From Alphaproteobacteria bacterium (lineage in GTDB: Bacteria; Pseudomonadota; Alphaproteobacteria; CAAHEQ01; UBA3637): a stretch of DNA of 64,000 nt. A model generated the notes under the pieces. That model ran no database searches. It saw nothing but the letters and a program-made list of their open reading frames with translations, and had not been told where the DNA came from. The stretch's first letter is position 1. Every line of letters begins with the position of its first letter. The position numbers were made by a program, and so were the translations under genes. Below, piece by piece: positions 1 to 64,000 of this stretch. The stretch spans positions 17,869 to 81,868 of the forward strand of contig JAFPYS010000019.1 of NCBI GenBank assembly GCA_017412085.1, written 5' to 3'.

Positions 1-65
1 TACCGTTCGGACAAAGCGTCCGCCAGTTGCTGTTCTTGAATTTTGGGCATTTGTTGTTCAGTCAT
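1..65 (-). CDS. 5' end of a gene running off the window; possibly topoisomerase IV subunit A (ParC)
   Basis: Minus-strand ATG at 65-63 reads MTEQQMPKIQEQQLADALSERY. The ALSERY(L) string resembles the conserved N-terminal start of alphaproteobacterial ParC/GyrA. Only 21 codons are visible. Confidence 0.3.
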   Translation of the reverse strand, partial: MTEQQMPKIQEQQLADALSER

Positions 66-127
66 AGGATCATTGTAGACAATAAAAAAATAAAAAGCAA
101 GCTCTTTTTTGGCAACAGCTTCAACAA

Positions 128-1801
128 TTACCGCTCGATGGGCTTATATTTAATGCGGTGCGGTTGGTCGGCATCTATACCTAAACGACGTTTGCGATCG
201 GCCTCGTATTCTGCATAGTTACCTTCAAACCATACGACTTGACTATCGCCTTCAAAGGCCAAGATATGTGTAGCCAAACGATCCAAGAACCAACGGTCGT
301 GGCTAGTAATCACAGCACAGCCAGGGAAGTCCATTAATGCTTCTTCTAACGCACGCAAGGTGTCGACATCCAAATCATTTGTTGGTTCATCCAATAACAA
401 CACATTCGCACCAGATTTCAACATTTTTGCCATATGAACGCGGTTGCGTTCACCGCCAGACAATTGGCCAACTTTCTTTTGTTGATCTGCCCCCTTGAAA
501 TTAAATTGAGCGACATAGGCACGGCTAGGTACCTCACGTTTGCCCAGGAGCAGGGTATCATTACCGCCGGAAATTTCTTGCCACACAGTGTTGTTGTCGT
601 TCAGGGCATCACGACTTTGATCGACGTAGCCAAGTTTGACCGTTTCACCAATGCGGAATGTCCCTTCATCAGGTTTTTCCTGACCCGTAATAATGCGCAT
701 CAAGGTTGTTTTCCCCGCGCCATTGGGGCCGATAACACCAACGATACCGCCGGCGGGTAGGTTAAAACTTAAATTTTCAAATAGTAATTTGTCACCAAAG
801 GCCTTTTTTAGGTTATCGGCTTTCAATACCAAATCACCCAAGCGAGGACCAGGAGGAATAACAATCTGGGCAACATCCGGCACCTTTTCATTAGATTTTT
901 TTAACAATTCTTCATACGCCGTAATACGTGCTTTTGATTTTGCTTGACGGGCTTTAGGATTGGCGTGAACCCATTCCAATTCTTCCTTTAATGTCTTTTG
1001 GCGCTTGTCTTCGGCGTTTTGTTCAATCTCTAAACGCTTGGATTTCGCTTCAAGCCAGCTTGTATAATTGCCCTCATAAGGAATTCCTTCCCCACGATCC
1101 ATTTCCAAAATCCACCCAGTCACATTATCCAAAAAATAGCGGTCGTGTGTAATCATGACGACAGTATTTGGAAAGTTTTTCAAATAAATTTGTAACCATG
1201 CAACAGATTCGGCGTCCAGGTGGTTAGTTGGTTCGTCCAACAACAGCATATCTGGTTTGGACAGAAGTAGGCGGCATAAAGCCACACGGCGCTTTTCTCC
1301 ACCAGACAATTTTGTCACATCCCAATCGCCCGGGGGACAGCGCAAAGCATCCATAGCAATTTCCACATTACGTTCAAATTCCCAGCCATTGCAAGCGTCA
1401 ATTTTTTCTTGAAGTTCTGCTTGTTCTGCCAACAATTTGTCCATGTCGGCATCAGGATCTGCAAAAGCATTATTGACCTCTTCCCACCGTTTCATAAGAT
1501 CGCGAACTTCTCCCACGCCATCCATGACGTTTTCCATGACGTTTTTGCTAGGATCAAGTTGTGGTTCTTGGGGCAAGTAGCCGACTTTTACGCCTTCTGC
1601 AGGCCACGCTTCACCTGTAAAATTGTCATCCAGCCCAGCCATGATTTTCATCAACGTGGATTTACCAGCACCATTTGGGCCGATCACGCCAATTTTTGCA
1701 CCAGGGAAAAAACTGAGCCAAATATGCTTTAAAACTTCTTTTCCGCCAGGAAAAGTTTTACATAAATCTTTCATTACATAAATATATTGGTAGGCAGGCA
1801 T
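128..1801 (-). CDS. ettA: ABC-F ATPase, energy-dependent translational throttle protein EttA
   Basis: 557 aa with two ABC cassettes (GPNGAGKST twice, LSGGE signature twice). N-terminus and length are typical of EttA/YjjK. ATG at 1801 is preceded by AAGGA. Confidence 0.9.
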
Positions 1802-2782
1802 TTATTTTCCTTTCTTTTTCGGCAAAAGATGTAGTTTGCGTTTTAAATATGCTTTAACAATGTCATTCACATCACGTTGCTTCAGACAGTAGATATCCGT
1901 GTCGGTGTAAGGCTTAGCATAAAAGCGGCGGCGGGCCTGCTCATAAGGTTGATCAAAGATGTGACTTAAAAATTCCAAGACCTTTTTATCGGATACGCGT
2001 TCCAGTGCGCCCGGCTGAAATACGGGTTCATGCATAATCTTTAAGTAAAGTTCATCATCATTGTCAACCTTCTTAATATATTCCATCATATCTTCCAATG
2101 AATTAAAATCATGTGCATTGATAAATGCTTTAGGGTTAAATTCTTCGGCCACCCGTGGATTGCCATAATATAAAGGAATGTGTTGTGAAGCAAAGGAATC
2201 GACTAACTTTTCCATGGTATAGCCGGAACAATAAGTATTTTCAAAAGCAATGGAGAACTTGTAGTTTCTTTGGAAGCCGACTTTTTCGGATGGCGGATAA
2301 ATGTGGCCGACCGTATTGTGATATTTGCCACCATAATCCACTGTTTTATATTGTTCCAAAAGTTCTAATATTCTGGGGCGTGCCCCATCTGTTTGAGTGC
2401 CATTGCCCAATACAGCACAGCAAAATTTGCGATCTAATAATTGTTTGTCGGTTAATCTTTCTGTACGATGAAGTGATTTTTGAATGTTTTCTTTGCCCAA
2501 GGCCCAAAGTGGGAAACGCATGTACCGATCTTCAAAGGTCAAGTAACTATGCCCAAAAGCATAATCACATAAATTAAAATTAGGGCACATTTGTTCGCCG
2601 GTCCAAAAAATGCGGATGCCGTCAAAGGCGTGATGTTTATTTCCAAAAACAGTATAAAAAATATAGTCTGGTTCGTCGGAGATCTCCACATCATATTTTG
2701 TGCGCAGAAGTTTAGTAAAATAGTGATTTTCTGCATCGAAATTTTTGCCGAAATCATAATAGTTTATTTTTAACTTTTTCAT
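1802..2782 (-). CDS. Glycosyltransferase family 10 (alpha-1,3/4-fucosyltransferase-like)
   Basis: 326 aa. Contains FSIAFENTYCSGYTMEKL, matching the GT10 alpha-1,3-FucT motif FxLxFENSxxxxYxTEK with a T->M change. No signal peptide or TM segment. Packed stop-to-start against ettA and dut. Confidence 0.7.
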   Translation of the reverse strand: MKKLKINYYDFGKNFDAENHYFTKLLRTKYDVEISDEPDYIFYTVFGNKHHAFDGIRIFWTGEQMCPNFNLCDYAFGHSYLTFEDRYMRFPLWALGKENIQKSLHRTERLTDKQLLDRKFCCAVLGNGTQTDGARPRILELLEQYKTVDYGGKYHNTVGHIYPPSEKVGFQRNYKFSIAFENTYCSGYTMEKLVDSFASQHIPLYYGNPRVAEEFNPKAFINAHDFNSLEDMMEYIKKVDNDDELYLKIMHEPVFQPGALERVSDKKVLEFLSHIFDQPYEQARRRFYAKPYTDTDIYCLKQRDVNDIVKAYLKRKLHLLPKKKGK

Positions 2783-3237
2783 TATTTTCCCCCAGTGGAC
2801 CCAAAGCCGCCTGTGCTGCGTGTTGTATCATCGGTAACTGTTCCTGCGATGATTTCGGGGCGTCCAATAGGACACACAACCGCTTGAGCAATCCTATCTC
2901 CCGGTTGAATTACAAAGTCTTCTGGGCCCAAATTGATTAAAATTGTTTTCAATTCTCCACGATAACCATAGTCAATGGTTCCTGGCGCATTCACAATGGA
3001 GATGCCAAATTTTGCTGCCAAACCAGAGCGGGGACGTGTCTGAATTTCCCATAAATTTGTGTCGCTTTCAATTTGAACCTTAACGCCATTTGGAATAATG
3101 CTTTTTTCACCTGGATGCAGGGTTATTGGTTCGGCAATTGCTGCACGTAAATCAAATCCTGCATCATCTGGATGAGCGTAGCTCAATCGCGGCCAATCGG
3201 TCAAATAGTTTTCCAAATATTCTACAATCAAACGCAT
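2782..3237 (-). CDS. dut: dUTP diphosphatase
   Basis: Carries dUTPase motifs AGFDLRA, RSGLA, GTIDYGYRGE and GGFGSTG. Start trimmed to the ATG at 3237 (MRLIVEY), which is preceded by AAGGAG; the track ORF extends to 3288. Confidence 0.9.
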   Translation of the reverse strand: MRLIVEYLENYLTDWPRLSYAHPDDAGFDLRAAIAEPITLHPGEKSIIPNGVKVQIESDTNLWEIQTRPRSGLAAKFGISIVNAPGTIDYGYRGELKTILINLGPEDFVIQPGDRIAQAVVCPIGRPEIIAGTVTDDTTRSTGGFGSTGGK

Positions 3238-3304
3238 AAAAACTCCTTTTGTTGGCGATAGAGTATCGTTTTTCCATCTTTTTGTCAAGAAAAAGAAAAA
3301 ATCC

Positions 3305-3332
3305 TTGCATTTTTTGCAAAAATGGTTATAGT
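3305..3332 (+). promoter_or_regulatory. Candidate sigma70 promoter of yajC-secDF
   Basis: TTGCAT (3305-3310), 16-nt spacer, TATAGT (3327-3332), about 27 nt upstream of the yajC ATG. Confidence 0.35.
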
Positions 3333-3358
3333 ATGCAAATACAACAAAAGGAGTTTGT

Positions 3359-3709
3359 ATGTTTATTTCATCCGCATGGGCTCAAACAGCAGAAAACGTG
3401 GCCGCTACAGCGCCAAATGCCGCTTCTTTATCAAGTATGGCCATCCAGTTTGTGCTGATCGTTTTGATTTGCTATTTTATTTTAATTCGTCCTCAACAAA
3501 AACGCTATAAAAAACACGAGGCAGAATTAAATGCCATTGTGAAGGGTGTGCGTGTTAATGTGGGCGGTATTGTTGGGAAAGTGGTTAAGGTTGAGCCATT
3601 AGAATTGACGGTTGAAATTGCCGATGGGGTGGAGATCAAAGTGTTGCGCCCATATGTGACACAGGTTTTGTTTAACGAAGACGAATTGCTTGGAAAGGAT
3701 AAAAAATAA
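3359..3709 (+). CDS. yajC: Preprotein translocase subunit YajC
   Basis: 116 aa with a single TM followed by RPQQKR, the YajC hallmark. Sits immediately upstream of secD with a TAATG overlap. AAAGGAG RBS. Confidence 0.9.
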   Translation: MFISSAWAQTAENVAATAPNAASLSSMAIQFVLIVLICYFILIRPQQKRYKKHEAELNAIVKGVRVNVGGIVGKVVKVEPLELTVEIADGVEIKVLRPYVTQVLFNEDELLGKDKK

Positions 3710-5277
3710 TGTTTGGATATTCAAAAATAAAGGTTGCTATTATTTCAGCCGTATTGGTGTTGGGACTGTTTTTCGCTTTGCCGAATTTTATGCCCAAAGA
3801 TATGTACAATCAGATACCATCTTCGATGAAGTCTTGGTGGAAGCCCGTAACATTGGGATTGGATCTACAAGGCGGTTCTTATTTGGTGATGGAAGTGGAC
3901 ACATCCACCTTAGTTCATGAAAAGTTGGAAAGCTTGGCGGATTTAACACGTTCGGCTTTGCGTGAAGGAAAGGTGCGTTTTTCTGGGTTAAAAGCTGATA
4001 ATGAAGAAATGACGGTCAAGGTTTTGAATGCGGCACAATTAAATGATGCGCGCGAAATTATTCGCAAGCAAGAAAGTGTTGGCTTGGATATTTCTGCCGA
4101 AGGTTCTACTTTAACAGTAAAATATACAGACGATGCTTTAAGCACATTGAAAAATCAAGCTGTGCAACAATCTTTGGAAATTGTGCGTAAACGTATTGAC
4201 GAACTAGGGACAAAAGAGCCTTTAATTCAACAACAGGGTGATGATCGTATTGTCATTCAATTGCCAGGCGTCCAAGATCCTGCCGAAATTAAGGCATTGA
4301 TGGGTAAGACGGCAAAGATGACATTCCATTTAGTGGATGAAGAAACAACACCTCAGATGGCCCAAATGGGTAAGATTTCTGCTGATTCCATGTTAATCAC
4401 CGGAGAAGAGACGGGGTATATCGTTTTAAAACGTTCTGTGGTCGTTGGTGGAGAAAGCTTGGAAGATTCCAGAGGAACATATGACGAAAATGGTCGTCCG
4501 GCTGTGTCATTTAGCTTCAAAAGTGCTGGGGCGAAGAAATTTGGTAATGCAACACGTGATAACGTTGGGCGTCGTTTGGCGATCGTGTTAGATGGTAAAG
4601 TGATCAGCGCGCCGACGATCAACAGCCCAATTACAGGCGGTAAAGGAATTATTACGGGTAACTTTACGGTACAATCTGCAAACGATTTGGCCTTATTGCT
4701 GCGTTCTGGTGCATTACCTGCACCTTTGTTGGTCGTGGAAGAACGTGTTGTGGGCGCTGGTTTGGGTGAAGATTCTATTAAGGCCGGAACAACAGCTTGT
4801 TGGATTGGATTGGTGCTTGTTTTTGCATTTATGGTTATTGTTTATGGCTGGTTTGGTATTATGGCCGACTTGGTTTTGTTGGCAAACGGAATTTTATTGT
4901 TGGCATTGTTGAGTGCTCTTGGCGCGACACTGACATTGCCAGGATTAGCAGGTATTGCATTGACAGTTGGTATGGCTGTGGATGCGAATATCATTATCTT
5001 TGAACGCATGAAGGAAGAGCAAATGCATGGCGTAACCGTTCCAAAAGATGTCTTAACACGTGGATTTGAAGGTTCGTTCAGTGCTATCTTAGACGGCCAA
5101 TTAACGACATTGTTTGCGGCGCTGTTCTTGTTTTGGCTTGGGTCCGGTCCTGTGCGTGGCTTTGGTGTGACATTGGGTCTTGGTTTGGCAACAACGATGT
5201 TTGCCGCGATCTTTGTGTCAAAGTTGATTTTGATGGCATGGATGAATATGAAACATCCAAAAGAAATTAAGTTTTAA
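3709..5277 (+). CDS. secD: Protein translocase subunit SecD
   Basis: 522 aa with an N-terminal TM, a large periplasmic domain and a C-terminal 5-TM block. Carries the GLDLQGG motif. Order is yajC-secD-secF. Confidence 0.95.
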   Translation: MFGYSKIKVAIISAVLVLGLFFALPNFMPKDMYNQIPSSMKSWWKPVTLGLDLQGGSYLVMEVDTSTLVHEKLESLADLTRSALREGKVRFSGLKADNEEMTVKVLNAAQLNDAREIIRKQESVGLDISAEGSTLTVKYTDDALSTLKNQAVQQSLEIVRKRIDELGTKEPLIQQQGDDRIVIQLPGVQDPAEIKALMGKTAKMTFHLVDEETTPQMAQMGKISADSMLITGEETGYIVLKRSVVVGGESLEDSRGTYDENGRPAVSFSFKSAGAKKFGNATRDNVGRRLAIVLDGKVISAPTINSPITGGKGIITGNFTVQSANDLALLLRSGALPAPLLVVEERVVGAGLGEDSIKAGTTACWIGLVLVFAFMVIVYGWFGIMADLVLLANGILLLALLSALGATLTLPGLAGIALTVGMAVDANIIIFERMKEEQMHGVTVPKDVLTRGFEGSFSAILDGQLTTLFAALFLFWLGSGPVRGFGVTLGLGLATTMFAAIFVSKLILMAWMNMKHPKEIKF

Positions 5278-5291
5278 GAAAGGATATCAAG

Positions 5292-6206
5292 ATGAGTAAG
5301 TTATTTAGAAAACGTGAATATAACATCAACTTTATAGGACAGTCAAAGATTGCTTATGTCTTGTCGGCAATTATGTTGATTGTAGCTGTTGTTTCATTGG
5401 TGACGCGTGGTTTGAATTATGGCATTGATTTTGTTGGCGGTGTTCAAATTGAAGCGTCCAGCGAAAACACAATTCAAATGGATGTTGTGCGCCAGAAATT
5501 GTCTTTCTTGAAAGATCTATCTTTACAATCAGTGGGGACAGATGGAAAGGGTATTTTAATTCAAGCGCAGCCTGAGGGTGAAAATCCAAATGCCTTGTTA
5601 ACAAAAATCAAGGATGCATTGGGATCTGGCTATTCTTATAACGAAGTGGAAATCGTTGGCCCAGCGGTTGGTGCGGAATTGAAGTATAAGAGCTTGTTGG
5701 CATCTATTTTGGCACTTTTAGCGATTGCTGTTTATATTTGGTTTAGATTTGAATGGCCTTTTGCCATTGGATGCTTGTTGGCGTTGGCTCATGATATGAT
5801 TATTGTGGTCGGCTTTTTCTCATTGTTCCAGATTGAATTTGATATGGTGGTTGTGGCTGGTTTATTGTCATTGGCTGGTTATGATTGCAATGATACGATC
5901 GTTAGTTATGACCGTATGCGTGAAAATTTGAAAAAATATCGCAAAGCAACTGTGCGAGAATTGATCAACCGTAGTACAAATGAAACATTCTCTCGGACAA
6001 TTTTAACAAGTTTGACAACGTTGTTTGTCGTGTTGGTGTTGTTGTTTGTGGGCGGTGAAGCGTTGAAAGGATTTTCAATCGCGATGGTGCTTGGTACAAT
6101 CTTTGGAACATATTCATCAATTTACTTGGCAATGCCGCTATTACAATATTTTGATGTGCGTTCTGTTGGTAACAGCTCGGATGCAACGCCAGATTTCAAT
6201 AAGTAA
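5292..6206 (+). CDS. secF: Protein translocase subunit SecF
   Basis: 304 aa. Carries NYGIDFVGG and C-terminal RND-like TM helices. Follows secD. Confidence 0.95.
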   Translation: MSKLFRKREYNINFIGQSKIAYVLSAIMLIVAVVSLVTRGLNYGIDFVGGVQIEASSENTIQMDVVRQKLSFLKDLSLQSVGTDGKGILIQAQPEGENPNALLTKIKDALGSGYSYNEVEIVGPAVGAELKYKSLLASILALLAIAVYIWFRFEWPFAIGCLLALAHDMIIVVGFFSLFQIEFDMVVVAGLLSLAGYDCNDTIVSYDRMRENLKKYRKATVRELINRSTNETFSRTILTSLTTLFVVLVLLFVGGEALKGFSIAMVLGTIFGTYSSIYLAMPLLQYFDVRSVGNSSDATPDFNK

Positions 6207-6210
6207 AATA

Positions 6211-6236
6211 AAAGCCCTCCGCAAAGAGGGCTTTTA
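6211..6236. terminator. Bidirectional rho-independent terminator between convergent secF and tspO
   Basis: Stem AAAGCCCTC (6211-6219) pairs with GAGGGCTTT (6226-6234) around loop CGCAAA. A-run upstream, T-run downstream. Confidence 0.6.
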
Positions 6237-6242
6237 AAATAA

Positions 6243-6701
6243 TCAAAACACAAGTACTGTATTAAGATATAGGGCAAAGAAGGCCCACAATAATGTTGGA
6301 ACAATTAACCATCCGGCCAAGAGGTTTGTTTTGCCAAAAGATTTTATGTTGGCCATTAATGCTAAAATAAAGAAGACCAAAACAACAAGGGCGCCGCCTG
6401 GACTCCTTAAGTAAAAAAATGCAAAACTCCACAGCATATTGAGGGCAAGTTGTAGCACAAACCAACGGGGTGATGCCTTTCCCCAAACAAGATAGGCTGC
6501 GACAGCTTGTAAGAACAATAAAATGCCCCACACAGGCCCAAAGATATAATCTGGAGGATTAAGATTAGAGTGGGGTAATGTCCAATACCAAGCCATTGTA
6601 TCATCGGTCATATATCCCGAGGCAACCCATCCAATAAGATTAACCAAAACAAGTAAAAAGATAAAACGTCCAATTTTTTGTAATAGTGAAATTTTTTTCA
6701 T
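6243..6701 (-). CDS. tspO: TspO/MBR family tryptophan-rich sensory protein
   Basis: 152 aa, 5 TM, Trp-rich. Strings FGPVWGILLFLQAVAAYLVW and LNMLWSFAFF are typical of TspO. Confidence 0.85.
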   Translation of the reverse strand: MKKISLLQKIGRFIFLLVLVNLIGWVASGYMTDDTMAWYWTLPHSNLNPPDYIFGPVWGILLFLQAVAAYLVWGKASPRWFVLQLALNMLWSFAFFYLRSPGGALVVLVFFILALMANIKSFGKTNLLAGWLIVPTLLWAFFALYLNTVLVF

Positions 6702-6820
6702 ATTTTCTCCTTTTGTTGATAGAAAAAGTATAGGTCAAAAAATTAAAGCTTCAAGATGTCGGAAGAAATGTGATTGCTTTTTGATTTAAAATTTTATAAA
6801 ATAAGCGCAAGGAGTGTTAT

Positions 6821-7534
6821 ATGAAAAAAACAGCAACGACCTTGCCAGAAAAGAATAAACCTTGGTATTATGGCCACCGGCAACGCATGAGCGAAAAAAT
6901 CACAAAGTTGGGTATGGATTCTTTGACAGAATCGGAAATTTTGGAAGAGCTGTTGATGCGGGCGATCCCAAGACGAGACGTCAAACCGATTGTTCGCGAA
7001 TTATTGAGCAAGTTCAAAACATTAAGTGGTGTTATGAGTGCAAATGAATCCGAGTTAATTCAGGTAAACGGTATTAAGGAAAAGACCGCTCAATTTTTAA
7101 TTCTGATCCGCCGTGTTGCGCAAGAAATTGCCTTAGGTAAGGTTGAAAAGCGTCCGATTTTATCCGATTGGGAAAGTTTATTGGATTATGTCAGCACGAT
7201 TTATACCAGAGAAACGGTTGAGGTTTTATATATTCTTTATCTAGACAGTAAACTAAAGTTAATAAAAGCTAGGAAAGAAAAAGTAGGATGTGTCAATCAT
7301 ATTGAGATTTCTCCAAAAGAAATTTTAAAGGAAGCGTTGAACTTAAATGCAGCGCAGGTTATTTTAGTACACAATCATCCATCAGGTGAAGCCATGCCGT
7401 CAGTGGACGATATTCGCACAACAGAGATGGTGGCTAAGTTGTTAGAGGCGGCTGGGATTCATTTGGTAGAACATTTAATTGTTGGAAACAATCGAAAAGT
7501 TCATTCAATGAGGGCTCAAGGTATTTTAAAATAG
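6821..7534 (+). CDS. RadC-like JAB-domain protein (UPF0758)
   Basis: 237 aa. N-terminal helix-hairpin-helix region, C-terminal JAMM motif HNHPSGEAMPSVDD. Confidence 0.85.
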   Translation: MKKTATTLPEKNKPWYYGHRQRMSEKITKLGMDSLTESEILEELLMRAIPRRDVKPIVRELLSKFKTLSGVMSANESELIQVNGIKEKTAQFLILIRRVAQEIALGKVEKRPILSDWESLLDYVSTIYTRETVEVLYILYLDSKLKLIKARKEKVGCVNHIEISPKEILKEALNLNAAQVILVHNHPSGEAMPSVDDIRTTEMVAKLLEAAGIHLVEHLIVGNNRKVHSMRAQGILK

Positions 7535-7579
7535 AAAATTTTTCTTGTTTTTTAATGCAAAAGGTGTTACCTTAAAAAT

Positions 7580-8347
7580 ATGGTTAATGAAAAAGATAAG
7601 TTTTGCCCAATTAATTGCCCGTTTTTAGCGAGTCGTTCGTTTTTGCCCAAAACAATGCCTTTTTATTGTGAAAAATATGCAACGTTCTTGGGGATGGATG
7701 CAGGTAAGAAAGTTTTAAAATGCAGTGCTTGTAGAGGGAAAAAACAAGATCTTATTGAAACTGGTTTGGCTCTTTTGGAAGCGCAGATGCAACCTCAGGG
7801 ATTAATTAACCAAATGAAGCAGGCGTTTTTGGCGATGCCTCTTGTGACGCAAAAAATGTTTGTTTCTATCCTGGAGCAAAATGGTGTGCAGTTGCATCCA
7901 GAAGGGGAAGAAAAATTAACGCCTTTTACATTAATGCATATAGCACAAAGGGCTCGTTTACAGGCTCGCCGTAGAGAAGAATCTCCAGAAGTTCAGGAAT
8001 TTATTAAATTATTGAATGTTGTGGGTGGAGATGCCCCGTTGGATGGGATGACAAAGACGTTATTGTCAAATCTGTTTCAAGTAATTGATGGATCTGAACG
8101 CAGTATGTTATTGACTATTATGGAAAATCCAAAAAATTTGGAAAGTTTTTTAAAATCATTTTCCAAAACACCGCATGATAAAGATTTATTAAGGAACTTT
8201 AGGGCATTGTTATATGAAGTTCATAGAGAGTTAATAAATAAAACGAATACGGTTAATTTGTTCCAACAGCAAATTCGGAATAACGAATTGGCACGCACGA
8301 TCCAACAAATGACTCGTGCACGTGCAGCGAAAGCAAAAACAAGGTAA
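7580..8347 (+). CDS. Hypothetical protein with a Cys-rich N-terminus and a helical, basic C-terminus
   Basis: 255 aa. Five Cys in the first 51 residues (CPINCP...C...CSAC). The remainder is predicted helical and ends in RARAAKAKTR. No family recognised. Confidence 0.5.
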   Translation: MVNEKDKFCPINCPFLASRSFLPKTMPFYCEKYATFLGMDAGKKVLKCSACRGKKQDLIETGLALLEAQMQPQGLINQMKQAFLAMPLVTQKMFVSILEQNGVQLHPEGEEKLTPFTLMHIAQRARLQARRREESPEVQEFIKLLNVVGGDAPLDGMTKTLLSNLFQVIDGSERSMLLTIMENPKNLESFLKSFSKTPHDKDLLRNFRALLYEVHRELINKTNTVNLFQQQIRNNELARTIQQMTRARAAKAKTR

Positions 8348-8348
8348 T

Positions 8349-8894
8349 TTAATCTGATTTAAGCGTGGCCAAAATCGCTTGACACACCTGTTCTGGCGTT
8401 AAGTGTGTTGTATCGACAACCAAATCAAAATTGTTTTTATCATCAATATCTAGATCATAGTTCTTTTGAAAATGTATCAGCTCTAATTGATGTCTTTTGA
8501 TGGCGGCTTCTGTGGATTGTTGAACAGAGGCATATTTTTGTTCTCCTGAACGCGCAGAATCATTAAAAATACGTTCGCCCGCCACTTCGTCCCGAACAGT
8601 CAGACAGACTTTGAAAGATTTTGGCACAAAATGAAAGGCCAATCGCGAATCCACAACACAATTGTCGTTACCCCAAGGGGGATTTTTAAACACAGCATCA
8701 ATGCGTTCGTCAATGGATTTATCTTTGATGGTTAGGGCATTCAGTTCAATTGTGGTAACCCCCATTTCTTCGGCAATTTTTCGTTGTGCCATGCCGGTTG
8801 AATAATACTGCCATCCCAATTTTTGGGCCAGCATCTTTGAAACAGTAGACTTGCCACTGCCAACAGAACCGGATATCGTAATCGTTTGTCCCAT
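8349..8894 (-). CDS. Cytidylate-kinase-like P-loop NMP kinase family protein
   Basis: P-loop GSVGSGKST followed by LAQKLGWQYYSTG. Size and layout fit the short CMP-kinase-like family. Start set at ATG 8894, preceded by AGGAGG. Confidence 0.6.
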   Translation of the reverse strand: MGQTITISGSVGSGKSTVSKMLAQKLGWQYYSTGMAQRKIAEEMGVTTIELNALTIKDKSIDERIDAVFKNPPWGNDNCVVDSRLAFHFVPKSFKVCLTVRDEVAGERIFNDSARSGEQKYASVQQSTEAAIKRHQLELIHFQKNYDLDIDDKNNFDLVVDTTHLTPEQVCQAILATLKSD

Positions 8895-8901
8895 GTGCCT
8901 C

Positions 8902-10890
8902 CTAAATATCCAAATTTTCAACAAATTTGGCGTGTTCTTGGATGAATTGGAAACGATATTCTGGCTTGTTTCCCATTAATTTAGAGACAATATCTTTTGT
9001 ATAAGCCGACTCTTCTTGTTCTTCTTCACTGGTGGGAGATTTACTGGGCACCAAAACTTTTAATAAGGTGCGCTTTGCTGGATCCATAGTTGTTTCCTTT
9101 AATTGATAAGGCGGCATTTCGCCCAATCCTTTAAATCGAGATACTTCCACATTTTTACCCTTGAATGTAGTTGCCAACAGCTTATCTTTTTCGGCATCAT
9201 CTTGCGCATAAACAGATTTTCCACCTTGTGTAATACGATACAAAGGGGGCAGGGCCAAGAATAAATGGCCATTTTCAATCAGTTTTGGCATCTCTTGATA
9301 GAAGAAACTCATTAACAGGCTGGCAATATGGGCGCCGTCCACATCCGCATCCGTCATAACAATCACCTTTTCATAGCGCAGCTTGCTTTCATCATATTTA
9401 TCACGATGACCGCATCCCAGGGCCTCAATCATATCATTGATTTCTTCATTAGCATGAATTTTGTCCTGACTGGCTGAAATCACATTCAAAATCTTGCCGC
9501 GCAGAGGCAAAATAGCTTGATGTGTACGATTGCGTGCTTGTTTGGCGGATCCGCCGGCGGAATCACCTTCAACCAGGAATAATTCTGTACCTTCGACAGA
9601 TTTGTGTGAACAGTCGGCCAATTTGCCGGGCAAACGCAGTTTTTTGGTGGCGCTGGCACGCTGTGTTTCTACAGCCTTTTTGTGGCGTTTGCGTTCTTCG
9701 GAGCGCTCAATAATCCACTCCAATAAAGCTGTTGCCGACTTTGTATCGCGGCTGAGCCAATGATCAAACGGATCTTTCATCGCGTTCTCAACCAACTTGG
9801 TGGCACTTGTTGTCACAAGGCGTTCTTTTGTTTGGCCCTGGAATTGAGGGTCACGAATAAAGACAGACAACATGACGGCGGCTGTGTTCAAAATATCGTC
9901 GCTTGTTACATCTCCGGCGCGTTTGTTCCCAATCATATCCGCAAAGGCCTTGATCCCTTTTGTTAGGCAAATTTTCATCCCAGTTGTATGTGTCCCACCC
10001 AAAGGCGTTGGCACGGTATTACAATAAGATTGTTCGAATGCATCACCAAAATCATCTGGCCAACAAATTGCCCATTCCACAGCACCTTGATTGTCCGGAA
10101 AATCAACGCGTCCAGTGAAAGGTTTCGTAACTTGAGAACGATCTTTCATCAAAAAGTCCAAATAATCAGCTATACCATTGGGGAATTTTAAAACTTGTTC
10201 AACAGGTGTTTTGTCTTCTCCCTGAATCAATTCTGGCGCACAATTCCAACGCACCTCCACACCGCGGAACAGGAAGGCCTTTTGGCGTGCCATACGGAAC
10301 AGGGTGGCCGGCTTAAATTTAATGCTTTCGCCAAAGATTTCTGTGTCGGGCAAAAAGCGCACACTTGTGCCGCGCCGATTGGAAACGCTGCCCAAACATT
10401 GGACAGGGGTTAGGGGCTTTCCTTTTGCATATTCTTGGCGATAAAGTTGTTTGTCTTTGGCAACTTCAATAATCATGTGGCTGGACAAAGCGTTTACAGC
10501 GGACAAACCAACACCATGCAAACCACCGGAAACGTTATAGGCTCCACCACCAAATTTACCGCCGGAATGGAGTGTCGTTGTAATGACTTCTAGGGCGGAT
10601 TTGTCGGGGAACTTTGGATGAGGGTCAACGGGGATACCACGTCCATTATCACGGACCGTGACATAATTATCAGCATCCAACGATACTTCAATGTTTGTTG
10701 CATAGCCAGCGACAGCTTCATCCATAGCGTTGTCGATGATTTCGGCAACCAAATGATGATAGGCGCGTTCGTCAATGCCGCCAATATACATGCCTGGACG
10801 TTTGCGGACGGGTTCCAAACCTTCCAAGACTTCAATATCTTTAGCAGAATAGCTGTTTTTTGTTTCTGTGGCTTCAAATAAATCGCTCAT
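8902..10890 (-). CDS. parE: DNA topoisomerase IV subunit B
   Basis: GHKL ATPase, transducer and TOPRIM domains (LEGLEPVRKRPGMYIGG, EGDSAGG, PLRGKILNV). About 660 aa with no GyrB-type insertion. Start at ATG 10890, preceded by GGAGGT. Confidence 0.85.
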   Translation of the reverse strand: MSDLFEATETKNSYSAKDIEVLEGLEPVRKRPGMYIGGIDERAYHHLVAEIIDNAMDEAVAGYATNIEVSLDADNYVTVRDNGRGIPVDPHPKFPDKSALEVITTTLHSGGKFGGGAYNVSGGLHGVGLSAVNALSSHMIIEVAKDKQLYRQEYAKGKPLTPVQCLGSVSNRRGTSVRFLPDTEIFGESIKFKPATLFRMARQKAFLFRGVEVRWNCAPELIQGEDKTPVEQVLKFPNGIADYLDFLMKDRSQVTKPFTGRVDFPDNQGAVEWAICWPDDFGDAFEQSYCNTVPTPLGGTHTTGMKICLTKGIKAFADMIGNKRAGDVTSDDILNTAAVMLSVFIRDPQFQGQTKERLVTTSATKLVENAMKDPFDHWLSRDTKSATALLEWIIERSEERKRHKKAVETQRASATKKLRLPGKLADCSHKSVEGTELFLVEGDSAGGSAKQARNRTHQAILPLRGKILNVISASQDKIHANEEINDMIEALGCGHRDKYDESKLRYEKVIVMTDADVDGAHIASLLMSFFYQEMPKLIENGHLFLALPPLYRITQGGKSVYAQDDAEKDKLLATTFKGKNVEVSRFKGLGEMPPYQLKETTMDPAKRTLLKVLVPSKSPTSEEEQEESAYTKDIVSKLMGNKPEYRFQFIQEHAKFVENLDI

Positions 10891-10891
10891 G

Positions 10892-11350
10892 TTACCTCCG
10901 CTGAGTACTGTCATGTCCACCGGCATTATAACGACCGAAGTTATCAGCTAATTGTTGTAAGACAGATAATTCCTTGCCGCCTACCTTTGTGATATCGGAT
11001 TCATAGGCAACATTCTTTGCATCATCCAGGGTCAAGTGCTGGATGTCTGAAACTTTCCCCTTTTGGAATGTATAGACATAAACATCACGTTCAACAACTT
11101 TGGGATCAAAGAAAATACAGCTTTCTTTTTTTGCCTCAGCATAAAATAAGACGTCTCCAACACCTTCCGCCGCGTTACTTTCATAATTTGGCGTACCTAA
11201 TACACGCAATACTTTTTCTTTTGAATCGCCAACCTTAACGGACTCTAAGCGCGCAGAGGCGGGCAAATCGCTGGATTTATATTTTTCCAAACCGCAGGCG
11301 GTTAAACATAAAATACTTGAAAGTAAAAATACAATCTTGAACATTTTCAT
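10892..11350 (-). CDS. bamE: Outer membrane assembly lipoprotein BamE (SmpA/OmlA family)
   Basis: Lipoprotein signal MKMFKIVFLLSSILCLTAC, then the SmpA/OmlA-like string VKVGDSKEKVLRVLGTP. ATGs at 11350 and 11344 are both possible; the track ORF runs further upstream. Confidence 0.75.
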   Translation of the reverse strand: MKMFKIVFLLSSILCLTACGLEKYKSSDLPASARLESVKVGDSKEKVLRVLGTPNYESNAAEGVGDVLFYAEAKKESCIFFDPKVVERDVYVYTFQKGKVSDIQHLTLDDAKNVAYESDITKVGGKELSVLQQLADNFGRYNAGGHDSTQRR

Positions 11351-11400
11351 CCTTTTTGTTATTATAATAATCATAATATAGAAAAGAAAGGCGTTCGTCA

Positions 11401-11910
11401 ATGGAAAAAAGCAAAAAGAATGAAAAAGGTTTAAATAGAATTCTGTTTTTAGGTGAAATTGGACCTAATGGATGGAAAGAAGACTTTGTTGCCACGCCGG
11501 CGCAATGTGCGAAAATCGCAGAGCGTTTTGAAATTCCTGCCGTAAAAAGTTTACAAGCACATGTGGCAGCCGCGATTGACGGGGACTTAATTCGGGTGTT
11601 TGGACATATTAAAGCAGATTTGGAACGTACTTGTGTGGTGTCTTTGGATTTGTGCAAAGAGGTTTTAGACACTGATTTTGAAGCGCTATTTGCGGAAAAT
11701 ATAGAAGTTATTAAAGATGGAGAGATGACGGATGATGTTGAGCCTGTTGATCGAGGGCGGTTGGATATTTTTGAAATTATAGCTGAGCAAGTTGGCCTGA
11801 ATATGAATCCGTTTCCACATAAAGTAGATATATCTGGTGATTATATCGAAGAGAAGGGGACTAAAAATCGTCCTTTTGCGAATTTAAAAAATCTGATAAA
11901 AAAGGATTGA
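11401..11910 (+). CDS. YceD/DUF177 family protein
   Basis: 169 aa, acidic. Layout is DUF177-like (C..SL..C pattern, acidic C-terminal half). Confidence 0.65.
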   Translation: MEKSKKNEKGLNRILFLGEIGPNGWKEDFVATPAQCAKIAERFEIPAVKSLQAHVAAAIDGDLIRVFGHIKADLERTCVVSLDLCKEVLDTDFEALFAENIEVIKDGEMTDDVEPVDRGRLDIFEIIAEQVGLNMNPFPHKVDISGDYIEEKGTKNRPFANLKNLIKKD

Positions 11911-11968
11911 CAAGTTATTTTCATTTTGATATAATGAATCTACTAGTTTTTTTAATAAAGGAGTTTAC

Positions 11969-12109
11969 ATGTCAACAAAACAAACATATCAACCCAGTAA
12001 ATTGGTGCGTACGCGTCGTCATGGTTTCCGTGCTCGTATGGAAACAAAGGGCGGACAGAAGGTTTTGAATGCCCGTCGTGCCAAAGGTCGCAAAAAAATT
12101 GCTGTCTAA
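11969..12109 (+). CDS. rpmH: 50S ribosomal protein L34
   Basis: Not in the ORF track (46 aa). Reads [56 protein letters not shown]. Located upstream of rnpA. Confidence 0.95.
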
Positions 12110-12131
12110 GGGTTAGGGATTTGAGATAGAA

Positions 12132-12166
12132 AGCACCCACTTCAATCAGGACGGGTGCTTTTTTTG
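12132..12166 (+). terminator. Rho-independent terminator/attenuator between rpmH and rnpA
   Basis: AGCACCC (12132-12138) pairs with GGGTGCT (12153-12159), followed by a T-run of 8. Confidence 0.5.
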
Positions 12167-12179
12167 TGAAAGGTATATA

Positions 12180-12542
12180 ATGACATTGGGACGTATGAAG
12201 CGACACTTTGATTTTTTGGAGATGCGTGAAGCGCCCACAAAGGCGTTTACAAAATCCTTTGTGTTGCAAGTGCGTCCAAACGACAAAGGGGTAACCCGCG
12301 TTGGCTTTACCGTGTCTAAGCGGATTTCTAAATTAGCGGTGGTACGTAACCGGCTGCGTCGTCAAATGCGTGAGGTTGTGCGTTTGTCCCCGGATATACA
12401 GACAAAGTATCCATCACATGATCTTGTCCTGATTGCTAAAGGTGAAGCCTTGAATCGTGATTATACTCAATTAACAAAAGATTTTGCGTATTTATTGGAT
12501 CATGTTCATGAGGTCGCAGATGATAAAAAAGATAATGGCTAG
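12180..12542 (+). CDS. rnpA: Ribonuclease P protein component
   Basis: 120 aa, basic. RNR motif region VVRNRLRRQMRE. Order is rpmH-rnpA-yidD. Confidence 0.9.
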   Translation: MTLGRMKRHFDFLEMREAPTKAFTKSFVLQVRPNDKGVTRVGFTVSKRISKLAVVRNRLRRQMREVVRLSPDIQTKYPSHDLVLIAKGEALNRDYTQLTKDFAYLLDHVHEVADDKKDNG

Positions 12543-12732
12543 TCTAATCCGATTTTATCAGTTAACTTTTTCCAGTTTGGTCGGGCATTGTTGCCGTTTT
12601 CAGCCGACATGCTCTGAATATGCAAAAGAGGCATATCAAAAGTATGGTATTATAAAGGGAACATATCTGACGGTATGGCGATTGTTGCGCTGCCATCCGT
12701 GGGCAAAAGGTGGCTATGATCCGGTTCCCTGA
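12520..12732 (+). CDS. yidD: Membrane protein insertion efficiency factor YidD
   Basis: Carries FYQLTFS...CRFQPTCSEYAKEA...RLLRCHPW..GGYDPVP. Start trimmed to ATG 12520 (MIKKIMASL), which overlaps the rnpA 3' end. Confidence 0.9.
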   Translation: MIKKIMASLIRFYQLTFSSLVGHCCRFQPTCSEYAKEAYQKYGIIKGTYLTVWRLLRCHPWAKGGYDPVP

Positions 12733-12882
12733 TTTTATATGATTTTAAAACCTATTTCAGACACAGTGTTTTTACCTTGTGTATTTGTATGTGAACGTTT
12801 TATCTAAAAAAGTGAAAAAATCAAGTGCTTTTTTCCTTAAAATCGGGTATGATAAAAGACGAATCGAAGGGGTAAAATAAAA

Positions 12883-14082
12883 ATGCATTTAAAATCAGTG
12901 GGTTGTTTGTTGCTGTTGATTGTTGGTGTTGTGGCAAAGGATGCCTGCGCTATGGATGATTTTACCCTTTGGAAGCAAAATTTTAGACAAGAAGCCTTAC
13001 ATGCCGGCGTTTCCACCGCAACATTGAATAAGTTTTTACCCCGAATGAAATTGTTGCCCCAAGTGGTTCAAGCGGATAAAAAGCAGCCTGAATTTGTTTC
13101 AACATTTTGGGAATATACAGATGCACGTTTAACACAAGGACGAATTGATCAAGGCAAGATGTTGTTAAAACGTTATCCGACATGGTTAAAAAGAATTTCT
13201 GATACCTATAATGTACCGGCGGAATATATCTTGGCGTTTTGGGGATTAGAAACGAATTATGGAAAAATAACAGGAAACACGGATGTTTTAAATGCCTTAA
13301 CGACATTGGCATATAATCCACGTCGCCGGAAATTCTTTACCCGCGAATTGATTGCGTTTTTGAAAATTTTGGAACAAGAAAGATGGGATTCTGTCCAAGG
13401 CTCTTGGGCGGGGGCTTTTGGACAATTTCAATTTATGCCAACAACATTTGAGACATACGCTGTTGATGCCGATAAAAATGGATCGCGCAATATCTTAACA
13501 AGCATGCCGGATGCCTTTGCTTCTGCGGCAAACTATCTTCACAAAATGGGTTGGGATCCAGCGGAAAGTTGGGGACAGGAAGTACAATTGCCAGTGCATT
13601 TAAACTGGACGGCTGTCTATAAAAACAAAGAAAAAACGCTTGCTGAGTGGCAAGCTTTGGGAATTTTACCTGTGGCGGGCGCCTGGCGGTCAGACAATCA
13701 GACGAAAGCTTCATTGCTGATGCCTATGGGAAAGTCTGGGCCTGCATTTTTGACCTTTCCGAATTTTAAGCGTGTAATGCGATGGAATAAATCAGAACTT
13801 TATGCTTTATCTGTTTGTTTTTTGGCCGATATCTTAGCGGATGATTGGAATGGTATTGCGCATCCACGGACAGAGCAAAGATTATCAACTGCGCAAGTTT
13901 ATGAAATCCAAGATCGTTTGGCAAGTTTGGGGTATTACCAGAACGTGCCAGATGGTTTGGTCGGTAGCAAAACCCACCGTGCTATTATGGCTTTTCAACA
14001 TGATAAAGGGGTTGATGAAGACGGATATCCAAGCAAAGAATTGCTTGATTTATTAAATACTTATAGAAAGGAGTTAAATTAA
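12883..14082 (+). CDS. Lytic murein transglycosylase (MltB/SLT_2 family) with a C-terminal peptidoglycan-binding domain
   Basis: Signal peptide, catalytic region FWGLETNYG and GAFGQFQFMPTTF. C-terminal PG_binding_1-like repeat (LASLGYY...DG..G..T..A...FQ). Confidence 0.85.
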   Translation: MHLKSVGCLLLLIVGVVAKDACAMDDFTLWKQNFRQEALHAGVSTATLNKFLPRMKLLPQVVQADKKQPEFVSTFWEYTDARLTQGRIDQGKMLLKRYPTWLKRISDTYNVPAEYILAFWGLETNYGKITGNTDVLNALTTLAYNPRRRKFFTRELIAFLKILEQERWDSVQGSWAGAFGQFQFMPTTFETYAVDADKNGSRNILTSMPDAFASAANYLHKMGWDPAESWGQEVQLPVHLNWTAVYKNKEKTLAEWQALGILPVAGAWRSDNQTKASLLMPMGKSGPAFLTFPNFKRVMRWNKSELYALSVCFLADILADDWNGIAHPRTEQRLSTAQVYEIQDRLASLGYYQNVPDGLVGSKTHRAIMAFQHDKGVDEDGYPSKELLDLLNTYRKELN

Positions 14083-14999
14083 TGATTAAATATGTTTTAT
14101 TGCTGACAACAGCGTTAACTTTAAGTGCTTGTACCTCAAGTTCTTTGTTTGAATCATGGGAAGAAGAAGAGCCAAATACGGCAGATACGGTGATTCCAAA
14201 TGGAAGTTTTTATAAGGTGGAAAAACCATATGAGATTAATGGTGTTTGGTATTTCCCGGCCGAAAATTATGACTATTCAGAAAAAGGTTTGGCTTCATGG
14301 TACATGCCAGCCAACGGCCGTGCGGCGAAGACTGCAAATGGTGAGGAATATATTGCCACAGAAATGACAGCACGCCATAAAACTTTACCATTGCCAAGTA
14401 TTGTTAAAATTACAAATCTGGAAAATAACAAAAGTATCATTGCGCGTGTTAACGATCGCGGCCCAATGGTCAACAATCGTTTAATTGATGTTTCACAAAA
14501 GGCTGCTCAAGAATTGGGCTTCCCTGTGACAGGAACAACCTCTGTAATGGTGGAAGTGATGCCAAAAGAAAGTCAGGAAATTCGTGATGCATTGTTGGCT
14601 TCCGGTCGTGTCTACACGGAAGATGGCGCAACACAAGAATTGTCTGTTGTGCCTCCAATGCCAGTTCCAGTAGAAGAAGCTCCCGCTGTGGAGGTTGCGC
14701 CAGCACCAGTTTATACGCCAGCTGAACCTGTTTATACAACAAAGACCAAGAAAGTTGTGATTTCTGGTGGAACGGGTAATGTGTATATTCAATTGGGTGC
14801 CTATGGTGATCCCGCAAATGCATCAAAAGTACAACGTGCAGTATCAGCGGTGACACAGGTTGAGACGGGCACAAAGGCAAGCGGTGGAAGAACTTTAACT
14901 GTTGTGAAAGCCGGACCTTACGCTGACAAAGCAGAAGCTGAACAAGTTTTACGCCAGTTAAAGCAAATGGGATACCGTGACGCGTATATCGCAAAATAA
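14082..14999 (+). CDS. rlpA: Septal ring lytic transglycosylase RlpA (DPBB domain plus SPOR domain)
   Basis: Lipobox LTLSAC. DPBB core ASWY...NGE...MTARHKTLPLPS...V.NL.N....ARVNDRGP. Pro/Val-rich linker. C-terminal SPOR-like YIQLGAY...A..V. Confidence 0.85.
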   Translation: MIKYVLLLTTALTLSACTSSSLFESWEEEEPNTADTVIPNGSFYKVEKPYEINGVWYFPAENYDYSEKGLASWYMPANGRAAKTANGEEYIATEMTARHKTLPLPSIVKITNLENNKSIIARVNDRGPMVNNRLIDVSQKAAQELGFPVTGTTSVMVEVMPKESQEIRDALLASGRVYTEDGATQELSVVPPMPVPVEEAPAVEVAPAPVYTPAEPVYTTKTKKVVISGGTGNVYIQLGAYGDPANASKVQRAVSAVTQVETGTKASGGRTLTVVKAGPYADKAEAEQVLRQLKQMGYRDAYIAK

Positions 15000-15008
15000 G
15001 GAGAAAGA

Positions 15009-16139
15009 ATGAAAAAGCTGTTATTAGTTTCGTTGCTGCTTGGATCCACAATTCTTCATGCTGAGGAATTGTCGACAGCGGCATCGCATGCGTTGTTGAT
15101 GGATGCTGACACTGGCACCGTTTTGTTTGAAAAAAATGCCGATGAAAAAATGCACCCTGCCTCAATGAGTAAACTGATGACAGCTTATCTTATTTTTGAA
15201 GCCTTGAAAAAAGGACAATATACCTTAGATTCGGAATTTGTTGTATCGGACAATGCATGGGAGAAAGGAGGCGCCAAGACAGGTGGCTCAACGATGTTCC
15301 TTAATCCGAAGCAATCTGTAAAAATTCGAGATCTGCTGCGCGGGATTATTGTGCAATCAGGGAATGATGCATGTATTGTGGCGGCCGAAGGGATTGCTGG
15401 ATCCGAAGAAGCATTTGCTCAAATGATGAACGCAAAAGCTAAGAAGTTGGGATTACAAAATTCATCGTTCAGAAATGCCACAGGCTTACCAAATCCAGAT
15501 CATCTAATGAGCGCGAAAGATTTGGCCTTATTGGCTCAACATCTTATTAATGATTTTCCAGAATATTATCCCATCTATTCGGAAAAGGAGTTCACTTACA
15601 ATAAGATTAAACAACAAAATCGCAACCCTTTGTTGACGCAAATGCCAGGGGCAGATGGTTTGAAAACAGGGCATACGGAAGAATCAGGTTATGGCTTGAC
15701 GGGTTCCGTGAAGACCGCGGATGGTCGCCGGTTGATTATGGTTATTAATGGTCTTAAAACAATGGCAGATCGTGCAAAGGAATCACAAAAAGTGATGAGT
15801 TGGGGAATCGCAAATTTTGAAAATGCGGCCGTTTTATCACCGGATAAGCCCTTGGTTGATGTTCCTGTTTGGTTGGGAAAAGAACTGACAGTTTCTGGGG
15901 TGCCGGCTTCAAAGCTTGTCAAAACCATTCACCGATGGGATACTCCAGAAATTAAATCTGTTGTACGTTTTAATGCCCCTGTAAAAGCGCCGATCCAGCA
16001 AGGACAAAAGCTTGGGGTTATTACAACAACAATGCCAGATGGAGAGGAGATTACAACGGATTTGATTGCACAGAAATCTGTGGAAAAGTTGGGGTATTTC
16101 GCAAAAATAAAAGCGCTAATTTTGGGAAGGAAGGAATAA
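15009..16139 (+). CDS. D-alanyl-D-alanine carboxypeptidase (PBP5/6 class)
   Basis: Signal peptide. SxxK (ASMSKLMT), SGN (QSGND) and KTG (LKTGHT) motifs. C-terminal PBP5 beta-sandwich domain. Confidence 0.9.
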   Translation: MKKLLLVSLLLGSTILHAEELSTAASHALLMDADTGTVLFEKNADEKMHPASMSKLMTAYLIFEALKKGQYTLDSEFVVSDNAWEKGGAKTGGSTMFLNPKQSVKIRDLLRGIIVQSGNDACIVAAEGIAGSEEAFAQMMNAKAKKLGLQNSSFRNATGLPNPDHLMSAKDLALLAQHLINDFPEYYPIYSEKEFTYNKIKQQNRNPLLTQMPGADGLKTGHTEESGYGLTGSVKTADGRRLIMVINGLKTMADRAKESQKVMSWGIANFENAAVLSPDKPLVDVPVWLGKELTVSGVPASKLVKTIHRWDTPEIKSVVRFNAPVKAPIQQGQKLGVITTTMPDGEEITTDLIAQKSVEKLGYFAKIKALILGRKE

Positions 16140-16140
16140 A

Positions 16141-16788
16141 ATGGCTGGACGCTTTATTACATTTGAAGGGGGAGAAGGGTCTGGGAAGTCAACCCAAATT
16201 AAATTGTTAGCGGAAGAGCTGATAAAAGCAGGTAGGGATGTCCTTACGACCCGGGAGCCCGGTGGAACGGCAGAGGGTGTGAAAATCAGGGAAATTCTTG
16301 TTACAGGGAATGCCGATTTTACACGCACAACGGAGACATTATTATTTTTTGCGGATAGATGTGAACACGTTATGAAAAAGATTATGCCGGCGGTTAAAGC
16401 GGGACAGATTGTGTTGTGTGATCGTTTTGCGGACAGCACGATGGCCTATCAAGGCTATGGATATGGAGATAATCCCGATCAGCAGCAATTAATTAAAAGC
16501 CTGTATAAGGAAGTGGTGGGCGATTTTAAGCCGGACTTGACTATTTTATTGGATGTTCCGGTAGAAACCGGATTAAGCCGGAGCCGTCGAGCAGATAATA
16601 TAGAGGTGCGTTTTGAAAACAAAGAATTGGCATTTCATGAGCGTTTGCGCCAGGCCTATTTGAAAATGGCGAACGATGAGCCAGAGCGTTTTGCAATTGT
16701 GGACGCAACCCAGCCAATTCCAGAAATTCATGATCAGATTATGAAGATTATTGAGCAACGGGGCTTGTTAAAAGCGGAGAAGGTCTAA
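16141..16788 (+). CDS. tmk: Thymidylate kinase
   Basis: P-loop FITFEGGEGSGKSTQ, DRF motif (CDRFADST), 215 aa. Confidence 0.9.
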   Translation: MAGRFITFEGGEGSGKSTQIKLLAEELIKAGRDVLTTREPGGTAEGVKIREILVTGNADFTRTTETLLFFADRCEHVMKKIMPAVKAGQIVLCDRFADSTMAYQGYGYGDNPDQQQLIKSLYKEVVGDFKPDLTILLDVPVETGLSRSRRADNIEVRFENKELAFHERLRQAYLKMANDEPERFAIVDATQPIPEIHDQIMKIIEQRGLLKAEKV

Positions 16789-16790
16789 TT

Positions 16791-17723
16791 ATGTACGAAA
16801 AAGAGCGTGCTCAGATAGTTGATTCTTTAAGAGACGGTGCTGCAAAATCTTGGATTATTGTTGGCCCGCATGGTGTGGGCAAGGAAGATTTTGCCAAAAA
16901 TGTGGTGAAGGTCTTGACGCACGACTTTAACGAATATAACCCCTGTGTTCAATGGATTAGCTGTGGTTTGACGGATGCGGCCAAAAAAGAGATTCAAAAA
17001 GCTATTTTGGCGGGTGAAAAAATAGAAGACAAAGAGTGGGCAACGAAAACGGAAATCACTGTTGATGATGTACGGGAAGGATGCCATTTTTTGTCACTAA
17101 AATCCAATAAAATCAAAATTCTAGTTTTTAATTTAGCGGATGATATGAATGAAAATGCCCAAAACGCTTTGTTAAAAACATTGGAAGAGCCGTATCCAAA
17201 CACCTTAATATTGTTGCTATGCGAAAATATTGGCAAGTTGGTTCGAACGATTTTATCGCGTTGCCAAAAAATTACTTTAAAGGCTCCCAGTAAAGAAGAG
17301 TTTAAGAAAGAATTGTTGAAGACTCATCCAGAGTTATCGGAGACAGAATTGGATCTTTTATCTTTTCTTGCTGATAATGTGCCGGGAATGGGCAAAGAGA
17401 TTGTTGAACAAGATGGCCTGGCGATTTTTGATCGTGTGCAGCATTTATTTGTTAGGCGAGATCAGTTGGATGCTCAAGATTTATTATTGTTTTCTGAACA
17501 GGTTTCCAAAAATGAAAATGTATTTGATTTAACCCAAAAAATTATTTTGAAATGCCTAACTGCTTTGGCTGAAAAATATGTTGCAATAGATATGGAAAAA
17601 GCATATAAATTAAGTAATCTGTACGAAGAAATGAAGCTTTATTTTACCCAAATAGATTCAATGAATCTTGATAAAAAACAGGCTCTTGTTTCGATTGTTT
17701 ATCAAATATCGGAGGCGCTATGA
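16791..17723 (+). CDS. holB: DNA polymerase III subunit delta'
   Basis: 310 aa. Degenerate Walker A GPHGVGKEDFA, NALLKTLEEP motif, SRCQ sensor. Conserved position after tmk. Confidence 0.75.
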   Translation: MYEKERAQIVDSLRDGAAKSWIIVGPHGVGKEDFAKNVVKVLTHDFNEYNPCVQWISCGLTDAAKKEIQKAILAGEKIEDKEWATKTEITVDDVREGCHFLSLKSNKIKILVFNLADDMNENAQNALLKTLEEPYPNTLILLLCENIGKLVRTILSRCQKITLKAPSKEEFKKELLKTHPELSETELDLLSFLADNVPGMGKEIVEQDGLAIFDRVQHLFVRRDQLDAQDLLLFSEQVSKNENVFDLTQKIILKCLTALAEKYVAIDMEKAYKLSNLYEEMKLYFTQIDSMNLDKKQALVSIVYQISEAL

Positions 17724-18496
17724 CGATAGATAGTCATTGCCATTTAGATCAAGCAGATTATGAAGAACCGGTTGATTTCGTTATTCAACGGGCAGAGGCA
17801 GCTGGTGTTGACCATATAATGGCGGTCGCTTGTAATCCTGATGATTTTGAAGAATTATCGAAACAATTGAAACAACATGCTTGTTTATATGGCGCCTTTG
17901 GGATTCATCCGGAATATGCCCATAAACAACACGATCTGGATAATTTGAAAAAGTGCTTGATAGAAAATCGGGCTGTTGCTTTGGGAGAATGTGGATTGGA
18001 TTACCATGAAGCAGAGGCTACACATGAACAACAACAAGATCTTTTTCAAAAGCAAATTGATTTAGCCCATCAAATGCATTTGCCTTTGATGATACATGCG
18101 CGCGATGCGGAAGGCGATATGCGAGCAATCTTGAAACAAGCCTACAAGGCGGGCAAATTAACGGATGGGTTTGTTTTGCATTGTTTTTCTGGCAGTGCTG
18201 ATATGGCGCGTGAAGCGGTTGAAATGGGGGGATTTTTGTCTGCTTCTGGTGTGATTACATTTAAAAATGCTGAACGGGTGAGAGAGATTTTTGCCCAAAT
18301 TCCGCTTGCAAATTTATTGGTTGAAACAGATGCGCCTTATCTGGCTCCACATCCTTTGCGGGGGAAGCCAAATGAACCAGCTTATGTGCAGTACACTTTG
18401 GCCAAGTTGGCGGAAATTAAGGGCGTTTCTGTGAAAGAAATGGAAAAAATAACAACAGAAAATTTTGGTAGATTATACCTGAAAGGACAACAATGA
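17720..18496 (+). CDS. TatD family metal-dependent hydrolase
   Basis: IDSHCHLD, GECGLDY, IHARDA and ETDAPYL motifs, 258 aa. Confidence 0.85.
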   Translation: MTIDSHCHLDQADYEEPVDFVIQRAEAAGVDHIMAVACNPDDFEELSKQLKQHACLYGAFGIHPEYAHKQHDLDNLKKCLIENRAVALGECGLDYHEAEATHEQQQDLFQKQIDLAHQMHLPLMIHARDAEGDMRAILKQAYKAGKLTDGFVLHCFSGSADMAREAVEMGGFLSASGVITFKNAERVREIFAQIPLANLLVETDAPYLAPHPLRGKPNEPAYVQYTLAKLAEIKGVSVKEMEKITTENFGRLYLKGQQ

Positions 18497-19245
18497 AAGT
18501 GACGATTTTAGGGTGTGGTCCATCTTATGGTATGCCTTCTTTAACACGTGGATTCGGCCCATCAGATCCGAATGAGCCCAAGAATGTGCGTACTCGATCT
18601 GCGATTTTGATCGAAGATAAGGGGTTGAATGTTTTAATTGATACTGGTCCAGAAATTCGTGAACAGCTGTGGCGGATTGGGGCGCCCAAAATTGATGCAC
18701 TTCTTTACACACACGCGCATTATGATCACATGGGGGGAGCGCAAGATGTTCGTAATGTGGCCAAGGAACGCAATCAGATCATGGATGTATATGGGGCGCA
18801 AAAAGATATGTTAGCATTGCATAAGCAGATGCCTTATGTTTTTGAACCTTCTCATCAACCGACCTTTAAAACTCATTATATAAAGCCATATAAAACATTT
18901 AAGATTGGTCACTTAGATATTACGCCGATTTATCAGCATCATGGGGAAGGTTCATCCATTGGTTATCGCATTGGTGATTTTGCGTATTGTACAGATGTGA
19001 AAGCAATTGACCCAGAGGGTTGGAAAGTGTTAAAGGGGGTGAAAGTGTGGGTTTTGGGATGTGTGACAACCAGAGAAAACCCAAAACATATCCACCTGCC
19101 AGAGGCTTTGAAATGGATTCAAAAATTAAAACCAGAACGTGCCTATTTGACACACATGGGATCCAAGATGGATTATCAAACATTGAAGAAAACATTACCT
19201 AAAGGGGTGTTTGCTTGCTATGATGGGTTGGTCATCAAACTATAA
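18493..19245 (+). CDS. MBL-fold metallo-hydrolase
   Basis: YTHAHYDHMGG (the HxHxDH motif), 250 aa. Overlaps the tatD stop. Confidence 0.75.
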   Translation: MKVTILGCGPSYGMPSLTRGFGPSDPNEPKNVRTRSAILIEDKGLNVLIDTGPEIREQLWRIGAPKIDALLYTHAHYDHMGGAQDVRNVAKERNQIMDVYGAQKDMLALHKQMPYVFEPSHQPTFKTHYIKPYKTFKIGHLDITPIYQHHGEGSSIGYRIGDFAYCTDVKAIDPEGWKVLKGVKVWVLGCVTTRENPKHIHLPEALKWIQKLKPERAYLTHMGSKMDYQTLKKTLPKGVFACYDGLVIKL

Positions 19246-19256
19246 AATAAAAAAGA

Positions 19257-20552
19257 TCACTCTTCTTCTTTTAACGCAATGATATCTTGCAGTTTTTGAT
19301 AGTAAGGACTTTGTTTGTTGAAGTGTTCAATTAACTTCTTTGCACGTTTTTGGGCCGCAGGCAATTTATTAGAAGCACGCTCATATTCAGCCATGGCATA
19401 ATCAGATTCTAAATCTTTTCCAAGTTTATTGTATGCGGTTGCCATTAATCGCCAACCAAGAGCCAAATCTGGTTCTTCAACGGTGGCTCGTGACAGAATT
19501 GGAAGAGCTTTTTGGGCCAAATTGGTATCATCTTTTTCCAGGTAGGCTTGAGCTAAGGCCAGCTCTATCAGGGGCTGATGAGGCTTAATTTTATTCGCTT
19601 GTTCATAGTTTTTAATCGCTTCATCTATAAAGCCTTTTTCAAATGAAAATTGTCCCTTCATTTCATAAAGATACGGATCGTTTGGTTTTTCCTTAATCAG
19701 TGTGTCCAATAATTGAAAAGATTTGTTTAAGTCATGCATCTGATAAAAGGCAATAGCTTGGGCGTAACGATCGGAGAAAGTGTTGCCTTTATAATGATTT
19801 AAAACATCCTGAGGCTTTTGCATAAAACCGATTAATTTTGCTTTGATACGTTCAAACATGGGATCTTTTTTCACGGGGGGTGCATTTTCGGTAAAGCGTC
19901 CCAAATCGTGTACGCGACTTTGTGTCATGGGGTGAGTGCGTAAATAACCAAGATCTGATTCGTCATTTAAGCGTTCCAAACGTCTCAGATGTTGCATAAT
20001 GTTGACGAAACCTTGCATGGAATAACCCAGTTTTTTCATAACATCAACGGCGATACGGTCTGCTGAACTTTCTTCGGTTTGTCGATATGTCAAAAATTGT
20101 CCCAAAGCAGATCCTTGAGATCCTATCATGATCGCTATTCCAGCATCTGGTCGGCCAGCAGCGACCGCCAAAATCCCGCCCAAAATTGTGGAAATCAGAG
20201 TGGTTGTTTTGGCTTTTTCCATGGCGGTAATGCCACGGGTAATATGGCCGCCAACAATATGGCCTGTTTCATGCGAGAGAACAAACATCACGTCGTCAAT
20301 GCTGGTGGCTTGAGTCAAAAGTCCCGTGTGTACGAAAATTGTCTGTCCACCAACAACGAAGGCATTTATAGACGGATCGTTTACGAGGACGATTTCTGCG
20401 TTTTCGGGGGGCAAATTGACAGCTTTAAAAATTTTCTTTGCCCATCCTGTGACAGTCTCTTCAATTTCTGTGTCCCGAATGATGGACACAGCATGGGCCG
20501 AAAATCCCCAAAAGAATACAAAGCACAGGAATAAAACATGCAAAATTTTCAT
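19257..20552 (-). CDS. M48 family metallopeptidase with C-terminal TPR repeats (BepA/YfgC-like)
   Basis: Signal peptide from ATG 20552 (MKILHVLFLCFVFFWGFSAHA). HExxH as LSHETGHIVGGH. TPR-like C-terminal half. Confidence 0.8.
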   Translation of the reverse strand: MKILHVLFLCFVFFWGFSAHAVSIIRDTEIEETVTGWAKKIFKAVNLPPENAEIVLVNDPSINAFVVGGQTIFVHTGLLTQATSIDDVMFVLSHETGHIVGGHITRGITAMEKAKTTTLISTILGGILAVAAGRPDAGIAIMIGSQGSALGQFLTYRQTEESSADRIAVDVMKKLGYSMQGFVNIMQHLRRLERLNDESDLGYLRTHPMTQSRVHDLGRFTENAPPVKKDPMFERIKAKLIGFMQKPQDVLNHYKGNTFSDRYAQAIAFYQMHDLNKSFQLLDTLIKEKPNDPYLYEMKGQFSFEKGFIDEAIKNYEQANKIKPHQPLIELALAQAYLEKDDTNLAQKALPILSRATVEEPDLALGWRLMATAYNKLGKDLESDYAMAEYERASNKLPAAQKRAKKLIEHFNKQSPYYQKLQDIIALKEEE

Positions 20553-20614
20553 AAATGAAGAATAGAACAAAAAAATGCGTTCGTCAAGAAAGAATCCTTG
20601 ACAAGTGGAAAATA

Positions 20615-21112
20615 ATGGTATCAAATAGAGTCATGATCAATGAAGATAAAAAGAAAATATTTGTTGGATTCTTGTTTGCCATGCTTTTGGCGATCAGCAT
20701 GATCGTGTTGCATGAGCGTTCTATCACAAAACAATCGCACATTGGATTCACGCTGTATGCGTATTTTAACAAAATAGATGGTGTGGCGAACGGGGTAGAA
20801 GTTCGTTTGGGGGGATTAAAAGTAGGACGTGTTGTCAGCCAAACATTTGCGAAAGACTATCAAATTAAAGTTGAGATGGCTTTAAATAAAGATTATCAGT
20901 TACCTGTGGATTCGTCTGTTCAAATTGAAACAGACGGCTTAATGGGACCAAAGCATATCGAAATTGTACCGGGAGCGGATGATGAATTGCTGCGCGATGG
21001 AGATGCGTTTGGATATACTCAGGATGTGATGATTTTAAATGATTTGCTTGAAAAAGTGGTGGCGTATATGCGCGATAAAAAAGGAGTGACAGATGAAGAA
21101 GAATCCAATTGA
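20615..21112 (+). CDS. MlaD/MCE-domain protein (paralogue 1)
   Basis: N-terminal TM, then an MCE core (GV..G..V...G.KVG.V). The start could be ATG 20615 or 20633; the track start at 20555 is probably too long. Confidence 0.7.
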   Translation: MVSNRVMINEDKKKIFVGFLFAMLLAISMIVLHERSITKQSHIGFTLYAYFNKIDGVANGVEVRLGGLKVGRVVSQTFAKDYQIKVEMALNKDYQLPVDSSVQIETDGLMGPKHIEIVPGADDELLRDGDAFGYTQDVMILNDLLEKVVAYMRDKKGVTDEEESN

Positions 21113-21536
21113 AACAATTTTAGGCTTTTTGGTGTTAATTTTAGCTTGTTTGTTTTTGTTTTTTGCCTGTTCCCGTATCGATACAAAAGATATATCAGGT
21201 TATACAGTGATTGCTAATTTTGCAAAAGTCGGCGGATTGGGTGCCGGTGCTGATGTCCGTATTGCTGGTTTAAAGGTTGGTTCTGTTTTAAAAACAGAAT
21301 TAGACCAGGAAGATTATACGGTTAACGTTTATTTAAGCATTGATTCCAATGTGAAATTACCAATTGACACAGTTGCGGCTATTGCGGACTCTGGTATCAT
21401 GGGCGATAAATATATCCGTTTGGAACCGGGCAAGGCTCAGGCAGTGTTAAATGAGAACGACAAGATGGCACAAACAAAAAGTTATAAGTCCTTAGAAGAC
21501 AGTGTGTCTGAGTTTATCTTTTTATCAACAAAGTAG
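21093..21536 (+). CDS. MlaD/MCE-domain protein (paralogue 2)
   Basis: 147 aa. N-terminal ETILGFLVL TM typical of MlaD, then an MCE core (ADVRIAGLKVGSV). AAAGGAG RBS. Overlaps paralogue 1 by 20 nt. Confidence 0.75.
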   Translation: MKKNPIETILGFLVLILACLFLFFACSRIDTKDISGYTVIANFAKVGGLGAGADVRIAGLKVGSVLKTELDQEDYTVNVYLSIDSNVKLPIDTVAAIADSGIMGDKYIRLEPGKAQAVLNENDKMAQTKSYKSLEDSVSEFIFLSTK

Positions 21537-21542
21537 GGGAAA

Positions 21543-21974
21543 ATGAAAAGAATTTTATTGGCATTTTTGTGTGGCATTAGTTGCAGCCTTCATGCTGCTG
21601 ATTTTCCGACAGAAGCTGTGTTGTTACAAGCTTTAGATAAGACAACAGGGCGGACAAGTTTTTTAACTGTTAAAGTTGGAGAGCCTTATGAATATGGGGA
21701 TTTAATCGTCAAGGTTGAAAAGTGTATGAAACGTCCCCAGGAAGAAACACCGGAAAATTCCGTGTTTATTAATGTGTCGGAAAAAACAGGCAATGAAATT
21801 TTTAATGGATGGATGTTTTCTTCAAATCCTGCGTTGTCTGCTATGGAGCATCCCGTTTACGATATATGGGTTATTGAGTGCAAGAATAAAAATGCTGCGC
21901 CCATACAACCGATTGTGTCTGCTGTTGAGTTGGGTGAAACAGAGGAAGTGAATACGGACGAATTAGAAGACTAG
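21543..21974 (+). CDS. DUF2155 domain protein
   Basis: Signal peptide. LQALDKTTGRTSFLTVKVGEPYEYGDLIVKVEKCMKRPQEETPE matches my recollection of the alphaproteobacterial DUF2155 pattern (L.KvTgr...f.v.vG....fG.L.i....C.krPp.e.Pe). Confidence 0.65.
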   Translation: MKRILLAFLCGISCSLHAADFPTEAVLLQALDKTTGRTSFLTVKVGEPYEYGDLIVKVEKCMKRPQEETPENSVFINVSEKTGNEIFNGWMFSSNPALSAMEHPVYDIWVIECKNKNAAPIQPIVSAVELGETEEVNTDELED

Positions 21975-22963
21975 ACGTGTTCCTTTAAACAAAAATTCCT
22001 GATGTTTTGAAACGTTGTCTGTAAAATTCTTTGTAATGCATCTGTTGTATTAAAGGCAATATGTGGTGTTGCAATGACATGGGGGTGTTGTAACAGCTTT
22101 AAATTCATGGCAGAATCTAATAAAATTTGGGTTTCATTGTTGTGTTTGTGTAACAAAAGATCGTCATGTAACAAGATGTCCTCGTTTTCTAAAACATCCA
22201 ACCCAGCAGCGGCGACAACACCGGATTTTACGGCTTGATAAAGGGCTTGAGTATCGATTAAATCGCCCCGCGCCGTGTTAATAATATAAACGCCTTTTTT
22301 CATTTTTTTAAAAGCTTGTTGATTTAATAAATGATAATTTTCGGGGGTTGATGGAATGTGCAATGAAATAATATCGCTCTGTTTTAAAAGGCTCTCAAAG
22401 GAAACATAATAATCTTGTAATTCCTTTGTCGGATACAGATCATAAGCCAAGACTTTCATGCCAAAGCCGTTTGCCAAACGAATCATGTGGCGCCCAATGG
22501 AGCCGGTGCCAATAATGCCAATTGTTTTCCCATATAAATCAAATCCGGTGTACTCAGACGTATGAATTCGATTTCTGGCCATATCTTGTTGGGCGTTAAT
22601 AATGTGGCGCGAAATATTAAGCAGAAGTCCAAAAGCAAATTCGGCGACAGTTTGGGCCCCGTAATAAGGGACATTAACTATCTGGATGCGACGCTTATGG
22701 CAGTATTGCTGATCAATGTGGTTAATGCCCGTGCTTCGTGTTGCAATTAGCTTTAGATTAGGAAAGAGATCTAATTTTTTGGGATCTAAGATCTCTGAGT
22801 GCGTAAAAACGGAAATAACAGCTGCATCTGAATAAGATTGAAGGTTTTTGTGTGAAGTTTGATTTAAGCTATTTTTTTCAAAAACAAACGTTGTGTTTTT
22901 GATTGGATGTTGTTTGGCAAAGCTTTTTAAATCCGAATCCGTATCAAAAAATATAACCTTCAT
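21971..22963 (-). CDS. D-isomer-specific 2-hydroxyacid dehydrogenase (D-lactate / phosphoglycerate dehydrogenase family)
   Basis: NAD fold GIIGTGSIGRHM. Catalytic-region strings NTARG..ID and ATPHIAF. Start trimmed to ATG 22963 (MKVIFFD). Substrate is not assignable from sequence alone. Confidence 0.8.
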   Translation of the reverse strand: MKVIFFDTDSDLKSFAKQHPIKNTTFVFEKNSLNQTSHKNLQSYSDAAVISVFTHSEILDPKKLDLFPNLKLIATRSTGINHIDQQYCHKRRIQIVNVPYYGAQTVAEFAFGLLLNISRHIINAQQDMARNRIHTSEYTGFDLYGKTIGIIGTGSIGRHMIRLANGFGMKVLAYDLYPTKELQDYYVSFESLLKQSDIISLHIPSTPENYHLLNQQAFKKMKKGVYIINTARGDLIDTQALYQAVKSGVVAAAGLDVLENEDILLHDDLLLHKHNNETQILLDSAMNLKLLQHPHVIATPHIAFNTTDALQRILQTTFQNIRNFCLKEHV

Positions 22964-23014
22964 CTTCTTTCTCCCGATGAAAGAGATGGGATAGATGAGG
23001 GGTAAAAACAAGAG

Positions 23015-23860
23015 TTATTTCATTAATAAATCTAAAAAGTGGATAATTTTTTCACGCGTTTTATCACGAGGGACAACTTGATCAATCATACCATGTTCCA
23101 GCAAATATTCTGATTTTTGGAAGTTTTCTGGTAATTTTTCATGAATTGTTTGCTCAATGACACGAGCGCCAGCAAAACCAATGGTGGCGCCAGGTTCGGC
23201 CAAGGTAATGTCAGCCAACATGGCAAAAGAGGCTGTAACACCGCCCGTGGTTGGGTTTGTTAAAAGAACGATGTAAGGAAGGCGCTGTTGCTTTAATTTT
23301 TTAACAGCTAATACTGTTCGTGCCATCTGCATCAAAGACAAGATGCCCTCTTGCATACGTGCGCCGCCAGAAGCTGGGATAAGCAAAAGAGCAGCTTGTT
23401 TGTTTAAGGCAAGATCTGCCGCTTTAATGATTGCTTGACCAACGGTGGTATTCATTGATCCTCCCATAAAGTCGAAATCGAAAACACCGATAACAACGGG
23501 ATGTCCCCCCATTAGGCCAGAGGCAAGAACAACGGCCTCGTCATGATTTGTCTTTTTGCGAGCTTCTTTCAGGCGATCAGTGTATTTCTTAATATCTTTG
23601 AAGTGAAGAGGATCTTCTTTTGTTTGTGGAAGTTTGATTGGCGTAAATTTTGCCTCATCAAACAAAAGTTCTAATCGCTTCATCGGAGATAAGCGAAAAT
23701 GGTACTGGCACGACGGGCAAACAAAATCGTGCTTTTGGACCTCAGAATGATATAACATATTGCCGCAGCCAGGACATTTGTCCCAGTAATTATCTGGAAT
23801 ATCCTTTACAATGTTGACCTTTTTAACAATAGGCCGGTTGCGGTTGTTAATCCAATTCAT
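23015..23860 (-). CDS. accD: Acetyl-CoA carboxylase carboxyltransferase subunit beta
   Basis: N-terminal Zn ribbon CPGCGNMLY...CPSCQYH, then a carboxyltransferase domain (FDFDFMGGSM, SGGARMQEG). Confidence 0.9.
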   Translation of the reverse strand: MNWINNRNRPIVKKVNIVKDIPDNYWDKCPGCGNMLYHSEVQKHDFVCPSCQYHFRLSPMKRLELLFDEAKFTPIKLPQTKEDPLHFKDIKKYTDRLKEARKKTNHDEAVVLASGLMGGHPVVIGVFDFDFMGGSMNTTVGQAIIKAADLALNKQAALLLIPASGGARMQEGILSLMQMARTVLAVKKLKQQRLPYIVLLTNPTTGGVTASFAMLADITLAEPGATIGFAGARVIEQTIHEKLPENFQKSEYLLEHGMIDQVVPRDKTREKIIHFLDLLMK

Positions 23861-23872
23861 AGGGAACCTTTG

Positions 23873-24148
23873 TTATTTGTTAAGTGCTTGTTTTACAGCC
23901 TTACCAGCTTTAAAGAAGGGCACTTTCTTTTGGGATACTTGAACAGAGGCGCCAGTTTTAGGATTGCGTCCCGTACGGGCCTTACGTGTTCTGACGGACA
24001 AAACACCAAATTCACGTAATTCAACGCGATTGCCCTCAACAAGGGCTTCTGTAATGGTGTCAAAAATAGTGTTCACAATGCGTTTTGCAACAGTTTTGGA
24101 AACGTTTTCCGTTTCGGCAATTTTATCAATCAATTCAGATTTAATCAT
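23873..24148 (-). CDS. HU/IHF family DNA-binding protein (IHF-beta-like)
   Basis: 91 aa. MIKSELIDKIA start, and an arm region RTGRNPKTG...V..FK.GK. Confidence 0.85.
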   Translation of the reverse strand: MIKSELIDKIAETENVSKTVAKRIVNTIFDTITEALVEGNRVELREFGVLSVRTRKARTGRNPKTGASVQVSQKKVPFFKAGKAVKQALNK

Positions 24149-24181
24149 CTTGTCATCCTTTCATCTATAACGTTTATATTT

Positions 24182-25105
24182 TTACTTCTTTTTTTTAGAA
24201 AAGTCAAGTGGTGATTGATTTTTCTGTTTGTTCATCTCTTCGGCGCCCGAAACAATATCGATCAGCTCATCAGTAATTTGTGCTTGTCTGAGTTGTTGAT
24301 ACTGGAGATGAAATTCATCCAAAGAATCTTCAATGTTTTGTTCCGCTTCTTGCATATGAATCATGCGGGTATAGTGTTCACTTGCCAAACTAGAAACTAG
24401 ATCGTGTAGTACCATAACGGTCAGATACTCGTGCAAAAGAGCGCGAAACAATTGATCTTTATCAACGCTAATCATTGGAAGAGAGCGCCCATCCCATTTG
24501 GTGCGTTGCAATTGGTCCATATTTTCTTCTGGAAAGGGAATTAATTGCCGTGCCCGAGCGACAAAAGCGGCATTTCCTTGTTTGTGATTTGAAAATAAAT
24601 ATACAAAATCGATTTTATGAGCTGAGGCAATCTTGTTTATTTTGTTTAAAAGTTGTGCTGATATGGGCGCCAATTCTTTAAGTGAGTTTGAAATAGGATA
24701 GGTCGCCTCCAAAATATATTTAGGCTTGGATGAAGCCAGCAATCCGATGCGTTTGCCAACGGCGATAATATGTGGTTTGGAATCCGGAAACTGGTTTTGT
24801 AAATATTTTTCTGTAAATTTCATTAAATCCCGATTAAAGCGTCCAACCAACCCATTGTCTGAACCAATAATAATACCCAGGACATCTGACGCTTTGCTTG
24901 AAGATTTTGGGAGATCATAGTGAAAAGAATCTTGAGCAAATAATCCATGGAAAGCATCGCGGATTGTTTGCCCGTATTGCCTGAGGGATTGAAGCGCTTT
25001 TTCGTACTGACCAACGCTGACGGAGGACAGCATTTTCATGGTGCTGACAATCTCACCAAGATCCGAAGTCGTTTTTATTCGACGATTAAGCGCTTCTAAG
25101 CTCAT
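24182..25105 (-). CDS. atpG: N-type ATPase gamma subunit
   Basis: 307 aa. Gamma-like N- and C-terminal helices (IKTTSDLGEIVSTMKMLS ... ITDELIDIVSGAE). Last gene of the operon. Confidence 0.85.
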   Translation of the reverse strand: MSLEALNRRIKTTSDLGEIVSTMKMLSSVSVGQYEKALQSLRQYGQTIRDAFHGLFAQDSFHYDLPKSSSKASDVLGIIIGSDNGLVGRFNRDLMKFTEKYLQNQFPDSKPHIIAVGKRIGLLASSKPKYILEATYPISNSLKELAPISAQLLNKINKIASAHKIDFVYLFSNHKQGNAAFVARARQLIPFPEENMDQLQRTKWDGRSLPMISVDKDQLFRALLHEYLTVMVLHDLVSSLASEHYTRMIHMQEAEQNIEDSLDEFHLQYQQLRQAQITDELIDIVSGAEEMNKQKNQSPLDFSKKKK

Positions 25106-26617
25106 TTATAATCCTTTTTTATCAAGGGCCGAACGAAAGGCATCCAATAATTTGTTTTGAGTAGATGGATCTAGTTTCTCTCGCTTTAAAACAATTCGAT
25201 CAACAATGGATGAGAAACGTTGATGAAGTGTTTTATGAATAATATCTTGTGCCTGCAAGATTTGTTTGTCATTCATTGTATCAAAAATGCCATTGTTCAC
25301 AGATAAGAAGACTGCGATTTGGGTTGCCACATCCATGGGGTGAAATTGAACCTGTTGTAAAACCAAACGAATTGCATGACCACGATTTAACTTCTGCTGT
25401 GTTTCAGCATCCAGTTGAACGCCAAATTTTGAGAAGGATTCCAATTCTTCAAATTGTGAGTAAAAAAGCTTAAGTGGCCCCAATAATTGCCGATAAGCAG
25501 GTAATTGGGCTTCACCCCCAACGCGGGAGACAGAACGACCTGTATCAATTGCGGGCATGATGCCCTTTTGGAACAAGGACGTTGATAAATAAATCTGACC
25601 ATCTGTAATAGAAATTACATTGGTTGGAATATACGCGGAAATATTGCCCGCTTCCGTTGAAACAATTGGAAGAGAAGTTAATGAACCACCGCCCAATTTG
25701 TTAATTAAATGTGTGGAGCGTTCAAGTAATCTTGAATGAATATAGAAAATATCTCCAGGATAGGCTTCACGTCCAGGGGGTGTTCTTAAAAGTAAAGACA
25801 TCTGACGATAGGCGCGCGCATGGGCAGTTAGATCATCATAAACAATCAGAACATCCTTGCCTTTCATCATAAACCATTCGGCAATAGATGTGGCAGAATA
25901 GGGTGCAATAAATTGTAAACCGGCTTCTTCTTCACCGTTGGCAACAACAATAACGGAATGGTCCATCATGCCGCCGTTTTTTAATTGATCAATAACACGT
26001 GCGGTATCGGCACTGCGTTGCCCAATGGCGCAATAAATACAAATAACACCTGTTTCTTTTTGATTTAGGATGGTATCGACAGCAATGGCCGTTTTACCCG
26101 TTTGACGATCTCCCAGGATTAACTCACGTTGTCCCCGTCCAATCGGGGTAAAGGAATCGATAGCCTTAATTCCTGTTTGAAGAGGGGTATCCACTGGGGC
26201 GCGATCCATGATAGAATGTGCTGGTCGTTCAATCGGCCAATTTTCTTTTGTGTGTATCTTGCCCTGTTCATCCAACGGTTGACCCAAAGGATTTATGACA
26301 CGCCCCAACAATTCCGGGCCGACAGGAACTTCCAAAATGCGTCCAGTTTGCTCTGCCCGGTCTCCCGCCGTTAAAGAATCCGCATTTGTTAAAAACACAA
26401 CACCAGCTGATTTGTCTTCCAAGTTATGAACCATGCCAATCACACCATTCTTAAATGTCAAAAGCTCATTAATTTTTGCATTAGATAGCCCAGATACTTG
26501 TGCTGTTCCTGCGGAAATAGATATAACTTCATTTGCCTCTTTCACGTGCAATTTGGGGGCTGTTTTTTTGATGGCAGCTTGAATGCTTCGATCTATTTTT
26601 AAAGCTTTTTGTTTCAT
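25106..26617 (-). CDS. atpA: N-type ATPase alpha subunit
   Basis: 503 aa. Walker A GDRQTGKT. Carries LLLRTPPGREAYPGD and IYLSTSLF. Confidence 0.95.
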   Translation of the reverse strand: MKQKALKIDRSIQAAIKKTAPKLHVKEANEVISISAGTAQVSGLSNAKINELLTFKNGVIGMVHNLEDKSAGVVFLTNADSLTAGDRAEQTGRILEVPVGPELLGRVINPLGQPLDEQGKIHTKENWPIERPAHSIMDRAPVDTPLQTGIKAIDSFTPIGRGQRELILGDRQTGKTAIAVDTILNQKETGVICIYCAIGQRSADTARVIDQLKNGGMMDHSVIVVANGEEEAGLQFIAPYSATSIAEWFMMKGKDVLIVYDDLTAHARAYRQMSLLLRTPPGREAYPGDIFYIHSRLLERSTHLINKLGGGSLTSLPIVSTEAGNISAYIPTNVISITDGQIYLSTSLFQKGIMPAIDTGRSVSRVGGEAQLPAYRQLLGPLKLFYSQFEELESFSKFGVQLDAETQQKLNRGHAIRLVLQQVQFHPMDVATQIAVFLSVNNGIFDTMNDKQILQAQDIIHKTLHQRFSSIVDRIVLKREKLDPSTQNKLLDAFRSALDKKGL

Positions 26618-27405
26618 TTACGTGCCTTTCGTTGAACGGGGACAATTAAATTTTCGATATTTTGTTTTAAACGTTGGTTGATTTCCTCCAAATAACCATT
26701 CAAATTCCATTCTAGTACGAAAGTACCAACGCGCATTTCGATTCCCAACACTAAATCTTGACGCTTTTTGAATTGAAAGCGCATTTTGGGAGGAAGTGTA
26801 AGATTTTTGCTCACAATATTTTGGATATAAACTTGTTGTTTCGTCGTTAATTTTTCTGATGTGATAATCTGAATTAACTTTTCTTGTTTAATAAGCTTTT
26901 CCAGAACATTTTTCTTTTGTTTTGAAAGAGCGTGAATCTTTTTGTGAAACAAAGATAGGATTTGATCCATAGGTGTTTGTTGGGTCCATTCGGATAAAAT
27001 TTTCCGAGACAACGTCATAAATTCAGTTGCAAGCATTTCTTGAATGCTTACCTGTGATGTTTCCCATGAACGATTTAAATCTTCCTGCAAATTTTCGCGC
27101 TTAATCCTGTAATTTAATTCCAATTCTTTCATCATTTTAGCTTTTTGTTGATGAATATCGCGTTCCATTTCATCTAATCGTTTTTGATATAATTTATCAA
27201 AATCCTTTTGTTGTTGTTTTAGATGTGCTTCCTGTTCTTCCGAGGATTTTAGTTTGTCCTCAGCTTCTTGTATGGTGTCGGCGACTTCTTTCCTGCGCTT
27301 ATCTATAATACTTAGAACTGGCCGGTACAAGAAATGTTGTAACAACCATATTAATAAGAACAGGTTAACAATTTGCGCGATAAATGTGATAAGATTAAAT
27401 CCCAT
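26614..27405 (-). CDS. atpF: N-type ATPase subunit b with a delta/OSCP-like C-terminal extension
   Basis: 263 aa. N-terminal TM, long charged coiled coil, then a C-terminal segment (LVLGIEMRVGTFVLEWNLNGYLEEINQRL) resembling the C-terminus of subunit delta. No separate delta gene is present in the operon. Confidence 0.75.
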   Translation of the reverse strand: MGFNLITFIAQIVNLFLLIWLLQHFLYRPVLSIIDKRRKEVADTIQEAEDKLKSSEEQEAHLKQQQKDFDKLYQKRLDEMERDIHQQKAKMMKELELNYRIKRENLQEDLNRSWETSQVSIQEMLATEFMTLSRKILSEWTQQTPMDQILSLFHKKIHALSKQKKNVLEKLIKQEKLIQIITSEKLTTKQQVYIQNIVSKNLTLPPKMRFQFKKRQDLVLGIEMRVGTFVLEWNLNGYLEEINQRLKQNIENLIVPVQRKARK

Positions 27406-27415
27406 TTAGCCTCAC

Positions 27416-27694
27416 TTATTTTGTTGCCATTTCAACCGCAAAATTCCAAAATGGATTAAAGTATAAAATCAAAACTGTAATCACGAAAGCGTAAATTGCA
27501 GTTGATTCCACCATTGCCATTGCCACAAATAAAGTACGTGTGATGTTGGAAGATTCATCCGGTTGTTGAGCCATTGAGCGCAAAGCATTGGCCGCAATAT
27601 TTGCCTCTCCAATAGCTGGGCCAACGCCTCCAATAGCAACACATAATGCTGCTGATAAGACAGATATCATTCCAATCCATGTAATTGAATCCAT
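27416..27694 (-). CDS. atpE: N-type ATPase c subunit (two-carboxylate Na+-type site)
   Basis: 92-aa helical hairpin. Helix 1 reads GPAIGEANIA (E30); helix 2 reads MVESTAIY (E63, S64, T65, Y68). GGAGAA RBS. Confidence 0.9.
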   Translation of the reverse strand: MDSITWIGMISVLSAALCVAIGGVGPAIGEANIAANALRSMAQQPDESSNITRTLFVAMAMVESTAIYAFVITVLILYFNPFWNFAVEMATK

Positions 27695-27696
27695 AG

Positions 27697-28395
27697 TTAT
27701 TCTCCTTTTGTATCGTTATTGTTAATCAAAACTTCTTCGGGGGCTACCGCCGATACATATACGATAGCAAGAAGTGCAAAAATGTAAGCCTGGATGGTTC
27801 CCGTTAACAGTCCTAATAATTGTAGAGGAATGGGGACTACAAATGGTGCCAGCATTAATAAAACGCTGACAATCACAATACCGCTCAGCATGTTCCCATA
27901 CAGACGAAAAGCCAAGGCAAAGGTGGAAGAAAAATCAGAAATAATATTCATTGGTAACATAATTGGTGTTGGATCGATAAATTTTTTAAAATATTTCCTT
28001 AGACCAGCATTTTTGGTGCCATAGTAAGGGATGGCAAAGAAAACGACCGAAGCAAAAGCTACCGTCGTAGATAAACTGGCGGTTGGTGGATCAAATCCTG
28101 GAATCAGGGCCAGGAAGTTGGCCGTTGCAATAAATAAAAAGAAGGTGCCAATAAGGGAGATGTATTTGTTTGGGCGATCGTTACTGACAGCGTGAATCTG
28201 TCCACACAGGGTGCTCACAAGCATCTCCATAACCATTTGTAAACGTCCAATATTTTTGCCGCTAGTAAGTGTGCGTGTTGTGATGATGGATAAAACCAAA
28301 AGGACCAACATAGTGATCCATGTGTAAAACAATGTGGCATTAACTGGAAGGCCAAATAAATAGAACAAAATCTGAGTGTCCAAATTTTGAATCAT
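27697..28395 (-). CDS. atpB: N-type ATPase a subunit
   Basis: 232 aa, polytopic. Essential-Arg region LAFRLYGNMLSG. Confidence 0.9.
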   Translation of the reverse strand: MIQNLDTQILFYLFGLPVNATLFYTWITMLVLLVLSIITTRTLTSGKNIGRLQMVMEMLVSTLCGQIHAVSNDRPNKYISLIGTFFLFIATANFLALIPGFDPPTASLSTTVAFASVVFFAIPYYGTKNAGLRKYFKKFIDPTPIMLPMNIISDFSSTFALAFRLYGNMLSGIVIVSVLLMLAPFVVPIPLQLLGLLTGTIQAYIFALLAIVYVSAVAPEEVLINNNDTKGE

Positions 28396-28682
28396 GCTAT
28401 TGCCTTTCTTGGTAGATAGTTTAAGAGAATTAATCTGGTCAAAATAAAGCCGCAGAGAATAGATAAAAATTGCACAAGATTATGTTGCGCACATAAAAAG
28501 AGCAGGACAACGGCAAGCGATATACGTATAATGGCCGTTATTAACAAAAAGGGAACCTTGTGTTTAATTTTGGGCAATGCTTTTAGGGATAACCATAATA
28601 AAGTTAGATACACCAAGCAGATGAGTGATCCCATCGCGAGACCAAGAAAAAATTGGCTCAAAGAAAATGAAAAAGACATCAT
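28392..28682 (-). CDS. atpR: N-type ATPase accessory membrane protein AtpR
   Basis: 96 aa, 3 hydrophobic helices. Occupies the urf6/AtpR slot between atpQ and atpB. ATGA overlaps on both sides. Assigned mainly by position. Confidence 0.6.
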   Translation of the reverse strand: MMSFSFSLSQFFLGLAMGSLICLVYLTLLWLSLKALPKIKHKVPFLLITAIIRISLAVVLLFLCAQHNLVQFLSILCGFILTRLILLNYLPRKAIA

Positions 28683-28994
28683 TTTTTTGCCCCCTTTTTC
28701 TTAACAGATTTTTTTTCTTTTTTAAGGCCAACCGATCTGAAAAACCAAGCATTTGCATTATAAAAACCAATACAAATGCCGATTAAAACAAAATTCAAAA
28801 CCCACGAGATATGAGCGACAGGATAATATTTATCCAAAAAAGCACCAGCCAAAATACCAATAAGCACGGGAATGGCAACTTGAAAACCGTAAATTGTTAA
28901 AACCGCAGCGTGATAGGCGTGTTTGCGTTGGGATCGATTGCGCAAATTATTTGCTTTTTTAATTAATATGTTTGCCTGCTGTTCAAAATATTGA

Positions 28995-29008
<14 letters not shown>
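28679..29008 (-). CDS. atpQ: N-type ATPase accessory protein AtpQ (AtpI-like)
   Basis: 109 aa, 2 TM helices, Lys-rich tail. Occupies the AtpI-like slot after epsilon. Assigned mainly by position. Confidence 0.6.
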
Positions 29009-30833
<1,825 letters not shown>

Positions 30834-30880
30834 GCGAAAATTCAAAATTGGGAAAAATAAATTTTCAAGGCGCTGAGGTA

Positions 30881-32122
30881 TTATTTCAAGACGATTTTTA
30901 AGAAGTTCTTTTTACCTTTTTGAAGCAAGAATTCTGTCTTGTCAGCGGGTATTTTTGCCATACCGTCAGTTACTTTTTCTCCATCCAAACTTAAACCTTG
31001 TTGTTCAATCAAGCGGCGGGCTTCCCCTTTTGAAGCAAGGAAACCTGTTGCGACAATGAAATCAAGGATGGACACATCTTTAACGGATTCTTTTTCAACT
31101 TGTTTTGTTGGTACATCAACCGAGGCAGCTCCGTTTGAGAAAAGAGATGCGGATGCGGCGACGGCTTTGTCGGCTTCTTCGGCCCCATGGACAAGCTTTG
31201 TTACCTCATATGCCATGCGTTTTTTTGCTTCACGGATATCATTTTGACACATAGAGACAATTTCGGCCGTTGGAATGTCTGTAAAGACTTTTAATAACAT
31301 TTCTGTGTCGGCATCATCAGTATTATAAAAATATTGGTAGAAATGGTATGGTGTTGTTTTGTCGCGCGCAACCCATAATGTACCACTTTCCGTTTTGCCC
31401 ATCTTTTTGCCTTCTTTTGTCATTAAAAGAGGGCTTGTGATGGCAAAGGTATCTGGACATTCTGCCGTTGTTTTTCCTTCTGCCAAATTCATCTTGCGGC
31501 TTAATTCAACGCCTGCCACAATATTACCCCATTGGTCGGAACCGCCAATTTGGACGGCACATCCATAGGTTCTGTTTAAATGAACGAAATCGTATGCTTG
31601 GATGGGCATGTAACCCATTTCAAGGAAGGTCAATCCTCCATTTTCCAATCTAGAAGAATAGGCTTCAGAGGCCAACATTTTGTTGACATTCATGTGAACG
31701 CAGGCAGTGCGTAAAAAGTCAACATAACTGAATTTGTCCATCCATTCGGCATTGCTGACGATACGTGCGGGATTTTCGCCATCTGTGCGAATAAATTGTT
31801 TTGCCAACCGAATAACCTCATCGACATTATGCTGTACTTGATCTTTAGAAAGCATCTTTCTCATATCAGATTTGCCTGTCGGATCGCCAACCAAGGCGGT
31901 CGCTCCCCCGATCAACAAAATGCCGTGATGACCTTGTTTTTGTAACAAACTAAACATACGCAAGGCGAAAAAATGCCCAATATGCAGGCTGTCTGCCGTT
32001 GGATCAATACCAAGATAGAATGTGAAAGGTTTATCGCCATTTAATAAATCAATAATTTCCTTTTCATGAGTCATCTGATAAACGAGACCACGTTCTTTCA
32101 GGTATTCAAAAAAATTCTGCAT
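30881..32122 (-). CDS. tyrS: Tyrosine--tRNA ligase
   Basis: HIGH motif (SLHIGHF), KMSKS variant (KKMGKT), C-terminal S4-like domain. Start at ATG 32122 (MQNFFEYL), preceded by AAGGAG. Confidence 0.9.
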   Translation of the reverse strand: MQNFFEYLKERGLVYQMTHEKEIIDLLNGDKPFTFYLGIDPTADSLHIGHFFALRMFSLLQKQGHHGILLIGGATALVGDPTGKSDMRKMLSKDQVQHNVDEVIRLAKQFIRTDGENPARIVSNAEWMDKFSYVDFLRTACVHMNVNKMLASEAYSSRLENGGLTFLEMGYMPIQAYDFVHLNRTYGCAVQIGGSDQWGNIVAGVELSRKMNLAEGKTTAECPDTFAITSPLLMTKEGKKMGKTESGTLWVARDKTTPYHFYQYFYNTDDADTEMLLKVFTDIPTAEIVSMCQNDIREAKKRMAYEVTKLVHGAEEADKAVAASASLFSNGAASVDVPTKQVEKESVKDVSILDFIVATGFLASKGEARRLIEQQGLSLDGEKVTDGMAKIPADKTEFLLQKGKKNFLKIVLK

Positions 32123-32160
32123 TATTTTCTCCTTGTTGTATTTTGATAAGGTAGAGTCTA

Positions 32161-34278
32161 TCACACTTTTTGATTTTTTTCAAGAATTTCTTTTACTTTT
32201 GTCAGCAAATCAGCCAACACAAATGGTTTGGCAATAAAATCAAAATTTTTGGCCTTATTAGAGGTGTGTTTTTCATAAGAATCCGAATATCCAGACATCA
32301 ATAAACAAGGTAAATCCGGGCTGAACTTTTTTGCTTCTTTAATCAAGTGTTCGCCATCCATGCTTGGCATAACCATATCGGTGATTAGCAATTGGAATAC
32401 AGATTTGTCTTGAATAAGTTTCAATGCATCTTCGGCGTTGGAAGCTTGGGTTACCTCAAACCCCTTGGCTTGCAAAGCCCGGGCAGTTACAGTGCGAATG
32501 CTTTCTTCGTCATCTACTAATAAAATAGGGGCCTTTGGAGTCGGTAAAAAGACATTTTGGATTTCCGTGGGTTGTGGGGTAACAATTTCGCCTTTTTCAT
32601 CAAAACGCGGCAAATAGACTGTGAATGTCGTTCCTACATTTTCTATACTGTCTACCTTAATAAAACCGCCCACACTATGAATAATTCCGTAAACTGTGGA
32701 CAATCCAAGGCCGGTGCCCGATTGATTGGATTTCTTTTTGGTGGTAAAGAATGGATCAAAAATATGCGGCAATATGTCAGCGGGAATACCTTTTCCTGTG
32801 TCTGTGATGGATATTTTTACATAAGAACCCGTTGATATGGTATCACTGCCACATAATCTGGCTTTTTTAACATCTTCTTTGGCAATAGAAATAGTCAGTT
32901 CGCCCCCCTTGGGCATGGCATCTTTCGCATTGACGGCGAAATTTAAGAAAACCTGTGTTAATTGGTTGATGTCCATTTTGATAAAGCCCAAATGCCGTTT
33001 GTAATCCATTGTCAGGTGACAATGCGGTGCAATGGCTCGTTGCAAGAGTGAAGTAAGGTCTACAAAGGCATCATGTACGGAAATCATATGCTCTTGAACG
33101 GGGGTTTTTCTGGAAAAAGTCAGTAATTGTCCCACCAAACCAGCGGCCTTTTGGACATTTCCTTTGATGTGCATCAAGTCAGCAAAAGCGCTATCACCTG
33201 CGGGGTGTTGTTGCAGCAAAAGATCTGTAAATCCCATAATGGCTGTCAAGATATTGTTGAAATCGTGAGCAATTCCGCCCGTCAGTTGACCCACAGCCTG
33301 CATTTTGTATGTTTGCATTACCTGTGTTTCTAATTGTTTTTTCGGCGTGATATCTATAAAATACAAGTTGGCTTCTGCTTCATCTGGGGAAGCCCAGGTG
33401 GCATATACCTGATAAGAATCGCCTTGGTGGGTGGCCAATTCAATGGACTTTTCTGAATCTAGTCTGTTATGAGATTTTGTCAGTTTGTTTGTTAGTTTTT
33501 GCAAGGTCTCATCCGTAAAAATATCAGATAGCTGTTTGGGATTGTTAGCTTGATTAAACTTATTGGAGAAGGGCCCATTTGTTTGTAAAATAATCTGAGA
33601 ATCCACTGAAATTTTGGCATAAGGAAGTGGAATATTGTCATTTTTGTTATCAAGCTGCGGTGCAATAACTGGGTGTAATGCCCCAAGGAACAGTGGGCTT
33701 GTTTGTGTTTGAATTTGAACTTGTGTTAAAAGAAATGGACACAGCCCCTGAGGAGTGGAAATAGTTGTTTCTGTTTCAAAACGTTGTTCAAAATTTAAGT
33801 TTGATAAATTCAAAAAAGCGGTAATTTTTTGCCCTAAAATTTTTTCATAAGGGTATCCAATCAAGGTGCTGAAATCAGAATTTATATATATAATTTCCCC
33901 TGATATATCAATAAGATAAAATGGGATATTAATGTTTTGAATTATGTTTTGAAACAGGTCCAATTGGGTTTGAGTAACCTGAGAGATATTTAATCTTTGG
34001 GGTTCATCTTGCGCGGTTATGAGCATCGCATCTGACAGGGGGGCTAAATGCACATGCCAACAAGTATCGTTCTGAATAAAATCTAAAGAAAAAGGGGAAT
34101 GTTGTAAAAGAGCATTTTCTAATTTTTTTAAATCTTCGTTTTGCTTTGATCCTTTAAGGAAGAAAAAAGGATTTTCCGCAGAACCGAAAACCAAATCTCC
34201 CTTTTGGTTGGAGGCAGTAATTTTATTGCCATAAGATCTAATTTGCGCTGCAAAGGGCAGAGCATTTAGAAGATCCAT
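32161..34278 (-). CDS. Hybrid sensor histidine kinase / response regulator (PAS-HisKA-HATPase-REC; CckA-like)
   Basis: H-box GGIAHDFNNILTAI. N, G1 and G2 boxes (NFAVNAKDAM, DTGKGI, GTGLGLS). C-terminal receiver (ILLVDDEE...TDMVMP). No TM helix seen. Likely start is ATG 34278 (MDLLNALPF) with AAGGA; the track start at 34323 is a TTG. Confidence 0.85.
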   Translation of the reverse strand: MDLLNALPFAAQIRSYGNKITASNQKGDLVFGSAENPFFFLKGSKQNEDLKKLENALLQHSPFSLDFIQNDTCWHVHLAPLSDAMLITAQDEPQRLNISQVTQTQLDLFQNIIQNINIPFYLIDISGEIIYINSDFSTLIGYPYEKILGQKITAFLNLSNLNFEQRFETETTISTPQGLCPFLLTQVQIQTQTSPLFLGALHPVIAPQLDNKNDNIPLPYAKISVDSQIILQTNGPFSNKFNQANNPKQLSDIFTDETLQKLTNKLTKSHNRLDSEKSIELATHQGDSYQVYATWASPDEAEANLYFIDITPKKQLETQVMQTYKMQAVGQLTGGIAHDFNNILTAIMGFTDLLLQQHPAGDSAFADLMHIKGNVQKAAGLVGQLLTFSRKTPVQEHMISVHDAFVDLTSLLQRAIAPHCHLTMDYKRHLGFIKMDINQLTQVFLNFAVNAKDAMPKGGELTISIAKEDVKKARLCGSDTISTGSYVKISITDTGKGIPADILPHIFDPFFTTKKKSNQSGTGLGLSTVYGIIHSVGGFIKVDSIENVGTTFTVYLPRFDEKGEIVTPQPTEIQNVFLPTPKAPILLVDDEESIRTVTARALQAKGFEVTQASNAEDALKLIQDKSVFQLLITDMVMPSMDGEHLIKEAKKFSPDLPCLLMSGYSDSYEKHTSNKAKNFDFIAKPFVLADLLTKVKEILEKNQKV

Positions 34279-34378
34279 ATATCCTTTTTTTATCTTTTTT
34301 TTGAACATAACGACATCATACAAGAGTTTTAAATGAAAATCCAGTAAAATTTTTGTAATAATTTGTCATAAAAATTGT

Positions 34379-34408
34379 TTAGACGGATTGCTCAACTTGA
34401 TGTATAAT
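34379..34408 (+). promoter_or_regulatory. Candidate promoter of accBC
   Basis: TTAGAC (34379-34384), 18-nt spacer, extended -10 TGTATAAT (34401-34408). Confidence 0.4.
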
Positions 34409-34431
34409 ATCGGCATAACAAAAGGATGAGT

Positions 34432-34851
34432 ATGGATAAACAAGCTGAAAGTATTATAAAAGATCTTGCAAATTTATTGCGCGAGACTGGTTTAAACGAA
34501 ATTGATTATGAAAAGGATGGGTTGCGTTTGCGTGTTGCATCGAACAGCGGTGTGACTCCCGTTGTTACGACGCCAGCCGCCGAAGTTGTAACAGAAACCA
34601 AACAATCGGATAAGCCTAAGAATTATGTGAATTCACCAATCGTTGGCGTTGTTTATTTGTCGCCCAATCCAAATGCTCCGACTTTTGTAAAAGAAGGAGA
34701 TACGGTGAAAGCTGGGCAAACACTGTGTATGGTAGAAGCCATGAAAACGTTCAATCCTGTCGTGGCCGAAAAAGCCGGAAAAATTAAAGCGATTTTGGTG
34801 GAATCGGGTGCGCCAGTTGAGTATCAACAGCCTTTGTTTGAAATGGAATAA
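34432..34851 (+). CDS. accB: Acetyl-CoA carboxylase biotin carboxyl carrier protein
   Basis: Biotinylation motif CMVEAMKTFN and a Pro/Ala/Thr linker. ATGs at 34426 and 34432 are both possible; AAAGG spacing favours 34432. Confidence 0.9.
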   Translation: MDKQAESIIKDLANLLRETGLNEIDYEKDGLRLRVASNSGVTPVVTTPAAEVVTETKQSDKPKNYVNSPIVGVVYLSPNPNAPTFVKEGDTVKAGQTLCMVEAMKTFNPVVAEKAGKIKAILVESGAPVEYQQPLFEME

Positions 34852-34854
34852 AGT

Positions 34855-36201
34855 ATGTTTGAAAAAGTCTTAATTGCCAATCGTGGAGAAGTTGCTTTGC
34901 GTATCCATCGTGCTTGTCGCGAGATGGGGATTAAGACTGTGGCTGTTCATTCTGTGGCCGATGCGAATGCTATGCATGTGAAATTGGCGGATGAGGCCGT
35001 TTGTATTGGTCCGGCCAATGCTAAGGAATCTTATTTAAATAAGGCTAATATTATTTCTGCCGCTTTGATGACTGGCGCAGATGCTATTCATCCTGGATAC
35101 GGCTTTTTATCTGAGAATGCAGATTTTGCCGAAATGGTGGAGGCACATGGTTTGGTTTGGATTGGTCCTAAACCAGATATGATACGAAAAATGGGTGATA
35201 AGGTGGAAGCAAGAAAGTTGGCTAAGGAATGTGGTTTACCCGTGACTCCGGGTTCAGATGAAGAGGTGCAGACGGTTTTGGATGCAATTCAATGGGGTGA
35301 GGCGTTGGGGTATCCTGTCATTATTAAAGCCGCATCTGGTGGCGGCGGCAAAGGTATGCGTGTTGTTAAGCGTGCAGATGATATGGAAATGGCTTTTACT
35401 TTGGCTCAAAATGAGGCACGAGCTGCGTTTGGGGACGAGGGTGTTTATATTGAAAAATATTTCACGAATCCAAGACATATTGAGGTTCAGGTTTTAGCGG
35501 ATAATTATGGACATGTCATCCATTTGGGTGAACGTGATTGTTCTTTGCAACGCAATCATCAAAAGGTGTTGGAAGAAACACCGTCTCCGGCATTAAATAC
35601 AGAAGAACGTGAACGCTTATGTAAGATGGCTGTTGATTTTGTAAAGAAAATTGGTTATTCAAATGTGGGTACTGTTGAGTTTTTGTATGAAAATGGACAG
35701 TTTTATTTTATGGAAATGAACACACGTTTGCAAGTGGAACACCCCATTACAGAAGCGGTGACAGGTTTGGATGTTGTGCGTGAACAAATTCGTATGGCAG
35801 CTGGCCAGACATTGGATATCAATCAAGAGGACATCCAATTTCATGGCGTTGCCATTGAGTGCAGAATTAATGCGGAAGATCCAGACACCTTCACACCTTG
35901 TCCGGGCAAAATCGGCCAATGGCATGTGCCGGGTGGTTTGGCTGTTCGGGTGGATTCTGGTATGTATGCCGGTTGTGATGTGCCGCCGAATTACGACAGT
36001 TTAGTGGCCAAGCTGATTGTGTCGGGGCGGACGCGCAATGGTGCGTTAATGCGCCTACGTCGTGCTTTGGATGAGTTTGTGATAGAGGGTATTTCGACAA
36101 CAATTCCTTTGCATCAAGCCATAGCGCAACATCCAGAATTTATTGATGGACAATACGATATTCATTGGTTGGAAGAATTTATAAAAAGCAGAAAGGCATA
36201 A
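34855..36201 (+). CDS. accC: Acetyl-CoA carboxylase biotin carboxylase
   Basis: 448 aa. KVLIANRGE start, ATP-grasp loop GGGGKGMR, EMNTRLQVEHP. Confidence 0.95.
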   Translation: MFEKVLIANRGEVALRIHRACREMGIKTVAVHSVADANAMHVKLADEAVCIGPANAKESYLNKANIISAALMTGADAIHPGYGFLSENADFAEMVEAHGLVWIGPKPDMIRKMGDKVEARKLAKECGLPVTPGSDEEVQTVLDAIQWGEALGYPVIIKAASGGGGKGMRVVKRADDMEMAFTLAQNEARAAFGDEGVYIEKYFTNPRHIEVQVLADNYGHVIHLGERDCSLQRNHQKVLEETPSPALNTEERERLCKMAVDFVKKIGYSNVGTVEFLYENGQFYFMEMNTRLQVEHPITEAVTGLDVVREQIRMAAGQTLDINQEDIQFHGVAIECRINAEDPDTFTPCPGKIGQWHVPGGLAVRVDSGMYAGCDVPPNYDSLVAKLIVSGRTRNGALMRLRRALDEFVIEGISTTIPLHQAIAQHPEFIDGQYDIHWLEEFIKSRKA

Positions 36202-36202
36202 T

Positions 36203-36970
36203 ATGAAATTGACCTTTCGTGTGCCGAGTTTGGATCAAATGTTGGAGGCAACATTATGGACGCAAGAAGATGGCATTACGCCATATTGGCGAAATGATTT
36301 ATACAAGGCATATCCTCAAATAGATCAAGAAAAAGCACTTGCATTGCCAGAAAAAGAACGTATGAAGTACGTTGGGGATATACTGACGCAAATTTATAAA
36401 GAAAAAAAAGATGAGCTGAAGACTTTAAGTAAAAGATGGCAAGAGCGTTGGAATAGCCAATTAGAGCAAATTGAACGTGCCTTTTCACAGGCATACGAAA
36501 TTAATGCGAAGTCAATTTTAAATAATATGACAGCGTATGTGAATTTGAATTTTATCTGTCCAAGATATTTAGACAGCCATTCTTGTTATTTGTTTTACAG
36601 GATAGATCCGGATCAGATGGTGCGAATATGTTTGCATGAAGTAATGCATTTCTTTTGGTTTTACAAATGGCAAGAACATTTTCATGATGATTCGAAAGAA
36701 TATGATACGCCACATTTAAAGTGGATATTTTCTGAAATGGTTCAAGAAACAATGATGCAAGACACACCTATCAAGGATCTGGCCGAATGGAAGGGGAATA
36801 CTTACGATTATTTTTACACAATGAATATTGATGGTAAACCGATTTTAAAAACATTGTCAGATATTCATAAGCAAAAGGGGTTGATTGGTCTGTTTAAAGA
36901 CGGATATCAGTATTGCCAAGAACACGAAAACGAGATTCGGGCAATGATTAAAGAAGCCGAAAATATATAA
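36203..36970 (+). CDS. Hypothetical protein with an HExxH motif (possible metallopeptidase-like protein)
   Basis: 255 aa. HEVMH at residues 145-149. Starts 1 nt after the accC stop. No signal peptide. No family recognised. Confidence 0.5.
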   Translation: MKLTFRVPSLDQMLEATLWTQEDGITPYWRNDLYKAYPQIDQEKALALPEKERMKYVGDILTQIYKEKKDELKTLSKRWQERWNSQLEQIERAFSQAYEINAKSILNNMTAYVNLNFICPRYLDSHSCYLFYRIDPDQMVRICLHEVMHFFWFYKWQEHFHDDSKEYDTPHLKWIFSEMVQETMMQDTPIKDLAEWKGNTYDYFYTMNIDGKPILKTLSDIHKQKGLIGLFKDGYQYCQEHENEIRAMIKEAENI

Positions 36971-37035
36971 TATCTTCTTGACAAATATTAATTAAATATG
37001 TCAAAATAGTTGTAGTTCAACACGAAGGAGAGAAT

Positions 37036-37506
37036 ATGAAAAAAGGAAAGAGAATGGCGACGCCAGAAGAAGTTGCTTTAGATATGTTTGAAAAGCGCGA
37101 TTTGATTCGGGCAACAAAAAGGAATTATGTTTGTGCTAAGCGTGATGAGATTTACGATAGATTGGTGCAGGCCAAGGCGTCACAGGATGTTAAGGCTGTC
37201 AGAAGATTGCGGGGACAACTTAGAGAATGTGAAAAACGCATGGCCGTCATCGATGTTCAAGAAAGTGAGGATCATTTGTGTGCTACGCAAACTCAATTGG
37301 CAATGCTTGAGAAGGCAATTAAAGAAAGTCGGAATTTGTCTGAGCGGACGTTCTTGATGAAAAGGGCTGAAGAAAAAGAAAATGACGTATTTGATGCAAG
37401 TATCGGCCTTCGTGATTCAAAAGCTCGTTTAGCGCAGTTTAATTCGCCCAAAGCTAAAAAGAAGACAAGAAGAAAGAAAGTTGTTTCTTGTGACGCGACA
37501 AGATAA
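37036..37506 (+). CDS. Hypothetical coiled-coil protein with a basic C-terminal tail
   Basis: 156 aa. Charged heptad-like sequence. Tail reads PKAKKKTRRKKV. GGAGAG RBS. Followed by a strong terminator. Confidence 0.45.
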   Translation: MKKGKRMATPEEVALDMFEKRDLIRATKRNYVCAKRDEIYDRLVQAKASQDVKAVRRLRGQLRECEKRMAVIDVQESEDHLCATQTQLAMLEKAIKESRNLSERTFLMKRAEEKENDVFDASIGLRDSKARLAQFNSPKAKKKTRRKKVVSCDATR

Positions 37507-37516
37507 TTTGTAAACG

Positions 37517-37549
37517 AAAATCCCCGGCTAAATGCTCGGGGATTTTTTG
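37517..37549. terminator. Bidirectional rho-independent terminator (convergent with pgi)
   Basis: AAAATCCCCG (37517-37526) pairs with CGGGGATTTT (37537-37546), followed by a T-run. Confidence 0.65.
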
Positions 37550-37565
37550 TCTTTAAACGAGGGTT

Positions 37566-39164
<1,599 letters not shown>

Positions 39165-39308
39165 TTAATTCTCCTTTGGCAACTGATTAAAATCTGGGGG
39201 GACAATAATTGATTCTCCATTTACAACCTGAGTTTCATCCAAATCTGGTTTATAGGGAGCACATGACGTTAAAATCAGGCACACAAACAAGCACAGTAAT
39301 ATTCTCAT
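39165..39308 (-). CDS. Small putative lipoprotein (47 aa), not in the ORF track
   Basis: Reads MRILLCLFVCLILTSCAPYKPDLDETQVVNGESIIVPPDFNQLPKEN, with a signal peptide and lipobox LTSC. Its ATG overlaps the lspA stop (ATGA), and its TAA is followed immediately by the pgi ATG (TAAATG). Confidence 0.45.
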   Translation of the reverse strand: MRILLCLFVCLILTSCAPYKPDLDETQVVNGESIIVPPDFNQLPKEN

Positions 39309-39751
39309 TTTTTCCTCCTTAATGTTTGCCACAGTATAATTGCCACGCCAATACAGATAGCAGAATCAGCAATATTGAAAGCGGGCCAATGATAATTCCC
39401 CCAATGAAAATCCAAAAAGTCAACGACAACTCCATAGCGAAGCCTATCCCAGACATTTCCAATTGCACCGCCCAAAACCAACATTAAGGCAAAGCGCGTC
39501 CATGTGTCTTTTTCCTTTCTGAAAGCATATAGAATAAAAGCGCAGATGATGCAAGCGATACCAATCAACACCCAAACGCCATAGGGACTGTCGGCCCGAA
39601 GCATAGAAAAGCTGATGCCGGGGTTAAAAGTAAGATAAAAATTAAAGATGGGTAAGATCGAAACTGGCGTGTATGCATCCAAATATTTTAATGCCGTATA
39701 TTTACTGAGCCAATCTAACGCAAAAACAATAACAGGAACCAGGTATAACAT
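39305..39751 (-). CDS. lspA: Lipoprotein signal peptidase (signal peptidase II)
   Basis: 148 aa, 4 TM. Carries NPGISFS and GGAIGNVWDR, with FNIAD as the catalytic Asp regions. Confidence 0.9.
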   Translation of the reverse strand: MLYLVPVIVFALDWLSKYTALKYLDAYTPVSILPIFNFYLTFNPGISFSMLRADSPYGVWVLIGIACIICAFILYAFRKEKDTWTRFALMLVLGGAIGNVWDRLRYGVVVDFLDFHWGNYHWPAFNIADSAICIGVAIILWQTLRRKK

Positions 39752-40488
39752 TAATAATCCAGCTTAACGCCCCTCCAATTTGTGTGATTTGTGTTGGGAA
39801 CAACTTTTACAACCGCCGATTTTGGATTTTGCATGCGTCCAACAAAGCGTTCAACCAGACGGCGAGGTGTGACATCATCATCTTTGCCAACATAGTGAAC
39901 TTGAGGAATATTTGCTAAAATGTTTAATTTGTCCGCAGGATCATCGATATCTTCTGGATCGCCCCCCTCTATATCATGTTGAGTGTTATACGCCGCGACA
40001 TCTGTAATTCCGGCCACAGTTATCACTCGACTTGTGGGGAATTGTGGCGCCATATTCAAAGCAATAACCGCGCCCCCATCATAACCAATCAATTCAACAG
40101 ATGGAGCTTGGTGCTTGCGAATAAGATAATCCGTTAATTCTTTCATCTCTGCCATGATTTCTGGATGAAAACGGGCTTCTTGATAGATTTGCTTCTTTTG
40201 TTCACAGATCTTATCATTTGTCCATTGGCAAGGACGGGCGACATAAATAACATTTGGTGTTTTGTCTGCTTCCGCCAGATCAAAAGCGACCGTGTGGTAT
40301 GGATTGGGATTGCCATCGCCTTCATAATAAATACGTAAAGGCTTCCCCTTTTGAATGGAAGATTTTTCCCAAACAGCAATAGAAAAATACCCGGTTTCAA
40401 TTTGTTTCTCTTGAAATTTATTAGAATGCGGAGCTATTGCACAGCCACAAAGTAACAGGGCAGTTACAAAAATGGAAAGCTTTGTCAT
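39751..40488 (-). CDS. Putative lipoprotein, alpha/beta-hydrolase-like fold (function unknown)
   Basis: Start at ATG 40488 (AAGGAG RBS). Lipobox LLLCGC. A nucleophile-elbow-like GYDGG replaces GxSxG. A His lies near the C-terminus (NTNHTNW). Confidence 0.45.
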   Translation of the reverse strand: MTKLSIFVTALLLCGCAIAPHSNKFQEKQIETGYFSIAVWEKSSIQKGKPLRIYYEGDGNPNPYHTVAFDLAEADKTPNVIYVARPCQWTNDKICEQKKQIYQEARFHPEIMAEMKELTDYLIRKHQAPSVELIGYDGGAVIALNMAPQFPTSRVITVAGITDVAAYNTQHDIEGGDPEDIDDPADKLNILANIPQVHYVGKDDDVTPRRLVERFVGRMQNPKSAVVKVVPNTNHTNWRGVKLDY

Positions 40489-43400
40489 TCTATCTCCTTT
40501 ATGTACAATGTTTGTGTCCACAAAATGTATGCTTTCACTATCCTATCAGGAAAAATTGTTTTTAGCAAGTCCTTATATGCGTTCAATTGCTTTTTATAGA
40601 TAAGGGGCACCTCATTAGGGACAAAACGATTGGTTTTGAAATCGACGATTTTTACTTCTGTTGGAGATATAATCAAGCGGTCAATTTGTCCAGAAATGGG
40701 TTGATTGTTTAAAACACCGATGATTGGCACCTCGGCCAACGAATTTATCCCAAACAAATCTTTAAAGGCGGGATTATCAAAAATATTAATCAAATTATCT
40801 GGCAAATCAATGTCCGGTGGACACATTTTTTTCGCATATTCTAATCGTTTGTCGGCGGGTATTGAAGGGAGGAATTGCAATAATTGGTGCAAAAATGTAC
40901 CGCGCCGCAGGGCTAAAGCCTGATTTGTTTGTGTGATTGAACCATCAAAATCCAATTCAATATCATCATCTGCACCCAACTTACTCGGTGATAGGGGCGA
41001 AACATTGGGTTGCTCTTGCGGGCAGTTTTGGGTTGCCCAAGAGGGTATTGAGTCAAAATCGTTTAAAATAGAACATTTGGTCTCTACATTAACTTTACGT
41101 TTTTGCTTTGATTCCCACGAGATAATACCACTTTTATTAGGTCCTATTTGTGGGGGTAAAGAGTTAATAATTAGGTCATACCAATTGTTCGTGCTTTTCT
41201 TTCCATAGCCTGTAATATATAAACGATCACGCGCGCGGGTTAAGGCAACGTAAAGCAAACGTCTTTTTTCTTGCTGATTTAAATGGTCTCGATTGGCAAA
41301 ATAACTGTCCAGGCAAGAGGGACGAAGGGCTGCATTCGGAATCCATAAAGGAAAATTGTCATCTATCCAAATAAATTCTCCACCTGTTGGAGTTTTTGTT
41401 CTGGAACTGCAAGTATCTGGCAAGAACACAATATTTCCTTGCAATCCTTTTGATCCATGAACAGTCATGACGCGAACTGCATTGCTGTTTGAATTATCAA
41501 GATCCCGTTTAATTTCAATTTCGTTTTGTGAAAACCATGTTAAGAAATTTTGTAAAGAGGGGGTATTCGTTTTTTCAAAATTAAGAGTTAATGATAGAAA
41601 TTCGTCCAGTGTTTCGTTTACCTCTTGCCCAAAACGAGCGACAAATTTCTTACGCAACCCAAACGCACCTAAAATGGTATCGTAAAACTCAAATGGAGGA
41701 GTTGTGTCCGCAAGGTTCATTATTTCCTTTAATTGAGATGCTGAGGAAGGATAAGCTTTTTGTAATTGGTGCCACAGGCTGGATTTGTTTCGGGTAAAAC
41801 ATATGTTAAATAAGTCATCTTCTTTTAAACCAAGAATAGGGCTTTTGATGATGTTTGCCAAATTAAGATCGTTTTGAGGTTGTAAAACGAATTCTGTTAA
41901 GGCAATTAAATCTTGAATGGCAAGGTGTTCGCTCAAAATCAATCGATCAACGCCAGCAATGGGAATTTGTCGTTCGCGCAAAGATCGGACAATTTCTGCC
42001 ATCATGGTGCCGCGTTTTTGAAGCAAAATCAGAATGTCTCCTGGTTCTATGAAACGATTTTTAGAAGGCAAAATTTCCTTGCCAATCATGGATTGAATTT
42101 TATCGGCGATTTTTCCGATTAGACGTTTCATGGCGGAATCATTTTCTTGACGTTCAATGGGTGGCTTCCATGGGGCAGGTGTATCCAATTTTTGGGGCTC
42201 TTCAACGGGCCATATTTCAACCAACCCAGCGTCATCGGAACGGTTCGCCAGGTGATATGCTTGTTCATCTTGAGTTAAAAGCCCATTTTTTGCTTCTTCA
42301 TTTTGAAGTAAATAATTCACCAGACGCAAGATGGGTTCGGTGGATCGGAAAGAATAATTAAGCGGAATATTGTTAAAGTTGTTATGAGAATCAGTAATGC
42401 GTTTTTCAAAAAAATCGTGCATTTTTCCAAAAGCAATGGGATCTGCACCTTGGAAGCTGAAAATGGATTGTTTTTTGTCTCCTACAACAAAAAGTGTCCT
42501 TAAGTTTTCTGAGGCATCTTCGCCAGAGAAAAACTCCTCTGTTAAGGCTTTAATTATATTCCATTGTTCTTGGTTCGTGTCTTGGGCTTCGTCAACCAAA
42601 ATATGGTCAATGCCACCATCTAATTTATATAAGACCCATGCTGACATAGTAGATTTGCACAGCAATTGATTTGTTTTGTCAATCAAATCATTATAATCTA
42701 AAAAGGCATTAAATTGTTTGAGCATTTGATATTTTTCAACAACCTTGAATGCAATGTCTAACAAGGTTTTAGTTGCTTTGGTTATCTTAAAAGCTTTTAA
42801 ACGCTCATTTGTCTCCCATGCTTTTTGTGCTTTGGGATCGTCTTTAAGTGCCTTTCTTATATGTTCGTCTTTGGTTAGGTATTTATCCTTTTGGAGTGGC
42901 CAGTCTTCTTCATTAAAAAATTCATTTATTATTTGTTTTTCATTAAGATATTTATCTATATTAAAGTATTTCTTTATATTATTTGTGACGGAATCTATGT
43001 GCCCAGGATAGCGATCCATAAGGCTTAAAAGTCGAGATGTTTCGTTTACAATCCTGCCCAGTAAATCCATCAAGGCATCAGATGAAATAAGATATGTCAA
43101 ATTTTGAAGTGAGGTGCGGATATTTTTGTCTGTGAGAACTTCCTTCAGGATTTGCTCTTTCATCGTGTAGGCCGCAAGATCATCAATAACTTCAAAATGG
43201 GGCGGAACATCGGCTTCCAAAGGAAATTGTTTTAATAAAGATTGGCAAAAACTATGAATGGTCATAATTTTCATTCCGCCCGGAGTTTCCAAGACGTTAG
43301 CAAATAAAGAACGGGCTTTCTGTATTATGTTATCTTGGGGTACTTCTTGGATTAAATCTTGGACTGCGTGAAATAACTCTTGGTCAGGACATGTAGCCCA

Positions 43401-43616
43401 TTCTTTTAAAATATTATTGATACGGTTTTCCATTTCCGCAGCAGCGGCTTTTGTGAAGGTTAAACAGAGCAATCTTTTGGGTTCTGTTACTTGTAATAAA
43501 AGCCTTAAAACACGATCGGTTAAAACCTTTGTTTTCCCTGTGCCAGCGGAGGCTGCGACCCATACGGAATCAAAGGGATTGCTTGCACTTATTTGTTCTT
43601 GATTGATAAGGCTCAT
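40485..43616 (-). CDS. addA: Double-strand break repair helicase-nuclease AddA
   Basis: UvrD-type Walker A AASAGTGKTKVLT. DEAQDT motif. C-terminal PD-(D/E)xK motif GQIDRL...VDFKT. Start at ATG 43616, preceded by GGAGGA. Confidence 0.85.
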   Translation of the reverse strand: MSLINQEQISASNPFDSVWVAASAGTGKTKVLTDRVLRLLLQVTEPKRLLCLTFTKAAAAEMENRINNILKEWATCPDQELFHAVQDLIQEVPQDNIIQKARSLFANVLETPGGMKIMTIHSFCQSLLKQFPLEADVPPHFEVIDDLAAYTMKEQILKEVLTDKNIRTSLQNLTYLISSDALMDLLGRIVNETSRLLSLMDRYPGHIDSVTNNIKKYFNIDKYLNEKQIINEFFNEEDWPLQKDKYLTKDEHIRKALKDDPKAQKAWETNERLKAFKITKATKTLLDIAFKVVEKYQMLKQFNAFLDYNDLIDKTNQLLCKSTMSAWVLYKLDGGIDHILVDEAQDTNQEQWNIIKALTEEFFSGEDASENLRTLFVVGDKKQSIFSFQGADPIAFGKMHDFFEKRITDSHNNFNNIPLNYSFRSTEPILRLVNYLLQNEEAKNGLLTQDEQAYHLANRSDDAGLVEIWPVEEPQKLDTPAPWKPPIERQENDSAMKRLIGKIADKIQSMIGKEILPSKNRFIEPGDILILLQKRGTMMAEIVRSLRERQIPIAGVDRLILSEHLAIQDLIALTEFVLQPQNDLNLANIIKSPILGLKEDDLFNICFTRNKSSLWHQLQKAYPSSASQLKEIMNLADTTPPFEFYDTILGAFGLRKKFVARFGQEVNETLDEFLSLTLNFEKTNTPSLQNFLTWFSQNEIEIKRDLDNSNSNAVRVMTVHGSKGLQGNIVFLPDTCSSRTKTPTGGEFIWIDDNFPLWIPNAALRPSCLDSYFANRDHLNQQEKRRLLYVALTRARDRLYITGYGKKSTNNWYDLIINSLPPQIGPNKSGIISWESKQKRKVNVETKCSILNDFDSIPSWATQNCPQEQPNVSPLSPSKLGADDDIELDFDGSITQTNQALALRRGTFLHQLLQFLPSIPADKRLEYAKKMCPPDIDLPDNLINIFDNPAFKDLFGINSLAEVPIIGVLNNQPISGQIDRLIISPTEVKIVDFKTNRFVPNEVPLIYKKQLNAYKDLLKTIFPDRIVKAYILWTQTLYIKEIE

Positions 43617-46297
43617 TCTTCCTCCTCGTTCGTTGTGGCCCATTCTTGTCGGCGGGCGAGATGAGCATAATCATCATAGGTTGGCGCTTGTGAGGGAATA
43701 GGGCACACTTCATACGGTGTCTTTTCGGATCTGAAAGCGCGTACCATATCAAATAAACCATTTTTGGATTTTTGAATTAAATCCTCAAGTTCGGAAGCAT
43801 TGTCCACAATTGTCTGTACTTCTGAGGCATCTTTTTTATTACTTAAATACCAATACGAAAGATTGCTGATAGGTTGTTGTTGTGTTTCACTCAACAAAAG
43901 AGCTTCCAATGAAAGTTGCGGTGAAAAACCAGCCATTACTTCTTTCTTTTTAGGTGGATGATAGGTTTTATAATCAATAATGCGCAATGTATTGTCTTTA
44001 AGGGTATCAATTCGATCTGCGGTTCCATAAAGCGTAAAGGAGATATCATCAATGTTAAATGTATGTGTGATTTTTTGTTCACAGGCACTTTCTTTGACAA
44101 GAGATAAATCAAAGTTTTGTTGTTGAATGATAAACTCGGCAATCGCTGTAAATTTCATATTTAATAATGTCTTATCAATCTCGGAAAGCTGGCTTTCGTT
44201 AATGATTTTTTGGGCTGTTCGAATTAATAAACCGCGGTCGGTTGATTTGGGATATTGAGTTATAAATGTTTGAATTATTTTGTGTACCAGTTCACCAAAT
44301 TCGGCGTTATTTGATTTATCTTCAAGCGGTCTCAAAGGATACAATTTTAACACGTAACGCGCATAAATTGCATACGGATTTCTGCGCCACATTTCAATTT
44401 GTGTCACGGGCAGAGAGTTGGGGCGTGCATCAACCGATGGACGGGGGGCAGGGCGGACAATTTTATCATAAACAAATGGGGTGTCCAAGAGCTCAGATAA
44501 ATGAGCTTTGTATTCTGGCAACTGTAGATGATTGATTTGAGCCACGGCTTTTAATCGTTCTATAAAACGAGAGGGGATTGTTTGTGTGCCATCAGTTTTA
44601 ATGGATCGTGTTAAGTAAACTTCTTTGCTGCAAAAATTATGCGCAAAATCCATGGATAATTCCGTTGTTTTTTCTTCTGGTGCAGGAATGCCAAGCTTCT
44701 TTCTCATAGGACGATTCAACCAGGGGCCTGTTTCGGGAATCGGCGGGAATATGCCTTCATTTAAGCCGGCAATAATACACATATCTGCATGATGAAAACG
44801 AGATTCAATTGGACCCAGGATATCCAACCTGGGATGCATCCCATAGCGAGGGCGAACTGATTGTTGCTGCATAAGTAATTTTAAGATTTCGGGGTAACTT
44901 TGTGACTCTATGGTACCTATCAAATTCGCCTGTTCTAAAAGATCAGAAAGGAATGTAAACATTTGTTTGCCGGCGTCATTTTGCCAAAGCCGTTCTGCGG
45001 CAGTTTTGTCGGCGCTTGTCGCTAATTTTTCAGCTAAATCAATATGTTGACGTAAAATATCTTGAAAAGAAATAAGCGTATTATTTTGAAATAATTTTAC
45101 CCAGGGTGTAAAATCTGTATTTAAATCAATTTGCCAAGATTTTCTTTGTTCTCGTAGCAATTTTTCTTGATTTTGAACTTTTTTGCGAAAATCTCCTGGA
45201 ATTTCTTTATCTGCAGACAAAGGATGCTTAAACAGGGCAAGATAATGTGTCGCATCCGGCATTATACCGACATCAGCAAGCAAACTGAAAAATAATCCGA
45301 TGGACGTGTGATTTAAAGGCGTTCCGGCGGAATCATCCAACAAGATGTTCCATCGTTTCATCTGAGCAATGACTTGTCGGGCTAATGTGCGATCTGTTGT
45401 GACAAGCGTGGCGGTTTTATCAGGTGTTTCCAATGCCTGACGTAACAGCAAGGCAATAGTTAAAGCCTCGTCGCTTGGTGTTGCGGCGTTAATTAAGCGT
45501 ATATTTTCAAATGTGTTTGCGGGAAAATCTTGTGAAACCCAGCTGTCTTTAGTAAGAGCATCAAGCACAGCTTTTTCTTGAGGATAAACAGTTGTTTTAT
45601 AGGCAGCTGTGTTTCTTTTATCATTTGGGAATGTTTCTTCAAAAATAACATTATCTTTATTTTGTGAAACGGTTTCAATCAGTTCGTTAATGGCGGGAAA
45701 GGTCTGTGTAAATCCAGCCATAAAGATAGGTTGTTTTATGGTTGATATTTTTTGTGTAAAGGATCGGATTAAGCGGATAGATCTGTCCATAGGATCAATT
45801 TGTTTCCGTTCCCTTAATATTTTGGGCCATTGTGAGTGTAATATGTCTAAAAATTGGACTGTTTCTTGCCAATGAGAGGCATATTTTTCCATTTGCACTA
45901 GATCGGCCAAATGGGTTAAATCCAAATCAAATTGATATGTCGCGTCCAGCAGTTCCTTTAAACTGATGGCCATTTTTAATGCTTGATCATGGGTGTGAAT
46001 ATTGGGCTTTGCTTGACACAGCTTTGCCAATAAAAGCAAACGTTCCGTATCAGATATCGCGGCGGGGATATTTTCATCAATAATGTTAAGCTCGTAAATA
46101 GGGGTCATTTGTGGCAAAAGAATGGCTTCCCCCGTTTTTTTGTTTAAGAAAGCATTTTTAACAGATAAACAAGCTCTTTTAGTTGGCAAAATTAAGTGTA
46201 CTTGTGCAAGCTCAAAAGGATTATTTTGATAACGTCGCAACAACTCATCCGCCACTATATCAGCTAAATCAGCAGAAAATGGAACCTGGTAAATCAT
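43613..46297 (-). CDS. addB: Double-strand break repair protein AddB (alphaproteobacterial type)
   Basis: 894 aa. Sits upstream of and overlapping addA. C-terminal nuclease motif GTADRID...IIDYKT. Confidence 0.8.
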   Translation of the reverse strand: MIYQVPFSADLADIVADELLRRYQNNPFELAQVHLILPTKRACLSVKNAFLNKKTGEAILLPQMTPIYELNIIDENIPAAISDTERLLLLAKLCQAKPNIHTHDQALKMAISLKELLDATYQFDLDLTHLADLVQMEKYASHWQETVQFLDILHSQWPKILRERKQIDPMDRSIRLIRSFTQKISTIKQPIFMAGFTQTFPAINELIETVSQNKDNVIFEETFPNDKRNTAAYKTTVYPQEKAVLDALTKDSWVSQDFPANTFENIRLINAATPSDEALTIALLLRQALETPDKTATLVTTDRTLARQVIAQMKRWNILLDDSAGTPLNHTSIGLFFSLLADVGIMPDATHYLALFKHPLSADKEIPGDFRKKVQNQEKLLREQRKSWQIDLNTDFTPWVKLFQNNTLISFQDILRQHIDLAEKLATSADKTAAERLWQNDAGKQMFTFLSDLLEQANLIGTIESQSYPEILKLLMQQQSVRPRYGMHPRLDILGPIESRFHHADMCIIAGLNEGIFPPIPETGPWLNRPMRKKLGIPAPEEKTTELSMDFAHNFCSKEVYLTRSIKTDGTQTIPSRFIERLKAVAQINHLQLPEYKAHLSELLDTPFVYDKIVRPAPRPSVDARPNSLPVTQIEMWRRNPYAIYARYVLKLYPLRPLEDKSNNAEFGELVHKIIQTFITQYPKSTDRGLLIRTAQKIINESQLSEIDKTLLNMKFTAIAEFIIQQQNFDLSLVKESACEQKITHTFNIDDISFTLYGTADRIDTLKDNTLRIIDYKTYHPPKKKEVMAGFSPQLSLEALLLSETQQQPISNLSYWYLSNKKDASEVQTIVDNASELEDLIQKSKNGLFDMVRAFRSEKTPYEVCPIPSQAPTYDDYAHLARRQEWATTNEEEE

Positions 46298-46303
46298 GTG
46301 TAG

Positions 46304-47266
46304 TTATCCTTTAAGCTGTTTGGGTAGGTATTTCTTTAACCAGCGTTGATAATCCTTCAAAAGAGGATTTTTAATGTTTTCTTTTATAAATGCCCAATCA
46401 TTTTTGACATATTTTAGATAATCTGGTTTGTTATATTCAACAGCAAGAAGAGCAAAGCGACCAATAACACGTGTATGCCTGTGTGCGGCAACAACGTCAA
46501 TCCAAGAAGCATACTTGTCTGTTGCCAAAACTGGGCGTAAAGTTAAATAATGTTTTAAAAATAATTTTCTTTGACGTAGTGGTAACGGATGACGTTCATC
46601 TTCTATCAGTGAAATTAAATCATAGAAAATGGGCCCACGCATTGCATCTTGGAAATCTAATATTCCCAAGGTGTTATTGGCTTTTAACATAATATTATCT
46701 GAGTGATAATCATACAGCATAAGGGTTTGTGGCAATTTTTGTATGCCTTGAAATAGCTTGTTCCAAATGTCTTTGAATTCCTTTTTGGCTTGTGCTGGTA
46801 ACTTAATTTTAAGGACATGGGAAACATAATAGTCAATAAAAAAGTTGTTCTCGGATATCATGAAATCCGTGGAGGGGGGTAATTTTTTAAGCTCTTGTTT
46901 CGTAATCTCTTTTTGTAGCTTAATTAATGTATCCAATGCAAGTACGTATAGGTCATCAGCCTGTTTTTTGTGCTTAACCGCTTGAGACATTAATGTAGAA
47001 CCAAAGTCTTCCAATAACAAGAAACCATGTCGAAGATCTGTAGCGTATATTTTGGGCGCAGAGAGGGCGTGATGGCGCAACATTTTGTTAATCGCTACAA
47101 ATTCTCGTGGTTTTTCGGACAAGGGAGAATCCATCAAAATGAATGGTTTTCCTTTTTTAAAGACACGAGCGTAACGTCGTGTGGAAGCATCGGAGGATAG
47201 CCAGGTTACATTATCCAGATGGTGTTTTTTTATAAAATGCTTTAAGTAATAATCCCGTGTTTTCAT
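46304..47266 (-). CDS. Aminoglycoside-phosphotransferase-fold kinase, AmgK-like (anomeric MurNAc/GlcNAc kinase)
   Basis: APH-fold strings: Brenner-like YDYHSDNIM and ILDFQDA. Conserved alphaproteobacterial position between tsaE and addB. ATG at 47266 overlaps the tsaE stop (TAATG). Confidence 0.6.
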   Translation of the reverse strand: MKTRDYYLKHFIKKHHLDNVTWLSSDASTRRYARVFKKGKPFILMDSPLSEKPREFVAINKMLRHHALSAPKIYATDLRHGFLLLEDFGSTLMSQAVKHKKQADDLYVLALDTLIKLQKEITKQELKKLPPSTDFMISENNFFIDYYVSHVLKIKLPAQAKKEFKDIWNKLFQGIQKLPQTLMLYDYHSDNIMLKANNTLGILDFQDAMRGPIFYDLISLIEDERHPLPLRQRKLFLKHYLTLRPVLATDKYASWIDVVAAHRHTRVIGRFALLAVEYNKPDYLKYVKNDWAFIKENIKNPLLKDYQRWLKKYLPKQLKG

Positions 47267-47682
47267 TAAAAATTCTCCGTCCAAATATGTCTGGTTCCAT
47301 CTTTTAAAATCTCAAAAGAAATGGCTTTATGTTGTTTGGGTAACAGAGAGCCGATTTTTTCGGGCCATTCAATAACGGATACGCCCTCTGTAAATGCTTC
47401 TTCAATCCCAATCTCATAGGCTTCCTCTGGAGACTTTAGCCGATAGAAATCAAAATGATATAAGGTAAATTTAGGGGTGTCATACGTTTGAAGAATGGTA
47501 AAAGTTGGGCTTGGTACATCCGCTTCAGTATGGGTCAAGTTTCTTACCAGCGCACGAACAAAAGTTGTTTTCCCAACACCTAACGTGCCATTTAAGGCTA
47601 CAACATCCCCAACAGATAAAAGAGGGGCTATCGTATCAGCAATAGCGTCTAAATCACGTTCTGTGGAGACGACCCATTCCAT
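47266..47682 (-). CDS. tsaE: tRNA t6A biosynthesis ATPase TsaE
   Basis: 138 aa. P-loop GTLGVGKTTFVRAL, SPTFT, HFDFYRL. Confidence 0.85.
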   Translation of the reverse strand: MEWVVSTERDLDAIADTIAPLLSVGDVVALNGTLGVGKTTFVRALVRNLTHTEADVPSPTFTILQTYDTPKFTLYHFDFYRLKSPEEAYEIGIEEAFTEGVSVIEWPEKIGSLLPKQHKAISFEILKDGTRHIWTENF

Positions 47683-47685
47683 ATG

Positions 47686-48006
47686 CTACCTTATTCTAGA
47701 GGTTAATCCATTTACTTTGTCTGTCACGGCAGAAGGTGGAAAATTGATGGGGTGATCCGGATTATACGTGTTCCATATTTTTGTACCACCAAACAAAATA
47801 AGAACCGTAATAATAACAACAAATAGTATTTTAAGGAAGAATCCCCCAATATTTGCCAAAATTTGAAGCAGAATATAGCAAATGATTGCAGCAGCAAGGC
47901 AGGCCCCAATAGTGTTTAAAGCGGCATTCCATGGACCAAAATAAAGACCACGATAAATAACCATCGCTACGCCAGCGATCAAACCAATGAGTAATGTAAA
48001 AATCAT
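47686..48006 (-). CDS. Small integral membrane protein (unknown function)
   Basis: 106 aa, three hydrophobic helices. Its ATG overlaps the secB stop (ATGA). Confidence 0.5.
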   Translation of the reverse strand: MIFTLLIGLIAGVAMVIYRGLYFGPWNAALNTIGACLAAAIICYILLQILANIGGFFLKILFVVIITVLILFGGTKIWNTYNPDHPINFPPSAVTDKVNGLTSRIR

Positions 48007-48485
48007 TTTTTCTCTCCTTTTTCTTGATGTTTTTGTGCTAATCTTGCACGATATAATGCCGCAAAATCGATGGGGTTAATTTGAAGCGGTGGAAATCCCG
48101 CTTCACGAATTAAGTTACCAATTATTGCACGAGCATATGGGAAAAGTAGGTGTGGAATTTCAATTAACAACAATGGTTCGATATGGGATTCTGGAGCCTG
48201 TAAGGTAGCTAAACCACCATATAAAAGGTCGCATAAAAATAAGGACTTATGATCTTCTTTCTTGTCCGCCTGAACCTTAATGTGTAAATCAACTGTAAAA
48301 TGATCTTTGTCATCCAGCTTGGATGCATTTACATCAACGCTAATTTGAACCTCCGGCGGTTGTGACAAAGATAACATGGAATTTGGCATGCCCGGTGCTT
48401 CAAAAGATAAATCCTTAATATACTGGGTATTTATTTGCAATGTTAATGGTTGTTCTTCTGGTTGTTTTTTTGTGTTTTCTGTCAT
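48003..48485 (-). CDS. secB: Protein-export chaperone SecB
   Basis: 160 aa. Carries QYIKDLSFEAP and LLFPYAR. Confidence 0.9.
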   Translation of the reverse strand: MTENTKKQPEEQPLTLQINTQYIKDLSFEAPGMPNSMLSLSQPPEVQISVDVNASKLDDKDHFTVDLHIKVQADKKEDHKSLFLCDLLYGGLATLQAPESHIEPLLLIEIPHLLFPYARAIIGNLIREAGFPPLQINPIDFAALYRARLAQKHQEKGEKK

Positions 48486-48574
48486 ATATTAAAATCCTCT
48501 TGCAAAAAGTTTTAAAATTTGTTTAACTATAATTGTTATTTTAAACAAGAAAAAAAGAAATGTAAAGGCAAAAA

Positions 48575-49144
48575 ATGATTTTTAGCAATATTCTTTTAAG
48601 CATTGTTATTGTTTTTTTTCTGCTCCAATTTATTTTTGCTGTTCGCGAGCGGGGGATGAAGCAACACAAGTTGCGTTTAATTTCTAAAAAAACGGGAGAG
48701 GTTATTGAATTAGATGCGGCTTCTTTTTCTGATTTTATTAATAAAGAAATTGAGGCAGATTTTTCAAATACGGCGAAAATTATTTTTGTGCGTGTGTCAG
48801 AAGCTTTTGCTAAGGGGCGGTTGTCGGATATTAAAAATTATTTGAATGAAAAGGTATTGCCTGTTTTTGAAAAGGCTATTCTTAGTCGTGAAAATTTACA
48901 TCAAAAAGCAGAATTTACATTAATTGGTTTTAAGGATGTAAAAGTTTTAGAAGATACGCCAGACAAAAAGATTGTTTCTTTTACAACAGAACAAATTAAC
49001 CTATTAAAGGATGAAAAGGACAATATTATTGAGGGAGATCCTTTGTATGTTGCCACCGTAACCGAAAATTGGACATTTACTCATAAGAAAGAAAACACGT
49101 GGGTCGTGTCCGGTATTGAAAATAAGGAGGCTCATTTTGCGTAG
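48575..49144 (+). CDS. Tim44-like domain protein
   Basis: 189 aa. N-terminal TM plus a C-terminal Tim44-like alpha+beta domain (WTFTHKKENTWVVSGI). Conserved alphaproteobacterial position, divergent from secB and upstream of mltA. Confidence 0.7.
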   Translation: MIFSNILLSIVIVFFLLQFIFAVRERGMKQHKLRLISKKTGEVIELDAASFSDFINKEIEADFSNTAKIIFVRVSEAFAKGRLSDIKNYLNEKVLPVFEKAILSRENLHQKAEFTLIGFKDVKVLEDTPDKKIVSFTTEQINLLKDEKDNIIEGDPLYVATVTENWTFTHKKENTWVVSGIENKEAHFA

Positions 49145-50150
49145 ACTCCTTGTTATTGGTTTATTGTCGTTTTTAACCGCATGTTCTGGATCGCATTATT
49201 TGTCTAAGGGACGTAGTTTTCAATTGACGCCCACAACTTTTTCCAGTTTAAAGGGATGGAAGCAAGATAATCTGGTGGCGGCATTACCTGCTATTAAAAA
49301 AAGCTGCGCGACGAATCCAAAGGGATATGAAGAGTTTTGTAGAGGAGTAGGATCAGTACATTCTGAATCGGATTTAAGGAGCTTAATTGAGGGAACGTTA
49401 CAACTTTATAAAGTGACAAGTCGTGGCAGTGCAACAGGTAAAATTACAGGGTATTATGAGGCAGAATTAACTGGAACGCGTCACCATGAAAATGGAGCAC
49501 AGATGCCGATTTATGGAGCGCCGTCGGGTTATCAACAAGGTAAGACTTATGCCACGCGAAAGTCCATTGAAGAAAATGGGATCAATGCACCGATTGTGGC
49601 TTGGGCAGACAATCCTGTTGACTTATTTATTATGCACGTCCAGGGCTCTGGTCGCATGGTGACACCGGAAGGAGAGATTATACAGCTTGGTTATGCTGGA
49701 AATAATGGGCGAACATTTAAGGGATTGGGGGCGATTTTAAAAGAAGCCGGAGTTGATCCAAGTATTGCAAATTCAATGCCGCGTATTCGGGAGTGGTGCA
49801 CAGATCACCCCAACGAGGCATTGAAATTAATGCGTAAAAATGATCGTTATATTTTCTTTAAAGAGTTGGCGGGGGAGGGACCAATTGGCTCGGCTGGAGT
49901 TGCTCTAACACCAGCACGTTCGTTGGCGGTGGATACAACATATATTCCAATGCATACGCCAATGTGGCTTGAGACAACAAATCCCAATGGTGGTGCAATT
50001 AATCAGTTAATGATGGCGCAAGATACAGGTGCCGCAATTAAAGGGGGTATTCGTGCCGACTTTTTCTGGGGGTATGGAGCGGCCGCATTTCAAACCGCTG
50101 GGCACATGAATCAACAGGGAAGTTATTATTTGTTATTGCCAAAGAAATGA
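49137..50150 (+). CDS. mltA: Membrane-bound lytic murein transglycosylase A
   Basis: MltA and 3D domains (HVQGSGR, RFDFFWG-like ADFFWGYG). Probable TTG start at 49137, 6 nt after AAGGAGG, giving the lipoprotein signal MRRLLVIGLLSFLTAC. Confidence 0.85.
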   Translation: MRRLLVIGLLSFLTACSGSHYLSKGRSFQLTPTTFSSLKGWKQDNLVAALPAIKKSCATNPKGYEEFCRGVGSVHSESDLRSLIEGTLQLYKVTSRGSATGKITGYYEAELTGTRHHENGAQMPIYGAPSGYQQGKTYATRKSIEENGINAPIVAWADNPVDLFIMHVQGSGRMVTPEGEIIQLGYAGNNGRTFKGLGAILKEAGVDPSIANSMPRIREWCTDHPNEALKLMRKNDRYIFFKELAGEGPIGSAGVALTPARSLAVDTTYIPMHTPMWLETTNPNGGAINQLMMAQDTGAAIKGGIRADFFWGYGAAAFQTAGHMNQQGSYYLLLPKK

Positions 50151-50530
50151 TAAAAACAGAAGATGCTAATTTATGGGAAGATTTAAAAAAATCTGTTCAG
50201 CCATTTGATTCTGATCGGAAACAGGAAGATTTGCCACCACGTTTACGTGTTCATCGGGCGCCAATCAAACCACTTGCGTATTGTTTGGATTTACATCGGA
50301 TGACAGTAGAAGAAGCATACCAAAAAACGGTGCAATTCATTGAAAAACATTATAAAATTGGCAGTAAGAAAATCCAAATTATTACCGGCAAGGGGCGCGA
50401 AGGTCAGGGGCTAATTCATTTGGAGTTTGCAAATTGGCTTGACACAAATCGTTTGCGGCAGTATATTCGTGAGGCAAAGTGGACGAACGATGAAGGAGCA
50501 ATGAATATATGGCTCAAAAAAAACAAGTAA
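50147..50530 (+). CDS. Smr domain protein
   Basis: 127 aa. Carries LDLHRMTVEEA and IITGKG. ATGA overlap with mltA. Confidence 0.75.
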   Translation: MIKTEDANLWEDLKKSVQPFDSDRKQEDLPPRLRVHRAPIKPLAYCLDLHRMTVEEAYQKTVQFIEKHYKIGSKKIQIITGKGREGQGLIHLEFANWLDTNRLRQYIREAKWTNDEGAMNIWLKKNK

Positions 50531-51555
50531 TTTTGGGTATAGAATCATCTTGTGATGAGACCGCTTGTGCTCTTGTCAACGAAAAGGGTGATGTGCTGTC
50601 GTCCGTTGTTTGGTCGCAGTATGATGAACATAGACGTTTTGGTGGTGTTGTGCCGGAAATTGCAGCACGCGCTCATTTGGAAAAGTGTGACATCCTCATT
50701 CGTGAATGTTTGGATAAAGCCTCTTTAGATTTCAAAGACTTATCTGCTGTTTCCGTAGCCGCTGGGCCAGGTCTTATCGGAGGTGTTTTGGTGGGGGTTA
50801 TGACGGCCAAAGCGATTGCCTTTGCACATAATCTGCCGTTCATCGCCGTCAATCATTTGGAAGGGCATGCATTGGTGGCGCGGTTAAGTAATCCCGTAAA
50901 GTTTCCGTATTTGCTGTTGTTGACCTCGGGTGGGCATTGCCAGATTTTGGAAGTAATGGGGGTCGGCAGATATAAAAAATTAGGGGCAACCATAGATGAT
51001 TCTGCGGGAGAAGCGTTTGATAAAGTGGCGAAAATGCTGGATATTGGCTATCCCGGTGGGCCGAACCTGGAAAAGCGTGCGAAGTTGGGTAATCCCAAGG
51101 CTTTTTCTTTGCCAATTCCCATGAAAGGGCGGGCAGGATGCGATTTTTCTTTCTCGGGCTTAAAGACCGCTGTGCGTTTCCAAATTGAAAAGATGGGCAA
51201 GCTGACGGATAAACAAAAAAATGATATGTGCGCCTCTTTTCAAACGGCGGTGGTGGCACAAATGCAAGATCGTCTGGAACATGCATTAAAAGTTTTCAAA
51301 AAGGATTTTCCTAACGCAAAAGATTTGGTGGTTGGGGGCGGAGTTGCGGCCAATGGTGCTGTGCGTGAGATGTTGGAAAAAGTGGCTGTAAAACACCAGA
51401 TGATTTTCTCGGCGCCTCCGATGAAGTATTGTACAGATAATGGTGTTATGATTGCCTGGGCCGGATTGGAAAGATTGCGTTTGGGACTGACCGATTCTTT
51501 GGACTTTAAAGCACGGCCGAGATGGCCATTGGAAGAACTTGACAGCAAAAAATAA
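50509..51555 (+). CDS. tsaD: tRNA N6-adenosine threonylcarbamoyltransferase TsaD
   Basis: 348 aa. Carries ILGIESSCDET, VNHLEGH and GGVAAN. Confidence 0.95.
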   Translation: MAQKKQVILGIESSCDETACALVNEKGDVLSSVVWSQYDEHRRFGGVVPEIAARAHLEKCDILIRECLDKASLDFKDLSAVSVAAGPGLIGGVLVGVMTAKAIAFAHNLPFIAVNHLEGHALVARLSNPVKFPYLLLLTSGGHCQILEVMGVGRYKKLGATIDDSAGEAFDKVAKMLDIGYPGGPNLEKRAKLGNPKAFSLPIPMKGRAGCDFSFSGLKTAVRFQIEKMGKLTDKQKNDMCASFQTAVVAQMQDRLEHALKVFKKDFPNAKDLVVGGGVAANGAVREMLEKVAVKHQMIFSAPPMKYCTDNGVMIAWAGLERLRLGLTDSLDFKARPRWPLEELDSKK

Positions 51556-51567
51556 ATATGCTATATA
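51539..51567 (+). promoter_or_regulatory. Candidate promoter of trxA inside the tsaD 3' end
   Basis: TTGACA (51539-51544), 17-nt spacer, TATATA (51562-51567). The ORF-track start of the 122-aa ORF is the TTG of this hexamer. Confidence 0.45.
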
Positions 51568-51592
51568 TTCTTTATACAGAAAAGGAGAACGA

Positions 51593-51907
51593 ATGCAACA
51601 AGTAAATGAAGCGAATTTTGACCAAGAAGTTTTGAAAAATGATAAACCTGTTTTAGTTGATTTTTCGGCTGTTTGGTGTGGGTCTTGCCGTCAGATAGCT
51701 CCATTTGTGGATCAGATTGCTGAAGAGATGTCTTCGGACCTGAAAATTGTCCAGGTAGATGTGGATGAGGCGGAACCTTTGGCGGTTAAATATGATATTC
51801 AATCATTGCCGACTTTATTGCTATTTAAAGGGGGCGAGGTTAAGGCAGCACATATCGGTGGCGCGGGCAAATCTGAGCTATTAGATTGGATTAAAGCAAA
51901 TATATAA
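51593..51907 (+). CDS. trxA: Thioredoxin (active site WCGSC)
   Basis: 104 aa from ATG 51593 (AAAGGAG RBS). Thioredoxin fold with VLVDFSAVWCGSCRQ and a cis-Pro region SLPTLLLFKGG. Confidence 0.85.
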   Translation: MQQVNEANFDQEVLKNDKPVLVDFSAVWCGSCRQIAPFVDQIAEEMSSDLKIVQVDVDEAEPLAVKYDIQSLPTLLLFKGGEVKAAHIGGAGKSELLDWIKANI

Positions 51908-51941
51908 GTTAATGAATTAATATATTGAAAAGGAAAGAAAA

Positions 51942-52376
51942 ATGCCAAAATTTTATGTGAAAAAGTTCTATCCAACTGGTGTGACCATAATTGATGAAAA
52001 GACCATTGAAGGAGATCGGAGGTTGGCCGCTGAAGAGTTGCTTGCGGAGAGTACGCGTTGTGCTTTTATTTGTTTTGAACCTAAAGAAGGTCATGGGCAT
52101 ATGAAGGCCTTGACCTATAACCCCAAATATTATCGCAGTCCAGAAGTTGTTACATTGGATGATGCCACAAAAAAACCAGAATGTGTCAAAGTTTTACATC
52201 GTGTGAATCCAAGGCTTCATCGTGCTTTGGTCAAATGCGGTGAAGATTACGTTCCTTTGGCACAAGAAGATGTGGTTTTTGATAAACAGCTAAAGTGTAT
52301 TTGGCCACAAGATCTAGGGGAAAAACAGGTGACGCCCCCAAAGGTTTCTATATTGAATAAGATTCGCGGCAGATAA
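51942..52376 (+). CDS. Hypothetical protein
   Basis: 144 aa. GGAAAG RBS. No recognisable motif. Followed by a hairpin and T-run. Confidence 0.45.
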   Translation: MPKFYVKKFYPTGVTIIDEKTIEGDRRLAAEELLAESTRCAFICFEPKEGHGHMKALTYNPKYYRSPEVVTLDDATKKPECVKVLHRVNPRLHRALVKCGEDYVPLAQEDVVFDKQLKCIWPQDLGEKQVTPPKVSILNKIRGR

Positions 52377-52393
52377 ATTTAATTCAAATAAGC

Positions 52394-52423
52394 GGGTTCG
52401 GATGATTCTAGAGCCCGTTTTTA
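52394..52423 (+). terminator. Candidate rho-independent terminator
   Basis: GGGTTC (52394-52399) pairs with GAGCCC (52411-52416), including one G-U pair, followed by GTTTTTA. Confidence 0.4.
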
Positions 52424-52523
52424 TTGGCAAAAGTTATTATTTTGTTGTCGTTAAAAATGCTCTCAGGTCAAAATTGTTGGCTAAAATCGACCAGGAGCAG
52501 GGTTCGTCTCGCCGAAAATCGTC

Positions 52524-52688
52524 CTAATTTTGATAAATGGCAGGCCGTTGCAGATAAGCTTTGCACATTTCGACTTCACGATCGGTCATTTGGTTGGGAT
52601 CTTTGTGAAGGCATAAAGTTTGCAAATCGTTTCCGCCGCTGACGCAGGCTGCCAAACCAAGACATAGAGCAATTGTAAAAATTTTCAT
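52524..52688 (-). CDS. Small putative lipoprotein (54 aa)
   Basis: From ATG 52688 (AAAGGA RBS): MKIFTIALCLGLAACVSGG, with lipobox LAAC. The mature part has 2 further Cys. Confidence 0.5.
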   Translation of the reverse strand: MKIFTIALCLGLAACVSGGNDLQTLCLHKDPNQMTDREVEMCKAYLQRPAIYQN

Positions 52689-53025
52689 TTGAATCCTTTC
52701 GTTTATTTGACGAGAAGTAAGATAAGGATTGCGAAAATCATTTTCAAGCCCAAGATATACACAATTTATCCACAAAATACATAACTTATTGAAAATATTA
52801 TAAAATATATTATTCTTGCTTCTAAAATCCGTATGGATACATAATATAAATTATGCGACAAATATATTAAGAATAATTTCATAATACTCTATTAAATCAA
52901 TCAGTTATAATTTTTGTCTAAAACAAAAAATGGGGATTTTAGGCGCAATTTAAGTTGTGACAGACTTTTGGCGGGATTGCAAGCCTTTTTCGCTAAACCA
53001 TATCTATAATTCAATGGAGGTTTAA

Positions 53026-53172
53026 ATGAAATATTTATGGTTTATCTTATTTTTATTAACAATGGCATGTGTTGGGATGGGCTATATTCTAAACGATCTG
53101 ATCGACTACCTGTTCCGATCAAACCGCTCTGAGACGCAAATTGTCGTAGAAACACCCGACCTTGAACAATAA
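53026..53172 (+). CDS. Small hydrophobic ORF (48 aa), not in the ORF track
   Basis: GGAGG RBS 6 nt upstream. Reads MKYLWFILFLLTMACVGMGYILNDLIDYLFRSNRSETQIVVETPDLEQ, with one TM helix. Confidence 0.3.
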   Translation: MKYLWFILFLLTMACVGMGYILNDLIDYLFRSNRSETQIVVETPDLEQ

Positions 53173-53200
53173 TTTTGATTTTAGGCTCTATCCACCTTGC

Positions 53201-53359
53201 TCAAAGTTGCTTAATTTCGATATTGATTAAATATTCCAGGAATGCTAGCGCTTTCAAGCTGTTTTGCATATGCAAGTTAATTAATAAAGCTTTCAAGATA
53301 TCTAGTTGTGGCAAGAGATATTGTTTAATAGCATTTTGATCAATTTTGTGTTGTTTCAT
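53201..53359 (-). CDS. Small helical ORF (52 aa), not in the ORF track
   Basis: AAGGAG RBS. Reads MKQHKIDQNAIKQYLLPQLDILKALLINLHMQNSLKALAFLEYLINIEIKQL. Convergent with the 48-aa ORF. Confidence 0.3.
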   Translation of the reverse strand: MKQHKIDQNAIKQYLLPQLDILKALLINLHMQNSLKALAFLEYLINIEIKQL

Positions 53360-53584
53360 GTTTTTACTCCTTTTGTACACATTTATATACTAAAGCATGT
53401 TTTTATAAAATACAACAAAAAAAAGCAAATAAATTAATTTTATATATTAAAAATTGTATTTTACAAAATAAAATAACAGATTTTAGATTATTTTTTATAT
53501 ATAAAGCAGTATGTTGACTATGGGGGTAAGGAACCGCATTTATCCCCCTCTTCTTGATTCGTTTTTTATTTGAAGAAAAAAGAC

Positions 53585-53613
53585 TTGATTTTTCCACTTT
53601 TTTTAAATAAAAT
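53585..53613 (+). promoter_or_regulatory. Candidate promoter of tRNA-Ser
   Basis: TTGATT (53585-53590), 17-nt spacer, TAAAAT (53608-53613). Lies 33 nt upstream of the tRNA 5' end, with very AT-rich sequence upstream. Confidence 0.3.
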
Positions 53614-53645
53614 ATGATGGTTTTGAACATCCGTTTACTATTCGT

Positions 53646-53735
53646 GGAGAGATGGTCGAGTGGTTTAAGGCACCGGTCTTGAAAACCGGCGTGGGGGTTC
53701 CCCCACCGAGGGTTCGAATCCCTCTCTCTCCGCCA
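53646..53735 (+). tRNA. tRNA-Ser (anticodon UGA), class II, CCA encoded
   Basis: Acceptor stem GGAGAGA/TCTCTCC. Anticodon stem CCGGT/ACCGG with loop CTTGAAA. Long variable arm GTGGGGG/CCCCCAC. T arm GAGGG-TTCGAAT-CCCTC. Discriminator G plus CCA. Confidence 0.95.
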
Positions 53736-53736
53736 A

Positions 53737-53769
53737 TAAAAAAAAGCCCCGATTGCTCGGGGCGTTTTG
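53737..53769. terminator. Bidirectional rho-independent terminator shared by tRNA-Ser and convergent hydA
   Basis: A-run, then GCCCCG (53746-53751) pairing with CGGGGC (53758-53763) around loop ATTGCT, followed by GTTTTGTT. Confidence 0.65.
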
Positions 53770-53784
53770 TTGTCACATCGTGGT

Positions 53785-55536
53785 TTATTTATTATAAAGC
53801 GGACGCGCTGTATAATGCGTATGCAGCAACTCCTCTGCCTTTTCTGACAGTGGCTCACCCAAATATTCTTTATACAGTTTTTGAATATCTGGATTTTGAT
53901 GTGAACAACGCACTTTTGCTTTTCGGTCATCATTCATAAGACCAGCCTGGCGTGCTTTACGGACGGCATTTGTCACCCCCAAAGGTTGACCACCACCACC
54001 AACACAACCGCCTGGGCATGCCATGACTTCAATTAAATCATATGGTGTTTTTTCACCATTGGCTTTAGCGCGACGAACTTTTTCCAATACGCTGACAACG
54101 TTTTTAATCCCATGAGCAACAGCCACATGGATTTCATTGCCGGCAATATTCAAAGTCATTTCTTTAGCGCCTTCGTTTAAGTTTGTAATTTGATCAAACT
54201 CAAGGTTTTCAATTTCTTTACCTGTGATGAGATAATGGGCAGTTCTTAAGGCCGCTTCCATAACGCCACCCGAGAAACCGAAGATGGTCCCTGCTCCCGA
54301 ATAAGTGCCAAGTGGAGAGTCAGCCTCTTCATCTGGTAAGGCGTTGAAATCAACACCCATCTGTTTAATCATCCGCACCAATTCGCGGGTCGTCAATGAC
54401 ACATCAATATTCTGAATGCCGTCATGAAACATTTCTTTTGAACGTTTGATTTCCCACTTCTTGGCCGTGCAAGGCATAATGGATACAACAATCATGTCCT
54501 TTGGATCTACACCAATTTTTTCAGCATAATATGTCTTGGCGACAGCACCCAACATCGCTTGAGGAGACTTGGCGGTTGAAAAGTTGTCAATCATATCATG
54601 ATCTACTTTCTCCAAATAATCCACCCAGGCCGGACAGCAACTGGTAATCAATGGTAAACGTTCTGGTTCTTTTGTATAACGCTTTACAAATTCACTGCCC
54701 TCTTCCATAATGGTTAAGTCAGCAGCAAAGTTTGTATCAAAGACAGCCTTAAAGCCCATCCGGCGTAATGCTGCGTAGATTTTTCCTGTTACCAAATCAC
54801 CGCTTTTATAACCGAAAGCTTCACCCAAAGCCACACGTACAGCCGGTGCAATTTGGACGACACAAGTTTTTGTTGTATCTTGTAAATAGTCCCATACTTT
54901 TCCTGTTTCGTCAACTTCAGTGATGGCCCCCGTTGGACAGTGCGCCGAACATTGACCACATTTAATACATGGAGAATCTTCCAAAGGTAAATCACCAGCT
55001 GGCGCCATACGTGTATTAATGCCACGCTTTAAGGAACTTAAAGCATAGACATTCTGCACATTTTGACAAACTTGAACGCAGCGACCACATTGAACACATT
55101 TTCTGGCATCAAGTTGGATACATCCTGTGGAATCATCCACCGGTAATTCTTTTTCGGTTGGAGTAATGTTGTCAAAAGCATCTTTATCCAACGCAAATTC
55201 ACGAGCCAAATCTTGTAATTCACAGTTGCCATTTTTCAGACAGCTTAAGCAATCATTTGGGTGACGAGAAAGAATAAGCTCCACAATTGTCTTGCGGGCC
55301 TTCATGATATCTGGATCGCGCGTAATAACTTGCATGCCCTCGGCTGCTGGAGTGCAGCAAGAGCGGAGCATTCTGCCATTAATCTTGACAATACAAATAC
55401 CACATGCCGCTGTTGCTTCCAAATCTGGATGCTTACACAAAGTTGGCACAATTACCTGTGCTTCACGACAAGCGTCTAAAACACTTGTACCTTCTGGGAC
55501 TTTGACTTCAATTCCATCGATTGTTAACGTAATCAT
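53785..55536 (-). CDS. hydA: [FeFe]-hydrogenase catalytic subunit HydA (M3-type, CpI-like architecture)
   Basis: H-cluster motifs TSCCPAW, MPCTAKKWE and EVMACPGGCVGGGGQP. N-terminal 2Fe-2S ferredoxin-like domain. His-ligated cluster region RHPNDCLSCLKNGNC. Two 4Fe-4S motifs, CVQCGRCVQVC and CIKCGQCSAHCP. Probable start at ATG 55536 (MITLTIDG). Confidence 0.9.
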   Translation of the reverse strand: MITLTIDGIEVKVPEGTSVLDACREAQVIVPTLCKHPDLEATAACGICIVKINGRMLRSCCTPAAEGMQVITRDPDIMKARKTIVELILSRHPNDCLSCLKNGNCELQDLAREFALDKDAFDNITPTEKELPVDDSTGCIQLDARKCVQCGRCVQVCQNVQNVYALSSLKRGINTRMAPAGDLPLEDSPCIKCGQCSAHCPTGAITEVDETGKVWDYLQDTTKTCVVQIAPAVRVALGEAFGYKSGDLVTGKIYAALRRMGFKAVFDTNFAADLTIMEEGSEFVKRYTKEPERLPLITSCCPAWVDYLEKVDHDMIDNFSTAKSPQAMLGAVAKTYYAEKIGVDPKDMIVVSIMPCTAKKWEIKRSKEMFHDGIQNIDVSLTTRELVRMIKQMGVDFNALPDEEADSPLGTYSGAGTIFGFSGGVMEAALRTAHYLITGKEIENLEFDQITNLNEGAKEMTLNIAGNEIHVAVAHGIKNVVSVLEKVRRAKANGEKTPYDLIEVMACPGGCVGGGGQPLGVTNAVRKARQAGLMNDDRKAKVRCSHQNPDIQKLYKEYLGEPLSEKAEELLHTHYTARPLYNK

Positions 55537-55538
55537 TT

Positions 55539-57260
55539 TTAGCATCCTTTCTTTTCATCATCTTTTTTCAAGAGGGCTTCATATTCCTCTGGGAAATACT
55601 TCATAGTGGACAACACCGGGTTTGGAGAAGTTTGACCAAGTCCACACAAAGATCCTTTTTGCATGGCAGATCCAATCTCTTTGATTTTTTCCAAATCTTT
55701 ACGTGTCCCCTCGCCTTTGGCAACTTTAGTTAAAAGCCGCAACATTTGATATCCACCAAGACGGCATGGAGCACATTTGCCACAAGATTCATCCACTGTA
55801 AAGCCTAGATAGAATTTGGCGATTTCAACCATGGAATCATCTTCATCCATAACAATCATACCACCAGATCCCATCATAGAACCAATTTTCTTCAATTCCT
55901 CATAGCAAAGAGGCAGATTCAATTCTTTGGCAGGAATCACACCACCGGATGGACCACCAGTTTGTACAGCCTTAAATGGCTTGCCTGTGGAGGTGCCACC
56001 ACCCACTTCTTCCACCATTTCACGAACTGTTGTTCCCATTGGCACTTCTACAAGGCCGGAGTGTTTCACTTTACCAGTCAAAGCGAACACTTTTGTTCCC
56101 TTACTTGTTTCTGTTCCAACGCTGGAAAACCAATCGGCACCATTTAAAATAATTTGTGGTACGTTAGCCCATGTTTCAACGTTATTGATAATTGTTGGTT
56201 TTTGGAACAATCCTTTTTCCGTTGGGTAAGGTGGACGTGGACGCGGTGTTCCCTTGTTGCCTTCCAATGACATCATCAAGGCAGTTTCTTCACCGCAAAC
56301 AAACGCCCCAGCTCCAATACGTAATTCAGCCATAAAGCTAAAATCTGTACCGAAAATATTCTTACCCAAAATACCGGCACGTTTGGCCTGTTTGATGGCT
56401 AATTCAACACGTTCCAAAGCAAGTGGATATTCCGCACGAACATAAAACCAGCCCGAAGTAGCGCCAGTTGCGTAAGCAGCAATGAGCATTCCCTCCAAAA
56501 CGGCGTGTGCGCCACCACCCAAAATACAAGAATCCATATAAGCACCTGGGTCACCTTCATCACCATTACAGATAATGAATTTTTCGCCATCAACCAAAGG
56601 CGCTTTGGCTAATAATTCCCATTTTTTACCGGTTGGGAAGCCGCCACCACCACGACCACGTAAGCCTGATTTTGTAATTTCATCCAACACTTGCTGCGGC
56701 GTCATTTCAAATAAACATTTAATTAAAGCTTGATAGCCGCCATTGGCCACGTACTCGCCCAAATCTTCTGGATCAGATGAGCCCAGATGTTTCAACACCA
56801 CACGACGTTGTTTTGTGAAAAATGGCAATTCCATGGAGAGCTCTTTTTCTTGTAAATGAGGTGCCAATTTCAATTCGGCTTCTGGTTTACCAAGCAAAGG
56901 CTTTACATGCTGTTCTACAATCAAATGAGCAACATCTGGTGTCATTTCTTTATATAAGAAAGGTTTACGGCCTTTAATTTCAATGCGTGTCATTGGGCCT
57001 GCAGCACACAATCCCATACAGCCCGTCGCCACCAAACGAACTTTTTCTGTTAAACCAGCCGTTTCAAGGGCAGCTTTGAAAGCTTCGTAAACACTTTGTC
57101 CCCCGCCAGAATGGCAACTTGTTGCATTGCAGGTAAAAATGGTTGCTTCATATTTAGCGTTTGTTTCTTCGAAATCTTTGCCCATTTGCAAAAGTTTGTC
57201 TTTTTGCATGCGGCCAACCGCTTTTAATTTCTCAATTTGTTCAGGCGTCATTTCAACCAT
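55539..57260 (-). CDS. hydB: [FeFe]-hydrogenase flavoprotein subunit HydB (NuoF-like, NAD(H)/FMN-binding)
   Basis: N-terminal thioredoxin-like 2Fe-2S domain (CNATSCHSGG ... CMGLCAAGP). FMN and NADH motifs GGGFPTGKKWE and CNGDEGDPGAYMD. 4Fe-4S motif ESCGKCAPCRLG ... CGLGQTSPNP. Start at ATG 57260, preceded by AAGGAGGG. Confidence 0.9.
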   Translation of the reverse strand: MVEMTPEQIEKLKAVGRMQKDKLLQMGKDFEETNAKYEATIFTCNATSCHSGGGQSVYEAFKAALETAGLTEKVRLVATGCMGLCAAGPMTRIEIKGRKPFLYKEMTPDVAHLIVEQHVKPLLGKPEAELKLAPHLQEKELSMELPFFTKQRRVVLKHLGSSDPEDLGEYVANGGYQALIKCLFEMTPQQVLDEITKSGLRGRGGGGFPTGKKWELLAKAPLVDGEKFIICNGDEGDPGAYMDSCILGGGAHAVLEGMLIAAYATGATSGWFYVRAEYPLALERVELAIKQAKRAGILGKNIFGTDFSFMAELRIGAGAFVCGEETALMMSLEGNKGTPRPRPPYPTEKGLFQKPTIINNVETWANVPQIILNGADWFSSVGTETSKGTKVFALTGKVKHSGLVEVPMGTTVREMVEEVGGGTSTGKPFKAVQTGGPSGGVIPAKELNLPLCYEELKKIGSMMGSGGMIVMDEDDSMVEIAKFYLGFTVDESCGKCAPCRLGGYQMLRLLTKVAKGEGTRKDLEKIKEIGSAMQKGSLCGLGQTSPNPVLSTMKYFPEEYEALLKKDDEKKGC

Positions 57261-57261
57261 C

Positions 57262-57744
57262 TTATTTGCCCTCCTTTGCGCGCCATTCATTGATAATTGT
57301 TTTCACTTTATCGGGCGTCATCTTGCCATAGGTTACCCCATTGATTACCATCACCGGTGCTAAGCCGCAGCAGCCCAAACAACGGACGACTTGAATATAA
57401 AAAAGCCCATCATCGGTTGTTGTACCGGCGGGGACTCCTAATTCTTTCTCCAACTCTTCTAATACGCTGGCGCTGCCTTTAATATGACAAGCGGTTCCAT
57501 CACAAATGGAAATAACATATTTGCCAGGAGCCTTTACTTTAAAATAGTTATAGAATGTTAAACATTCATAGATTTTTGCCATTGGCACGCCCAAAGATTG
57601 TCCAAGGTACAAGGCTTCATCCCAAGGGACATAACCGAACTGACCTTGCAATTCGTGTAATGCCATAATCAAGGAACCGCGCTTACCATTCCATTTGCGG
57701 ATAATGGCGTCAACTTTTTCTTTATTTTCGTCGTTCATCTTCAT
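57262..57744 (-). CDS. hydC: [FeFe]-hydrogenase 2Fe-2S subunit HydC (NuoE-like)
   Basis: 160 aa. Cys pattern CDGTACH ... CLGCCGLAP is typical of NuoE/HydC thioredoxin-like 2Fe-2S proteins. Confidence 0.9.
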   Translation of the reverse strand: MKMNDENKEKVDAIIRKWNGKRGSLIMALHELQGQFGYVPWDEALYLGQSLGVPMAKIYECLTFYNYFKVKAPGKYVISICDGTACHIKGSASVLEELEKELGVPAGTTTDDGLFYIQVVRCLGCCGLAPVMVINGVTYGKMTPDKVKTIINEWRAKEGK

Positions 57745-57896
57745 CCTTTCTTTGCAATTGAAATACGTATGCGAGTGAGTCTATAGAAATTTTAAAGGAA
57801 AATCAAGAGAAAAAGTAATCATTTCGCATTATTTTTCTCAAGGATAACTTGTATCCTGAAGGATTTACTCTATCTTTATGATAAAAAAGGGGAAAA

Positions 57897-58814
57897 ATGA
57901 AAGAATATTTGTTGGCAGTGTTTGCTGTTTTTTGTTGGAGCTTTAATGTTGTGGCGGCAAGCGTGCTTGTGGGAAAATTAACACCATGGCAAATCGCTGC
58001 CTTAAGATGGATCATTCCATCATTTATAATTTTTCCTTTTACTTTCAATATATTAAGAAAGAATATAAAAGTAATACTAAAACATAAAATCTGGCTTATT
58101 TGGACAGCTTTTTGGGGAATTACAATCAGCAATACTTGTGTTTATTATGCCGCTTATAGTGTGAACCCCGTTACCTTATCTTTAATTGGTGCAACGGGGC
58201 CGTTGTTTTTAATTTTCTTCTCATGGGTGATAAAAAAGACGCAATTATATAAAGAGCAAATTTATGGCTTATTGATTACCCTGATAGGCGTTTGTTTGAT
58301 TGTGATGCATGGTCGGATGGGCGGGCTTGGATTAGGTATTGCGGCGGGCGATTGGTGGATGTTGATAACCGCCATCACCTTTGGATATTACAGCTTTTTG
58401 GTGGCAAATAAACCGCCTCAATTACCCCACCTGCCCTTACTTGCCTGTTGTTTGATATTAGGCGCCTTATTTTGTTTGCCTATGTTTGTCTGGGATACAA
58501 TTTATAATCCGTTGAATTTTAAAACAAATTTTACACAAGAGATCATCTGGATTGTGATGGGACTTGGCGTGTTTAATTCTTTAATTGCCTATCTTTGTTG
58601 GAATCACGCAATGGATAAAGCGGACCCCGTAAAAGTTGGGATGATTTATTACCTGATGCCGGTATTTTCAACACTTGAAAGTTGGCTGATTCTGGGTGAA
58701 GGGATCCACCCGATCCATGTGATCGGAGCTATCATCATATTTATTGGAATATTCTACAGTAATAAAAAGCCTAAATCTGCTTTATTTCGACAGAGCCGTC
58801 GGGCAAGTCCTTAA
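57897..58814 (+). CDS. DMT superfamily (EamA-like) transporter
   Basis: 305 aa, 10 predicted TM helices in two EamA repeats. Divergent from hydC. Confidence 0.85.
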   Translation: MKEYLLAVFAVFCWSFNVVAASVLVGKLTPWQIAALRWIIPSFIIFPFTFNILRKNIKVILKHKIWLIWTAFWGITISNTCVYYAAYSVNPVTLSLIGATGPLFLIFFSWVIKKTQLYKEQIYGLLITLIGVCLIVMHGRMGGLGLGIAAGDWWMLITAITFGYYSFLVANKPPQLPHLPLLACCLILGALFCLPMFVWDTIYNPLNFKTNFTQEIIWIVMGLGVFNSLIAYLCWNHAMDKADPVKVGMIYYLMPVFSTLESWLILGEGIHPIHVIGAIIIFIGIFYSNKKPKSALFRQSRRASP

Positions 58815-60165
58815 CAGCCAAGCCCTTGGCTTTTAAAGCGTCACGGATCTCATCAGATTTTGCCCAATCCTTCGCAGCGCGTGCTGCTTTACGAGCATCT
58901 AATAATGCTTGTACCTCGGCGTCTGGAACATAGGCCTCTTCCTTCATTTCGTCCATTTTTAAGCCAAAAACCGTATCGATCTCGGACAAAATTGCCCATT
59001 TTGTGGCGTTATTCAAAGCGGCATCTTTGACAACTTCCCACATCACGGCTAATGCTTGAGGGGTGGCAACATCATTAAAGATCGCTTCGTCAAATTTACC
59101 CAATAACGCTGCCTTCTTGGCTTCATCTACCGCGCCAGATAAATCCTTTTTGATCTCAATTACACGGGCTTTCAAGTTATTAAAGGCCGCTTGAGCTGCG
59201 TCCAAGGCTTCCCATGTAAATTGCAGCTCTGAACGATAATGAGCGGTTAAGGCTAAATAACGATAGGCCAGCGGATTATAGCCTTTTTCTTTCAAAGAAG
59301 GTGTGGTCAAAATGTTACCCAAAGACTTGGACATCTTGACATCTTTGAGCTGCAAAAAGGCATTATGCACCCAATAATTCACCCATTTATGTCCAAAGCA
59401 GCCTTCGGATTGCGCTTTTTCATTTTCGTGATGCACAGAAATGTGGTCAATACCCCCACAGTGAATATCAATATACTCGCCCAAGTATTTGGACGACATT
59501 ACAGAACATTCAATGTGCCAACCGGGATATCCCCTACCCCATGGCGAATCCCATTGTAAAATTTGATTTTCAAACTTGGAAGATGTGAACCACAATACAA
59601 AATCCGTTGGATTACGTTTGTTTGGATCTTCTTCAACGCGGGCGCCATGTTGTAAACCTTCGATATCTTTGTGAGATAATTCGCCATAATGACCGAACTT
59701 GAGCGTATCAAAATAGACGTTACCACCGGCGACATAAGCCAATCCTTTTTCTTCTAATTTCTTCACAAATTCAATCATGTCTTGAACGTGTTCCGTAGCG
59801 CGGCAAACGGTACTTGGACGGATGATATTTAAGTCGTTTTCCTCGTCAAAGAAGAAGTTTTCATATTTACGAGCCAGAGCCAATACATCCATTTTTTCTT
59901 TTTCGGCGGCCTTCAGCATTTTGTCTTCGCCAGTGTCTTCATCACTTGTCAAATGTCCGACGTCTGTGATATTCATGACATGATGAACATCATAGCCAGC
60001 CCGCACTAACGTACGATGCAAAAAGTCCTCATTTAAATAAGTGCGTAAATTACCAATGTGAGCATAGCTGTAAACGGTTGGACCACAACAATACATGCCA
60101 ACTTTTCCATCTGTGATTGGTTTAAATTCTTCCAGTTGACGTGTCAGTGTGTTATAAAGTTTCAT
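58771..60165 (-). CDS. cysS: Cysteine--tRNA ligase
   Basis: MKLYNTLTR start. HIGH motif (YAHIGNLRTY), KMSKS motif (KMSKSLGN), Zn-ligand Cys residues. Start at ATG 60165 with AAAGGA RBS. Confidence 0.95.
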   Translation of the reverse strand: MKLYNTLTRQLEEFKPITDGKVGMYCCGPTVYSYAHIGNLRTYLNEDFLHRTLVRAGYDVHHVMNITDVGHLTSDEDTGEDKMLKAAEKEKMDVLALARKYENFFFDEENDLNIIRPSTVCRATEHVQDMIEFVKKLEEKGLAYVAGGNVYFDTLKFGHYGELSHKDIEGLQHGARVEEDPNKRNPTDFVLWFTSSKFENQILQWDSPWGRGYPGWHIECSVMSSKYLGEYIDIHCGGIDHISVHHENEKAQSEGCFGHKWVNYWVHNAFLQLKDVKMSKSLGNILTTPSLKEKGYNPLAYRYLALTAHYRSELQFTWEALDAAQAAFNNLKARVIEIKKDLSGAVDEAKKAALLGKFDEAIFNDVATPQALAVMWEVVKDAALNNATKWAILSEIDTVFGLKMDEMKEEAYVPDAEVQALLDARKAARAAKDWAKSDEIRDALKAKGLAVKDLPDGSVEIKQI

Positions 60166-60227
60166 GTGATCCATCCTTTCGATGAAAATCATTATAGCAA
60201 ATAGGAATTAAAAGTCAAGGATTTTTA

Positions 60228-61532
60228 TCAGCGCAACGCGGCACATTTTTTCTTTTGAATCATCCTTTCTGATTGCCAACCTTTTGCAGCTAAATTGACG
60301 CAATCATCATAAATTTTGCGCCCAGCTTTTGGTGTGGCTTCAACGCCGCAAACAACCTTTTTTCTGGCTTTCACAATTTCTGGAATTTCCCATCCTCTAT
60401 TTTCTAATTTATAGTGAGTTAAATCAGCAAACAACCTTGCCTCCATCATTTCACCGAAATTAGAATATTTAACTGTGGGCTTTTTATCAAAACGAGCCAA
60501 GAAATCCTTGAAAATTTGTTCGTGTTCTGGCAGTACATATCCTTTACCCGCCAGCAAAGCTTCAAATGTTTGCAGTACCACGGGGTTTTTCCATCCGCCG
60601 CCGAACAAAATAATATGCGGTGGCAGTTTGATTTTTTTGTCGGTCAGAGTCATTGCTTGCACAGCAATATAGGCCGCAAAATATTCCAAGGTATGTACTG
60701 CATCTTCAATGCTGAGCTTATGTTTCTTAATAAGAGCAAACACTTTGTCCTTGTGGTAAAATTGTGGATCGCCAGACTTGGGCAATCCCCGTTCATAAAA
60801 GTCTCGGCCAAGATCAAATAATTCTTGCAATAACTTCTTGTTTAATTTACCTTTTTTACCATATTTGCCATTTTTATCAAAGGCATCCGGCGTGTTGTCA
60901 CGGATAAAATTATCAACATATTCATTAAATGGACCGGCATCGGCTCCTACTTGAGCGACACCATCCACAATCCATGCAAAATTGGATGTATTACCACCAT
61001 TATAATAGCAGCCATCACCTTCGGTTGCAGCAATATGGGCATTGTGTGGTGGCACCAACGGCGCTCCATCAAATCCTGCCATTACGGGGGCTGAACGGAA
61101 ATCATAAACAACCCTTATGCCTGTTAAATCGGCCAACATTTTTCCAGATCCAATCTGCAAAGTATAAGGTTTTGTTTTTTCCGCTTTGGCGCGGGATGGC
61201 GGATTGTGATCCAATGTTTTACCATGAAACCCAATGGCATCAATTTTGGACTTATCCAACTTAAATTTTTTACACATCTCGTTAATACAATTGGCCACTT
61301 GGCGTACATATTCATCATGGATTGCTTGGAACTCTGGCAAGGCTTCAATTTCTTTGCGGGTCTTATTCCCTACTTTGGCCCGTAATCCCTCTACCTTTTT
61401 TTGCATGTCTTTTGTATAAGATTTTGAATAAGAACAAATATCTTTCATCTTGTTCCCATCAAATTCAGTCAAAACCAAATCAATGGCATCCATGCTGTTG
61501 CCAGTCATATTGCCTATAATACGATAAGACAT
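60228..61532 (-). CDS. anmK: Anhydro-N-acetylmuramic acid kinase
   Basis: N-terminal GNMTGNSMDAIDLVL (compare AnmK G.MSGTS.DG.D), ASKHA-fold length. Adjacent to murQ. Start at ATG 61532 (GGGGGAG RBS). Confidence 0.8.
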   Translation of the reverse strand: MSYRIIGNMTGNSMDAIDLVLTEFDGNKMKDICSYSKSYTKDMQKKVEGLRAKVGNKTRKEIEALPEFQAIHDEYVRQVANCINEMCKKFKLDKSKIDAIGFHGKTLDHNPPSRAKAEKTKPYTLQIGSGKMLADLTGIRVVYDFRSAPVMAGFDGAPLVPPHNAHIAATEGDGCYYNGGNTSNFAWIVDGVAQVGADAGPFNEYVDNFIRDNTPDAFDKNGKYGKKGKLNKKLLQELFDLGRDFYERGLPKSGDPQFYHKDKVFALIKKHKLSIEDAVHTLEYFAAYIAVQAMTLTDKKIKLPPHIILFGGGWKNPVVLQTFEALLAGKGYVLPEHEQIFKDFLARFDKKPTVKYSNFGEMMEARLFADLTHYKLENRGWEIPEIVKARKKVVCGVEATPKAGRKIYDDCVNLAAKGWQSERMIQKKKCAALR

Positions 61533-61542
61533 TTCTCCCCCG

Positions 61543-62526
61543 TTATTTCGATAAGTGTCTGACACTGTTAATAAGAAGTGCGTTATTTATCTTTTTTTTT
61601 ACTGGTGTTTGAGCATTCAATGCTTTTTTGACAAACCCATCGTGTTGTTCCAACAGGGCTGCGGCTGCCCGTGCAGGCAAATTTTTACCAGCCATAACAA
61701 CGGCAAGAGGGACACCTTTTGTTGGTTCTTTCAAGAATTTTTGTGATTCGGCCAAACATCTTTCTGCGACATCTCTTTCAACTCCAGTAATATCACAAAT
61801 GATGCGCATTGCTCGATCTCTTAGTTTTTCATTCATTACTCGAACGTCAATCATCAAATTTTCATACACCTTACCAACCAATGTAAAGGCACCCGTTGTG
61901 ATCTGATTCAATACCATTTTTTGTGCAGTGCCAGATTTCAATCGACTTGAACCTGTCAACACCTCTGGGCCAACAACAGGATTGATAAAAATATTCGAAA
62001 ACGCCTTCAACTTGGCCTCTGTGTTCGAACTATAGCCAATGGTTTTAATCCCTAATTGTTGTGCTTTTTCCAAAATGGCCAAAATATAAGGAGCGCTGCC
62101 ACCCGCAGATAGGCCCATCACAACATCTTTCTTTGTTGGTTTTAAAGCCATCAAATCAGCCACACCCCCCTCTCGAGAATCTTCGGAATTTTCAACCGAA
62201 TAACGTAACGCCCTGTCTCCACCAGCAATTGTGCCAACGACGACGCCATGCTCCACGCCAAATGTCGGCCAACACTCGGAGGCATCTAACACCGCCAAAC
62301 GACCACTTGTCCCTGCTCCAAAATATAACAAACGACCGCCTTGTTTAATGGCTTTTGCAACACTTTCTATAGCTTGTGCGATTTGGGGCAAACATTTTTG
62401 AACAGCCAATGCAACCTTTTGATCCTCGCCATTCATTAAGGTGGCAATTTCTAAAGCACTCATTTCATCCAAATGCTTTGATTTTTCATTACGTGTTTCT
62501 GTGGTAAGTTGTTTTTGTTCTTTCAT
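61543..62526 (-). CDS. murQ: N-acetylmuramic acid 6-phosphate etherase
   Basis: SIS domain GAGTSGRLAVLDASECWPTFG. Carries LTGSSRLKSGTAQK. Confidence 0.9.
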   Translation of the reverse strand: MKEQKQLTTETRNEKSKHLDEMSALEIATLMNGEDQKVALAVQKCLPQIAQAIESVAKAIKQGGRLLYFGAGTSGRLAVLDASECWPTFGVEHGVVVGTIAGGDRALRYSVENSEDSREGGVADLMALKPTKKDVVMGLSAGGSAPYILAILEKAQQLGIKTIGYSSNTEAKLKAFSNIFINPVVGPEVLTGSSRLKSGTAQKMVLNQITTGAFTLVGKVYENLMIDVRVMNEKLRDRAMRIICDITGVERDVAERCLAESQKFLKEPTKGVPLAVVMAGKNLPARAAAALLEQHDGFVKKALNAQTPVKKKINNALLINSVRHLSK

Positions 62527-62605
62527 TTTAACTCCTTTTTGAATCTTATACTAGCACACTAACAAACTTTTATGCCTTTTTCAATAAAAAAATTCATTTT
62601 TCCCG

Positions 62606-62634
62606 TTGACAGATATAATTTTTTACTTTAATAT
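62606..62634 (+). promoter_or_regulatory. lexA promoter
   Basis: TTGACA (62606-62611), 17-nt spacer, TAATAT (62629-62634). The track ORF start (TTG at 62606) is the -35 hexamer itself. Confidence 0.5.
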
Positions 62635-62636
62635 GA

Positions 62637-62651
62637 GAACAAAACAAGAAC
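62637..62651 (+). promoter_or_regulatory. Alphaproteobacterial-type SOS box (LexA operator)
   Basis: GAAC-AAAACAA-GAAC, a direct repeat GAAC-N7-GAAC. Lies 2 nt downstream of the -10 and 24 nt upstream of the lexA ATG. Confidence 0.6.
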
Positions 62652-62674
62652 AAAGAGCCGCAGGGAGGCGAAAT

Positions 62675-63283
62675 ATGATTACAAAAAAACAATTACAACT
62701 GTTTGATTTTATTAAAGAATATGTTTCTGAAAATGGGGTTGCCCCCTCGTTTAGCGAGATGCAGGATTACCTGGGGCTGAAATCAAAATCTAATGTCCAT
62801 CGTTTGGTCAGCGCTTTGGAGCAACAACATCTGTTACATCGTACTCCCAAAATGGCTAGATCTATTTCTCCGGAGAACATGCCATCCGGCGCGGCCAATG
62901 ATGTTGTTCAAATACCCTTATATGGTAAGATTGCGGCGGGTTTGCCAATTGAAGCCGTAGCCAATGAAACAGAGACAATCAGTGTGCCGGCCTCCATGAC
63001 GGGAAATGGACAATACTATGCTTTATTGGTGGAAGGCGATTCCATGATTAATGCTGGTATTTTAAATGGGGATACTGTGATTATCAAGCGTGCCAATCAG
63101 GCTAATGACGGGGATATTGTGGTGGCTTTAATTGATGGTTATGATGTAACCTTAAAGCGTTTGCGCAAAAAGGCCTCTTCTATTGCCTTAGAGCCAGCCA
63201 ATCCTGCTTATGAAACACGCATTTTTACAACGGATCGTGTTGAAATTCAAGGAATTTTAGCCGGTTTGATGCGTTCCTATTAA
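62675..63283 (+). CDS. lexA: LexA repressor
   Basis: N-terminal wHTH (LTKKQ-like MITKKQLQLFDFI...PSFSEM). Cleavage site AAG in GKIAAGLPIEA. Catalytic Ser in EGDSM and Lys in VTLKRL. GGGAGG RBS. Confidence 0.9.
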   Translation: MITKKQLQLFDFIKEYVSENGVAPSFSEMQDYLGLKSKSNVHRLVSALEQQHLLHRTPKMARSISPENMPSGAANDVVQIPLYGKIAAGLPIEAVANETETISVPASMTGNGQYYALLVEGDSMINAGILNGDTVIIKRANQANDGDIVVALIDGYDVTLKRLRKKASSIALEPANPAYETRIFTTDRVEIQGILAGLMRSY

Positions 63284-63290
63284 AAATTTG

Positions 63291-63319
63291 TTGACTTTTT
63301 ATTTTCTCCTCTATATTAT
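63291..63319 (+). promoter_or_regulatory. Candidate promoter of dapA
   Basis: TTGACT (63291-63296), 17-nt spacer, TATTAT (63314-63319). Confidence 0.35.
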
Positions 63320-63349
63320 AATAGATTGGTTGAGGTGAAGGGCTTGTAC

Positions 63350-64000
63350 ATGACGAATAAAGCAAATTTCGGTGATGTTGTCACCGCTATGGTGACACCT
63401 TTTAAACCTGACGCGGACCAAAATGTGGCCTATGATGAAGTTGAATCGTTAACAAGGTACCTGATTAACAATGGAACAGATACAATTTTGTTGACGGGAT
63501 CTACTGGCGAAGCGGCGCAGTTGTCTGTATTGGAAAAATGGGATATTCTTCGGACTGTTCGCAAGGCAGTTCCACAGGCCAGGATTATGGTTGCGACAAG
63601 CGATACGAATACAGGGCGTGCCATTCAAAAGGCAAAAACAGCGTTTCAATATGGGGCGGATTCTATTTTGGTGGCGGTACCCGAGTATGTAAAACCATCC
63701 CAAAAGGCCTTATTTATCCACTTTAATGCCATTGCTAAAGCAATTGATAATAAGCCGATGATGATTTACAATATTCCTGGACGCACGAGCAAAGAGATTG
63801 CACCATCAACTGTTGCCGATCTTGCAAAAGAAAATCCAAATATTGTTGGTATTAAACAAAGTATGCCAAGTATGGATCGGGTTTCGGAATTAAGAGCTCT
63901 TTGTCCGCCTGATTTTCAAATCTATTCCGGTGACGACAGTTTAACGTTACCGATGTTAGCATTAGGGGCAACAGGTGTTGTCAGCGTTATGTCACATCTT
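63350..64000 (+). CDS. dapA: 4-hydroxy-tetrahydrodipicolinate synthase (5' part; runs off the window)
   Basis: Open frame to the window end, not in the track. Carries VTAMVTPF, LLTGSTGE, MMIYNIPGRT and GIKQS (the Schiff-base Lys region). An alternative TTG start at 63344 is possible. Confidence 0.9.
   Translation, partial: MTNKANFGDVVTAMVTPFKPDADQNVAYDEVESLTRYLINNGTDTILLTGSTGEAAQLSVLEKWDILRTVRKAVPQARIMVATSDTNTGRAIQKAKTAFQYGADSILVAVPEYVKPSQKALFIHFNAIAKAIDNKPMMIYNIPGRTSKEIAPSTVADLAKENPNIVGIKQSMPSMDRVSELRALCPPDFQIYSGDDSLTLPMLALGATGVVSVMSHL

What the first reader, a model, noticed from the sequence alone, without database searches (positions are those of the whole stretch)
53785..57744. Three-subunit [FeFe]-hydrogenase (hydC-hydB-hydA) in an alphaproteobacterium-like genomic context
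Three tightly packed minus-strand genes (1-2 nt gaps) encode a NuoE-like 2Fe-2S protein, a NuoF-like FMN/NAD(H) flavoprotein and a full-length HydA. All three H-cluster signatures are intact (TSCCPAW, MPCTAKKWE, EVMACPGGCVGGGGQP), so this is not a relic. Every flanking synteny block reads as alphaproteobacterial: secB/Tim44-like/mltA, tsaE-amgK-addBA, and the GAAC-N7-GAAC SOS box. HydA working together with NuoE/NuoF-type subunits is the combination used in eukaryotic hydrogenosomes. An alphaproteobacterial lineage with this module therefore bears on debates about anaerobic metabolism at mitochondrial origin. It also indicates an H2-producing or H2-consuming lifestyle for this organism.
Basis: partly seen in the sequence, partly recalled or inferred. 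Interest (0 to 1): 0.8.

Follow-up and report, generated by a model that had tools for sequence, protein, structure and literature searches.

The report
Rumen alphaproteobacterial HydABC hydrogenase operon
This is a real, intact three-gene iron-iron hydrogenase operon in an uncultured rumen alphaproteobacterium, but this kind of operon was already reported in gut alphaproteobacteria in 2016, and its two NADH-handling subunits are not the ones used in eukaryotic hydrogenosomes.

Summary
hydC, hydB and hydA lie on the minus strand with 1-nt and 2-nt gaps. All H-cluster, FeS, FMN and NADH motifs are intact, and a bidirectional terminator follows hydA.

The genome is alphaproteobacterial. Seven species-representative 'Alphaproteobacteria bacterium' MAGs, those with a stated source being ruminant-gut, carry the same operon (90-97% aa) among housekeeping genes. 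Two of them share the window's hydCBA-eamA-cysS synteny, so the contig is not chimeric.

The evolutionary reading is old and mostly unsupported. Degli Esposti et al. (2016) reported this NuoE-like/NuoF-like/M3-HydA operon in gut alphaproteobacteria and drew the same inference. Later phylogenies found no alphaproteobacterial origin for eukaryotic hydrogenases. They also showed that hydrogenosomal NuoE/NuoF derive from mitochondrial complex I.

Here, HydB and HydC score far higher against bifurcating-type HydB/HydC than against Paracoccus or mitochondrial complex I subunits. A ciliate hydrogenase fragment shows no special affinity to this HydA.

One feature is less ordinary. HydB lacks the C-terminal 2x[4Fe-4S] domain and a candidate hinge-site cysteine found in all characterised bifurcating enzymes. 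It still keeps their FMN/NADH-site signature residues. I predict, without proof, a ferredoxin-independent NADH-linked H2-evolving enzyme. No maturase genes are in the window.

The parts
57262..57738 (-). hydC: NuoE/HoxE-like thioredoxin-fold [2Fe-2S] subunit. It is 158 aa from the second ATG; an in-frame ATG at 57744 would give 160 aa.
   Evidence: ORF. Pfam PF01257 at 1e-46. Best PDB matches are HydC of T. kivui, T. maritima and A. mobile at 149-163 bits. Relatives start at MNEENK.
57355..57504 (-). HydC [2Fe-2S] ligand motifs CDGTAC (57484-57504) and CLGCCGLAP (57355-57381).
55539..57260 (-). hydB: NuoF-like FMN/NAD(H) flavoprotein, 573 aa. It has an N-terminal thioredoxin-like [2Fe-2S] domain but no C-terminal 2x[4Fe-4S] ferredoxin domain.
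   Evidence: Junction sequence with RBS. Pfam. PDB alignments stop at query residues 560-565 of 573, while the bifurcating HydB-type chains with the extra C-terminal domain (7t2r, 7q4v, 8a6t, 7p5h) run 66-70 residues further. Alignment with Fibrobacter and Verrucomicrobiae HydB.
57006..57131 (-). HydB N-terminal [2Fe-2S] ('B5') cysteines: CNATSC and GCMGLC.
   Evidence: conserved in 118-119 of 121 family members.
56532..56657 (-). HydB FMN loop GRGGGGFPTGKKW and NADH-site CNGDEGDPGAYMD. A240 and M242 are the bifurcating-type residues of Losey 2020.
   Evidence: criteria from PMC7311640.
55635..55787 (-). HydB NuoF-type [4Fe-4S] ('B1') ligands: SCGKCAPC ... SLCGLG.
55824..55847 (-). HydB DEDDSMVE: Ser476 stands where bifurcating-type HydB has Cys (DDC). 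That Cys is a candidate ligand of the Zn/'B2' hinge site.
   Evidence: Alignments. The family column holds S, N, D or I and never C. The ligand assignment is my inference from Furlan 2022.
55539..55565 (-). HydB C-terminal tail ...KKDDEKKGC plus stop. It ends where the ferredoxin-like domain of bifurcating enzymes would begin.
53785..55536 (-). hydA: M3-type catalytic [FeFe]-hydrogenase subunit, 583 aa.
   Evidence: Junction. Pfam and NCBIfam. PDB matches: T. kivui HydA1 551 bits, A. woodii HydA1 527, CpI about 412.
54934..55443 (-). HydA accessory clusters: [2Fe-2S] (C34, C45, C48, C60/61), His-ligated [4Fe-4S] (HPNDCLSCLKNGNC) and two CxxCxxCxxxC motifs.
53983..54645 (-). H-cluster motifs L1 TSCCPAW (54625-54645), L2 MPCTAKKWE (54451-54477) and L3 EVMACPGGCVGGGGQP (53983-54030).
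53746..53763 (.). Bidirectional intrinsic terminator (GCCCCG-loop-CGGGGC with flanking A and T runs) between the hydA stop and tRNA-Ser.
57739..57896 (-). Intergenic region upstream of hydC, divergent from eamA. It is the presumed promoter region, but no convincing sigma-70 site was found.
   Evidence: negative result

Best explanation
hydCBA encodes a soluble, cytoplasmic heterotrimeric [FeFe]-hydrogenase of an uncultured, low-GC rumen alphaproteobacterium. The lineage is probably one of the reduced-genome orders RF32 or Rs-D84.

Shown: HydB has the FMN and NAD(H) site. Electrons can pass through its NuoF-type [4Fe-4S] cluster and the HydA accessory clusters to an intact H-cluster. HydC and the HydB N-terminal domain each hold a [2Fe-2S] cluster.

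Inferred: HydB lacks the C-terminal 2x[4Fe-4S] domain (B3, B4) and a candidate cysteine of the Zn/B2 hinge site. Current structural models assign these elements to the ferredoxin branch. The enzyme therefore most likely does not bifurcate or confurcate. It would couple NADH oxidation directly to H2 evolution (reversibly), disposing of fermentation reductant while rumen methanogens keep H2 low.

On this reading it works like Syntrophomonas wolfei Hyd1ABC and like the hydrogenosomal Hyd-NuoEF complex of rumen fungi. It descends from the bifurcating HydABC lineage, not from complex I. The operon is a conserved unit across a broad clade of gut and rumen alphaproteobacterial MAGs.
For: - Intact genes, motifs and operon structure.
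- The C-terminal domain is absent. PDB alignments end at HydB residues 560-565 of 573, while the bifurcating HydB-type chains that carry this domain extend 66-70 residues further.
- The Fibrobacter and Verrucomicrobiae HydB next to the nearest non-alpha HydA carry DDC, KKCRAGKC and two CxxCxxCxxxC motifs. The window and other alpha HydB lack all of these.
- None of the 120 best HydB homologues lists a Fer4 Pfam domain. The DDC position is never Cys in 121 sequences.
- Literature rule: enzymes without B3/B4 do not bifurcate, and the C-terminal cysteines are conserved in all characterised bifurcating hydrogenases (PMC9304861; PMC11406978; PMC9499530).
- Alphaproteobacterial host and contig integrity.
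- The alpha HydA sequences cluster apart from Fibrobacter, Verrucomicrobiae and Omnitrophica in a crude NJ tree.
- Fermentative context: a D-2-hydroxyacid dehydrogenase and pgi lie in the window, and an AdhE-like gene lies next to the operon in relative L011.
- H2 formation from NADH is thermodynamically feasible at low H2 (PMC13556243).
Against: - HydB carries, invariantly, all the residue signatures that Losey et al. 2020 called most diagnostic of bifurcating beta subunits: A240, M242, F320 and GGPSG 435-439.
- It also keeps the N-terminal [2Fe-2S] cluster that S. wolfei-type HydB lacks.
- No member of this short-HydB subfamily has been assayed, as far as I could find.
- No hydE/F/G genes are in the window or beside the operon in any alphaproteobacterial relative examined, so maturation capacity is unverified.
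- Rumen H2 concentrations may at times be too high for NADH-only H2 evolution.
- Ferredoxin could still reach HydA's distal clusters independently.
Confidence: 0.6

Rival explanations
1. It is a canonical electron-bifurcating/confurcating HydABC (HydDB group A3). It would use reduced ferredoxin and NADH together to make H2, as in Thermotoga maritima, Acetobacterium woodii and Thermoanaerobacter kivui.
For: - The best PDB matches of all three subunits are bifurcating enzymes.
- HydB has the bifurcating-type residues A/M, F and GGPSG and the N-terminal [2Fe-2S].
- The nearest non-alpha HydA sequences (62-64% identity) sit in full bifurcating-type hydCDBA operons.
Against: - HydB lacks the B3/B4 ferredoxin-like domain and the DDC cysteine.
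- It fails the InterPro definition of BfuB used by Schut 2022, which requires IPR017896.
- All characterised bifurcating hydrogenases keep these C-terminal cysteines.
- No separate ferredoxin-like gene lies in or beside the operon.
Confidence: 0.25
2. The operon is a vertically inherited relic of the anaerobic metabolism of the mitochondrial ancestor. On this view it is ancestral to the eukaryotic hydrogenosomal HydA plus NuoE/NuoF module.
For: - The host is alphaproteobacterial.
- The operon is widespread in a coherent clade of gut alphaproteobacterial MAGs.
- Degli Esposti 2016 argued this for related gut MAGs.
Against: - HydB and HydC are much closer to HydB/HydC of Firmicutes, Thermotogae and Synergistetes than to alphaproteobacterial or mitochondrial NuoF/NuoE.
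- Published trees place hydrogenosomal NuoE/F with mitochondrial complex I and find eukaryotic HydA polyphyletic with no alphaproteobacterial sister.
- The ciliate hydrogenase fragment shows no preference for alpha HydA.
- The nearest non-alpha relatives are Fibrobacter, Verrucomicrobiae, Omnitrophica and Leptospirales at 62-65%, almost as close as other alpha MAGs at 65-72%. This fits lateral acquisition.
Confidence: 0.05
3. The segment is a mis-binned or chimeric piece from a non-alphaproteobacterial rumen anaerobe, or a very recent lateral import.
For: - The operon sits in different genomic contexts in different relatives.
- Hyd proteins are 96-98% identical to L009 and L010 while flanking genes are 56-79% identical. 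Hyd synonymous divergence (pS about 0.6) is below that of the saturated flanks (about 0.75-0.8).
Against: - The same junction hydCBA-eamA-cysS(-lexA) occurs in two independent assemblies.
- GC and GC3 of the hyd genes match the rest of the window.
- dS is already above 1, so no transfer is recent.
- ParE identity to its nearest hits (88-91%) is in line with Hyd identity, so much of the contrast may reflect fast-evolving flank genes.
Confidence: 0.03
4. It works mainly as an uptake hydrogenase, using rumen H2 to reduce NAD+.
For: [FeFe]-hydrogenases of this type are reversible, and S. aciditrophicus HydAB catalyses both directions (abstract listed).
Against: No H2-dependent terminal reductase or CO2-fixation genes are in the window. 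The genome neighbourhood looks fermentative.
Confidence: 0.07

Closest known systems
hymABC-like NuoE-like/NuoF-like/M3-HydA operon of human-gut alphaproteobacterial MAGs (Azospirillum sp. CAG:239, Acetobacter sp. CAG:977; Degli Esposti et al. 2016, PMC4967309)
   Same: It has the same three-gene module, the same M3-type HydA and an N-terminal 2Fe-2S on the NuoF-like subunit. The hosts are uncultured gut Alphaproteobacteria. The paper draws the same evolutionary argument.
   Different: The window comes from a rumen lineage. I could not retrieve the CAG sequences for direct comparison; alpha MAG relatives outside the rumen clade are 65-72% (HydA) and 70-77% (HydB) identical. In what I read of that paper, the missing C-terminal HydB domain was not mentioned.
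Electron-bifurcating HydABC/Bfu hydrogenases (T. maritima 7P5H, A. woodii 7Q4V, T. kivui 8A6T; A. mobile NiFe-HydABCSL 7T2R)
   Same: These are the best structural-database matches for all three subunits. They share the C-B-A subunit logic, the FMN/NADH-site signature residues, the HydC cluster and the HydB N-terminal 2Fe-2S.
   Different: The window's HydB lacks the C-terminal B3/B4 ferredoxin domain and the DDC cysteine. HydA has no C-terminal 2Fe-2S (A5) domain of the T. maritima type.
[quoted passage not shown]
   Same: It is a trimeric NuoE/NuoF/HydA enzyme whose beta subunit lacks B3/B4. The predicted chemistry is the same: NADH to H2 at low H2.
   Different: The window's HydB has the bifurcating-type residues (A/M, F, GGPSG) instead of T/S, K/S/A and Y. 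It also retains the N-terminal 2Fe-2S. It therefore belongs to a different HydB clade.
Hydrogenosomal Hyd + NuoE + NuoF (Caecomyces churrovis, Trichomonas vaginalis) and the ciliate HydA-NuoE-NuoF fusion (Nyctotherus, Cyclidium)
   Same: A hydrogenase is teamed with a 24-kDa-like and a 51-kDa-like NADH module. C. churrovis was shown to make H2 from NADH without ferredoxin, in the same habitat.
   Different: The eukaryotic NuoE/F are of mitochondrial complex-I descent, and the ciliate domains have no alphaproteobacterial affinity. The window's HydB and HydC score lowest against Paracoccus and mitochondrial subunits. The ciliate HydA fragment is only about 34% identical.

Membership tests
Group A catalytic [FeFe]-hydrogenase (HydA) | H-cluster motifs L1 (TSCxP), L2 (MPCxxK) and L3 (ExMxCxxGCxxGxGQP), with the proton-relay Cys | tested here: met
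   TSCCPAW, MPCTAKKWE and EVMACPGGCVGGGGQP are present. Fe_hyd_lg_C at 1e-92 and Fe_hyd_SSU at 2e-25.
Group A catalytic [FeFe]-hydrogenase (HydA) | Passes a curated family model | tested here: met
   NF040763 at 776.7 bits against a cut-off of 765. TIGR02512 at 504 bits against 406.
Group A catalytic [FeFe]-hydrogenase (HydA) | Maturases HydE, HydF and HydG encoded in the genome | not testable with these tools
   None is in the 64-kb window or beside the operon in relatives. Whole genomes could not be searched. Related gut MAGs are reported to have them.
Electron-bifurcating HydABC / Bfu family | BfuB core domains: 51-kDa FMN domain, SLBB and NuoF 4Fe-4S | tested here: met
   PF01512, PF10531 and PF10589.
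Electron-bifurcating HydABC / Bfu family | BfuB C-terminal ferredoxin-type 2x[4Fe-4S] domain (B3, B4; IPR017896) | tested here: not met
   No Fer4 hit on HydB. The protein ends 8 residues after the NuoF core. The same holds for the 120 best homologues.
Electron-bifurcating HydABC / Bfu family | Zn/B2 hinge-site ligands (3 Cys and 1 His) | tested here: inconclusive
   The Cys of the DDC motif and the KKCxxxxC motif seen in Fibrobacter and Verrucomicrobiae HydB are absent (Ser476, short tail). The exact ligand identities were not available to me.
Electron-bifurcating HydABC / Bfu family | Bifurcating-type residues near the NADH/FMN sites (A/E232, M234, F367, GGPSG; T. maritima numbering) | tested here: met
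   A240, M242, F320 and GGPSG435-439, invariant in 121 sequences. Criteria.
Electron-bifurcating HydABC / Bfu family | HydC/BfuC [2Fe-2S] subunit and HydB N-terminal [2Fe-2S] (B5) | tested here: met
Non-bifurcating NADH-dependent HydABC (S. wolfei type, Losey 2020) | Beta subunit without B3/B4 clusters | tested here: met
Non-bifurcating NADH-dependent HydABC (S. wolfei type, Losey 2020) | T/S and K/S/A at the NADH site, Y at the FMN site, and no GGPSG | tested here: not met
   The window has A, M, F and GGPSG.
Non-bifurcating NADH-dependent HydABC (S. wolfei type, Losey 2020) | Ferredoxin-independent NADH:H+ oxidoreductase activity | not testable with these tools
   This needs biochemistry.
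Hydrogenosomal Hyd-NuoE-NuoF module (complex-I-derived) | NuoF/NuoE orthologous to alphaproteobacterial or mitochondrial complex I subunits | tested here: not met
   HydB scores 289 bits against Paracoccus NuoF and about 257-279 against NDUFV1, compared with 514-643 against HydB-type chains. HydC scores 51 against Paracoccus NuoE and roughly 64-103 against NDUFV2, compared with 125-163 against HydC chains.
Hydrogenosomal Hyd-NuoE-NuoF module (complex-I-derived) | HydA specifically related to eukaryotic HydA | tested here: inconclusive
   Only one partial ciliate sequence could be compared, and it showed no affinity. No eukaryote appears among the named entries of the 120 best hits, most of which are unnamed. 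No full phylogeny was possible; published trees are negative.
Alphaproteobacterial genome | Housekeeping genes and synteny shared with genomes classified as Alphaproteobacteria | tested here: met
   Seven GTDB representative MAGs share the operon and flanking genes. Ten of the 11 ParE hits that name an organism are Alphaproteobacteria MAGs and one is Pseudomonadota; nearest hits are 88-91% identical and the wider set 78-83%. secB-Tim44-mltA and AddAB are present, with a GAAC-N7-GAAC box at lexA. Order-level placement (RF32 or Rs-D84) was not tested.

The most novel reading that the evidence does not exclude
Gut and rumen Alphaproteobacteria carry a distinct, biochemically uncharacterised HydABC subclass. 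Its HydB arose from a bifurcating-type ancestor by losing the whole ferredoxin branch (the Zn/B2 ligand, B3 and B4). It still keeps, invariantly, the N-terminal [2Fe-2S] cluster and every 'bifurcation-signature' residue around FMN and NADH.

If this enzyme is a simple NADH-dependent hydrogenase, those signature residues mark lineage rather than bifurcation. The clade would then be a natural deletion experiment on the HydABC mechanism, and a bacterial convergence on the chemistry of hydrogenosomal Hyd-NuoEF. If it still confurcates, ferredoxin must enter by an unknown route.
Probability: 0.4. Interest if true: 0.45.

Novelty: new member of a known kind. Interest (0 to 1): 0.25.

Why it matters
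The module tells us that these abundant, reduced-genome rumen alphaproteobacteria are probably fermenters that dispose of NADH as H2. That feeds methanogens and matters for rumen hydrogen and methane budgets.

It adds nothing decisive to the mitochondrial-origin debate. The same observation was made in 2016, and later phylogenies did not support the inference. HydB and HydC here are clearly not the complex-I-type NuoF and NuoE used in hydrogenosomes.

The one point a hydrogenase specialist might want to follow up is the conserved short HydB. It mixes 'bifurcating' residue signatures with a 'non-bifurcating' cofactor complement, so it could test which features really determine electron bifurcation.

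Tried and rejected
- Exact-sequence look-ups of HydA (586-aa and 583-aa forms) found nothing on record.
- The listing of cluster members on ten HydA neighbours returned no organism names, so the taxonomy of most neighbours stayed unknown.
- ATP synthase alpha and beta were tried as quick taxonomic markers against PDB. They matched Fusobacterium, Bacillus and Thermotoga better than Paracoccus or mitochondria. The operon turned out to be a laterally mobile N-ATPase type, so I rejected it as a marker and used ParE instead.
- I looked for evidence of recent HGT with dN/dS. Synonymous sites are near saturation, the flanking genes differ between pairs, and ParE identity is comparable to Hyd identity. 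The 'cassette exchange' idea is therefore only suggestive, and I did not adopt it.
- I could not assemble a eukaryote-inclusive HydA/HydB/HydC phylogeny. No eukaryotic sequences were retrievable except a 399-aa truncated Cyclidium porcatum hydrogenase from a supplement. No tree-building software beyond NJ was available.
- The NCBIfam name 'NADH-dependent ..., group A6' was considered as evidence for non-bifurcation and rejected. The same name is applied to the Verrucomicrobiae HydA, which sits in a full bifurcating-type operon.
- The promoter scan found no convincing sigma-70 promoter upstream of hydC. Rfam found only the tRNA.
- The GAAC-N7-GAAC count is not above chance for the window.
- A sensory (group C) hydrogenase was rejected. 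There is no PAS or kinase domain, and the catalytic motifs, including the proton-relay Cys, are intact.

Full report
OBSERVATION. Junction sequences show Shine-Dalgarno-like sequences before each start. hydC stops at TAA 57262-57264, and one base later hydB starts with ATG at 57260. hydB stops at TAA 55539-55541, and two bases later hydA starts with ATG at 55536. hydC most likely starts at the second ATG (57738), as its relatives do.

Pfam and NCBIfam identify three subunits:
- HydA is an M3-type enzyme with Fer2_4, a His-ligated 4Fe-4S, 2x4Fe-4S, the H-domain and an SSU-like tail. It passes the curated cut-off of NF040763.
- HydB is a NuoF-like flavoprotein with an extra N-terminal thioredoxin-like 2Fe-2S domain.
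- HydC is a NuoE/HoxE-like 2Fe-2S protein.

A perfect bidirectional terminator (53746-53763) separates the hydA stop from tRNA-Ser(UGA) at 53646-53735.

WHOSE GENOME. A scan of one genome per GTDB species with HydA found seven loci at 90-97% identity. All are in MAGs titled 'Alphaproteobacteria bacterium': UBA3650, goat-abomasum RGIG1600, Rumen_Coassembly_mag_2400, yak-rumen RGIG10246 and three SGB bins with no stated source. These contigs also carry housekeeping genes homologous to genes elsewhere in the window, including cysS, eamA, lexA, holB-tatD, tyrS, rnpA, mlaD, accD and atpAG.

L008 is collinear with the window from hydA through cysS. L011 has lexA-cysS-eamA, an extra ORF, then hydCBA. 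Independent assemblies therefore support the upstream junction, which rules out chimerism.

ParE from the window has 88-91% identity to its nearest hits and 78-83% to a very large set. Of the 11 hits that name an organism, ten are Alphaproteobacteria MAGs and one is a Pseudomonadota MAG. Ruminant-gut Alphaproteobacteria MAGs are described in the literature as reduced-genome RF32 and Rs-D84 orders (PMC8199421; PMC8992543). Which order this window belongs to was not tested.

GC and GC3 of the hyd genes match the rest of the window.

THE UNEXPECTED DETAIL: A SHORT HydB. Against the PDB, HydB aligns best to the beta subunits of bifurcating enzymes: A. mobile NiFe-HydB at 643 bits, A. woodii at 626, T. 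kivui at 560 and T. maritima at 514. The alignments end at residues 560-565 of 573, while those chains continue for 66-70 residues. That extension is the ferredoxin-like domain holding [4Fe-4S] clusters B3 and B4.

The nearest non-alphaproteobacterial HydA sequences (Fibrobacter sp. at 64%, Verrucomicrobiae at 62%) lie in hydC-hydD-hydB-hydA operons. Those operons are followed by TM1266-like and aspartase-like genes and a GTPase gene: hydF in the Verrucomicrobiae locus, and a cut-off MMR_HSR1 gene at the contig end in the Fibrobacter locus. In the Verrucomicrobiae locus two radical-SAM genes follow, presumably hydG and hydE. Their HydB proteins have 'MDxDDC', 'KKCRAGKC' and two CxxCxxCxxxC motifs.

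The window's HydB and the HydB of other alphaproteobacterial MAGs have Ser at the DDC position and only a short, unconserved tail. Across the window plus its 120 best HydB homologues, no protein lists a Fer4 domain, and the DDC position is S, N, D or I. All eight hits that carry an organism name are Alphaproteobacteria MAGs.

In the same 121 sequences, several features are invariant or nearly so. These are the N-terminal 2Fe-2S cysteines, the NuoF-type cluster, and the residues Losey et al. (2020) considered most diagnostic of bifurcating beta subunits (A and M at the NADH site, F at the FMN site, GGPSG in SLBB).

Current structure-based views hold three relevant points:
- B3/B4 form the ferredoxin branch.
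- The C-terminal cysteines are conserved in all characterised bifurcating hydrogenases.
- Enzymes lacking them, such as S. wolfei Hyd1ABC, do not bifurcate but still make H2 from NADH at low H2.
The sources are PMC9499530, PMC9304861 and PMC11406978.

My best-supported mechanism is therefore a ferredoxin-independent NADH:H+ oxidoreductase that removes fermentation reductant while methanogens keep H2 low. This is an inference from cofactor content, and the residue-signature rule contradicts it. I give it about 0.6 and the canonical confurcating alternative about 0.25.

The NCBIfam label 'NADH-dependent, group A6' is not evidence either way. It is also applied to the Verrucomicrobiae HydA, which sits in a full bifurcating-type operon.

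DISTRIBUTION AND HISTORY. In all alphaproteobacterial contigs examined the operon is a compact C-B-A unit without adjacent maturase, ferredoxin or PFOR genes, and it lies in many different neighbourhoods. In a crude NJ tree the alpha HydA sequences (the window clade, P0003, L002, L019, L003, L017 and others) group apart from Fibrobacter, Verrucomicrobiae and Omnitrophica. Identities are only 65-72% within the alpha group against 62-64% to those phyla.

Hyd proteins are unusually conserved relative to some flanking genes. Their synonymous divergence (pS about 0.6, dS about 1.1-1.4) is below that of most of the flanking genes, which are near saturation. This could mean exchange of the cassette among rumen lineages. 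It could also reflect strong constraint, or the fact that different flanking genes were compared in each pair. ParE at 88-91% fits ordinary vertical descent. I leave this open.

COMPARISON WITH WHAT IS KNOWN. Degli Esposti et al. (2016, PMC4967309) reported that human-gut alphaproteobacterial MAGs carry an M3 [FeFe]-hydrogenase gene next to NuoE and NuoF homologues. The MAGs were Azospirillum sp. CAG:239 and Acetobacter sp. CAG:977. The authors called the cluster hymABC-like, reported maturases elsewhere in those genomes, and argued for an alphaproteobacterial ancestry of eukaryotic hydrogenases. They also noted that the HymB-type subunit has an N-terminal 2Fe-2S absent from NuoF, and that no HymB equivalent exists in anaerobic eukaryotes.

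Lewis et al. (2019) re-analysed those sequences. [quoted passage not shown] Alphaproteobacterial sequences were dispersed among other bacteria.

Stairs et al. (2020) and Zhang et al. (2026) place hydrogenosomal NuoE/NuoF with mitochondrial complex I, and HydB/HydC elsewhere.

My own tests agree with these papers:
- HydB scores 289 bits against Paracoccus NuoF and about 257-279 against mitochondrial NDUFV1, compared with 514-643 against HydB-type chains.
- HydC scores 51 bits against Paracoccus NuoE and roughly 64-103 against NDUFV2, compared with 125-163 against HydC chains.
- The only eukaryotic hydrogenase sequence I could obtain is 399 aa of the Cyclidium porcatum fusion enzyme, from the Lewis supplement. 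It is 33-37% identical in the rows listed and scores 208-248 bits against all 132 HydA sequences tested. The window is among the lowest at 216 bits.

So the enzyme may work like the hydrogenosomal Hyd-NuoEF complex. That complex was shown to be non-bifurcating in the rumen fungus Caecomyces churrovis. But the window's enzyme is not a member or ancestor of that module.

VERDICT. This is a real, intact and correctly described operon in a genuinely alphaproteobacterial contig. As a discovery it is a new member of a known kind, and the proposed significance for mitochondrial origins has already been raised and largely set aside.

Residual interest lies in the conserved short HydB, which current sequence rules classify inconsistently. 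Untested items are the presence of hydEFG in this lineage, the order-level taxonomy, a full phylogeny including eukaryotes, and the enzyme's actual electron donors.

Noticed in passing
window 24182-30775 (- strand): The ATP synthase operon has the N-ATPase gene order atpD-atpC-atpQ-atpR-atpB-atpE-atpF-atpA-atpG. AtpR hits PF12966 and AtpQ hits PF09527. The c subunit carries a Na+-type ...VESTAIY... motif. The alpha and beta subunits match Fusobacterium, Caldalkalibacillus and Thermotoga better than Paracoccus or mitochondria. Relative L001 shows the same atpF-atpA-atpG end of the operon; the rest lies outside that locus. Whether this reduced genome also has a normal F-ATPase is unknown.
   Followed up: partly
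window 53646-53763: tRNA-Ser(UGA) and hydA converge on one bidirectional terminator. None of the close relatives has this tRNA next to hydA, so the operon's downstream junction sits at a synteny breakpoint.
   Followed up: partly
window 52776-53645: An AT-rich stretch of about 870 bp (GC about 0.37) has no ORF longer than 59 aa. It lies between a small lipoprotein-like ORF and tRNA-Ser. No Rfam family matched it.
   Followed up: no
L011 11867-14470: In relative SGB_3064, an 867-aa AdhE-like (bifunctional aldehyde/alcohol dehydrogenase-like) ORF lies directly downstream of hydA. This fits a fermentative, NADH-balancing role for the operon.
   Followed up: no
L021 750-5070; L022 2424-11746: The nearest non-alpha operons (Fibrobacter, Verrucomicrobiae) split the HydB N-terminal 2Fe-2S domain off as a separate protein of about 115 aa (HydD). 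They keep a cysteine-less thioredoxin-like remnant on HydB. They are followed by TM1266-like and aspartase-like genes and a GTPase gene (hydF in the Verrucomicrobiae locus, a cut-off MMR_HSR1 gene in the Fibrobacter locus). In the Verrucomicrobiae locus two radical-SAM genes, presumably hydG and hydE, follow. The alphaproteobacterial operons have the opposite arrangement.
   Followed up: partly
window 53785-57738 compared with L008-L010: Hyd proteins stay 96-98% identical, with pS about 0.6, to three relatives whose flanking proteins range from 92% (cysS) down to 56-79% (holB, mbl, tyrS, tatD) and are mostly near saturation at synonymous sites. This hints at cassette exchange among rumen alphaproteobacteria, or at unusually strong constraint or codon bias.
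   Followed up: partly
window 1802-2782 (- strand): A GT10 alpha-1,3-fucosyltransferase-like gene (FucT_N plus Glyco_transf_10) is present. This is unusual for Alphaproteobacteria and may relate to host-glycan mimicry in a gut organism.
   Followed up: no
window 62637-62651: The single GAAC-N7-GAAC box lies inside the longest lexA ORF (TTG start at 62606). The real lexA start is therefore probably downstream of the box.
   Followed up: no

Follow-up and report, generated by a model that had tools for sequence, protein, structure and literature searches.

The segment at positions 53785–57260 of the window (the whole stretch of DNA analysed, 64,000 nucleotides) is the hydB–hydA portion of a compact hydC-hydB-hydA operon of an uncultured gut/rumen alphaproteobacterium of ~1.1 Mb. 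The operon, which lies on the minus strand with its ribosome-binding site, domains, and terminator given below, is predicted to encode a heterotrimeric FMN-/NAD(H)-linked M3-type [FeFe]-hydrogenase. The gene hydC (57262–57744, stop codon TAA at 57262–57264) encodes a NuoE/HoxE-like subunit of 160 residues with a thioredoxin-like [2Fe-2S] cluster (C1; Pfam PF01257, 1e-46); its cysteine pattern, read from the sequence, is CDGTAC...CLGCC, and its top NCBIfam match is HoxE (150 bits, under the cut-off of 224). The hydB open reading frame opens at 57290, and the true start is the ATG at 57258–57260, 9 nt past a Shine-Dalgarno AAGGAGG (57270–57276) within the 3′ end of hydC. The resulting gene (55539–57260) encodes 573 residues, as do the gene calls of 2 homologues (P0001 and P0002, 97% and 89% identical to HydB). 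On the evidence of Pfam, PDB alignments, a motif table, a tail alignment, and a tree, its product is a Bfu-type NuoF-like flavoprotein that lacks the Zn hinge and the C-terminal 2×[4Fe-4S] domain. The gene hydA (53785–55545) encodes the M3-type catalytic subunit of 586 residues, or 583 from a better-placed ATG at 55536 (assigned by Pfam, NCBIfam, alignment, and start context). The hydA start either overlaps the hydB stop or lies 2 nt from it, and therefore no HydB domain is hidden by a frameshift. An intrinsic terminator (53746–53763; GCCCCGAGCAATCGGGGC followed by T8) lies 3′ of hydA; it is bidirectional and common to the convergent tRNA-Ser(TGA) gene at 53646–53735.

HydB includes 4 Pfam domains: (i) a thioredoxin-like 2Fe-2S domain (56913–57155; PF01257) with C-x4-C...C-x3-C ligands (TCNATSC...GCMGLC); (ii) the Complex1_51K FMN/NADH domain (56157–56678; PF01512), in which DPGAYMD (A240, M242) and GAGAFVCGEE (F320) are bifurcating-type signatures according to the alignment columns and the Losey 2020 criteria; (iii) an SLBB domain (55938–56090; PF10531) with GGPSG at residues 435–439 in the motif table; and (iv) NADH_4Fe-4S, a four-helix bundle with the B1 [4Fe-4S] cluster (55575–55826; PF10589; CGKCAPC...LCGLG in the tail alignment). 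The bundle is followed by the tail LLKKDDEKKGC (55542–55574), which stands where bifurcating HydB has the H...CPAGxC Zn hinge and the B3/B4 domain. The N-terminal [2Fe-2S] cluster is B5 in the nomenclature of Feng 2022, B2 in that of Katsyv 2023, and F2 of HoxF. The protein ends with ...MKYFPEEYEALLKKDDEKKGC, 31 residues past CGLG, its last [4Fe-4S] motif, where the preliminary description had counted about 30. As that description also stated, this end has no ferredoxin-like motif: the Pfam search found no Fer4 domain in HydB, and the motif scan found no CxxCxxCxxxC in its C-terminal tail. The remaining cofactors are the N-terminal [2Fe-2S], FMN, and B1 [4Fe-4S] of HydB and the [2Fe-2S] of HydC.

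The best PDB matches of HydB are the solved bifurcating B subunits (643–514 bits; Nqo1, 390 bits). The subunit set hydC-hydB-hydA is common to the window and to the HydABC complexes of T. kivui, A. woodii, and T. maritima (PDB 8a6t, 7q4v/8a5e, and 7p5h; Bfu family type 1), and the solved B subunits of A. woodii and A. mobile, ~55% identical to the HydB core, share its FMN signatures, B1, and N-terminal [2Fe-2S]. By contrast with bifurcating HydABC, the window has no HydD, no T. maritima-type HydA C-terminal domain, no H...CPAGxC hinge, and no B3/B4 domain of ~70 residues, which is thought to dock ferredoxin. The alignment of the solved B subunits (A. woodii, 599 residues; T. kivui, 630; T. maritima, 626; A. 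mobile, 597) to HydB stops at their residue 527–560 (560 in T. kivui), and ~70 residues further remain. The preliminary description named an additional C-terminal 2×[4Fe-4S] module in the characterised bifurcating HydB proteins and proposed domain annotation and alignment as the check; every solved one has this module, and none is co-terminal with the window HydB. Representatives of the bifurcating clade carry 2 Fer4 motifs in a tail of ~93 residues, and Fer4 motifs were found in the tails of 0 of the 120 closest HydB homologues (62–97% identity; MAGs named “Alphaproteobacteria bacterium”). The missing HydB domain is a real, lineage-wide trait.

In a FastTree phylogeny of 142 core sequences, the HydB clade forms a supported monophylum (0.92–0.98) within the AMF/GGPSG radiation; its neighbours are Fer4-bearing members, and the T/K/Y NuoF-like sequences are basal. 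A240, M242, F320, and GGPSG are unvarying throughout the HydB clade, and drift to other states (e.g., STF/GGPTG, ATL, TKY, and SVF) is seen in most of the remaining tail-less lineages of the tree. Losey 2020 gave 3 residue criteria for non-bifurcating beta subunits, and HydB shows the non-bifurcating state in 0 of the 3 (it has A240/M242, F320, and GGPSG). Among NuoF-like flavoproteins, HydB is a member of the bifurcating (Bfu/HydABC) lineage, and across the alphaproteobacterial clade it has secondarily lost both the Zn (“B2”) hinge and B3/B4. Ordinary NADH/FMN-binding constraint could be an alternative cause of the conservation in the flavin pocket.

HydA contains, according to Pfam, a [2Fe-2S] domain, a His-ligated [4Fe-4S] domain, a 2×[4Fe-4S] domain, the H-domain, and a small-subunit-like tail. 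It matches NCBIfam NF040763 with 776.7 bits (cut-off 765), and HoxU is among the NCBIfam matches of its N-terminal region. The H-cluster motifs are TSCCPAW, MPCTAKKWE, and EVMACPGGCVGGGGQP. The CpI-like C-terminal end (...LLHTHYTARPLYNK), which had been taken as a possible sign of a non-bifurcating enzyme, has no diagnostic value: the bifurcating T. kivui HydA1 (571 residues, 553 bits) and A. woodii HydA1 (583 residues, 529 bits), which align with HydA end to end, terminate likewise. The T. maritima HydA (645 residues) aligns only to residue 554; its extra C-terminal domain, mentioned in the preliminary description, is therefore real.

The genome encodes PFOR and a soluble 2×[4Fe-4S] ferredoxin; Rnf, RnfB/C- or NuoI-type Fer4 proteins, and [NiFe] large-subunit motifs were not found in it, and it has only one H-domain gene, so that HydABC is the sole visible sink of reduced ferredoxin. 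B3/B4 has been tied to the ferredoxin branch (Furlan 2022, Feng 2022, Schut 2022) and is kept by every biochemically proven bifurcating [FeFe] enzyme (Furlan 2022), and the Bfu family is defined by an invariant six-cluster set including B2–B4 (Schut 2022). We infer that the classical ferredoxin exit through B3/B4 is impossible here. From PFOR and ferredoxin with no Rnf or second hydrogenase, and from a HoxEF-like cofactor set, it follows that oxidation of NADH alone and Hox-like ferredoxin coupling are about equally open. The preferred reading, to which we give somewhat less than an even chance, is the coupled one: ferredoxin would remain a co-substrate of HydCBA, docking for a short time where the [2Fe-2S] clusters of HydC and the N-terminal HydB domain are exposed, in a mode like that proposed for HoxEFUYH, and the minimal flavin/cluster core would confurcate NADH and PFOR-derived reduced ferredoxin into H2. 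Electrons from NADH oxidation at FMN would reach the H-cluster by way of B1 and the accessory clusters of HydA, along a reversible path. The Synechocystis HoxEF module has the same cofactor set as the window (N-terminal [2Fe-2S], FMN, and [4Fe-4S] in HoxF; [2Fe-2S] in HoxE), and HoxF, like the window HydB, has no C-terminal ferredoxin-like domain and carries the AFM/F/GGPSG signatures. Although it has no such domain, cyanobacterial HoxEF is reported to confurcate NADH with ferredoxin; H2 production by Hox reportedly depends on NADH together with reduced ferredoxin, and the enzyme is reported to bifurcate as well (2026 preprint, 10.64898/2026.06.25.734504). Against the coupled reading, this evidence comes from a preprint on a [NiFe] enzyme with plant-type ferredoxin, whereas the catalytic partner in the window is [FeFe] HydA, not [NiFe] HoxYH, and the likely electron partner is a bacterial 2×[4Fe-4S] ferredoxin.

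Somewhat less probably, the complex would be no more than an NADH:H+ oxidoreductase that does not bifurcate, in effect HydABC with a natural “C-terminal deletion”, making H2 from NADH alone while partners keep H2 low, with ferredoxin re-oxidised elsewhere or feeding HydA uncoupled. This is in essence the NAD(H)-linked hydrogenase of the preliminary description, of which the domain loss stands and the argument from HydA does not. It agrees with published criteria, in which bifurcation requires B3/B4, and with T. kivui HydABC, in which deletion of the HydB C-terminus (P565–G630) left low bifurcation activity (Katsyv 2023, PMC10021017); P565 lies at about the endpoint of the window HydB. Like the NADH-only [FeFe] enzymes of S. 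wolfei, S. aciditrophicus, and anaerobic fungi, the complex combines a NuoF-like subunit without B3/B4 with M3-type HydA, has NADH as donor, and occurs in a habitat with H2-consuming partners, here methanogens of the gut/rumen; the S. wolfei HydB has no B3/B4 and is non-bifurcating (Zheng and Huang 2024, PMC11406978). The likeness to syntroph and hydrogenosome enzymes proposed earlier nevertheless fails in the flavoprotein: in their beta subunits, which form a separate clade, the NADH site is occupied by T/S and K/S/A and the FMN site by Y, and GGPSG is missing, whereas HydB, with A, M, F, and GGPSG, nests in the bifurcating radiation. Non-bifurcating homologues including S. wolfei also lack B2–B5 (Schut 2022), whereas HydB retains the N-terminal [2Fe-2S] (B5) with its ligands; the Hox precedent and the want of another visible sink for PFOR-reduced ferredoxin likewise speak against NADH as sole donor. 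In Hydrogenedentota and Acidobacteriota, sub-type II BfuABC has a BfuB homologue without B3/B4 and was predicted to be non-bifurcating from its architecture (Zheng and Huang 2024, PMC11406978); it also has no N-terminal B5, unlike the window HydB, which keeps both B5 and the flavin-site signatures. The hymABC-like NuoE/NuoF/M3-HydA clusters of “Azospirillum sp. CAG:239” and “Acetobacter sp. CAG:977” resemble the window in operon, gut alphaproteobacterial host, PFOR, and short ferredoxin, and the missing HydB C-terminal domain goes unremarked in their description (Degli Esposti 2016, PMC4967309). HydE, HydF, and HydG are reported for those 2 genomes, whereas the window's genus has no maturases.

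This absence is the larger surprise and is separate from the domain loss. The preliminary description noted that hydE, hydF, and hydG are missing from the 64 kb, which understated the case: in the 967-kb assembly (86% complete, 21 contigs), hydE and hydG have no match and hydF only sub-cut-off GTPase-domain matches, and the 3 genes were not found in 19 of 20 congeners. HydG was not found in 36 of the 40 family genomes with this HydA, including 28 that are at least 90% complete (one of them 100% complete, in 9 contigs). Therefore, even hydrogenase activity is inferred. Nearly all relatives lack the 3 cluster-assembly genes and nonetheless keep the enzyme under strong selection: dN/dS of hydA, hydB, and hydC is 0.014–0.05 at dS above 1.1, with no relaxation in pairs with versus without maturases (G003–G004, 0.019; G004–G019, 0.033). 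Most [FeFe]-encoding archaea, Giardia, and Entamoeba likewise combine intact H-cluster motifs with no HydEFG, and another route of maturation was proposed for them (Greening et al. 2024, PMC11216029); the window differs from them in a three-subunit NADH-linked complex and in a bacterial family whose close relatives occur with and without hydGFE (G003 vs G004 and G019; dS ~0.3).

The missing maturases, together with a genome without Rnf, give some weight to an improbable alternative, in which the complex is not a hydrogenase in this genus: HydA would hold only the [4Fe-4S]H cubane, and HydCBA would be an iron–sulfur electron wire, e.g., an NADH:ferredoxin oxidoreductase substituting for Rnf. 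For maturase-less hydrogenases of the R. rubrum type, inactivity or a different role has been suggested (Degli Esposti 2016, PMC4967309). The H-cluster motifs are, however, unvarying in 15 species (13 without maturases, 2 with), and the residues specific to the [2Fe] subsite (the Cys that relays protons in TSCCP, the Lys in MPCxxK, and the Met in EVMAC) are the same in the 13 maturase-less species (66–97% overall identity) as in the 2 others; the unrelaxed dN/dS points the same way. We consider it very improbable that HydB is short through truncation in the assembly or through gene decay and that the maturases lie in the 14% of the MAG that was not assembled or binned. The incomplete, fragmented assembly would allow this, as would the hydGFE genes of G003, which lie in a 15-kb block without homologue in the window's genome, where the counterpart of one flank falls on the break between contigs C8 and C21. 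Tail-less HydB occurs, however, in more than 120 protein clusters, the hydB stop adjoins the hydA start, and HydG is missing from 28 near-complete HydA-bearing family genomes. HydA and HydG co-occur perfectly in the sister genus g2 (7 genomes with both, 13 with neither), and binning is therefore no general cause of missing maturases. Contigs of G019 and G004 cross the G003 hydGFE site without these genes, and the 3 HydG-carrying contigs examined come from outside the window's subclade. On a related contig (L049), tail-less hydCBA adjoins TM1266-hydG, an arrangement consistent, like the low dN/dS and the unvarying H-cluster motifs, with a working enzyme.

The genes hydC (57262–57744; 160 aa, NuoE-like), hydB and hydA (53785–55545; the catalytic subunit) are arranged head to tail in this order on the minus strand. 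The hydB reading frame opens at 57290, and its real start is the ATG at 57260, which directly follows the hydC stop codon and is preceded by AAGGAGG 9 nt upstream; the product of 573 aa has the length also called for hydB homologues of 97% and 89% identity. The hydB stop codon TAA (55539–55541) overlaps the first ATG of hydA, and a second hydA ATG, with a better-placed ribosome-binding site, lies 2 nt beyond this stop. A GC-rich hairpin with a T-run (53746–53763) follows hydA as a bidirectional terminator. Given this terminator and the abutting genes, the operon comprises only hydC-hydB-hydA and leaves no space for a missing domain. The hairpin is shared by hydA and a convergent tRNA-Ser(TGA) gene, an arrangement that occupies window positions 53646–53763.

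Pfam analysis divided HydB into a thioredoxin-like 2Fe-2S domain (PF01257), the Nuo51 FMN domain, an SLBB domain and the NuoF [4Fe-4S] region (PF10589), with no Fer4 (ferredoxin-type 2x[4Fe-4S]) domain among the matches. HydC is a NuoE-like PF01257 protein. Pfam and the cysteine patterns together place the [4Fe-4S] cluster B1 and the N-terminal thioredoxin-like [2Fe-2S] cluster in HydB, and the [2Fe-2S] cluster C1 in HydC. The highest-scoring HydB matches among solved structures were the bifurcating B subunits A. mobile NiFe-HydB (643 bits), A. woodii HydB (626 bits), C. saccharolyticus NfnB (608 bits), T. kivui HydB (560 bits) and T. maritima HydB (514 bits), ahead of Nqo1 (390 bits), and the top three alignments show high identity between the window HydB and solved bifurcating B-subunit chains. 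Each of the B-subunit alignments ends at HydB residues 562–565 (chain residues 525–560), and every chain continues for about 70 more residues, so that the reference bifurcating HydB proteins do not end where the window HydB does. The window HydB tail past CGLG has 31 residues and no CxxCxxCxxxC motif, compared with about 93 residues and two such motifs in representatives of the bifurcating radiation. The preliminary description had stated that HydB lacks the extra C-terminal FeS domain, and on this Pfam, the tail motifs and the PDB alignments agree.

The hinge preceding that domain, identified here by its conserved H...CPAGxC motif and not by published ligand numbers, is also absent: the window HydB has EYEALLKKDDEKKGC where Fer4-bearing relatives show EYxAHIxDKxCPAGVC. 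In the relatives, this stretch connects the four-helix bundle and the ferredoxin-like domain, and its motif agrees with the Zn (B2) hinge of Furlan, Feng and Katsyv. Frameshift or truncation of hydB was ruled out, as only 2 nt separate its stop codon from the start of hydA and the short form is common to all 120 of the 120 nearest homologues (62–97% identity; the named ones belong to "Alphaproteobacteria bacterium"). A detached ferredoxin-domain gene that could complement HydB was likewise rejected for the operon, which stops at the terminator beside tRNA-Ser. Many HydB homologues of the clade (P0004, P0005, P0007, P0009 and P0072) carry a variable, charged tail instead of the ferredoxin domain. 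Clade tails close with a small cysteine cluster, such as GACKTCGGCK, ECATCSGCGR, GCACNCNCKRG or GCNVNCTKR, which may be either what is left of the ferredoxin domain or a new, small metal site; the window tail (55542–55574) has a single terminal cysteine, KKGC.

HydA consists of Fer2_4, a His-ligated NuoG-type cluster, a 2x[4Fe-4S] pair, the H-domain and a small-subunit-like tail (Pfam). It is a group A, M3-type [FeFe] protein in which the motifs L1 (TSCCPxW), L2 (MPCxxKxxE) and L3 (ExMxCxxGCxxGGGQP) and the N-terminal F-clusters are present, and it scores above the cut-off of NF040763. The extra C-terminal part that the preliminary description gave for Thermotoga HydA is real, the T. maritima protein (645 aa) exceeding the window HydA by about 90 residues. 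The CpI-like end of the window HydA had also been taken as a possible sign of non-bifurcation, and this does not hold: the HydA1 proteins from the proven bifurcating enzymes of T. kivui (571 aa) and A. woodii (583 aa) align with it over the full length. Since bifurcating HydA1 proteins share the window-type end, only the HydB half of the observation is informative. Furlan et al. 2022 confined the HydA bridge domain to Thermotoga and found the HydB C-terminal cysteines to be kept in all characterised bifurcating enzymes.

The lineage of HydB was examined with the residue criteria of Losey et al. 2020, in which A/E232, M234, F367 and GGPSG 427–431 (T. maritima numbering) mark bifurcating proteins, and T/S at 232, K/S/A at 234, Y at 367 and the absence of GGPSG mark non-bifurcating beta subunits. 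A search of 1.84 billion proteins supplied 150 representatives for the alignment, which also included eleven close homologues and the matching segments of three solved chains. The window HydB and all 11 of the 11 sampled clade members have the bifurcating pattern (A240, M242, F320 and GGPSG 435–439), and none of the non-bifurcating states occurs in the window HydB; of the same authors' criteria, it shows only the possession of fewer Fe-S domains, having no C-terminal 2x[4Fe-4S]. In a maximum-likelihood tree (FastTree LG+G; 416 core columns, 142 sequences), the window clade is a supported monophylum (0.92–0.98) within the AMF/GGPSG radiation, with the Fer4-bearing proteins P0154, P0125 and P0159 among its near neighbours and NuoF-like T/K/Y sequences basal. 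The window HydB thus branches inside the radiation of the bifurcating Bfu flavoproteins and not in a separate clade of non-bifurcating subunits, whose S. wolfei and S. aciditrophicus members are absent from the tree and were recognised as a class via their published residue states. The simplest reading of these sequences is that the hinge and the C-terminal clusters B3 and B4 were lost secondarily in an ancestor of these gut Alphaproteobacteria. The preliminary description had proposed an NAD(H)-linked, non-bifurcating enzyme like those of syntrophs; the domain loss behind that proposal is real, but by residues and tree the protein is a trimmed enzyme of the bifurcating lineage and not of the syntroph type.

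The domain loss is mechanistically meaningful, but it is no longer proof of lost ferredoxin coupling. In the Bfu HydABC enzymes, HydB includes the Zn hinge and B3/B4; by contrast, the window HydB has neither and retains the flavin pocket, B1 and the N-terminal cluster B5. It thereby corresponds to the minimal diaphorase design of HoxEFU-type enzymes, in which the F subunit carries an N-terminal [2Fe-2S] cluster, FMN and a [4Fe-4S] cluster, and the E subunit a [2Fe-2S] cluster. Cyanobacterial HoxF and the window HydB both are without a C-terminal ferredoxin domain and both have AFM/F/GGPSG, a resemblance of design by description and not a demonstrated orthology. The partner of Hox is the [NiFe] module HoxYH, whereas that of the window HydBC is the [FeFe] protein HydA, and HydC scored 150 bits against the HoxE equivalog NF005747, below its cut-off of 224. 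According to a 2026 preprint (10.64898/2026.06.25.734504), Synechocystis HoxEFUYH makes H2 strictly with NADH and reduced ferredoxin, with transient ferredoxin docking proposed at the exposed E1 and F2 clusters; the cofactor set of the window HydBC is exactly that of the Hox E and F subunits as described there. By analogy, HydABC may confurcate NADH and ferredoxin in a Hox-like manner, to which we assign just short of an even chance, and ferredoxin would then dock transiently at the exposed [2Fe-2S] clusters of HydC and of the HydB N-terminal domain, as proposed for Hox. Mutation of the ligands of the N-terminal cluster in T. kivui HydB lowered bifurcation tenfold, and this cluster is retained in the window HydB. 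Most other tail-less lineages in the tree have drifted from the flavin-site signature (STF/GGPTG, ATL, SVF/GGHFG or TKY), but the window clade has not.

The alternative, NADH-only or uncoupled operation of HydABC, is in our judgement only somewhat less likely. It accords with the T. kivui HydB deletion P565–G630, which left only low bifurcation activity (Katsyv et al. 2023, PMC10021017): the window HydB ends at about T. kivui residue 568 in the PDB alignment, close to the deletion point, and is thus its counterpart in nature. For Schut et al. 2022, the defining feature of the Bfu family is a BfuBC core whose six clusters, B2–B4 among them, are invariant, and BfuB without B3/B4 was predicted to be non-bifurcating by Zheng and Huang 2024 (PMC11406978); the operon type itself has been known since 2016, and HydB proteins without B3/B4 are already discussed in the literature. 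However, the Losey residue criteria and the tree position place the window HydB with the bifurcating proteins and not with NADH-only subunits. The window genome (a 967-kb assembly) encodes PFOR and a soluble 2x[4Fe-4S] ferredoxin and contains one H-domain gene only; Rnf, RnfB/C-type or NuoI-type proteins and [NiFe] large-subunit motifs were not found in it. With PFOR and ferredoxin present and Rnf and a second hydrogenase absent, HydABC is the only visible sink for reduced ferredoxin. If the confurcation reading is correct, the enzyme could be the first [FeFe] hydrogenase to confurcate via a Hox-like minimal HydBC core.

The genome has a single small 2x[4Fe-4S] ferredoxin, encoded amid housekeeping genes on contig C3; its likeness to HydB C-terminal domains is generic (about 40% identity over 50 residues), and we treat it as the putative soluble partner of PFOR. 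The PFOR gene is split across two contig ends (C18:2–2563 and C14:21161–22627) that overlap by about 110 residues with a few amino-acid differences, which suggests either that PFOR is present in two copies or that strain heterogeneity interrupted the assembly.

Current models site ferredoxin on the HydB C-terminal domain, and the clade, which drops this domain and the Zn hinge and keeps the flavin pocket and N-terminal cluster, is a natural experiment on the parts needed for bifurcation, directly relevant if the report on Hox confurcation is confirmed. These bacteria occur commonly in the guts of herbivores and humans, and whether H2 is made from NADH alone or from NADH plus ferredoxin sets the H2 pressure that permits fermentation, and hence how far they depend on methanogens and other consumers of H2.

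The absence of hydE, hydF and hydG from the 64 kb was confirmed and extends to the whole 967-kb assembly, in which profile models gave no match to HydE or HydG and, for HydF, only GTPase-domain matches (Der, Era and similar proteins). Among 20 congeners, 16 have this HydA, and the three maturases are absent from 19; only G003 encodes hydG, hydF and hydE, which lie together on a contig of 207 kb. A survey of 80 species genomes of the family found HydABC-type HydA in 40, of which 4 have HydG and 36 do not; completeness is 90% or higher in 28 of the HydG-less genomes and reaches 100% in one, which has nine contigs. In the sister genus g2 (genomes of 1.3–2.0 Mb), whose HydA is monomeric and about 480 aa long, HydA and HydG are both present in 7 genomes and both absent from 13; this perfect co-occurrence indicates that neither the search nor MAG binning hides maturases in general. 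In genera other than g2, HydABC-type HydA is nearly always found without HydG.

The G003 HydG is 82% identical to that of the sister genus g3, which fits vertical descent of hydG followed by repeated loss. Contigs of the congeners G019 and G004 (hydA dS of 0.28–0.44 to G003) span the G003 hydGFE site without these genes. Gene order is heavily rearranged between G003 and the window genome, where one hydGFE flank falls at the C8/C21 contig break, and the site comparison was informative for G019 and G004 only, which are the closer relatives. Three examined contigs with alphaproteobacterial HydG (80–82% identity to G003 HydG) come from more distant lineages, their flanking genes being 39–80% identical to the window genome; none of the three carries an unbinned hydG of the window's subclade. 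HydG is 77% identical even to Clostridia and thus too conserved to be assigned to a lineage by identity alone. In G003, hydG-hydF-hydE belong to a 15-kb block (L032, G003:C39; 161441–176467 in contig coordinates) that also holds genes for an S41 peptidase, NfeD, an SPFH protein and a ClpB-like ATPase, and that has no close homologue in the window genome, its matches there being two weak ones (about 31% identity) that probably represent paralogues. The block adjoins an ADP-forming acetyl-CoA synthetase and a CorC/CNNM transporter, both of which G019 retains without the hyd genes.

Among maturase-less species (dS >1.1), hydA, hydB and hydC have dN/dS values of 0.014–0.05, with no relaxation relative to the pair that contains G003. 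The motifs APAVR, TSCCPAW, MPCTAKK-E, GGVMEAALR and EVMAC-GGC-GGGGQP are invariant in 15 of the 15 species compared. Judged by these substitution patterns, the hydrogenase is clearly maintained in maturase-less species. No RNA runs with hydA were found, the locus occurring only in DNA gut metagenomes. In a related lineage, contig L049 (ENA contig k141_150237; 5595–11416) carries a tail-less hydCBA (158, 558 and 587 aa) divergent from a TM1266-like gene and hydG, and this adjacency marks the enzyme type as a genuine matured hydrogenase at least in that lineage. Near the H-cluster (HydA at about 54480–54515), the window subclade has the canonical SPQ (STAKSPQAMLGA); SPH (SSCKSPHEIVGA) takes its place in the sister genera and in the second subclade of the genus.

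Of all the results, the most interesting and the least well explained is that, throughout the family, a strongly conserved [FeFe]-hydrogenase is uncoupled from its maturases. Greening et al. 2024 (PMC11216029) described [FeFe] enzymes without maturases in archaea, cited Giardia and Entamoeba, and proposed an alternative maturation pathway; for these bacteria, we found no report of maturase-less [FeFe]-hydrogenase maturation in the literature, and Degli Esposti 2016 (PMC4967309) described maturases for the CAG genomes of that study. Our tentative reading, which we hold with somewhat less than even confidence, is that a reduced-genome gut and rumen family may run a competent [FeFe]-hydrogenase without HydE, HydF and HydG, either through an unknown maturation route or with a [2Fe] precursor scavenged from neighbouring hydrogen producers; scavenging, if true, would amount to an "H-cluster auxotrophy". 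The consistent absence of all three maturases across dozens of near-complete genomes in which purifying selection on hydCBA is strong bears on the existence of a HydEFG-independent route to the H-cluster, and sister species with and without hydGFE (dS of about 0.3) would, if the reading is right, offer a tractable bacterial comparison for an alternative pathway. Several genomes without maturases (G004, G010, G012, G018, G019, G059 and G061) encode three H-domain proteins each, HydA and two neighbouring ones of about 490 aa and about 585 aa that are roughly 3.5 kb from each other, so that the puzzle is not confined to HydABC.
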